Part shown: in pieces, positions 1 through 20,803 of the stretch
Numbering within the stretch: position 1 is the stretch's first letter
Layout: each line of letters starts with the position of its first letter
Assembly (NCBI GenBank): GCA_031372065.1
Contig: JANMKN010000313.1
Coordinates: forward strand, 1-20,803
DNA: 20,803 nucleotides
Source of the DNA: Abditibacteriaceae bacterium
GTDB lineage: Bacteria; Armatimonadota; Abditibacteriia; Abditibacteriales; Abditibacteriaceae
Reading direction: 5' to 3'
Notes under the pieces: generated by a model
Databases searched by the model: none
What the model was told of the DNA's origin: nothing
Seen by the model: only the letters and a program-made list of their open reading frames with translations
Translations under genes and position numbers: made by a program

Positions 1-58
1 AAATTATAATTTCGCTGCCGTTTTAGTTTTTACAAGCCGGTCACTTTCCGGTTCGTTT

Positions 59-814
59 TTATTTGGTGGCGTCGCCCCAGATTTCGGCTTCGATGTATTG
101 ATTCTGCGGGTCGCTGGTGTTGCCACGGCTGTAAAGGCGAATGTAACGCGCTTTGGCGGGCTTGGAGAATTGAACCCACTGACCCGTATTGTGCTCGTAG
201 TATTCGATCTCTTTACCGGCGCCCAGACCAGAGGAATTGTCTTGATCGTTGTTGTAAAGCGTGGTGACTCCGGTCACGAAATCGGCATCGTTGGAAGCCT
301 GCACAACCACATCACGATAAACGCGTGCTTCACCGAAATAATGCCACAGCAAAGCGCCATACACCGTTGTGGCTTTGCCGAGGTCAATCTGCACCCATTG
401 CGTGCCGGGGCCAAGTTCGACCCAGTTGCCTTCGGTGCCTTCTTTGACGCCGTCGGTAATCATGGAAAGCGTGCCGATAATAGGAAAATCATCGCTGGCC
501 GTCACGGTTTTTCCCTTGGAAACGATTTGAGCGCCTTTGGGCAACATCACAGTGGGGCGCGCTTTCCAAGGTTTTGCCGTAGTATCGCGAATCTGACGCG
601 GCGTGCCGGTATAAGTCGCTGGGGGCAAGAGAAACTTCACAGCGACCGCGCTGGAGGCTGTTTTCGGGGCTGGTTTCGCCGCTGACTTCGCGGCTGACTT
701 ACCGGCAGGTTTTGCGGCAGGTTTTTTCATGGGCGCGGCCTGCGCTGTCATCGAGTTCAGGGCCGGTAAGGCCAGTGCGGCGGCCACTAAAAGAGCGCCT
801 TGCTTGGGGTTCAT
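59..814 (-). CDS. Secreted discoidin / F5/8 type C (CBM32-like) domain protein, paralog 1
   Basis: Signal peptide (LLVAAALALPALNSMTAQA), Ala/Lys/Pro linker, then WVQIDLG...ARYIRLYSRGN...YIEAEIWG, typical of the F5/8C fold. Start at ATG 814 chosen because GAGGA lies just upstream; ATG 829 is the alternative. Confidence 0.8.
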   Translation of the reverse strand: MNPKQGALLVAAALALPALNSMTAQAAPMKKPAAKPAGKSAAKSAAKPAPKTASSAVAVKFLLPPATYTGTPRQIRDTTAKPWKARPTVMLPKGAQIVSKGKTVTASDDFPIIGTLSMITDGVKEGTEGNWVELGPGTQWVQIDLGKATTVYGALLWHYFGEARVYRDVVVQASNDADFVTGVTTLYNNDQDNSSGLGAGKEIEYYEHNTGQWVQFSKPAKARYIRLYSRGNTSDPQNQYIEAEIWGDATK

Positions 815-1001
815 GGATTTTGTCCTCATTTAAAATGTCGCTTTCGTGGAATACATTCGCACGATTTTATCGGGAAGGCTTCAGGAAAACGCTCGCCTTT
901 GACGTGAGTAATTCCGGTTAGTTTCGTTTAAGGTTGGCCGGGATTACTCATAACAGGGCAAAGCACAGTTTAAATACCGAGAGCTGAAAAGGCCACTGAA
1001 T

Positions 1002-1721
1002 TTAGCGAGCAGAGTCGCCCCAGATTTCGGCTTCGATGTATTGGTTTTGCGGGTCGCTGGTGTTGCCACGGCTGTAAAGGCGAATGTAACGCGCTTTTTG
1101 TGGCTTGTCAAATGAAATCCACTGGCCCTGATAAGTATCGTAAAACTCGCGTTGTTTCCCCGCGCCCAAACCGGACGAATTGTCCTGATCGTTGTTGTAA
1201 AGCGTGGTGACTCCGGTCACAAAATCGGCATCGTTGGAAGCCTGCACAACCACATCGCGATAAACGCGCGTGTCGCCGTGAAAATGCCAAAGCAAAACGC
1301 CATACGTTGTTGTGGCTTTGCCGAGATCAATCTGCACCCATTGCGTGCCGGGGCCAAGTTCGACCCAGTTGCCTTCGGTGCCTTCTTTGACGCCGTCGGT
1401 AATCATGGAAAGCGTGCCGATAATGGGAAAATCATCGCTGGCCGTCACGGTTTTGCCTTTGGAAACGATTTTGGCGCCTTTAGGCAGATAAACAGGCGGA
1501 CGTAATTTTTCTGTCGGCGGCGGTGCCGTTGTGTCTCTTACCTGTTTCTGCGTGCCCTGATAACTTTTTCCCGGCAACTTAAACGAGACTGCGGTTTTGC
1601 CGGTGGCCGGTGCCTTTTTGACCGGCGCCTTTTTGACCGGTGCGGCGTGCGCCGAATAAATAGACGGCACCGCAGTTAATGCAGTGAGCGCCAGGGCGAA
1701 TTTCGTTGTTCCAAATTTCAT
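1002..1721 (-). CDS. Secreted discoidin / F5/8 type C domain protein, paralog 2
   Basis: Signal peptide ending in AHA, KKAPVKKAP linker, domain nearly identical to paralog 1 (943-bp offset), GGGAG RBS. Confidence 0.82.
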   Translation of the reverse strand: MKFGTTKFALALTALTAVPSIYSAHAAPVKKAPVKKAPATGKTAVSFKLPGKSYQGTQKQVRDTTAPPPTEKLRPPVYLPKGAKIVSKGKTVTASDDFPIIGTLSMITDGVKEGTEGNWVELGPGTQWVQIDLGKATTTYGVLLWHFHGDTRVYRDVVVQASNDADFVTGVTTLYNNDQDNSSGLGAGKQREFYDTYQGQWISFDKPQKARYIRLYSRGNTSDPQNQYIEAEIWGDSAR

Positions 1722-1776
1722 GATTGTGTTCTCCCAGAGATGACAAATTTAGAAAGAAAGTGTCAACAATCGTTGC

Positions 1777-2451
1777 TTAAAGATTGGGAATCTGCCAATC
1801 AATTTCGCCTTGGCCCGCTTCGCGCAACGCGGCATTGATTTGCGAAAACGGTTTCGAGCCGAAAAAGCCGGTGTGCGCCGAAAGCGGCGAGGGATGCGCC
1901 GATTCGACGATGACATGGCGGCTTGTATCAATCAGCGGCACTTTTTTGCGCGCGTAGCCGCCCCACAACACGAAAACGACGCGCTCTTGCTTTTCGTTGA
2001 CCGCTTTTAAAACGGCATCAGTGAACTTTTCCCAACCTTTGCCTTTGTGCGAATTGGCCTGATGCGCCCGCACCGTTAAAACCGCATTGAGGAGCAAAAC
2101 GCCTTGCTGCGCCCACGGCATGAGATAGCCGTTATTCGGCACTTTGCAGCCCAAATCGTCGTGCAATTCTTTGAAAATGTTGATGAGCGAGGGCGGTTTG
2201 GTATTGCCCGGCAAAACCGAAAAACTCAGGCCGTGCGCTTGGCCGGGGCCGTGATAAGGGTCTTGGCCGAGCAGAAAAACTTTGACGCTTTCGTAAGGTG
2301 TGGCTTCGAGCGCGCCGAACACTTTGTCTTCGGGCGGAAAAATCGTTTGTGAAGCGCGTTCGGCGTCTACAAAGTCGCGCAGCTTTTCAAAATACGGCTT
2401 TTGCAGTTCGTCGCCGAGCGCGCCCTGCCACGATTCCGGTAGTTGTTGCAT
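1777..2451 (-). CDS. ung: Uracil-DNA glycosylase (family 1)
   Basis: Motifs LGQDPYH, AHGLSFSV, PPSL.NI, QGVLLLN, LWG and SAHPSPLSA. Start trimmed to MQQLPESW (224 aa), the normal size for the family. Confidence 0.97.
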   Translation of the reverse strand: MQQLPESWQGALGDELQKPYFEKLRDFVDAERASQTIFPPEDKVFGALEATPYESVKVFLLGQDPYHGPGQAHGLSFSVLPGNTKPPSLINIFKELHDDLGCKVPNNGYLMPWAQQGVLLLNAVLTVRAHQANSHKGKGWEKFTDAVLKAVNEKQERVVFVLWGGYARKKVPLIDTSRHVIVESAHPSPLSAHTGFFGSKPFSQINAALREAGQGEIDWQIPNL

Positions 2452-2658
2452 GAGAAATGTCAGTTTCCTTTCGCGGTAAATCCTTCGGTTTTCGGTCTTC
2501 TGCGCTTTGCCAATGCTCGATGCCATACCAAGTTTCGGCGAATTGGAGCGGAGTATAAGTGTAAAAGCCCATGAGTTTGCGTCCCGCAAGGCGATTTTTT
2601 ATCCCGTGTTGATTTAATTCGCAGGCACGCGCCACTCTTGAAAACGAATTCCTGGAGT

Positions 2659-2904
2659 ATTTTTCGTCAAGAATGCCGCTGGCGATGCTCCGCCAACTCA
2701 TTTTTGACGAGAAATGGCTTGGGGGACGCTCCCCAGTGTAATTTTTCGTCAAAAATGCCTCGCGGAACGCTCCCCAAGTGTATTTTTCATCAAAAATGAG
2801 TTTTCCGACGCTTCCCAGAGTCATTTTTGATGAAAAATGCCTCACGGGACGCTTCCCAAGTGTATTTTTCATCAAAAATATCTGCGGGGACGCTCCGCTC
2901 ACCT
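2659..2904. repeat. Tandem array of six 41-bp units with a 16-bp palindromic core
   Basis: The core ATTTTT-(CRTC or GAYG)-AAAAAT starts at 2659, 2700, 2741, 2782, 2823 and 2864. Each is followed by 9 variable nt, a GACGCTYCSC-like block and 6 semi-variable nt. Confidence 0.95.
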
Positions 2905-2916
2905 CGTGGGAACACG

Positions 2917-3624
2917 CTATCCAATCGCCCGCGCAATGCCGAACGCAGCAGCAGCAGCGGCGCCGCCGACGAGCGCGGTTTGAAGAGCGGCTTTGCTCAT
3001 AGCCACTCCGGTAAATCTGCCTTTGACGGCGCCGAAAACGGCTAAGGCTAAAATCGTCACGCCAACGGAGATTTTTAAGGCGTTAGGCGCCTCTTTGATC
3101 AGCATATAGGGCGCCAAAGGAATGAAGCCGCCGACGACATAAGACAATGCGATGGTGACGGCGCTTTGCCAGGCGCGACTTGGTTGGGGTTCTTCGAGGC
3201 CCAGTTCAAAGCGCATCATAAAATCCACCCATTTTTGCGGGTTTTGCGACAACGCTTCGACAATAGGTTCGGCTTGTTCGATGGTCAAACCATAATCGGT
3301 AAACACTTCGCGCACTTCGGCTTTTTCGCGCTCTGGCAGTTCCACGACTTCGCGTTCTTCGCGGCGGCGTTCGCTGGCGTAGTGTTCGGCTTCGCTGCGC
3401 GCCGCCAAGTAACCACCGAGGCCCATGGCTATGGAACCGGCGGCGATTTCGGCGAGGCCCGCTGTCACGATGATTTTCGTGGCGGAAATTGCGCCCGAAA
3501 GTCCGGCGGCCAACGCGAAAGGCACGGTTAATCCATCGGCCATGCCGATAACAATATCGCGCACCATTTCGCTGGATTGGAAATGTTCTTCAACGTGCGG
3601 AGTTGGATGGGGAATGCGGGCCAT
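2917..3624 (-). CDS. VIT1/CCC1 family iron/manganese transporter
   Basis: RDIVIGMADGL, AGSIAMGLGGYL, Glu-rich cytoplasmic segment, MMRFELG, five hydrophobic helices; GAGG RBS. Confidence 0.93.
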   Translation of the reverse strand: MARIPHPTPHVEEHFQSSEMVRDIVIGMADGLTVPFALAAGLSGAISATKIIVTAGLAEIAAGSIAMGLGGYLAARSEAEHYASERRREEREVVELPEREKAEVREVFTDYGLTIEQAEPIVEALSQNPQKWVDFMMRFELGLEEPQPSRAWQSAVTIALSYVVGGFIPLAPYMLIKEAPNALKISVGVTILALAVFGAVKGRFTGVAMSKAALQTALVGGAAAAAAFGIARAIG

Positions 3625-3726
3625 GTGTCCTCTTTTTCAATTTAGTTTGGCCGATTTTGCACCATGAAGACGCGTCGTTTGATAACCTCAAACAATAGAG
3701 CATTCAATTTTGAGGACAAAAGACTT

Positions 3727-4032
3727 ATGTTTATTGTTCACGTCCACGTTTTTGTCAAGCCCGATTGCGTTGATGGTTTTCGTGAAGCCTCTCTCGACAA
3801 TGCGCGCCACAGCGTGCAGGAAGCGGGCGTTGCGAGTTTTGATGTGCTACAACAGCAAGATAATCCGGCGCGTTTTGTGCTCGTAGAGGTTTACCGGACA
3901 CCCGAAGATGCTGCGCGGCACAAGGAAACTGCGCATTATGCAAAATGGCGCGACACCGTCGCTGAAATGATGGCCGAGCCGCGTTATAGCGTGAAATATG
4001 ACAATGCTTTTCCGCCAGACAACAACTGGTAG
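3727..4032 (+). CDS. ABM-family protein (putative quinol monooxygenase / LsrG-like)
   Basis: 101 aa with VKP...[20 protein letters not shown] and [20 protein letters not shown] upstream of ATG 3727. Confidence 0.85.
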
Positions 4033-4071
4033 AAAGACGACTCTCGGCGAGTTGCACGAAGTAGATAATTT

Positions 4072-5229
4072 ATGATTCAATTCGATTTCGCCACGGCGCA
4101 ACGCCTGGTATTTGGCGCGGGCACTTTGCAACAAAGCGGGAAAATCGCCGCTGAGTTCGGGCGCCGCGTTTTTGTTGTAATCGGCGCCAATATGGAGCGC
4201 GTCGAGCCGTTGCTTTGCTTGCTGCAAAAGGCTGGATGCAAAACCTCTACGTTTTCAGTGGAAGGTGAGCCGACGATTGCTCAAGTGCAAAGTGGCTTAA
4301 AGCAAGCGCGCAAATTCAACAGTGATGTGGTGGTGGGTTTTGGCGGCGGCAGCGCGATTGACGCAGGCAAAGCTATCGCGGCGCTCATGACGAACGAAGG
4401 GGAAGTTCTCGATTACCTTGAAGTCATTGGGCAAGGTAAAAAAATCTCTCAGGTGCCGCTGCCATTTATTGCCATTCCGACGACGGCGGGCACCGGCGCC
4501 GAAGTTACCCGTAACGCGGTTCTTAGTTCGCCGGAACATGGCATCAAAGTCAGTTTACGCAGCTTGTTGATGCTGCCGCGCGTGGCGCTTGTTGATCCTG
4601 AATTGACCTATAATTTGCCGCGTGCGTTGACGGCCAGCACGGGTTTGGACGCGTTGACGCAGTTAATCGAATCCTATATCTCGCCGCAGGCCAATTTGCT
4701 GACGGATATGTTTTGTCGCGAAGGTTTAATGCGCGCCTCGCGCAGTTTGCGGCGCGTAGTAGATCACGGCCACGACCGTGATGCGCGCGAAGACATGGCG
4801 CTCGCCAGTTTGTATGGCGGCTTGGCTTTGGCGAATGCGAAATTAGGCGCGGTGCATGGCCTCGCCGCGCCAATTGGCGGAATGTTTACAGCGCCGCACG
4901 GCGCGGTTTGCGCGCGACTTTTGCCGTGCGTGGTGCAAGCCAACGTGCGCGCTTTAAAAGAAAAAGGTGGCAGCAGTGAGCCATTGCGCCGCTACGATGA
5001 AATCGCGCAAATGCTGACTGGCTATGCCAACGCCTCGGCGCCCGACAGCGTGGTGTGGCTTGGTGGCTTGTGCCGCGAATTCAACATTCCGCCGCTTTCC
5101 GAATACGGCCTTCATACCAGCAGTTTCGACGACATCGCCACCAAAGCCGCGCGCTCCAGTTCGATGCAAGGCAATCCCGTGAAGTTAAACGCTTCTCAAC
5201 TGCGTGAAGTCTTAGAAAAAGCAGTGTGA
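4072..5229 (+). CDS. Iron-containing alcohol dehydrogenase
   Basis: GGGSAID, PTTAGTGAEVT, DALTQ, GAVHGLA and APHG motifs. Confidence 0.93.
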   Translation: MIQFDFATAQRLVFGAGTLQQSGKIAAEFGRRVFVVIGANMERVEPLLCLLQKAGCKTSTFSVEGEPTIAQVQSGLKQARKFNSDVVVGFGGGSAIDAGKAIAALMTNEGEVLDYLEVIGQGKKISQVPLPFIAIPTTAGTGAEVTRNAVLSSPEHGIKVSLRSLLMLPRVALVDPELTYNLPRALTASTGLDALTQLIESYISPQANLLTDMFCREGLMRASRSLRRVVDHGHDRDAREDMALASLYGGLALANAKLGAVHGLAAPIGGMFTAPHGAVCARLLPCVVQANVRALKEKGGSSEPLRRYDEIAQMLTGYANASAPDSVVWLGGLCREFNIPPLSEYGLHTSSFDDIATKAARSSSMQGNPVKLNASQLREVLEKAV

Positions 5230-5241
5230 AATCCCCCAAAT

Positions 5242-5275
5242 AAAACGGCTTCGGTGCTTGCACTGGAGCCGTTTT
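5242..5275 (+). terminator. Probable intrinsic terminator (possibly bidirectional)
   Basis: AAAACGGCTTCGGTGC-TT-GCACTGGAGCCGTTTT hairpin (two G.U pairs), beginning 12 nt after the ADH stop. Confidence 0.7.
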
Positions 5276-5329
5276 GCTATTGTAGTTTGAACGTGGCAAA
5301 CTTGCGTTTATCAGCGCACTGAGGCATCT

Positions 5330-5797
5330 TTGCAAGAATCAGAAATCCCCAAAATCATTTCGCCCGAAAACCCGCAGGCTGAAGGCACGAGTCCAAATCC
5401 ACTGCGCAAGAAGCGGATGGCGTTGGTGGCGCTGGTGTTCCTCTATTACGGTATGGGCTTCTGTATTCCTCTGGCGACTTCTGTGGGGCAGGGCATGGAG
5501 ATGATGGTTCAATTGATCTTTAGCCTGATTGCCCAAGTGTTCATTATTTACTGGTTCATTGTGGACGCCCAGGAGCGCAACTACACGATTTCCAAAGCGC
5601 TGTTTCTTATGCTTTTTGCTTTGAGCTTTTTGGCGATTCCTTACTACTTCATCAAGACGCGCGGCAAAAAAGCCCTTGCCCCAATTCTGTTTTGCCTGCT
5701 TTTGCTCCTCGCTTTCGGTAGTAGTGAAGCCCTCGGTAAATGGGTGGGAGGACAAATGCCGACAATTTTTGCAAGAATCCGCAACGGAAAGGGGTAG
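5330..5797 (+). CDS. Hypothetical membrane protein (about 4 TM helices)
   Basis: Four hydrophobic segments and a PYYFIKTRG motif. TTG start preceded by GAGG; ATG 5418 is an alternative. Confidence 0.7.
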   Translation: MQESEIPKIISPENPQAEGTSPNPLRKKRMALVALVFLYYGMGFCIPLATSVGQGMEMMVQLIFSLIAQVFIIYWFIVDAQERNYTISKALFLMLFALSFLAIPYYFIKTRGKKALAPILFCLLLLLAFGSSEALGKWVGGQMPTIFARIRNGKG

Positions 5798-6098
5798 ATT
5801 AGTATTTGGAACAAAAAGACCGCTGAATATGACTCAGTGGGCCTGCAAACCATAGCAAATTTACCTCGCCGAAACATAGGTTCTGCAAACTGACACACAG
5901 GCGCGCAAGTAACGATAAAGCAGAGCCACAATAAGCGCTGCAAGTAGAAGCAAGAACATCATATAAGCAGCCCAAGCCGCGTTTTATAGAGAAATTTTGC
6001 TTGGTTTGCTGTTCTTGCGTGAGGAAAACTTTTCGCATGGCCGCGCCAGAAACAGCAAACCGTTTAAACTGCAAACATCCCCTTTTTCAGGAGCGGTC

Positions 6099-7358
6099 AT
6101 GTCCGAATCGCAAATTTCTGCTGCCAAAAATGTCACGCGTCGGCGCTTTTTGAGTGGCGCGGCCACATTGCTCGCGACGCCTTATATCATTACCTCGAAT
6201 GCTTTGGGCCAAAACGGCGTGCCTGCGGCCAGCGAACGCTTGACAACGGGTCACATCGGCATCGGCGGCATGGGCGGCGGGCATTATGGCGGCGCGCTTG
6301 GCGACAAAAAGTTGCAGGTTTTAGGCGCCTGCGATGCGCGCGGCGACAGGCTTGAAGCAGCGATGGCCAAAGCGCGCGAAGTCAATGGCAACGACGACAC
6401 CAAAGCCTATCACGACTACCGTGAACTGTTGGCGCGTCCCGATATTGATGCGGTTTTCATTGCTACGCCCGACCACTGGCACACCATTATCGCTTGCGAG
6501 GCTGCCAAAGCGGGCAAAGATATTTACTGCGAAAAACCGCTCACGCTCACTATCCGCGAAGCGCAGATTTTGCGTGCTACGGTGCGTCGTCATAACACGG
6601 TTTTTCAAACTGGCAGCCAGCAGCGCAGCGATTATAAATTTCGCTACGCCTGCGAATTGGTGCGCAACGGGCGCATCGGCCAGTTATTGAAAATCAATGT
6701 CGGCGTTGGTGGCCCATCAGATGAGCGTTGGGTGGCATCCGAACCGTTGCCGGAAAATGTGGACTGGGAAATGTGGCTCGGCCCGGCGCCGTGGAAGCCA
6801 TATAACGCTGATCGCATCAACAATTGGCGCGCCTATCGCGATTATTCCGGCGGGCAAATGACCGATTGGGGCGCGCACCATTTTGATATTGCCCAATGGG
6901 GCATGGGCATGGATGGCAGCGGGCCAAAGGAAATTATTCCGGCCAATGCCGCAGAAAAAACGCCGCTGACTTACAAATATGCCAGCGGCGTCACGGTTTA
7001 TCATGGCGATGCCAATGGCGTGAAATTCACCGGCACCGAAGGCATCATTGAAGTCAATCGCGGCTATTTGCAATCGTGGCCCGATACCATAATTAAACAG
7101 CCGATTGGCAGCAGCGACATTCGCCTTTATGAAAGCGGCAACCACCGCGATGACTGGCTCAATTGCATCAAAACGCGCCAGCGCCCGATTGCTGATGTCG
7201 CCATCGGCGCCAGTTCCATTATGATGTGTCATTTAGGCAATATCGCAACGTGGCTGAATCGCAGCATCAAATGGAATCCGCAAACCGAAGAAATCATTGG
7301 CGACGCGGAAGCCACGCGCTGGCTTGACCGCCCCAAACGCGCGCCGTGGGCGCTGTAG
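6099..7358 (+). CDS. Gfo/Idh/MocA oxidoreductase with a Tat-like signal
   Basis: TRRRFL twin-arginine motif, IGIGGMG, TPDHWH, CEKP and DWGAHHFD; AGGAG RBS before ATG 6099. Confidence 0.92.
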   Translation: MSESQISAAKNVTRRRFLSGAATLLATPYIITSNALGQNGVPAASERLTTGHIGIGGMGGGHYGGALGDKKLQVLGACDARGDRLEAAMAKAREVNGNDDTKAYHDYRELLARPDIDAVFIATPDHWHTIIACEAAKAGKDIYCEKPLTLTIREAQILRATVRRHNTVFQTGSQQRSDYKFRYACELVRNGRIGQLLKINVGVGGPSDERWVASEPLPENVDWEMWLGPAPWKPYNADRINNWRAYRDYSGGQMTDWGAHHFDIAQWGMGMDGSGPKEIIPANAAEKTPLTYKYASGVTVYHGDANGVKFTGTEGIIEVNRGYLQSWPDTIIKQPIGSSDIRLYESGNHRDDWLNCIKTRQRPIADVAIGASSIMMCHLGNIATWLNRSIKWNPQTEEIIGDAEATRWLDRPKRAPWAL

Positions 7359-7370
7359 GAAAAGCATTTT

Positions 7371-8582
7371 ATGAATTTTCAAGTCCGCCGGAATGATGTG
7401 CGAAACTTTTGGAGCGAAGCTCTGGTTGTATGGCTGATCTTTGTGGCGATGGCCTTTATGAGCCAAGAAGCAAAGGCCGGTGCTATTGGACGATTTAGTT
7501 TGCCTTACGTGATGCCGAACTCGAATCTAATAGTGAAAGGCTCTGTTCTCTGGGTCACTGAAAATTTGGATGGCGACGACATCCTACACGCTGAAATCAA
7601 AATTGACAGCGTTTTGAAGGGGAAATGGGAAACTGGCAACCTGTTTTTGCAGTTTCCGGCTCAGAGTAAGGCGAATTTGATAGGCAGGATAGTTGATACT
7701 TTAGCTAAGGACGAATACGCTCTCTTTTTCCTGAAAACGGATGGCGGCATTGTTCGCCCTGTTGATGAACAGCACATCAAGCTGCCGATTCGTCCGGGAC
7801 GCGTGCCGATGCCCGATGAACCCAACGAGACAGAATCGTTAATTCGTGACGAACTACTTTTTACGGCTTTTGGGCCATCAACTCTTTACTCAAAAGAAGA
7901 TGAAGCAAAAAAAGAAAGAGCAAAACAGCGTTCTGTCTGGGCGCCCTTCGGCATTTATTCGATGAAAATAGAAGCGGTGCGGCAACTGGGTTACCTCCCA
8001 GCCGCACCACAAACTTTGACTTTATTGGAGTCGTTAGCCTCCAGTCCGAATAGTGACGAACAAGCTATAGCTATTGCGTCCCTGCTGAATTTAAACCAAG
8101 CGAGTGTCTTGCCAATGGCTGTTAATTATTTGAAATCTGAGTCGCCAAAAGAACTTTTTCAGCCTTACACGATTGGTCATCCGAAAGATTGGGTTACGCG
8201 CGCAATTAGGAGTATCAAGAGCGTGGAAGCCATTGAACCATTAAGTGAATTGTTAAATTATCCAGAATCCCGTGTGCGGGAATCAGCCATTTGTGCTCTG
8301 CGACAAATTGGGCAGATAATTAAAGAACCGGGGCGCCCGCTAAAAGACTTGCGAGAAGGCAAAACAATCCCCTTTCTGGTCAGGGCGTTGGACGATTCAA
8401 GTCCTGAAGTCCGCTTGCAGGCAATCTGGGCGCTTTCCGAAATTACCTCAAAAAATCATTGGTTCCCGAACTATCGGTATCAAGATAAGGATTTTAATCC
8501 TGATGCCGAAAAAAAGATTATTGATCAATGGAAAGAGTGGTGGCGTGTTGAAGGCAGGGTTCTTTTTTATTCACCTGTTTAA
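7371..8582 (+). CDS. Secreted HEAT-repeat-containing protein
   Basis: Signal-like N-terminus ending in AKA; HEAT-like units AIEPLSELLNYPESRVRESAICAL and IPFLVRALDDSSPEVRLQAIWAL; C-terminal WKEWW. Confidence 0.78.
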   Translation: MNFQVRRNDVRNFWSEALVVWLIFVAMAFMSQEAKAGAIGRFSLPYVMPNSNLIVKGSVLWVTENLDGDDILHAEIKIDSVLKGKWETGNLFLQFPAQSKANLIGRIVDTLAKDEYALFFLKTDGGIVRPVDEQHIKLPIRPGRVPMPDEPNETESLIRDELLFTAFGPSTLYSKEDEAKKERAKQRSVWAPFGIYSMKIEAVRQLGYLPAAPQTLTLLESLASSPNSDEQAIAIASLLNLNQASVLPMAVNYLKSESPKELFQPYTIGHPKDWVTRAIRSIKSVEAIEPLSELLNYPESRVRESAICALRQIGQIIKEPGRPLKDLREGKTIPFLVRALDDSSPEVRLQAIWALSEITSKNHWFPNYRYQDKDFNPDAEKKIIDQWKEWWRVEGRVLFYSPV

Positions 8583-8664
8583 AACACGAAGTCATGCGCC
8601 GAAAACACGAGGTCAGGCACCAAAAACACGAGGTCAGGTGCTGGAAACACGAGGTCAAGCACTC
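8581..8664. repeat. Four 21-bp tandem repeats (plus a degenerate fifth)
   Basis: AAAACACGAAGTCATGCGCCG / AAAACACGAGGTCAGGCACCA / AAAACACGAGGTCAGGTGCTG / GAAACACGAGGTCAAGCACTC. Confidence 0.92.
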
Positions 8665-8864
8665 CAAATTTGAGGCAGGAACACTTTAGTTTGTAGACAC
8701 ACGCGGGCGCCCTCTGGGCAGATATCCCTACTTTTCTTCGGCGTCTTCCAACAATTGTTTCACATAAGCGGCTTGATCGGTTTTGCGGTTGGCAGCGAGC
8801 CATTCTTGTAAAAGCGCCCGCGATTCTTCTGCTAAAATCCCGTCGAGAAATTCCGCCCGTCACA

Positions 8865-8893
8865 TGGCAAAGTTTAAACCTGTTTCTTATAAT
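8865..8893 (+). promoter_or_regulatory. Candidate sigma70 promoter for the oxidoreductase operon
   Basis: TGGCAA-17 bp-TATAAT: perfect -10, weak -35, ending 34 nt before ATG 8928. Confidence 0.45.
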
Positions 8894-8927
8894 GCCTGAC
8901 AGAATCCCTCAATTGAAAGAGAAAGAC

Positions 8928-10016
8928 ATGAGCCAGAAATGGAAAGTGGTTGGCATCAGTTTCGATCATATGCACATGGGTGATTTGCTGCGGCAAGTCC
9001 ATGAACATCCGAATGCGCAAATCGCCGGAATTTGCGACGATAACCCTGATAATGCCGAAAGCGTGCAGCGCGTCATCAGCAATTTTTCAATTGCGCCGGA
9101 GCGCGTTTTTACTGATTACCGAAAGTGTCTTGAAGACACTAAGCCCGACATTGTTGTGCTTTGTCCAGCCACAGCGCGACATGGTGAATACGTCGGAAAA
9201 GTTGCGCCGTTTGGTGTTCATTTGCTGGTCGAAAAGCCGTTTGCCGCGACGCTGCAAGAAGCCGACGCCATGATTGCCGCCATGAAAAACAGTGGCAAAA
9301 CCATGATTATCAACTGGCCTCTGGCGTGGTATCCGCCGCACAACTCCAGCAAGCGTTTGATTGACGAAGGTGTTATCGGCGAGGTCATCGAAGTGCATTA
9401 TTACGATGGCAATCGCGGCCCGATGCGCCACGTTGCCGACAAAATCGAAATCAGCGAAGCCGAAGCGACGGCGCGCAAAAATGCCAGTTGGTTTTATCAA
9501 AAAGACAAAGGCGGTGGCTCGCTGCTCGATTATCTCGGTTACGGCACCACGCTTGGCACTTGGTTTCATGGCGGCGTGGCGCCTCTTGAAGTAACGTGCA
9601 TGGTGGATAGCCCCGCAGGTTTGGAAGTGGACGAACACTCGATTACGATTGCGCGCTACCAAAAAGGCCTGTCCAAATTCGAGACGCGTTGGGGCACATT
9701 TACCGATCCGTGGACAAATCAGCCGCAGCCCAAATGCGGTTTTCTTATCGTCGGCACGCAGGGCACCATTGCCAGTTACGATTACCAATCCACGATTCGC
9801 GTGCAAACGCAATCGCATCCCGAAGGTGAGGTTCTGCCCGTGGATGAACTGCCTTATGAAAAATCGAATCCTATTGCCCATTTGATTGACGTTTTAGAAA
9901 ACGGCAGCGAAATTCACGGCCCGCTAACGCCTGAAATCTGTCGCATCGGCCAACAAATCGTGGACAGCGCCGTGTTGAGCGCTAAAGAAAAACGCACTGT
10001 TGAATTGGTTAAATAG
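8928..10016 (+). CDS. Gfo/Idh/MocA oxidoreductase
   Basis: Atypical Rossmann start (GISFDHMH), VEKP, GGGSLLDYLGY. ATG 8928 preferred because ATG 8892 overlaps the -10 element. Confidence 0.88.
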   Translation: MSQKWKVVGISFDHMHMGDLLRQVHEHPNAQIAGICDDNPDNAESVQRVISNFSIAPERVFTDYRKCLEDTKPDIVVLCPATARHGEYVGKVAPFGVHLLVEKPFAATLQEADAMIAAMKNSGKTMIINWPLAWYPPHNSSKRLIDEGVIGEVIEVHYYDGNRGPMRHVADKIEISEAEATARKNASWFYQKDKGGGSLLDYLGYGTTLGTWFHGGVAPLEVTCMVDSPAGLEVDEHSITIARYQKGLSKFETRWGTFTDPWTNQPQPKCGFLIVGTQGTIASYDYQSTIRVQTQSHPEGEVLPVDELPYEKSNPIAHLIDVLENGSEIHGPLTPEICRIGQQIVDSAVLSAKEKRTVELVK

Positions 10017-10018
10017 AG

Positions 10019-10105
10019 CGCAAAATTCGCAAATCCGCGCGAATTTCCGTAAATATTTTTGGAAAAATTCGCGTGGATTTGCGAAATTTTGCGTGGATTT
10101 GCGTT
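10019..10105. repeat. Intergenic inverted repeat built of 9-10 bp CGCAAAT-type units
   Basis: 10019-10046 (CGCAAAATTCGCAAATCCGCGCGAATTT) pairs with 10065-10093 (one gap, one mismatch); an extra TGGATTTGCG unit follows. Confidence 0.8.
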
Positions 10106-10118
10106 CTATTCAAAAGTC

Positions 10119-11261
10119 ATGGCAACAAAAGACACGGATTATTCTCTGAGCGGGCAAGCGGCGCTGCAAAAAATCAAGGCGCCGAAGTTGGATTATAGGC
10201 CGCCGAAACCGAAAAATTACAACCCGAATATCGGTTTAATCGGTTGCGGCGGCATTACGGCAACGCATTTAACGGCTTACCGCGAGGCGGGTTTTAACGT
10301 TGTCGCGTTGTGCGATGTAAACCGCGAAAAAGCCGAAGCACGCCGCGAATTTTTCCCCGATGCGCAAATTTTTACCGACTACAAAGACGTTCTCAAACGC
10401 GATGACATCGAAGTATTGGACATCGCTACACATCCGCCTGAACGCGTGCCGCTTGTGCAAGAAGCGCTCAAGGCGCGCAAGCACGTTCTCAGTCAGAAAC
10501 CGTTTGTGCTTGACCTTGATACGGGCGAAAAATTGGCCGATTTAGCCGATAAAAAAAGCGTGAAATTGGCCGTCAACCAGAATGGCCGCTGGGCGCCGCA
10601 CTTTTCCTATATTCGCCATGCCGTGCAAGAAAATCTTATCGGCGATTTGCTTTCGGTTCATGTGCGCGTGCATTGGGATCATACATGGATTGAAGGCACG
10701 CCCTTTGAAAAGATTCACGACATCATCTTTTATGACTTTGCCATTCACTGGTTCGATTTCGTGGCGACGCTGTTGGGCGAACGCAAAGCGAGGCTTGTTC
10801 ACGCTTCCAAAGCGCGGGCGTGGGGGCAAAACCTACGCCCGCCGATGCTGGCGCAATCGCTGATTGAATTTGAAGGCGGGCAAGCGTCCTTAGTGTTCGA
10901 TGCACACTTACCCTACGGCGCGCAAGATTCCACTTACGTTGGTGGCACGCGCGGTAGCATCGTTTCGAGCGGCCCGAATTTAGGTGAGCAAAAAGTGAAG
11001 CTGTTTTTGGAAAACGGCATCGCCAAACCGAAATTAAAAGGCAGTTGGTTTCCCGGTGGCTTTGCCGGAGCGATGGGCGAAATTTTGTGTGCTATCGAAG
11101 AAAATCGCACGCCGCAAAACAACGCGCGCGATAATTTAAAAAGCCTCGCTCTGTGTTTCGCCGCGATTCAAGCCTCCACTTCCGGCGCGCCACAAGTGCC
11201 GGGAACTGTGCGCAAATTGCCCACAGGCGCGGTGCCTAAACAAACCAAAGGGAAGCGCTGA
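10119..11261 (+). CDS. Gfo/Idh/MocA oxidoreductase (QKP variant)
   Basis: IGLIGCGGI, SQKP, NQNGRW and DFAIHWFD. Start trimmed to MATKDTD because the upstream extension runs through the palindromic repeat. Confidence 0.9.
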   Translation: MATKDTDYSLSGQAALQKIKAPKLDYRPPKPKNYNPNIGLIGCGGITATHLTAYREAGFNVVALCDVNREKAEARREFFPDAQIFTDYKDVLKRDDIEVLDIATHPPERVPLVQEALKARKHVLSQKPFVLDLDTGEKLADLADKKSVKLAVNQNGRWAPHFSYIRHAVQENLIGDLLSVHVRVHWDHTWIEGTPFEKIHDIIFYDFAIHWFDFVATLLGERKARLVHASKARAWGQNLRPPMLAQSLIEFEGGQASLVFDAHLPYGAQDSTYVGGTRGSIVSSGPNLGEQKVKLFLENGIAKPKLKGSWFPGGFAGAMGEILCAIEENRTPQNNARDNLKSLALCFAAIQASTSGAPQVPGTVRKLPTGAVPKQTKGKR

Positions 11262-11268
11262 GATAGAA

Positions 11269-11315
11269 GGCAAATTACGCAAATTTTCAAAAATAAATTC
11301 GCGAAGATTCGCGTT
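11269..11315. repeat. Shorter degenerate copy of the CGCAAAT inverted element
   Basis: GGCAAATTACGCAAATTTT...AAATTCGCGAAGATTCGCGTT; followed by the same GCGTTCT end as the 10019 element. Confidence 0.55.
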
Positions 11316-11326
11316 CTCTGAGAAAC

Positions 11327-12115
11327 ATGAATTTCCAAAATAAAACGCTTTTCATCGTTGGCTCAACCGGCATCGGCGCGGCCACAGCGCGATTGGCGGC
11401 ACAAGCGGGCGCGGCGGTTTTTATTACCTCGCGCACCGAAGAGAACTGCCGCGCTTTGACTGACGAAATCAATGAATCCGGCGGCGTTGCTTCGTGCCTT
11501 GCCGCCGACCAAACGCAAGCTGAAAAGGTCGAAAAGGCCGTTGCCGCTTGCATCGCTGCCTTCGGAAAAATTGATGCGGCTTTCAATGTGGCGGGCATCA
11601 GCGGGCGCAAATTTGGCGACGGCCCGCTGCACGAATGTAGCGAAGACGGCTGGGATATTACGCTGGATACCAACGCCAAAGGGATGTTTTTATTTTGTCG
11701 TGCGCAACTCAATCAAATGCTGCAACAGTCTATCGGCGAAAATGGTTTGCGCGGCACGATTCTCAACATGGCGAGCGTGTTGGCTTTTTCGCCGCAGCGT
11801 GATTTTTTTGCGACCCACGCCTACGCCGCCAGCAAAGGCGCCATTATTTCGATGAGCCGCTCGATGGCTTCCTATTATGCGTCGCACAAAATTCGCGTCA
11901 ATGTCATCGCGCCAAGTTTAATTAGCACGCCGATGAGTCAACGTGCGCAAACCAATAGCGAAATTCTTGATTTGATGAAAAGTAAGCAACCGTTGGTCGA
12001 AGATTTAATTTCCGCCGAGGATGTGGCCCGCGCCGCGCTGTTTTTACTCAGCGACGAAGCGCGCGTCATCACCGGCGATGTGCTAACTGTGGATGCCGGT
12101 TGGTGTGTGAGTTAG
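11327..12115 (+). CDS. Short-chain dehydrogenase/reductase
   Basis: GSTGIG, NVAG, catalytic S...YAASK, IRVNVIAP, ITGDVLTVDAG. Confidence 0.93.
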   Translation: MNFQNKTLFIVGSTGIGAATARLAAQAGAAVFITSRTEENCRALTDEINESGGVASCLAADQTQAEKVEKAVAACIAAFGKIDAAFNVAGISGRKFGDGPLHECSEDGWDITLDTNAKGMFLFCRAQLNQMLQQSIGENGLRGTILNMASVLAFSPQRDFFATHAYAASKGAIISMSRSMASYYASHKIRVNVIAPSLISTPMSQRAQTNSEILDLMKSKQPLVEDLISAEDVARAALFLLSDEARVITGDVLTVDAGWCVS

Positions 12116-12170
12116 CTTGAAGATTCACCACAAATCATGGCCGCAAAAGGGCGCAAAAACACAAGAAGAT

Positions 12171-12198
12171 TGCTCACAGCTAAACGCTAATTGCTAAC
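12171..12198. repeat. Four degenerate heptamer repeats (nGCTAAn)
   Basis: TGCTCAC AGCTAAA CGCTAAT TGCTAAC immediately before the ROK start codon. Confidence 0.5.
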
Positions 12199-12200
12199 CA

Positions 12201-13094
12201 ATGACTTATTCCATCGGCATAGATTTGGGCGGGCGCAATATCAAGTTCGTGGCGATAACGCCGCAGGGCGAAATTCGGGCGAGGGCTACGGCGCCGACTT
12301 ATGCGGACGATAGCGATTGGGCGCAAACCATTCGCGGTTTAATCAAAAAAATCGCGGACGAGCAGGGCAGCGCGCCGCTTTGTGTGGGGCTTTCCGCTCC
12401 CGGTTTGGCGGCGCCCAATGGACGCTCAATTTTGTGGATGCAAGGGCGTCTTGAAAAAGTGCAAGGGCTGGATTGGACAAGTTATTTGGGCTTTGAAAAA
12501 ACTGTTACGGTTCTCAACGATGCACAGGCGGCTTTGCTTGGCGAAATTTGGCTCGGCTCGGCGCGGGGAGCGCGCAATGCGATTTTGCTGACATTAGGAA
12601 CTGGCGTCGGCGGCGCCATAGTGTGTGATGGACACTTACTGCGCGGTCATATCGGGCGCGCCGGGCATTTGGGACATATTTCGTTGGATGTGGATGGCGA
12701 AAAAGACATCGTGAACACGCCCGGTAGCCTCGAAGAGGCCATCGGCGATTGCACTATAGAACAGCGCAGCGGCGGACTGTTTCACTCGACGTATGATTTA
12801 GTCGAAGCGCACCGCGTGGGCGATGGCAAAGCCACGGAAATCTGGCTTCGTTCGATTAAATTTTTGGCGGCAGGCATTGTGTCGCTTGTCAACGCGGTTG
12901 ATCCTGAAATTGTAATTATCGGCGGCGGCATCGCGGCAGGCGCGGGCGATATTTTGTTCGTGCCGTTGCAAAAATATGTTGACGAATGGGAATGGCGACC
13001 TGTAGGTGAAGGCGTCCGAATCGTGCCCGCACAATTGGGCGAATATGCCGGCGCCTGTGGCGCGGCCTATGAAGCGTTGCGAGTAGCGAATTAG
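12201..13094 (+). CDS. ROK family sugar kinase (glucokinase-like)
   Basis: GIDLGG, NDAQAA, LTLGTGVGGA, GHLGH and IIGGGI; no N-terminal HTH. Confidence 0.9.
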   Translation: MTYSIGIDLGGRNIKFVAITPQGEIRARATAPTYADDSDWAQTIRGLIKKIADEQGSAPLCVGLSAPGLAAPNGRSILWMQGRLEKVQGLDWTSYLGFEKTVTVLNDAQAALLGEIWLGSARGARNAILLTLGTGVGGAIVCDGHLLRGHIGRAGHLGHISLDVDGEKDIVNTPGSLEEAIGDCTIEQRSGGLFHSTYDLVEAHRVGDGKATEIWLRSIKFLAAGIVSLVNAVDPEIVIIGGGIAAGAGDILFVPLQKYVDEWEWRPVGEGVRIVPAQLGEYAGACGAAYEALRVAN

Positions 13095-13116
13095 TCGCTC
13101 CGCTTCATTTTCTTTG

Positions 13117-13539
13117 CTATCCCAGCCAGTTTTCTGGTTTGCAGACCAACACTTCAATCGAAGTAGAATCAAAGATTTTTTGCACGGCGAAGTTGGCTTG
13201 TCGCACGATGTCGCCAAGCCCGGTGTCGGTAGAAAGTCCGCTGTTGGTGTCTTCCAGCCATATAGGAATCGGCATGAGTTCGCCTTGGACAGCGGAAACG
13301 ACTTGGCCGAGCGTGATTTCGTCGGGGCTACGCGCCAGCTTGTAGCCGCCACGCTGGCCTTTTTTGCTTTCGAGGAGGCCCGCGTTTTTCATTTCCAGCA
13401 GCACTTGTTCCAGATATTTGCGTGGAATGCCATATGTTGCCGCAATGTCGCTGATGTTGCCCCATTCGTCACGGGCGTGACAGCGAATTAAATAGGCCAA
13501 AGTTTGAAACGCGTATTTAGTGGTTTGTCCGAGACGCAT
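13117..13539 (-). CDS. Rrf2 family transcriptional regulator (CymR-like)
   Basis: TKYA, IPRKYLEQVL, LLESKKGQRGGYKLARSPDEITLG. Start trimmed to MRLGQ (140 aa). Confidence 0.92.
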   Translation of the reverse strand: MRLGQTTKYAFQTLAYLIRCHARDEWGNISDIAATYGIPRKYLEQVLLEMKNAGLLESKKGQRGGYKLARSPDEITLGQVVSAVQGELMPIPIWLEDTNSGLSTDTGLGDIVRQANFAVQKIFDSTSIEVLVCKPENWLG

Positions 13540-13546
13540 AACGCGC

Positions 13547-13555
13547 AGTCTATCA
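13547..13555 (-). promoter_or_regulatory. Candidate extended -10 element for a leaderless Rrf2 transcript
   Basis: The minus strand reads TGA-TAGACT-GCGCGTT-ATG, with no SD sequence. Confidence 0.4.
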
Positions 13556-13565
13556 AGTGCGGACA

Positions 13566-13638
13566 AGTGGTGAGCGATGAGTGAAAAGTGAAAAGTAGGA
13601 GACAGTTACTCTTCACTTTTTACTCATCACATTTCACT
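13566..13638. repeat. Inverted array of heptamers (AGTGAAA / TTTCACT)
   Basis: 13576-13597 pairs with 13607-13628 (20 of 22); each arm consists of 7-bp units. Confidence 0.8.
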
Positions 13639-14101
13639 CGTCTTCTTTGCGTTCGGCGGGCGAATGGCGCAGGATATAGCTTTCAAAGAAGGCGCGATAA
13701 GGCGAATTGGTGGCGGGAGCAATGCCGAGTTTGGTGCCTTCTTCGAGCGTTTTTTCAAGGCTCCAACCATAATCAATCGCCAGATGCAGCAGCATCAAAA
13801 TGCCGGCGCGGCCTCCTCCTGCGCAGTGCGCCACCACGGGGGGCGCGTCATCGCTGTCCACGGCTTGAATGAAGCGTTGCACGGCGGCGTCATCAATGGT
13901 TTGGGGCGTGATGGGAATGGCGGCGTAATTTAGGCCAGCACTTTCCACGAGTCGCTCTTCGTCGGGCACAGTGCCATCTTCGTCGGCGGGGCGCAGATTA
14001 ATCAGCGTGCGAAAACCCGTGGAAGGAATGTCTGTGAGTTCCTCTTCGGTGGGCTGTCCGGCAATAAACAGGTTGGGCGCGATTTGACGCAGGTTTTTCA
14101 T
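13634..14101 (-). CDS. Protein-tyrosine-phosphatase-fold protein (DUF442 / sulfurtransferase-like)
   Basis: AGQP, GFRTLINLRP..E, and HCAGGGRA (CX5R loop); GGAG RBS. Confidence 0.85.
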   Translation of the reverse strand: MKNLRQIAPNLFIAGQPTEEELTDIPSTGFRTLINLRPADEDGTVPDEERLVESAGLNYAAIPITPQTIDDAAVQRFIQAVDSDDAPPVVAHCAGGGRAGILMLLHLAIDYGWSLEKTLEEGTKLGIAPATNSPYRAFFESYILRHSPAERKEDE

Positions 14102-14241
14102 GAAATGACTCCGTTAAAACATTTCTTTTGTGACACCAATTAATTATGATGCGATAAGTGGGCTTTGGGGCAAAAAATTTGAGATTGGGCCGCTTTTTTG
14201 CGCTGTGCGGCGAGCGGTTTTCGGCAAAAGGCGTTGTATGG

Positions 14242-14250
14242 TGTTAGAAT
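14242..14250 (+). promoter_or_regulatory. Candidate extended -10 element
   Basis: TG-T-TAGAAT, ending 46 nt upstream of GTG 14297. Confidence 0.4.
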
Positions 14251-14296
14251 ATCCCGCAGTCGCAAAACCCCTTTTTCCCTATTTAAGGAGACTCGT

Positions 14297-15619
14297 GTGA
14301 ACCATCGCTTGCCTTCATCGCTGCCGCGCACGACTTTGATTTTTGGTCTGATTTGTGGCGTGTCTGCCCCGCTGATGACTGCCGTTTGTGCGCAGGATTT
14401 GCCGCCCGCTGCGGCGGGTAATATATCTGAAAGTGCGCCGATTTCTGAAGACCGCCTGAATCTGGCGACGAATCTTATCAGCGAAGCGCTGACAACAGCC
14501 GATCAAAATCCGGCAGCGCGATTATTGGCCGTTCGCGGCGCAGCGGGCCTTATTCCGCGCTTGCCGGGCGCCGCGCGCACCACTTTGTTCCGACGTTGGC
14601 TGAATTTAGTCAATTCGTCTGGCTTTTCAACCGAAGCACGTTCGCAGTCCATTTCCTCATTTTTTGATGTGGCGGCGCTGAGTAACCCGAATTTCGCTTA
14701 CGAAATCGCCAAGTCGCAGCCGCATGCCGCTGATCGTGCGGCGGGCTATCTGGCTCTCAGCGAAGTGTTTTATCACCGCAACTGGGATCGCTCGAATGAA
14801 TACGTTATGTTGGCCCAACGCGCCGCGCGGCAAGAGCAGGACGAAGTGATGCGGGCGCGCTGTCTGGCTTTTGTCGCGCAGCAAATGGCGCTTGTAAATC
14901 CTGTTGAACGTCCCGGCGCGGCGCGCGAGGCTTCAATAGCAGTGGGGCGATTGCATAACGCCAGCGAGCGCGATTATTTGATGAGCGAAGTGGTGACCGC
15001 TGCTGCCAAGTTCGATCTGCCCATGGCTCGCCAGATGGCCGGGCATATCGGCGACGAAAGATTGCGCAACATCGCCAATGCGCGCACCAATTTGTCGGAA
15101 ATTTCGCAAACCACACTCAGCGAATCTACGGCTGATCGCATTTCCAAATTAGCGAAGGCTTCGGCCCGCTACGATCAACGCGCCTTGCCGATTTTATTGC
15201 AATTGCCCGCTACGCCGGATGTCTTTCTCGCACTGAGCGATGCCTTACCACCCATCTCGCCAACAGCGACACCTTCCATTAGTCCGATGATTTTGGAACG
15301 AATGTGGAAGTTCGCCGAAAGCTCTCAACCGAGCCGTTTTCGTGATCAATTACAAAGTCGCCTTGCTCGATTGATGGTGCTACAAGACTTATGGCGCGGG
15401 CGCGCCTGGGGCCAGCAATTAGGTTGGAAAGGTGGACGCGTTCAAGTCGGCGCCTTTTTGAAAGAAGTCATCGCATATCGCCAATCCACCTTGCGTGTGG
15501 ATTCGCTTTCCGATTTGGCGAAAAACAACGTGCAACGCGCCGTCAACGAAGCGCGCACCTTGCCGCCTGTTGGCAAAGTCGAAGCGCTTTTGCTGATCGC
15601 CGGACAAGTTTTGGGCTAA
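14297..15619 (+). CDS. Hypothetical secreted all-alpha protein
   Basis: AAGGAG RBS before GTG 14297; signal-like N-terminus (AVCAQD); 440-aa Ala/Leu/Arg-rich helical pattern. Confidence 0.75.
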   Translation: MNHRLPSSLPRTTLIFGLICGVSAPLMTAVCAQDLPPAAAGNISESAPISEDRLNLATNLISEALTTADQNPAARLLAVRGAAGLIPRLPGAARTTLFRRWLNLVNSSGFSTEARSQSISSFFDVAALSNPNFAYEIAKSQPHAADRAAGYLALSEVFYHRNWDRSNEYVMLAQRAARQEQDEVMRARCLAFVAQQMALVNPVERPGAAREASIAVGRLHNASERDYLMSEVVTAAAKFDLPMARQMAGHIGDERLRNIANARTNLSEISQTTLSESTADRISKLAKASARYDQRALPILLQLPATPDVFLALSDALPPISPTATPSISPMILERMWKFAESSQPSRFRDQLQSRLARLMVLQDLWRGRAWGQQLGWKGGRVQVGAFLKEVIAYRQSTLRVDSLSDLAKNNVQRAVNEARTLPPVGKVEALLLIAGQVLG

Positions 15620-15640
15620 GAGTTTTCACCGTAAAAACGC

Positions 15641-15677
15641 AAAGACGCCGAGAGATTTTAGTTCTCTCGGCGTCTTT
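15641..15677. terminator. Bidirectional terminator between convergent genes
   Basis: AAAGACGCCGAGAGA-TTTTAGT-TCTCTCGGCGTCTTT, a perfect 15-bp stem. Confidence 0.8.
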
Positions 15678-15702
15678 TGTTGTTGAGGCTACCTTCTGCA
15701 AT

Positions 15703-18174
15703 TTAGCCTGAGCGATCATCGTTGAGAATCGTGCCTTGGCCTTGCCCATCCGCAATCGCGCCGCCACTGGAGCTGCCCAGATTCACGAAAAACGTCTCGT
15801 CGGCTTCATTGATTGTGTCGCCATTGATGGCAATCGTAATAATCTTTGTGGTCTCACCCGGCGCGAATGTCAGGGTGCCCCCTTGACCAACATAATCGCT
15901 TGGTTTGGTCGCGGTGCCATTGACTGCCTGATAAATGACCGTCACCGCTTCACCGCTCATCACTGATAATTTTACGGTGAAAACGAAATTAGTCGTGCCT
16001 GAATTACCCTCGGCTTTGCTCACATTGTTGATCGAAATTGTGTGGTCGTTATCGAGGATGCTGCCTTGTGCCAAACCATCGCTAATAGTGGCAAAAGTGG
16101 CGTTTTTAATCCCCACGCGAATGGTTTCGTTGGCTTCCTCCACCGTGTCAGCCAAAACGGGAACCACAATGGTTTTGCTGGTTTGGCCGGGGTTGAAGGT
16201 CATTGTGCCACTAATGGCCGAGAAGTCAACTCCGGCAGTGGCTGTGCCGCCGACTGTGGTGGCATATTCCACTGTGACCGTGCGGTTGGTAGCGCCACTC
16301 AAGGTCACAACATACAGTAAGTTATGGGCGCCGCGTCCGTCTTCGCTGACCGGATTGGCGTTTGCAATGCGAAGTGTTGGCAGTGGATCATCATCGGTGA
16401 TAGTGCCTTGCCCTATGCTGTCAGCGATGTTCGCGTTAGTGGCATTGGAGAGATTCACTTTGAAAGTTTCATTGCCTTCATCGGCAGTGTCGCCAAGCAC
16501 CATAACCGTGATGGTTTTGCTGGTTTGACCGGCAAGGAAAGTGCGCGAGCCACTGAGGGGTTTGTAATCAACCCCCGCGCGGGCGCTGCCGTCGGCTGTG
16601 ACAAAGTTCACGGTGACGGCTTTATCGCTGGCGGGTGAGAGTGTCACTGTAAACGTGGCATTAGTGGTGCCACTATTACCTTCGGTAACGGTTAAATTGT
16701 TGATGGAAAGGCTGGGAGCGGGGACTACTGCAACGCTGACTTTTGCTGTGTAAACATCAAAAGCCTTGAGCGTGCCATTGGGATTATTGCCCGTGCTGTT
16801 GGAATTGTCCGCCCATGAGGGATAAAAATTCCCTCCATAGAACGCGATCTCGTTGTAATCGCCGAACTCGTTAAGATTGTTAGCCGCCGCTGCATTGGAA
16901 GAGCCTTGGCTAACCTGTATGTTGGTGCCGAAGGAAGCGCCTCCATTGCTGCTGACGGCAGCAAAGAGTTGAGCATCGGTATTGGGCTGACTGTCATGGT
17001 CGGCGCCGCCACTGCCCGTGTCGTTGCGGCAGTCGTAGAAAGCCACAGCAATCTGGCCCGAAGTCGGATCAACCGCAATGGTTGGAAAAAACTGACTCTT
17101 GGTGCCCGTGTCGTCGTTGACGCGCACCGGGGCACTCCAAGTTGAGCCGTTGTTATCGGAAAAGCGCACAAAGATATTTGTGTCGCCGCTTTCGTCTGGC
17201 GCTTCATTGGTGTAGGACATATAAAGGCGGCCATTGTGCGCGCCGCCGCTGGTGTCCCAAGCGAGGTTGGCTTCTGCGTCCACGGAGCGGGAATTTTGTG
17301 GAGGGATGGTATCAAAACCGCCTACATTGGTGCCGGTGACCGTAATCGGCGCGCTAAAACCGCCCGCCGCCAGACCATTGGCATCCAAACTGGCGAAGAT
17401 GGTTTCTGGCCCTTCACCGTTTGCACCCTCTTGCCAGCAGACCAGCACCTGTCCGTTGGGGCCAATAGCAATGTCGCCAAAGTTGCCGGAGGAGCCGGGC
17501 ACACTCTGCGGTGTGCCAAACGTGCCGACTGTGCCGAGGCCAGTCACTTTGGCTCCGGCGGCAGTGATAACGCCGCTATCGGAATAATTTACCCACACTG
17601 TGCCAGCGCCCGTTGAAATCGTGGGTTGATCGCCCACAGCAAAAAAGGCGGCTTTGCCCGACAAACCGCCGGATTGTCCCGCACAATTCTGACACCAACT
17701 TTTAGACCGAAAAGAGGAAGAAGCGCGCGTGGAACGCACAGCGATTTTGGCCCGCTGTGTGAACGACTGACCGCCGTTGCTGCTGGAAATTACGACGACG
17801 TGCGGGCCGTTATTGAAATCGTTATCCAAATACGTCAAAAACAGATTACCAAATTTGTCGAAGGTGGCCTGACCATCACAACAAGCCGCCGGAATCGAAT
17901 CGCCGCCATCGGCAATGATGCCGTCTGAAGGGTCGGAATACCTCCACGTTGTGCCACCATCGGTGCTGTAGGCGGCAAACATTCCGTCGCCTGATAAATT
18001 CGAGGCCACAAAAAGCTGATTGGGATTAGTTGGGTTGATGGCAATGGTGGTTTCAGCTTGATAACCAGCGAGTTTGCTGACATTGATGTTTGTCGGCACC
18101 GCATGGGCCGCATCACCAAAAGACAAAGGCAGCATTAACCACAAGGCAACGGCGGAAGGCAATTTCAGTTTCAT
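15703..18174 (-). CDS. Secreted BNR/Asp-box (sialidase-like) beta-propeller protein with three Calx-beta domains
   Basis: Signal peptide ending in AHA; Asp-boxes STDGGTTW, SSNGGQSF, SDNNGSTW and SSNGGASF; three Calx-beta units of the type EGNSG...DY/DF...E.nETF.V.L...GTI.DD. AGGAG upstream of ATG 18174. Confidence 0.88.
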   Translation of the reverse strand: MKLKLPSAVALWLMLPLSFGDAAHAVPTNINVSKLAGYQAETTIAINPTNPNQLFVASNLSGDGMFAAYSTDGGTTWRYSDPSDGIIADGGDSIPAACCDGQATFDKFGNLFLTYLDNDFNNGPHVVVISSSNGGQSFTQRAKIAVRSTRASSSFRSKSWCQNCAGQSGGLSGKAAFFAVGDQPTISTGAGTVWVNYSDSGVITAAGAKVTGLGTVGTFGTPQSVPGSSGNFGDIAIGPNGQVLVCWQEGANGEGPETIFASLDANGLAAGGFSAPITVTGTNVGGFDTIPPQNSRSVDAEANLAWDTSGGAHNGRLYMSYTNEAPDESGDTNIFVRFSDNNGSTWSAPVRVNDDTGTKSQFFPTIAVDPTSGQIAVAFYDCRNDTGSGGADHDSQPNTDAQLFAAVSSNGGASFGTNIQVSQGSSNAAAANNLNEFGDYNEIAFYGGNFYPSWADNSNSTGNNPNGTLKAFDVYTAKVSVAVVPAPSLSINNLTVTEGNSGTTNATFTVTLSPASDKAVTVNFVTADGSARAGVDYKPLSGSRTFLAGQTSKTITVMVLGDTADEGNETFKVNLSNATNANIADSIGQGTITDDDPLPTLRIANANPVSEDGRGAHNLLYVVTLSGATNRTVTVEYATTVGGTATAGVDFSAISGTMTFNPGQTSKTIVVPVLADTVEEANETIRVGIKNATFATISDGLAQGSILDNDHTISINNVSKAEGNSGTTNFVFTVKLSVMSGEAVTVIYQAVNGTATKPSDYVGQGGTLTFAPGETTKIITIAINGDTINEADETFFVNLGSSSGGAIADGQGQGTILNDDRSG

Positions 18175-18335
18175 ATGCAGATTTCTCCTAAATCTCACGC
18201 CTGTCTCAGAAAATTCCAACAGACACACAAAAACCCGCCGTGCCTGCGGATTGCCTACCATTTTACAAAAAAATTGGGAAAGTCCACGCAAGATTCGCTG
18301 CGGCAACGGAGCTTGCGCGACGAAACCCATTGCGT

Positions 18336-19148
18336 TTACTTTTTGGCGTGCATTTGATGAAAAAAAATGCCCGCTGCGACGGCAACATTGAGCGAATCGC
18401 AACCCGGCGCGAGGGGAATGGTGACATGGAAATCGCACGCCGCAAGCCACTTTGTATCCAAGCCTTGATATTCGTTACCCAAAATTAAAACGGCGCGCTG
18501 TGGAAACTGGAAATGCCCTAACGAAACCGCGTTTTCATCATCTGCCACCGCGCCGATGAGCGAAAAACCGTGCGCTTGACGCAATGCGCCTAAATCGTCA
18601 AGCAAGTTTTCGGAAGTGGCAAACGGCAAATTCAACGCGCTACCCATGCTTTGCCGCAAACAACGCCGCGATAGCGGGTCGGCGCCGTTGTTTGCTAATA
18701 AAACACCGCTCAGGCCAAAGGCGCTGGCCGAACGCAAAAGCAGACCTAAATTCTCGCTCGTTTCCGTCGCCGGGCACGCCAAAAAATGAACGCGCTCGCC
18801 GATTTGTTCAAGCGCTTGCGAAACTAACTCCTGCGTTGTCGCAAACGGCACGCGGCGCCCGATTGCCAGCACGCCGCGATGAAAATCGAAGCCGACAATC
18901 TCGCGCATCAGCACTGCCGGAGCGATATAAAGCGATGTTTGCGGGTGCTGTGAATTTTGTAGTAGTTGCGCAAAGCGCGCGGCATTTTCTTCGGTTGTAA
19001 AAAGCGATTCAACCTCGAAACGGCTACCCAATAATCGCTCGGCGAGTAGGGTGCCTTCGGCGATAAATAAGCCCTCGGCGCGCAGATTTCGTTCGCGCAC
19101 GTTGCGATAAGGCGCGACGCGTGGATCATCAAGAGTCGTAATTTGCAT
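18336..19148 (-). CDS. TrmH/SpoU family RNA methyltransferase
   Basis: FIAEG, ENLG.LLRSA.AFG, LGNEYQGL, IPLAPGCDSLNVAVAAGI. Confidence 0.92.
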   Translation of the reverse strand: MQITTLDDPRVAPYRNVRERNLRAEGLFIAEGTLLAERLLGSRFEVESLFTTEENAARFAQLLQNSQHPQTSLYIAPAVLMREIVGFDFHRGVLAIGRRVPFATTQELVSQALEQIGERVHFLACPATETSENLGLLLRSASAFGLSGVLLANNGADPLSRRCLRQSMGSALNLPFATSENLLDDLGALRQAHGFSLIGAVADDENAVSLGHFQFPQRAVLILGNEYQGLDTKWLAACDFHVTIPLAPGCDSLNVAVAAGIFFHQMHAKK

Positions 19149-19927
19149 TACCAGCAAGTGTAGGCGCCATCTACGACAAGGTTAGTGCCGTTGGCAAAGC
19201 GCGCCGCATCGGAAGCCAAATACCAAACGGCGTGCGCGATTTCGGCAGGCTCACCAACGCGGCCCATCGGCGTCATGTCCAGCCATGTGCGTTTCCAATA
19301 TTCGTTTTCCATGCCCGCTTTTGTCATCTCGGTTCCGATGTAACCGGGCGACACGCAATTGACGCGCAAGCCGCGCCCGGCCCATTCGGCGGCGAGCGAT
19401 TTCGTTAGCATAATCACGCCCGCTTTGGAAGCGTTATATGCCGCTTGCGGCTGCGGCTTGTTGACGACGAGGCCCGACATCGAAGCGATGCTGACAATGG
19501 CGCCGCTGCCACGTTCGAGCATCCGCTTACCTACGCTGCGACAACACCAAAAAACGCCGTTGAGATTGACATCTAAAACCTCCAGCCATAAGTCATCCGG
19601 CGTTTCTTCGGCAGGGCAGTGACGGGCAATACCGGCATTATTTATCAGAATATCAATCTGCCCAAACTGCGTTATCACTTCGTCTGCCATCGCTTCGACG
19701 CTGCTTGGTTTTCGCACATCGGTTGCCACGAAATGCGCCTTGCGGCCCAAGGCGCGGATTTCCGCGAGGCATTCTTCAATCGTCGCGTTTTCGATTTCGG
19801 CGATAGCGATGTCAGCCCCTGCGCGGGCCAACGTGAGGGCGATTTCGCGTCCTATGCCGCGTCCGCCGCCGGTTACAATTGCCACGCGCCCACTCAAGTC
19901 AAATAATGTTCCGTTTGTGCTTTGCAT
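19148..19927 (-). CDS. Short-chain dehydrogenase/reductase (polyol dehydrogenase / sugar reductase-like)
   Basis: TGGGRGIG, NNAGI, ASMSG..VNKPQPQAAYNASK. Confidence 0.92.
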   Translation of the reverse strand: MQSTNGTLFDLSGRVAIVTGGGRGIGREIALTLARAGADIAIAEIENATIEECLAEIRALGRKAHFVATDVRKPSSVEAMADEVITQFGQIDILINNAGIARHCPAEETPDDLWLEVLDVNLNGVFWCCRSVGKRMLERGSGAIVSIASMSGLVVNKPQPQAAYNASKAGVIMLTKSLAAEWAGRGLRVNCVSPGYIGTEMTKAGMENEYWKRTWLDMTPMGRVGEPAEIAHAVWYLASDAARFANGTNLVVDGAYTCW

Positions 19928-20007
19928 AACTGCTTAGAGTTTATGCTGGCAAAAAGTGAGGCGAACGGCGGGCCAGAGATTTGATGTTGAATGCTGTGAC
20001 CAACAGC

Positions 20008-20047
20008 AAAAACGCGGCGAGAGAATGATTTCTCTCGCCGCGTTTTT
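20008..20047. terminator. Bidirectional intrinsic terminator
   Basis: AAAAACGCGGCGAGAGAA-TGAT-TTCTCTCGCCGCGTTTTT, a perfect 18-bp stem. Confidence 0.88.
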
Positions 20048-20052
20048 AATTT

Positions 20053-20115
20053 GCCTCCGGCTTCCTGCCTTCAGCTTCCCGCCTTCGGCTTCCCGCTTCC
20101 CGCTTCCTGCCTACG
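20053..20115. repeat. Nine tandem heptamers (GCYTYCN)
   Basis: GCCTCCG GCTTCCT GCCTTCA GCTTCCC GCCTTCG GCTTCCC GCTTCCC GCTTCCT GCCTACG; the last unit overlaps the stop codon of the orphan gene. Confidence 0.9.
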
Positions 20116-20491
20116 GATTCGGTGGCGTTGCCGGGCTACCCTGCTCTGTCGGGCCGGTGATACGATCTAACAAGGCTTCTTCGGCCTTGCCACGCAGAGC
20201 GCCGCGCAAAAGGGGTAGTAAGCCTTTGTTTAAAGCGTCTAACGCTGCGCCGTCAGCATCCATTTCAATCAACAACTGCACAATGGCTGTGATGTGACCT
20301 TGATAGGCCGTAGTTTTACCCTTGAGCGATTGAACTAAGGCCGCGATAGTCGCCATCTCGTGATCGGGCAAGTTTTGGTATTTGGTGCCTAATTGCCCCA
20401 ATACGCTGACGCCATCATCGCCGCGATCCACGATTTCCGTCAAATCCGAGTCCGTCTTTTGCCGCTCATACGGCACTGCAATGTCTGCCAT
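20111..20491 (-). CDS. Hypothetical 126-aa alpha-helical protein
   Basis: Strong GAGGAGG SD 6 nt before ATG 20491; amphipathic helices and a Pro-rich tail; downstream terminator. Confidence 0.8.
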   Translation of the reverse strand: MADIAVPYERQKTDSDLTEIVDRGDDGVSVLGQLGTKYQNLPDHEMATIAALVQSLKGKTTAYQGHITAIVQLLIEMDADGAALDALNKGLLPLLRGALRGKAEEALLDRITGPTEQGSPATPPNP

Positions 20492-20553
20492 TTCTGGCCT
20501 CCTCAAATATGAATTCCCTACCACGCAGGCAGGGTTACGACCAAAAATTCCAT

Positions 20554-20803
20554 TTTTCCCGCCAAGAAATCAAGAAAACTCACTCAGGTTTCTACTTTTC
20601 CCGCTGGGAAATGGTGCTACCTGACAAAGAAATCTCGTTTTCCCACTCAGATTTCTTGCTACCTGACTCAGGTTTCTCGCTACCTGACAAGGAAATCGAC
20701 TTTCCTCAGTGAGAAATCTCGCTACCTGACTCAGGTTTCTGCTTTTCCCACTGAGAAAACTCGATCCCTTAGTGAGAAAACGCCCTTTCCCACTAAGAAA
20801 AGC
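20554..20803. repeat. Degenerate 21-bp tandem array, at least 12 units, truncated by the window end
   Basis: Units start at 20554+21k with no indels; CTACCTGAC occurs at 20617, 20659, 20680 and 20722; TTTCCCRC-type units are interspersed. Confidence 0.93.

Follow-up and report, generated by a model that had tools for sequence, protein, structure and literature searches.

The six-unit 41-bp array at positions 2,659 to 2,904 of the window, the 20,803-nucleotide stretch of Abditibacteriaceae DNA analyzed here, is a gene-less member of an undescribed class in which an array is paired with the gene for a protein. The mechanism set out below for this class is a proposal. Across the class, 41/42-bp arrays go with two-module genes and 21-bp arrays go with one-module genes. 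The window array has the class features of a 41/42-bp period with dyad-symmetric units, and belongs to a sequence family in common with a gene-linked array on contig C207 of the same genome (G000, in which the window contig is C41).

The 41-bp array and its second copy

The initial annotation described six gapless units of 41 bp at positions 2,659 to 2,904, to which no strand is assigned. This description was borne out, as were the six 9-mers quoted for the variable block, and the adjacent 41-bp steps are unrelated to the units. Each unit consists of an AT-rich 16-bp core followed by a GC-rich 25-bp linker that itself forms a loose dyad, so that there are two dyads per unit about 20 bp apart. 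The consensus unit gave a dyad z of 4.7. The core had been called a 16-bp palindrome; its 6-bp arms are indeed palindromic (98.5% of cells paired), but the 4-base centre is present in both orientations. The linker hairpins reported at the same time are present, although their registers differ and units 3 and 4 hardly fold (-2.9 and -1.6 kcal/mol).

The array is confirmed as a real feature. A Logan contig, from a run that is possibly the source sample, showed 0 differences over positions 2,200 to 3,229, and two further runs of the same study covered 2,607 to 2,757 and 2,724 to 3,400, also with 0 differences. No sigma-70-like promoter was found within positions 2,400 to 3,000, and no RNA dataset containing the array was listed among the sequencing runs.

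The core and the 41-bp period were searched for genome-wide and in relatives, as the initial annotation had suggested. One other homologous copy was found, made up of five units and an additional core, at G000:C207:5463-5683. The array was not found in 60 relatives, where the core-spacer-core pattern occurred 0 times. Each of the 11 units from the two arrays matched their own profile with E values of 1e-10 to 1e-6, partly by construction, and the next-best other locus had an E value of 0.04. The window and C207 arrays are 83% identical over 184 bp and align from the first core onward. The homology starts exactly at this core (positions 2,659 to 2,674, no strand assigned), and no flank common to the C41 and C207 copies was found. 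Unit order is kept between the copies, units 1 to 5 matching at 36, 29, 32, 34 and 27 of 41 positions, although the pairing at unit 5 is not a best match. Unit 4 has an identical 9-mer in both arrays, while window units 3 and 5 are identical to each other at 35 of 41 positions. The mean identity of the 9-mers was 4.36 of 9 for the 11 units compared with 2.89 ± 0.17 when shuffled; for the window units by themselves it was 4.0 compared with 2.81 ± 0.32, with a shuffle maximum of 4.07. The 9-mers thus vary between units, as initially stated, but they are not independent, being related variants that recur in the C207 copy. It is very likely that the window array is a displaced duplicate of the C207 array.

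A CRISPR-like array with unique acquired spacers was rejected, the 9-mers being interrelated and common to two loci. The initial annotation had offered a processed RNA resembling TIGR arrays as one of two branches. According to the available parts of two reports on TIGR-Tas (PMC12045711; bioRxiv 10.64898/2026.09.09.750476), those arrays comprise 5 to 15 units, in each of which two conserved blocks likewise alternate with two variable ones. This layout, together with a variable block of 9 nt (PMC12045711), is the resemblance that would be explained by an orphan guide array of TIGR-like or CRISPR-like type whose spacers were acquired. However, the unit here is 41 nt compared with the 36 nt given there as typical of TIGR, and the variable blocks are common to both copies and inherited between them. 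Six C-9-D intervals of box C/D type were counted on both strands compared with 3.4 in shuffles, in scattered rather than phased registers. The absence of a Tas/Nop gene, noted in the initial annotation, was upheld: PF01798 gave 0 matches in the 94%-complete genome, with a positive control in 4 archaea, and the flanks encode UDG and VIT1. Covariance analysis of the 11 units gave no signal beyond shuffles, 274 of 500 and 150 of 500 of which reached the score in the two registers. No Rfam family matched at its gathering score, the matches being sub-threshold miRNA/snoRNA hairpins. The processed-RNA branch is consequently not supported, and a guide array is hardly credible. The 9- to 12-mers of the variable blocks are too short for an informative target search.

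The window locus

The array had been placed upstream of ung, the uracil-DNA glycosylase gene (positions 1,777 to 2,436, minus strand), which proved to be a neighbour only. Between the two lie the remains of a decayed host gene, about 220 bp long. Positions 2,437 to 2,650 (minus strand) are the internally deleted 3' remnant of a gene of approximately 1,100 residues (tblastn E 9e-9; DNA alignment 103 compared with 5.8 ± 2.9 for shuffles), which is intact 5' of ung in G003, one of three genomes of the same genus (G001 to G003). Since the remnant is the 3' end of the G003-type gene, the array marks the break point of that gene, and its nearness to ung is incidental because it sits at this truncation. 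Moreover, ung is present and the array absent in all three same-genus genomes; in G001 and G002 an ABM gene adjoins ung via a short spacer, with neither array nor VIT1 gene. In the window, the VIT1/CCC1-family gene (2,917 to 3,624, minus strand) ends 12 bp from the array, and no such gene was found in G001 to G003 with the window gene as query.

A gene of the helical/Fn3 family described below is absent directly downstream of the window array, where the flank is the remnant of another gene. One marginal 29-residue tblastn match to that family falls within the array (E 0.005, 82 queries). An inverted unit-like patch lies within the remnant (2,579 to 2,603, minus strand) and was reached by 5 of 500 shuffles in one of four comparisons; in the G003 orthologue it was not significant. 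The patch was possibly, on weak grounds, templated from the array.

The initial annotation had argued that 41 is not a multiple of 3 and that unit length is free of coding. The first point is correct, but six units of 41 bp together are a multiple of 3, and a 171-codon open frame (2,387 to 2,902, minus strand; coding score near zero) spans all six units, continues into the remnant and overlaps the start of ung. The possibility was considered that the window copy was retained because it preserves translational coupling, by way of a frame that runs uninterrupted from the end of VIT1 into ung. Only 12 of the 720 possible orders of the six units leave this frame open, as do 5% of resampled arrays; none of the three minus-strand frames of the C207 copy is open, and all eight indels of the remnant relative to G003 are multiples of 3. 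However, the test was post hoc and the coding score was 0.04 to 0.07 per codon compared with 0.97 for ung. No clear ribosome-binding site was seen, and the in-frame indels may be older than the truncation. Retention for this purpose is highly unlikely.

Several other features were observed in the window. A palindromic REP/MITE-like element of about 100 bp, at approximately 10,010 to 10,115, has many matches in G001 to G003. Positions 59 to 829 and 1,002 to 1,721 (minus strand) are tandem duplicate genes with 84% likeness across 300 bp. An F5/8 type C domain is present in the second, and G002 apparently has one copy. An inverted repeat with 36-bp arms lies at 13,562 to 13,642 and a 7/14-bp tandem repeat at 20,052 to 20,120.

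Array-linked genes in this and other genomes

The C207 array ends 111 bp 5' of a gene for a 310-residue protein with two helical modules and an Fn3 domain, the latter a weak C-terminal match that is the sole Pfam signal of the protein. An iterated profile seeded with only this protein identified 11 long paralogues (about 305 residues), 6 short paralogues (about 205 residues) and 3 Fn3-only matches. The N-terminus of the long form is a duplicated module of approximately 105 residues (module 1 compared with module 2, hhalign P 94% over 101 columns), and a single module is present in the short form (hhalign P 86% against module 2; controls below 0.5%). The AlphaFold model of the C207 protein has two like modules followed by Fn3, with a pLDDT of 96; the module is predicted to be a short helix, a helix of about 54 residues and a short helix, and then comes Fn3.

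Sequence searches of Pfam, NCBIfam and PDB returned Fn3 only, as did fold searches with the whole model, and Foldseek with the helical part alone gave no match at E ≤ 0.001. The best structural matches of the helical part are generic bundles (Z 9.7, rmsd 2.7, 94 aligned), which settle neither a new nor a known fold. A word-indexed homologue search recovered only the C207 protein itself, and HMMER on representatives gave 1,166 matches, many of them Fn3-only. For a possible link between DUF6261/HagB genes and 42-bp repeats upstream of them, no support was found in the literature covered. An Atlas lead pointed to DUF6261 (0.83, 32% of members); PF19775 (DUF6261) matched 0 of 82 members, and the corresponding genome search was silent, as was its control. 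The family proteins are probably cytoplasmic because a hydrophobic N-terminal window occurs in just 3 of 88 by a crude test. They are net acidic on average (K+R minus D+E about -4; 21 compared with 40 in P0001), despite which several of the conserved columns are basic. The distribution of the long form is patchy, with occurrences in 3 of 351 genomes of the phylum.

A 41/42-bp array lies no more than 600 bp upstream of nine of the 11 long-form genes, the other two being located at contig edges, and all 6 short-form genes have a 21-bp array upstream. An array lies within 400 bp of 14 of 15 family genes compared with 177 of 4,249 other genes. Other array-linked helical subfamilies break this rule of period and length (322 to 328 residues with 21 bp; 127 residues with 42 bp), and no cross-profile link of these subfamilies to the Fn3 family was found, the best P being 21%. 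An intact pair from another subfamily is present in the window itself, where a 21/42-bp array (20,532 to 20,783) lies 91 bp 5' of an unannotated 126-residue gene (20,111 to 20,524, minus strand) with two array-linked paralogues, on C102 and C368. Elsewhere, a multicopy element of about 260 bp (G000:C212:8240-8500) lies between a family gene and its 42-bp array.

Relatives of the gene were collected at 80 GTDB loci, mostly from Verrucomicrobiota and also from Planctomycetota and Armatimonadota. The 12 loci with less than 450 bp of upstream DNA were left out and 68 were assessed, kin included. The best lag was 41 to 43 at an identity of at least 0.55 in 36 of the 68 upstream regions, compared with 1 of 60 downstream and 2 of 58 far-upstream control regions (lags 40 to 42). 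The remaining loci were below threshold (30 of 68) or had a lag of 16 (two). The pooled autocorrelation of the upstream regions peaked at 41, 42, 84, 82 and 83. Upstream similarity was seen in 15 of 17 pairs with protein identity above 75%, 18 of 45 at 60 to 75% and 1 of 758 below 60%, a relation that also follows from shared descent alone. Dyad-symmetric units were found in 19 of 28 (41 bp), 26 of 39 (42 bp) and 14 of 25 (GTDB) cases compared with 19 of 188 for 21 bp; 10 of 35 arrays, having fewer than 2.5 copies, were dropped from this test. Together, the dyad, lag and upstream comparisons indicate that period and position are conserved while the letters are not. At one further genome (G029), two family genes are split or have a stop; one (L039/L045) keeps its 41-bp array, and the other (L041/L047) has none in the short stretch of upstream DNA covered.

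Of 20 gene-linked arrays of 40 to 42 bp, 17 contain inverted blocks, compared with 12 of 150 random segments. Such blocks count in favour of an element acting at the RNA level, in which transcription of the array would yield a long hairpin leader or a repeat RNA for the helical protein to bind. The minus-strand RNA of the window array folds at -97.7 kcal/mol (z -6.2), and three terminator-like stems are located in the array. Any palindromic repeat would fold in this way, however, and no covariation was seen. Furthermore, the 21-bp units are mostly non-palindromic, and the periods of 21 and 41/42 agree with the pitch of B-DNA, 10.5 bp per turn. An RNA-level element is unlikely.

Gene-less arrays and a proposed docking role

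The genome contains 319 arrays, of which 265 are without a linked gene and 54 are linked to array-associated helical genes, the latter count being partly circular because the gene groups were seeded from array neighbours. A gene-less relative exists for 33 of the 54 gene-linked arrays, and only 54 of the 265 orphans are in a family with a gene-linked member. Two orphans (C85 and C222) are insertions of approximately 320 to 400 bp in short spacers conserved in relatives, and three others are located at synteny breaks. Just 2 of 236 orphans have a gene stub that is oriented away from the array. Two arrays (G000:C98:12229-12334 and L184:1505-1809) are followed by only the first 30 to 35 codons of a family gene, the 35-codon stub being in another genome, and are gene-loss intermediates. 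No second copies of the G001 and G351 arrays were found, indicating that a partner site is not required.

Flanks differ between families. In one 42-bp family (G000:C365, C19, C326 and C16) the copies have a sharply bounded distal flank in common, beyond which the DNA differs per copy; the end of this flank presumably resembles the core of an integron recombination site. Some other array families also have flanks in common between copies. The orphan on C85 (L033) and the gene-linked array on C219 (L022) have about 24 bp of distal flank in common. Within the window, a 21-bp array at 8,581 to 8,664 is without a family gene, and its flanks are non-syntenic in G001 to G003.

The number of orphans, the two insertions and the rarity of stubs would all be accounted for by a selfish or neutral palindromic minisatellite, MITE-like, that spread within this lineage from the upstream regions of these genes by DNA-level copying and of which the window copy is an inert product. 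Minisatellite MITEs with 23-nt (BrickBuilt) and 41-nt (464/PgRS) units are described for P. gingivalis in the available part of PMC4596501; as described there, they are likewise intergenic, lineage-specific, multi-copy tandem arrays. The likeness is drawn from the description of those elements. Unlike them as that part presents them, the window copy has no leader or tail and no terminal inverted repeats, nor a common flank, and the class is tied to a gene family. Moreover, such a minisatellite leaves unexplained why a period of 41/42 or 21 persists across phyla despite turnover of the letters, why period follows module number and why the arrays are placed upstream and not downstream. As an account of the arrays it is doubtful, though it retains some weight, and for the window copy it can be compatible with a docking role of the gene-linked copy.

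The second branch of the initial annotation, phased protein-binding sites about four helical turns apart, fared better. Period, upstream position, module link and dyads fit it indirectly, and the sites are putative. We judge the chances to be about even that such arrays are rows of double-stranded DNA docking sites, at near-whole-turn spacing, for a candidate binder, the protein of the downstream gene. This row of putative duplex sites is inferred from the period of about two or four turns, the module link, the flipping dyad centres and the fixed upstream position. The net acidity of the proteins and the exceptions to the length rule in other subfamilies count against the docking role, as do the 30 of 68 GTDB loci without a lag at threshold; the gene-less copies are non-obligate. 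Each module would read one half-unit of about 21 bp, and the protein would cover the array upstream of its gene, probably limiting its own transcription. Unit variants may arise via slippage, conversion and small inversions between the palindromic arms. On this view the window copy would be either a stray site at which the C207 protein acts in trans or a leftover without function. A more specific form of the docking proposal is possible but tentative: in a widespread system, a rod-shaped helical protein would gauge the length of its site, using one module for two turns and two modules for a palindromic four turns, with a separate array sequence for each paralogue and gene-less copies serving as trans sites to bridge, silence or organise distant loci.

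Helically phased repeats upstream of the gene for their binder are known from centromere and operator arrays and iterons, such as ParR-parC, TubR-tubC and Rep iterons. The present arrays resemble these in having phased repeats directly 5' of the gene for the presumed binder and a locus-specific sequence. However, ParR-parC-type binders are ribbon-helix-helix or winged-helix proteins, whereas long helical modules with Fn3 are predicted here, and neither a gene for a partner ATPase nor one for a replicon was noticed on C207. In addition, there are dozens of chromosomal paralogues, the period follows module number and binding is putative. No description of the array-plus-gene layout was found in the literature covered, which lay outside subscription journals and supplements.

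The significance attaches to the system, and the window locus alone may be a leftover. C207 and C41 provide a natural pair, in which one protein has a home array and a displaced, 83%-identical copy. If the binding is true, the family would represent a DNA-binding architecture without a curated family, a simple modular ruler with many orthogonal protein-array pairs per genome, and a large class of lineage-specific bacterial minisatellites would be explained.

Follow-up and report, generated by a model that had tools for sequence, protein, structure and literature searches.

A helically phased non-coding array upstream of a small helical-hairpin gene in an Abditibacteriaceae genome: a possible recombination-spread repeat module

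The stretch of DNA analysed here (the window; 20,803 nucleotides from an Abditibacteriaceae bacterium, GenBank assembly GCA_031372065.1) is the whole of contig C41 of the draft genome G000, and its 3' limit at position 20803 falls within a tandem array. Read on the minus strand, the array is followed by a short leader with a strong Shine-Dalgarno motif, the gene of a small helical protein, a run of heptamers and a hairpin that probably acts as terminator (Table 1). Elsewhere in the window, 59-829 and 1002-1721 encode tandem paralogs that look secreted and have AAK-rich linkers and, we assume, a discoidin-like domain, and 15703-18174 encodes a large protein, likewise secreted-looking, with three Calx-beta domains and repeats of BNR type.

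Table 1: Features at the array-bearing end of the window.
Feature	Position	Strand	Remarks
Perfect 18-bp hairpin and T run	20008..20047	minus	arms 20008-20025/20030-20047, 100% complementary; putative intrinsic terminator
Heptamer run	20048..20110	minus	8 clear units (20055-20110) and a degenerate ninth
ORF, 126 aa, helical hairpin	20111..20491	minus	acidic, pI 4.6
Shine-Dalgarno GAGGAGG	20498..20504	minus	6 nt 5' of ATG
Leader, 60 nt, array to start codon	20492..20551	minus	
Small 7-bp hairpin within leader	20516-20534	minus	
Degenerate 13th array unit	20531-20551	minus	
21-bp array	20552..20803	minus	12 phased imperfect dyad units; two half-site types, ~10.5-bp grid

The mean identity of the array at lags 21, 42 and 63 is 0.576 compared to 0.257 +/- 0.017 (maximum 0.315) in 1000 mononucleotide shuffles, which bears out the at least 12 phased 21-bp units noticed in an earlier reading of the letters alone (the sequence-only reading) and leaves a degenerate thirteenth in addition. 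Two interchangeable types of half-site, left and right, mix freely and make up all units, which are dyad-symmetric only imperfectly; pairing occurs at 59 of the 91 dyad positions and 4 of the 13 units pair at just 2-3 of their 7 positions. The GAGGAGG motif was correctly recognised in the same reading, but the gap that contains it is 60 nt to the ATG in the present phasing and not 62 nt, and no consensus sigma-70 promoter was found in this C41 leader. As a copy of the array on contig C102 is 97% identical, the comparison suggests that the C41 module is short of only a degenerate array leader of about 110-130 bp, and a candidate for the upstream continuation of C41 is C245, where a WD40-like gene precedes the array leader at the contig end.

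On the other side of the gene the hairpin had been called perfect, as it indeed is, and close copies of it lie 3' of the C102 paralog and also 3' of a gene-less array on C219. A motif shared at the C219 array end was considered as a promoter and set aside since it may be a unit variant. The count of nine heptamers stands for eight clear units, the ninth being only degenerate, and their proposed role as a defining second repeat is not supported: heptamers were not found downstream of the C102 and C368 paralogs, a 7-unit run lies at an unrelated locus, and the pattern matches 11 places. Short heptamer-like units also lie 5' of the array leader on C102, C245 and C103, and the heptamer stretch reaches 250-1365x summed contig depth in four metagenomes. 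The heptamers are a generic repeat and are treated as incidental.

The 126-aa helical ORF with its Pro-rich tail is a real gene, as had been proposed, because it has two paralogs in G000 (65% identity on C102, 44% on C368), its codon differences to the C102 paralog are 36 synonymous versus 44 non-synonymous, and a search with the family profile gave 34 hits, query included. phmmer gave 26 hits, four of them long repeat proteins, and 5 others that were poorly aligned or partial were left out of later alignments. The titles of the homolog records are mostly from Planctomycetota and Verrucomicrobiota, plus Armatimonas, with doubtful titles naming Klebsiella, Akkermansia and Kuenenia, and among 60 relatives only the congener G003 has a match. 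The structure predicted from 28 sequences (pLDDT 87.9, pTM 0.62) is a helical hairpin with a helix at residues 14-34, a loop with the conserved P42, a 53-residue helix at 46-98 and a helix at 103-112 followed by the Pro-rich tail, and a pI of 4.4-4.9 marks 6 of the 7 examined members of the family as acidic. Searches of Pfam, NCBIfam and PHROG with the protein returned no match, a PDB sequence search returned short matches to designed repeat proteins only and no PDB family, and every Atlas neighbour is below 0.9, with Pfam DUF6261 as a weak one at 0.77. Foldseek with a 5-sequence model gave nothing at E<=0.001 and the best VIA-align Z of 6.4 belongs to generic coiled coils. Furthermore, there was no profile match to an RHH or HTH domain and fold searches returned generic helical hits only, no transposase family was matched and the all-helical model shows no conserved HxH/Y site, and no catalytic motif was found in the protein. 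A search for longer fused forms gave one mis-started copy only, which is weak evidence, and viral contigs searched with one pattern held no relative.

The expectation that homologs would carry upstream arrays even with different units held for both paralogs and the G003 homolog, the array before the C368 paralog being a different one of 21/42 bp and that of G003 having a 41-bp period. In distant homologs the expected 21-bp signal is visible as a pooled peak, with a lag-21 excess of 0.09 in 32 loci versus 0.021 in mostly coding control windows (8 of 40 distant loci were left out as short or partial), but it is weak in a strict test locus by locus, where an array was found in 6 of 35 loci versus 19 of 213 control windows. 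The 95th control percentile is exceeded by 15 of the 32 loci and 8 of 15 clusters, and these loci are not independent since many derive from one metagenome. Partner genes had been suspected beyond the window edge; no conserved neighbour, and with it no partner NTPase gene, was found at the complete C102 and C368 loci or at 41 homolog loci. Genes pointing at gene-linked arrays are low in GC in 10 of 21 cases versus 14% of controls. Low-GC genes of immunity type recur 5' of gene-linked arrays, and three tandem genes directly 5' of the C368 array (L002:7400-9200, corresponding to G000:C368:11440-13138) are presumably SMI1/KNR4-like.

A scan of G000 showed that the locus is not the unique, self-contained cassette it had been taken for. 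We found 355 arrays, 314 of them intergenic, and 170 unit clusters; the intergenic periods, which correspond to two or four turns of the DNA helix, are 42 bp (137 arrays), 21 bp (124), 41 bp (39), 20 bp (11) and 22 bp (3). Only 55 of the 314 intergenic arrays precede small cytoplasmic helical orphan genes (43 such genes were seeded by eye and the set was then extended by phmmer), and the other 259 are solo. Non-seed homologs found by phmmer with enough flank have an upstream array in 14 of 23 cases versus 7.3% of 4398 genes, the period set for this count having been picked after these loci had been viewed. None of 54 array-linked genes encodes a hydrophobic N-terminus (versus 24%) and 26 of 54 encode a Pro-rich tail (versus 12%). 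The link between array and gene spans more than ten protein families, and the profile links from the window protein to sister helical families reach an hhalign probability of 21-25% at best, too little to claim homology. Of 20 array-linked genes sampled, 4 encode FN3 and one belongs to PQLLE (NF052641), a sister array-linked family matched with 113 bits at a cut-off of 80. Across the genome the units are dyad-symmetric, with a median reverse-complement self-identity of 0.55 versus 0.47 for the reversed sequence (n=299). WD40 enrichment near arrays was not seen with a 15-member set (0/248).

Two more arrays lie in the window itself. The one at 2675-2896, between what we assume to be genes for a conserved membrane protein and a uracil-DNA glycosylase, has a 41-bp period and shares its unit (78%) with an array on C207 that precedes an FN3-fused helical gene. 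A short 21-bp array at 8570-8717 lies directly behind a low-scoring orphan gene and weakly resembles the array before a PQLLE-family gene on C318. In a helical orphan family of ~157 aa (C43, C69, C239, C382, C395) the array is downstream of the gene in 5 of 5 cases.

Units are shared between a gene-linked array and 61 of the 259 solo arrays, and the shared part is usually the array alone. Solo arrays are frequent in convergent gaps (55 of 201 versus 61 of 573 control gaps, p 7e-8) and scarce in divergent ones (24 of 201 versus 146 of 573), and in tandem gaps 86 of 122 are closer to the stop than to the start. The C41 array family comprises at least four array-bearing loci with copies mostly behind stop codons, among them gene-less arrays on C141 and C400; its copies share the degenerate leader, which also recurs at the contig ends C103, C118 and C245 at unrelated loci, and not the tail. 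With 60 bp beside each array masked, a common non-array flank was found in only 19 of 268 within-family pairs, so that common ends are exceptional.

The idea of a repeat-associated mobile unit is supported by orthologous gaps that are empty in congeners. No array was present in the syntenic gap in 3 of 3 congeners for both pdxS and polA, and none in the thrB and clpN-like gaps of G002, the sole syntenic genome there; the congener intergenic DNA is too diverged for the junctions to be read exactly. At polA the congeners have a conserved downstream promoter region but no array. Upstream of its ortholog of the window SDR, G002 has a different gene, and the module is missing there; 7 neighbour genes examined in 3 congeners (21 loci) gave no intergenic array and four weak signals inside genes. 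A 300-kb sample of G002 held 3 arrays, about 10/Mb versus 58/Mb in G000.

Arrays are also found where gene order appears to have changed. In 3 of 3 congeners tpi adjoins the ortholog of the 119-aa gene of C103, from which an adjacency of the C102 kinase gene and the C141 gene was predicted, and G003, the only one of the 3 congeners with a kinase match, indeed has the kinase preceding the C141 gene. In G000 the tpi, kinase, C103 and C141 genes are cross-joined through arrays of the C41 family, copies of which apparently sit at both breakpoints of a reciprocal rearrangement, in a draft assembly where a mis-join is possible; the C103-C141 join rests on a 14-nt overlap, and in run X1 the array is present in collapsed form. 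A second case concerns miaA, where both breakpoints have arrays from a single family (cosine 0.56) nearby, in a comparison with G002 only. A systematic G002 sample, from which 12 contig-edge cases were set aside, showed an array at 5 of 32 broken versus 2 of 68 conserved adjacencies, never on both sides, and both arrays at conserved adjacencies look artefactual.

Array and protein sequence are uncoupled in several closely related pairs. At protein identities of 91, 87, 84 and 77% the arrays of a pair reach a similarity of just 0.51-0.57, with random arrays at a median of 0.40 and a 99th percentile of 0.58, whereas other pairs with 76-89% protein identity have kept similar arrays (0.63-0.88). 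For C41 and C102 the relation is reversed, with only 65% identity of the proteins and 97% of the arrays in a near-identical tract from -312 to about +59. As this tract joins two diverged genes, we infer from the alignment that array, leader and 5' end have recently been copied between them. It is doubtful that the 126-aa protein binds its own array sequence-specifically since array and protein are uncoupled and the protein is acidic.

Several explanations have been weighed for these arrays. It is unlikely, yet deserves to be taken seriously, that the array mainly serves cis-regulation of the promoter next to it, with its own protein (autoregulation) or a host regulator binding to it and with solo arrays as further sites or as remains of loci that have lost the gene. 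The dyad symmetry of the units would suit such a role, as would the location of the array ends about 25-230 nt 5' of the start codon, the SD motifs in 94% of array-linked genes versus 32% of controls, sigma-70-like promoters in 10 of 54 cases versus 6.4%, and a decayed gene remnant on C233 that still retains its array. Moreover, 25 of 41 distant homolog loci (0.036 expected) have an outward sigma-54 -24-like box at the far end of the array, between -322 and -393, which would place the array at an enhancer position; the corresponding end of the C41 array lies beyond the contig. However, the -12 element of these boxes (in the upstream regions of L008-L060) is non-canonical and they are often antisense to the upstream gene, and in G000, although an rpoN-like gene is present, the box shows no enrichment next to arrays, being seen at 5 of 55 and at 27 of 259 where 0.16 per 400 bp would be expected, so that it is no general part of the module. 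Regulation also fits poorly with solo arrays that shun divergent gaps and prefer 3' ends, with the polA gap, where the promoter region is conserved without the array, and with the uncoupling of array and protein. Similarly unlikely is that the arrays are minisatellite non-autonomous elements of the BrickBuilt kind, moved in trans by a host transposase, and that the helical gene is a passenger. One gene, G000:C343:2581-3120, which by its motif we take to be RAYT-like, lies 138 bp from an array, and empty sites and the 3'-end bias agree with such elements, but it is the single RAYT-like gene found with one tblastn query. About 170 unrelated families, all with helical period and with few shared flanks, are a poor fit to one transposase-defined element, and the link to the gene is kept in distant phyla and more than ten protein families, even if BrickBuilt is a case of dispersed intergenic minisatellites of 23 and 41 nt in bacteria (PMC4596501).

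Two further explanations concern what the array might encode. That it acts as RNA, a tandem-hairpin transcript bound by the protein in a guide-like or structural role, is improbable: the dyad units do form hairpins in silico (an uncontrolled folding) and a sense sigma-70-like promoter was seen by eye 5' of the array at C34 and C368, but half-sites mix freely, several units hardly pair, and the constraint lies on a period of 20-22 bp as expected for the phase of a double helix. Unique spacers, as in CRISPR or TIGR-like guide arrays, do not occur between the units, which recombine two half-site types. Even less probable is that the array encodes a 7-residue repeat peptide of an upstream or separate gene. 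The minus strand of the window does have a frame without stops over 78 codons, on C102 the open stretch is 206 codons, and some open frame exists in 176 of 232 arrays (an uncontrolled count), but no more than 13 of 227 arrays fall largely within called genes. Since periods of 20, 22 and 41 that are not multiples of three occur at equivalent positions, and since unit variation is spread evenly over codon positions (0.41/0.30/0.30) and not biased to the third, we argue that the arrays are non-coding. A C41 array that is non-coding and tied to the 126-aa gene is supported.

A small helical protein gene directly 3' of a binding-site-like tandem array is known from the plasmid centromere or operator arrays of ParR-parC, omega and KfrA, and the module resembles them in the position of its gene directly downstream of the repeat array. 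Unlike these systems it has no RHH/HTH match and no partner ATPase, is chromosomal and multicopy, and its array is uncoupled from the protein. The window protein matches neither PQLLE (NF052641) nor DUF6261, both of which are names without known function. In the REPIN-RAYT system each REPIN family is tied to a RAYT gene copy. Like REPINs, the arrays are palindromic extragenic repeats that appear to spread within one genome (PMC3116915), and they too are missing at orthologous sites. REPINs, however, consist of separated REP doublets that number in the hundreds (PMC3116915), and a tyrosine transposase moves them. In the present arrays the units abut one another and keep phase, a family has 1-8 copies, and no transposase family, the Y1/HUH tyrosine transposases included, was matched by the linked protein. 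In layout the arrays also resemble BrickBuilt which, together with MITE464/PgRS, belongs to the minisatellite MITEs of Porphyromonas gingivalis; these, like the arrays here, are dispersed, multicopy, lineage-restricted and always intergenic tandem arrays with a leader, which is degenerate in the C41 family, and the P. gingivalis units are 23 and 41 nt long (PMC4596501). BrickBuilt, however, is a single family whose 19 copies carry IS5-like terminal inverted repeats, and no linked gene is described for it in the part of the source covered here (PMC4596501). In G000 about 170 unit families keep a helical period, flanks are seldom shared, and a gene for a helical protein is linked. As in MITEs the arrays are intergenic and multicopy (314 of 355, and at least four loci for the C41 family), but C41 and 54 other arrays precede an intact-looking gene and are therefore not devoid of coding capacity. 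In summary the module resembles BrickBuilt and REPINs in behaviour but lacks defining features of both.

Our main reading, to which we give a probability of about 0.42, is that C41 carries a gene-bearing copy of a helically phased non-coding array module, likely spread by recombination and free of a transposase, in the order array, short leader with strong SD, helical-hairpin gene and probable terminator. Self-spreading appears likely because there are more than 300 arrays, because these are absent at matching sites in relatives and because they sit at rearrangement points. In the proposed model array DNA would be copied to new sites, mostly without the gene, each copy would rapidly renew its unit sequence while the helical period is retained, and copies of one family would serve as crossover or conversion points, as the C41/C102 tract and the tpi/kinase rearrangement may illustrate. 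The protein might oligomerise via its 53-residue helix, which in the model is about 8 nm long and near two DNA turns, and from its anatomy and the persistent link might bind or bridge phased arrays through shape and not base sequence. Such a shape-reading protein could explain why the period is conserved but not the sequence and why the gene is kept beside the array. The acidity of the protein counts against this role as it is unusual for a DNA binder, and the copying mechanism itself is hypothetical, which speaks against spread by recombination.

More tentatively, and with the odds against it, these modules could represent an undescribed, widespread class of transposase-free selfish or genome-shuffling elements, in which small helical-hairpin proteins would polymerise on any two-turn-repeat DNA, pair arrays and drive copying, low-GC cargo capture and rearrangement. 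On the same uncertain footing the protein would come in single, doubled or FN3-fused forms, and G000 would have undergone a burst that left over 300 copies belonging to about 170 families. A search of openly accessible literature listings returned no description of a module of array plus helical gene. If the main reading is correct, bacterial repeat elements could be constrained by helical phase and not by sequence, spread without a recognisable transposase and reshape gene order, which would also account for the assembly fragmentation of such genomes and give a testable role to more than ten unnamed helical protein families including PQLLE and the FN3-fused ones. It would also caution against taking every array as a regulator of the adjacent gene. 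As it is among the smallest forms, the 126-aa protein is well suited for biochemistry.

Possible traces of decay were seen at single loci. In the L020 and L022 homologs an in-frame TAG follows codon 11, so that these are pseudogenes or read through the stop. On C102 (L001:7015-7240) a three-unit remnant of the C41 array family precedes what is left of the 3' part of a WD40-like gene, whose intact counterpart at the C245 end shares 84% identity with it; recombination or loss of cargo may have left this locus as a scar.

Follow-up and report, generated by a model that had tools for sequence, protein, structure and literature searches.

The window analysed here comprises 20,803 bp and is an entire contig (C41) of an Abditibacteriaceae assembly of 6.14 Mb in 410 contigs. 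At its right-hand end lies a tandem array of 21-bp units beside an orphan gene, P0001; an SDR gene and a SpoU methylase gene are its other neighbours. The following features make up this end of the window:

20006..20050, unstranded: terminator-like hairpin downstream of P0001, common to the copy on contig C102 at about 70-75%
20052..20120, unstranded: short tandem repeat of 7/14 bp at the 3' end of P0001
20111..20491, minus strand: orphan gene P0001, 126 aa, predicted helical hairpin, with paralogues on contigs C102 (65%) and C368 (44%)
20492..20553, minus strand: spacer between array and gene, the putative promoter region
20554..20803, unstranded: array of 12 gap-free 21-bp units, with a 97% identical copy at C102:7416-7678

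The array lies 62 bp upstream of P0001. The spacer carries a GAGGAGG ribosome-binding site 7 nt ahead of the ATG and a hairpin with a 7-bp stem (20516-20534), and the best sigma-70 match for the P0001 promoter, TTGATT-18-AATTTT, overlaps unit 1 and reaches only 7/12. At the other end of the gene, the short tandem repeat has no counterpart in the C102 copy (22% identity over 20071-20110), and the terminator-like hairpin is a candidate for the end of a cassette.

The unit register was set from 20554, and the contig stops 19 nt into unit 12. No unit follows the twelfth in the C102 sister copy, so the window contains practically the whole array. Each unit consists of a 17-bp quasi-palindromic core and a 4-bp linker. 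The invariant positions listed in the initial annotation were all recovered: C at position 5 and G at position 13 were present in 12/12 units each, as were a pyrimidine at position 6 and a purine at position 12, and the unit centre (position 9) was C in 10 units and G in 2. The 12 units contain no gaps, in agreement with the reported absence of indels. All complete 21-mers are distinct (11/11), as had been stated, but two of them share an identical 17-bp core (CTACCTGACTCAGGTTT) and diverge only at the final two linker bases.

The units had also been described as dyad-symmetric, with a comparison against shuffled controls proposed. In that comparison the symmetry stood for the consensus and did not stand for single units. 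Complementary pairs about position 9 numbered 59/96 (0.61), compared with 0.43 ± 0.04 at the best axis of column-permuted arrays, and none of 3000 column permutations attained the observed symmetry; a weaker second axis lies inside the linker (position 19.5, 39/88 pairs). Pairing within a unit averaged 4.9 of 8 positions, compared with 4.25 for halves taken from different units (permutation p = 0.09). Because pairing within units was not significantly greater than pairing between units, the dyad is a property of the consensus. The symmetry of the window array ranks 52nd among the 212 intergenic arrays of its kind described below. Phased A-tract curvature within units was considered and rejected, the AA/TT autocorrelation peaking at 21 and 42 only and not at 10-11.

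Two half-site classes were distinguished, one TTTTCYCA-like and the other CTACCTGA/AAACCTGA-like, and left halves together with reverse-complemented right halves form one pool of these two classes, with about 8 bits of information per pooled half-site before small-sample correction. The hybrid units quoted earlier are present, 3/12 units combining both classes. In the folded strand, the G-centred units 8 and 11 form reverse-complement pairs with units 10 and 12, and because of this pairing with their neighbours they look like flipped units. Columns 1-7 covary together and columns 11-16 covary together, with linkage at zero both at the centre and at the linker. The shuffling of half-sites had been attributed to recombination at the unit centre, an attribution that the class tables do not bear out (Fisher p = 0.22 across the centre versus p = 1.0 across the linker). 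Among 51 symmetric arrays of the genome there was no linkage drop at the dyad axis (p = 0.89) and no significant one at the linker (p = 0.21), and in the genome-wide set linkage declines smoothly with distance. Half-sites thus reassort at least as freely across the linker as across the centre; the units are real mosaics, and a recombination hot spot at their centre was rejected, finding no support in the class tables or the 51-array test.

Unit order, which the initial annotation had suggested comparing, was identical and gap-free in contigs of three samples from one study, of which the best holder may be the source sample itself; the only alleles in these contigs were those of the two paralogous copies, combined in ways that may reflect mosaic assembly. 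No RNA sample was listed as a holder of the sequence.

A coding heptad repeat was the alternative named alongside the original claims. Non-consensus letters by column modulo 3 numbered 27, 21 and 23, giving no coding signal, and a period-3 signal at p < 0.05 was found in 5/214 arrays; with no concentration at third codon positions here or genome-wide, the heptad-repeat candidate was rejected. The related idea that the array once encoded, or cryptically still encodes, a peptide repeat of seven residues draws on two of six frames being open across most or all of the array, the gene-sense one in frame with the downstream gene except for one TGA, and on open frames being slightly above permutations (2.2 vs 1.8, in a set that includes 31 arrays inside genes). 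Codon-position bias is nevertheless lacking, the in-frame reading is the one least often open in the 38 cassette-linked arrays (0.24), most of the changes that separate the C41 copy from the C102 copy are non-synonymous in either open frame, and array variants of 41 bp (20+21) occur. We regard this reading as largely refuted and very improbable. For P0015, a database homologue has an N-terminal seven-residue repeat resembling a translated upstream 21-bp array, and looks like a fusion made by a gene-calling or frameshift artefact.

The genome was scanned for further arrays, a check that had been recommended. Raw lag counts were 264 at period 21, 17 at period 20 and 4 at period 22; 244 period-21 arrays remained once 7 of insufficient length and 13 periodic at 7 or 3 bases had been removed, and 212 of the 244 are intergenic. 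The intergenic arrays fall into about 115 sequence clusters or families and have a median length of 10 units (5th-95th percentile, 5.5-15.6). The class as a whole has a density of about 40/Mb here and in one relative. Column conservation peaked at 10.5 bp (power 2.05 ± 0.12; other harmonics 0.8-1.4). An origin from a triplicated heptamer was rejected, as there was no 7-bp harmonic in column conservation (power 1.1). Arrays with a period of 41 number 40 in the genome and are possibly 20+21 variants, and 59 have a period of 7.

Other repeats and paralogues were seen elsewhere in the window. A gene-less 21-bp array of about four AAAACACGAGGTCAGG units follows directly after the stop of a HEAT-repeat-like gene (array, 8581-8664; gene, 7371-8582); it belongs to the same class, and its sequence is unrelated to that of the array at 20554..20803. 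An array with a 41-bp period and inverted symmetry occupies 2657-2896, between a uracil-DNA-glycosylase-like and a VIT1-like gene. An inverted pair of heptamer runs of the AGTGAAA / TTTCACT type lies at 13562-13642, between an Rrf2-like gene and the next gene, and an inverted repeat with a 10-bp-period run (AAATTCGCG-type) lies at 10022-10103 between two oxidoreductase genes. Positions 59-1721 contain two tandem paralogues of about 250 aa, 84% identical over 300 nt, named by eye as secreted and discoidin-like, with a Lys/Ala/Pro-rich N-terminus.

Unit-level dyads at p < 0.05 were found in 68/212 intergenic arrays and were not found in 144/212, so symmetry did not extend to a general rule; the dyad and half-site pattern is a local trait of about one third of arrays and not the core of the system. 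In the 51 symmetric arrays the arms were slightly more conserved than in symmetry-matched permutations (0.759 vs 0.738), and the centre (0.676 vs 0.732) and the linker (0.673 vs 0.700) were less conserved, which is what an operator or a hairpin would give. An inverted match of 42 nt at 70% or more was present in 61/212 arrays, and 45/212 have an inverted match but no unit-level dyads. Two mirror-image arms were seen in several arrays (C14:1618-1941, C355:42673-42927, C382:21519-21758 and C60:234-429); a phase test of mirror arms (32/48 arrays) was dropped as circular.

The array might instead act as a single-stranded nucleic acid: as a structured RNA, or by forming stacked hairpins or cruciforms at which the cassette is recombined or transferred. 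REP/BIME elements serve an HUH transposase and attC sites serve the integron integrase in this manner. The window array folds far better than shuffles, with neighbouring units forming stems (RNA z = -6.4, DNA z = -5.6), the conserved arms and variable centre fit stems and loops, the 42-nt inverted matches point the same way, and in one family the array starts no more than about 15 bases from the stop codon. Good folding, however, is expected of any repeated quasi-palindrome; the 144 arrays without unit dyads and the single units that are no more self-complementary than mixed halves argue against it, and a hairpin role leaves the fixed 21-bp period unexplained. Rfam gave 8 weak matches, none at the gathering score (best 25 bits vs cut-offs of 60-100), and no enzyme gene was tied to the arrays. 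We consider this explanation unlikely, though worth keeping in mind.

Genes beside the arrays were taken from the gene calls of a hexamer model built for this analysis. The 212 intergenic arrays divide into 45 gene-linked (a count to which a twelfth family and eight single genes, chosen by eye, also contribute), 19 unlinked at contig ends and 148 gene-less, meaning that no recognised cassette gene lies within 300 bp; 50/148 gene-less arrays cluster with a gene-linked one. The adjoining genes belong to many families of 120-330 aa without Pfam or NCBIfam names, apart from a weak fn3 match in one family (E = 3e-4). Most families are acidic, and they are probably helical, as read from the sequences and modelled for P0001 only. 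A flanking array was found in 50/59 genes of 11 families compared with 7% of 600 random genes, a contrast that is partly circular because the 11 families were selected by adjacency. The array is on the family's usual side in 48 members, and 3/9 array-less members have less than 130 bp of upstream contig. It is upstream in ten families and downstream of the stop in one, where at most about 15 bases separate it from the stop codon. Promoter-like elements follow closely where upstream arrays end, and 17/59 cassette genes had a promoter score of at least 10 of 12, compared with 44/1201 other genes. Between three compared families no homology could be detected (hhalign probabilities <1% in three pairs), and because of this one shared mechanism is an assumption. 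A single-protein query of viral contigs returned no relative of one 121-aa family.

The product of P0001 is acidic (pI 4.5). No family was found for it in Pfam, NCBIfam or PHROG, and none was assigned from PDB sequences. A search of 1.84 billion representatives yielded 43 relatives, some of them chance matches in long proteins. Its AlphaFold model has a mean pLDDT of 83.5 and helices at 14-34, 46-99 and 105-112. Searches with this predicted fold (Foldseek, VIA) returned generic helical matches only and no DNA-binding fold; Foldseek gave none at E ≤ 0.001, and the top VIA row, an Asgard ESCRT-IIIB (Z 6.9, rmsd 10.9, 107 aligned), was tied with dozens of unrelated helical proteins. The best Atlas match (0.87) fell in unnamed clusters and is a mere lead.

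The P0001 gene with its array recurs on two further contigs, C102 and C368. C41 and C102 agree at 95-100% in the array, the spacer and the first codons, against a DNA identity of 45-75% in the gene body; the two proteins are 65% identical and the arrays have a similarity of 0.99. This contrast suggests that the upstream module of array, spacer and first codons was copied or exchanged recently. Contig C368 has the third paralogue (44%) with a different 21-bp array. Contigs C103, C141 and C400 start with sister arrays, and those of C141 and C400 have a consensus in common with the window array. Independent assemblies connect the array to both genes, with a branch about 60 bp past the window end.

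In 5/5 relatives the gene directly after tpiA is a zinc-ribbon gene. Here the paralogue and its array occupy that place on C102, and the zinc-ribbon gene is on C103, whose first stretch consists of a sister-array end with the same tail. The cassette was inserted at the tpiA site, this one site being without gene and array in all five relatives. At the SDR site the evidence is weak: relative G002 lacks a cassette upstream of its SDR orthologue but also has a different gene order at that place. The window array sequence had no match in the other genomes of the family (0/26), these relatives being too distant in DNA sequence. Past the sister-array tail, at G000:C102:6990-7250, a WD40-like gene remnant is accompanied by about three more units of the same consensus, a decayed second copy. 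Genes adjoining cassettes at C103:253-1157 and C368:11400-11700 resemble immunity-type proteins, presumably SitI3-like and SMI1/KNR4-like, suggesting insertion hot spots. In the relative G005, a period-21 array (L029:1184-1411) lies directly downstream of the SDR orthologue.

Homologues of P0001 in metagenomes, at 37-41% identity, had period 21 upstream in 4/4 loci with upstream DNA: it was the top lag in L006, L007 and L008 and weaker in L009 (p = 0.002), with L005 left out for its mere 31 upstream bases. The L035 homologue also has period 21 upstream, and the G003 homologue has a 21/41-bp array. For two other families, homologues in four other genomes carried the array on the family's own side in 5/5 loci, with a top lag of 21 or 63 and no formal p value. 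The evidence from these homologue loci is independent of the adjacency-based choice of families.

Sequence and geometry were kept to different degrees. In two pairs of proteins that are 84% and 91% identical, the arrays have similarities near background (0.42 and 0.45; cross-family 95th percentile, 0.43), and 4/7 pairs above 70% protein identity keep similar arrays. The unit sequence turns over faster than the protein, and paralogues, distant homologues and a dozen families agree in period, in side and in a length of around 10-12 units. Within the phylum the families are patchy, present in 2 of 61, 3 of 201 and 2 of 201 genomes with their own genome included, and named homologues of two families are in Cyanobacteria, Pyrinomonadaceae and Chloroflexota. 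Sampled relatives contained 9 arrays in 200 kb (G004, 45/Mb), 1 in 120 kb (G041, 8/Mb), 1 in 160 kb (G005, 6/Mb), 1 in 400 kb (G002, 2.5/Mb), 0 in 200 kb (G011) and 0 in 60 kb (G012). Family hits were two in G004, three in G041 and one in G011, with none found in G005, G002 or G012, and array density tracks family-gene content only loosely.

The dispersed intergenic copies of one element on C102, C103, C141 and C400 are of the kind expected of a MITE. The array could be read as a minisatellite-type mobile repeat with no binding function, in which the copying process sets the period and in which slippage, conversion and template switching leave symmetry and mosaic halves as side effects. The 148 gene-less arrays, the fast sequence turnover and the smooth decay of linkage in the genome-wide set agree with this, and BrickBuilt, a 23-nt minisatellite MITE, is a precedent, as far as its abstract goes (PMC4596501). 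What makes us judge it rather unlikely is that one period recurs across about 115 unrelated families and several phyla, and that the narrow length range (5.5-15.6 units) and the fixed gene side would hardly arise unless selection or a dedicated ruler kept them. No mobilising enzyme is linked to the arrays. One of 11 integrases lies within 600 bp of an array. An origin by reverse transcriptase was also tried and found no RVT_1 match to support it, although in a genome 94% complete such an enzyme could have been missed. The five four-helix-bundle (PF05635) genes of the genome are at least 2.8 kb from 21-bp arrays.

The initial annotation had likened the array to a centromere or iteron bound cooperatively by a dimeric protein. 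If such a factor were encoded elsewhere, the array would be a sequence-specific operator, iteron or centromere; the consensus dyad, the 8 bits or so per pooled half-site, the two-turn phasing, the location at a promoter and the consensus shared by the C141 and C400 sister arrays would all fit. About 115 sequence families would, however, require as many factors, two very different half-site classes alternate within one array, there is no centre-specific linkage break, and no Rep or Par gene adjoins this array; the families are unrelated and lie on chromosomal contigs. We consider the proposal improbable. Three ParB_N matches are on array-bearing contigs, at least 16 kb from an array, and two are on contigs without arrays. 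As specific candidates, a Par centromere (parS/parC) is not supported, the window having no centromere-binding protein or motor ATPase gene, and a plasmid iteron origin was rejected on two grounds: there is no adjacent Rep gene, the neighbours being an orphan helical gene, an SDR gene and a SpoU methylase gene, with the sister copy following tpiA; and the repeats are not near-identical and asymmetric, the units differing widely around a consensus with a dyad. The array is a real feature, and the argument from helical geometry is plausible; the centromere and centre-recombination parts of the original account are not supported.

Our preferred reading, held tentatively and a little short of what we would call probable, is that the array is non-coding DNA of fixed period that may act in cis as a protein lattice with one step per two helical turns and may be mobile together with its gene. 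Selection would act on helical geometry rather than on base sequence, and therefore a protein would assemble on the array every two turns. The mosaic dyad could arise by exchange of blocks of about 10 bp between units and by inverted units, through gene conversion or template switching, and such exchange would be tolerated as the lattice reads in both directions; template switching is described, in outline, as homogenising the arms of inverted repeats (PMC8604942). The binder may be the product of the neighbouring gene or a host protein recruited with it, and the complex may regulate the adjacent promoter or mark the cassette for transfer. Array and gene would move jointly between sites and genomes, and the gene-less arrays would be leftovers or non-autonomous copies. 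Because the P0001 product is acidic and its model shows no DNA-binding fold, our confidence in the lattice goes no further; the 148/212 arrays without a recognised cassette gene within 300 bp and the weak promoter match of P0001 also weigh against it, and the lack of a mobilising enzyme tied to the arrays weighs against cassette mobility. In a bolder and doubtful version, cassettes free of enzymes would be spread across bacterial phyla, each with a small protein shaped as a helical rod, in some cases joined to an Ig/FN3 domain, that polymerises on its own 21-bp lattice, reading geometry and not bases; the filament would control the adjacent promoter and seed the hundreds of gene-less arrays.

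By linking the arrays to definite small protein families at a fixed period and side, the analysis replaces an unexplained repeat with two partners accessible to bench experiments, a 126-aa protein and a DNA fragment of 250 bp. Recognition of geometry alone, if true, would be a new way to mark DNA, and several large families of hypothetical proteins would thereby acquire a function. The class fills most large intergenic gaps of some genomes, and the searched papers offer no explanation for it; no description of a gene paired with a 21-bp array was found in the openly accessible papers searched.

Several known systems share parts of this arrangement. REP/BIME elements with a RAYT transposase combine repeats beside a small gene with many gene-less dispersed copies. 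Here, in contrast, the period is 21, the array is one-sided and the neighbour is neither a Y1 transposase nor a PF05635 protein, and a REP/RAYT identity was rejected, only 1/7 Y1 transposase matches being within 600 bp of any array. In Rep iterons the repeats keep helical phase and are located at the promoter of a small gene next to them, and direct-repeat promoters of AgrA have a 21-bp spacing. The parC/ParR centromere of plasmid R1, as outlined in PMC2241845, shares with iterons this placement of phased repeats at the promoter of a small neighbouring gene; the arrays described here differ in having no ATPase, Rep or ribbon-helix-helix/HTH gene and in forming hundreds of unrelated chromosomal arrays. 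The proposed lattice resembles the filaments of BldC-type regulators on direct repeats, in which the protein oligomerises along phased imperfect promoter repeats, as summarised in PMC5859096. BldC-type and LytTR (AgrA) regulators possess an HTH or a LytTR domain and occupy 2-4 copies of a single consensus repeat, whereas here there are 10-12 units and a neighbour without an HTH or LytTR domain. Prokaryotic intergenic DNA has a general excess of tandem repeats, and neither '21 nt' nor '21 bp' occurs in the main text of that report (PMC12418385). In its dispersal the class resembles BrickBuilt of Porphyromonas gingivalis, whose copies are likewise intergenic and tandem, with a repeat of about two helical turns (23 nt), a leader, a tail and segments that show promoter activity; it is one sequence family of 19 copies, and its abstract describes no cargo gene (PMC4596501). 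Here the period is 21, there are about 115 families with a fixed link to small helical genes, and the period is kept across phyla. We regard the class as one form of gene-associated dispersed repeat.
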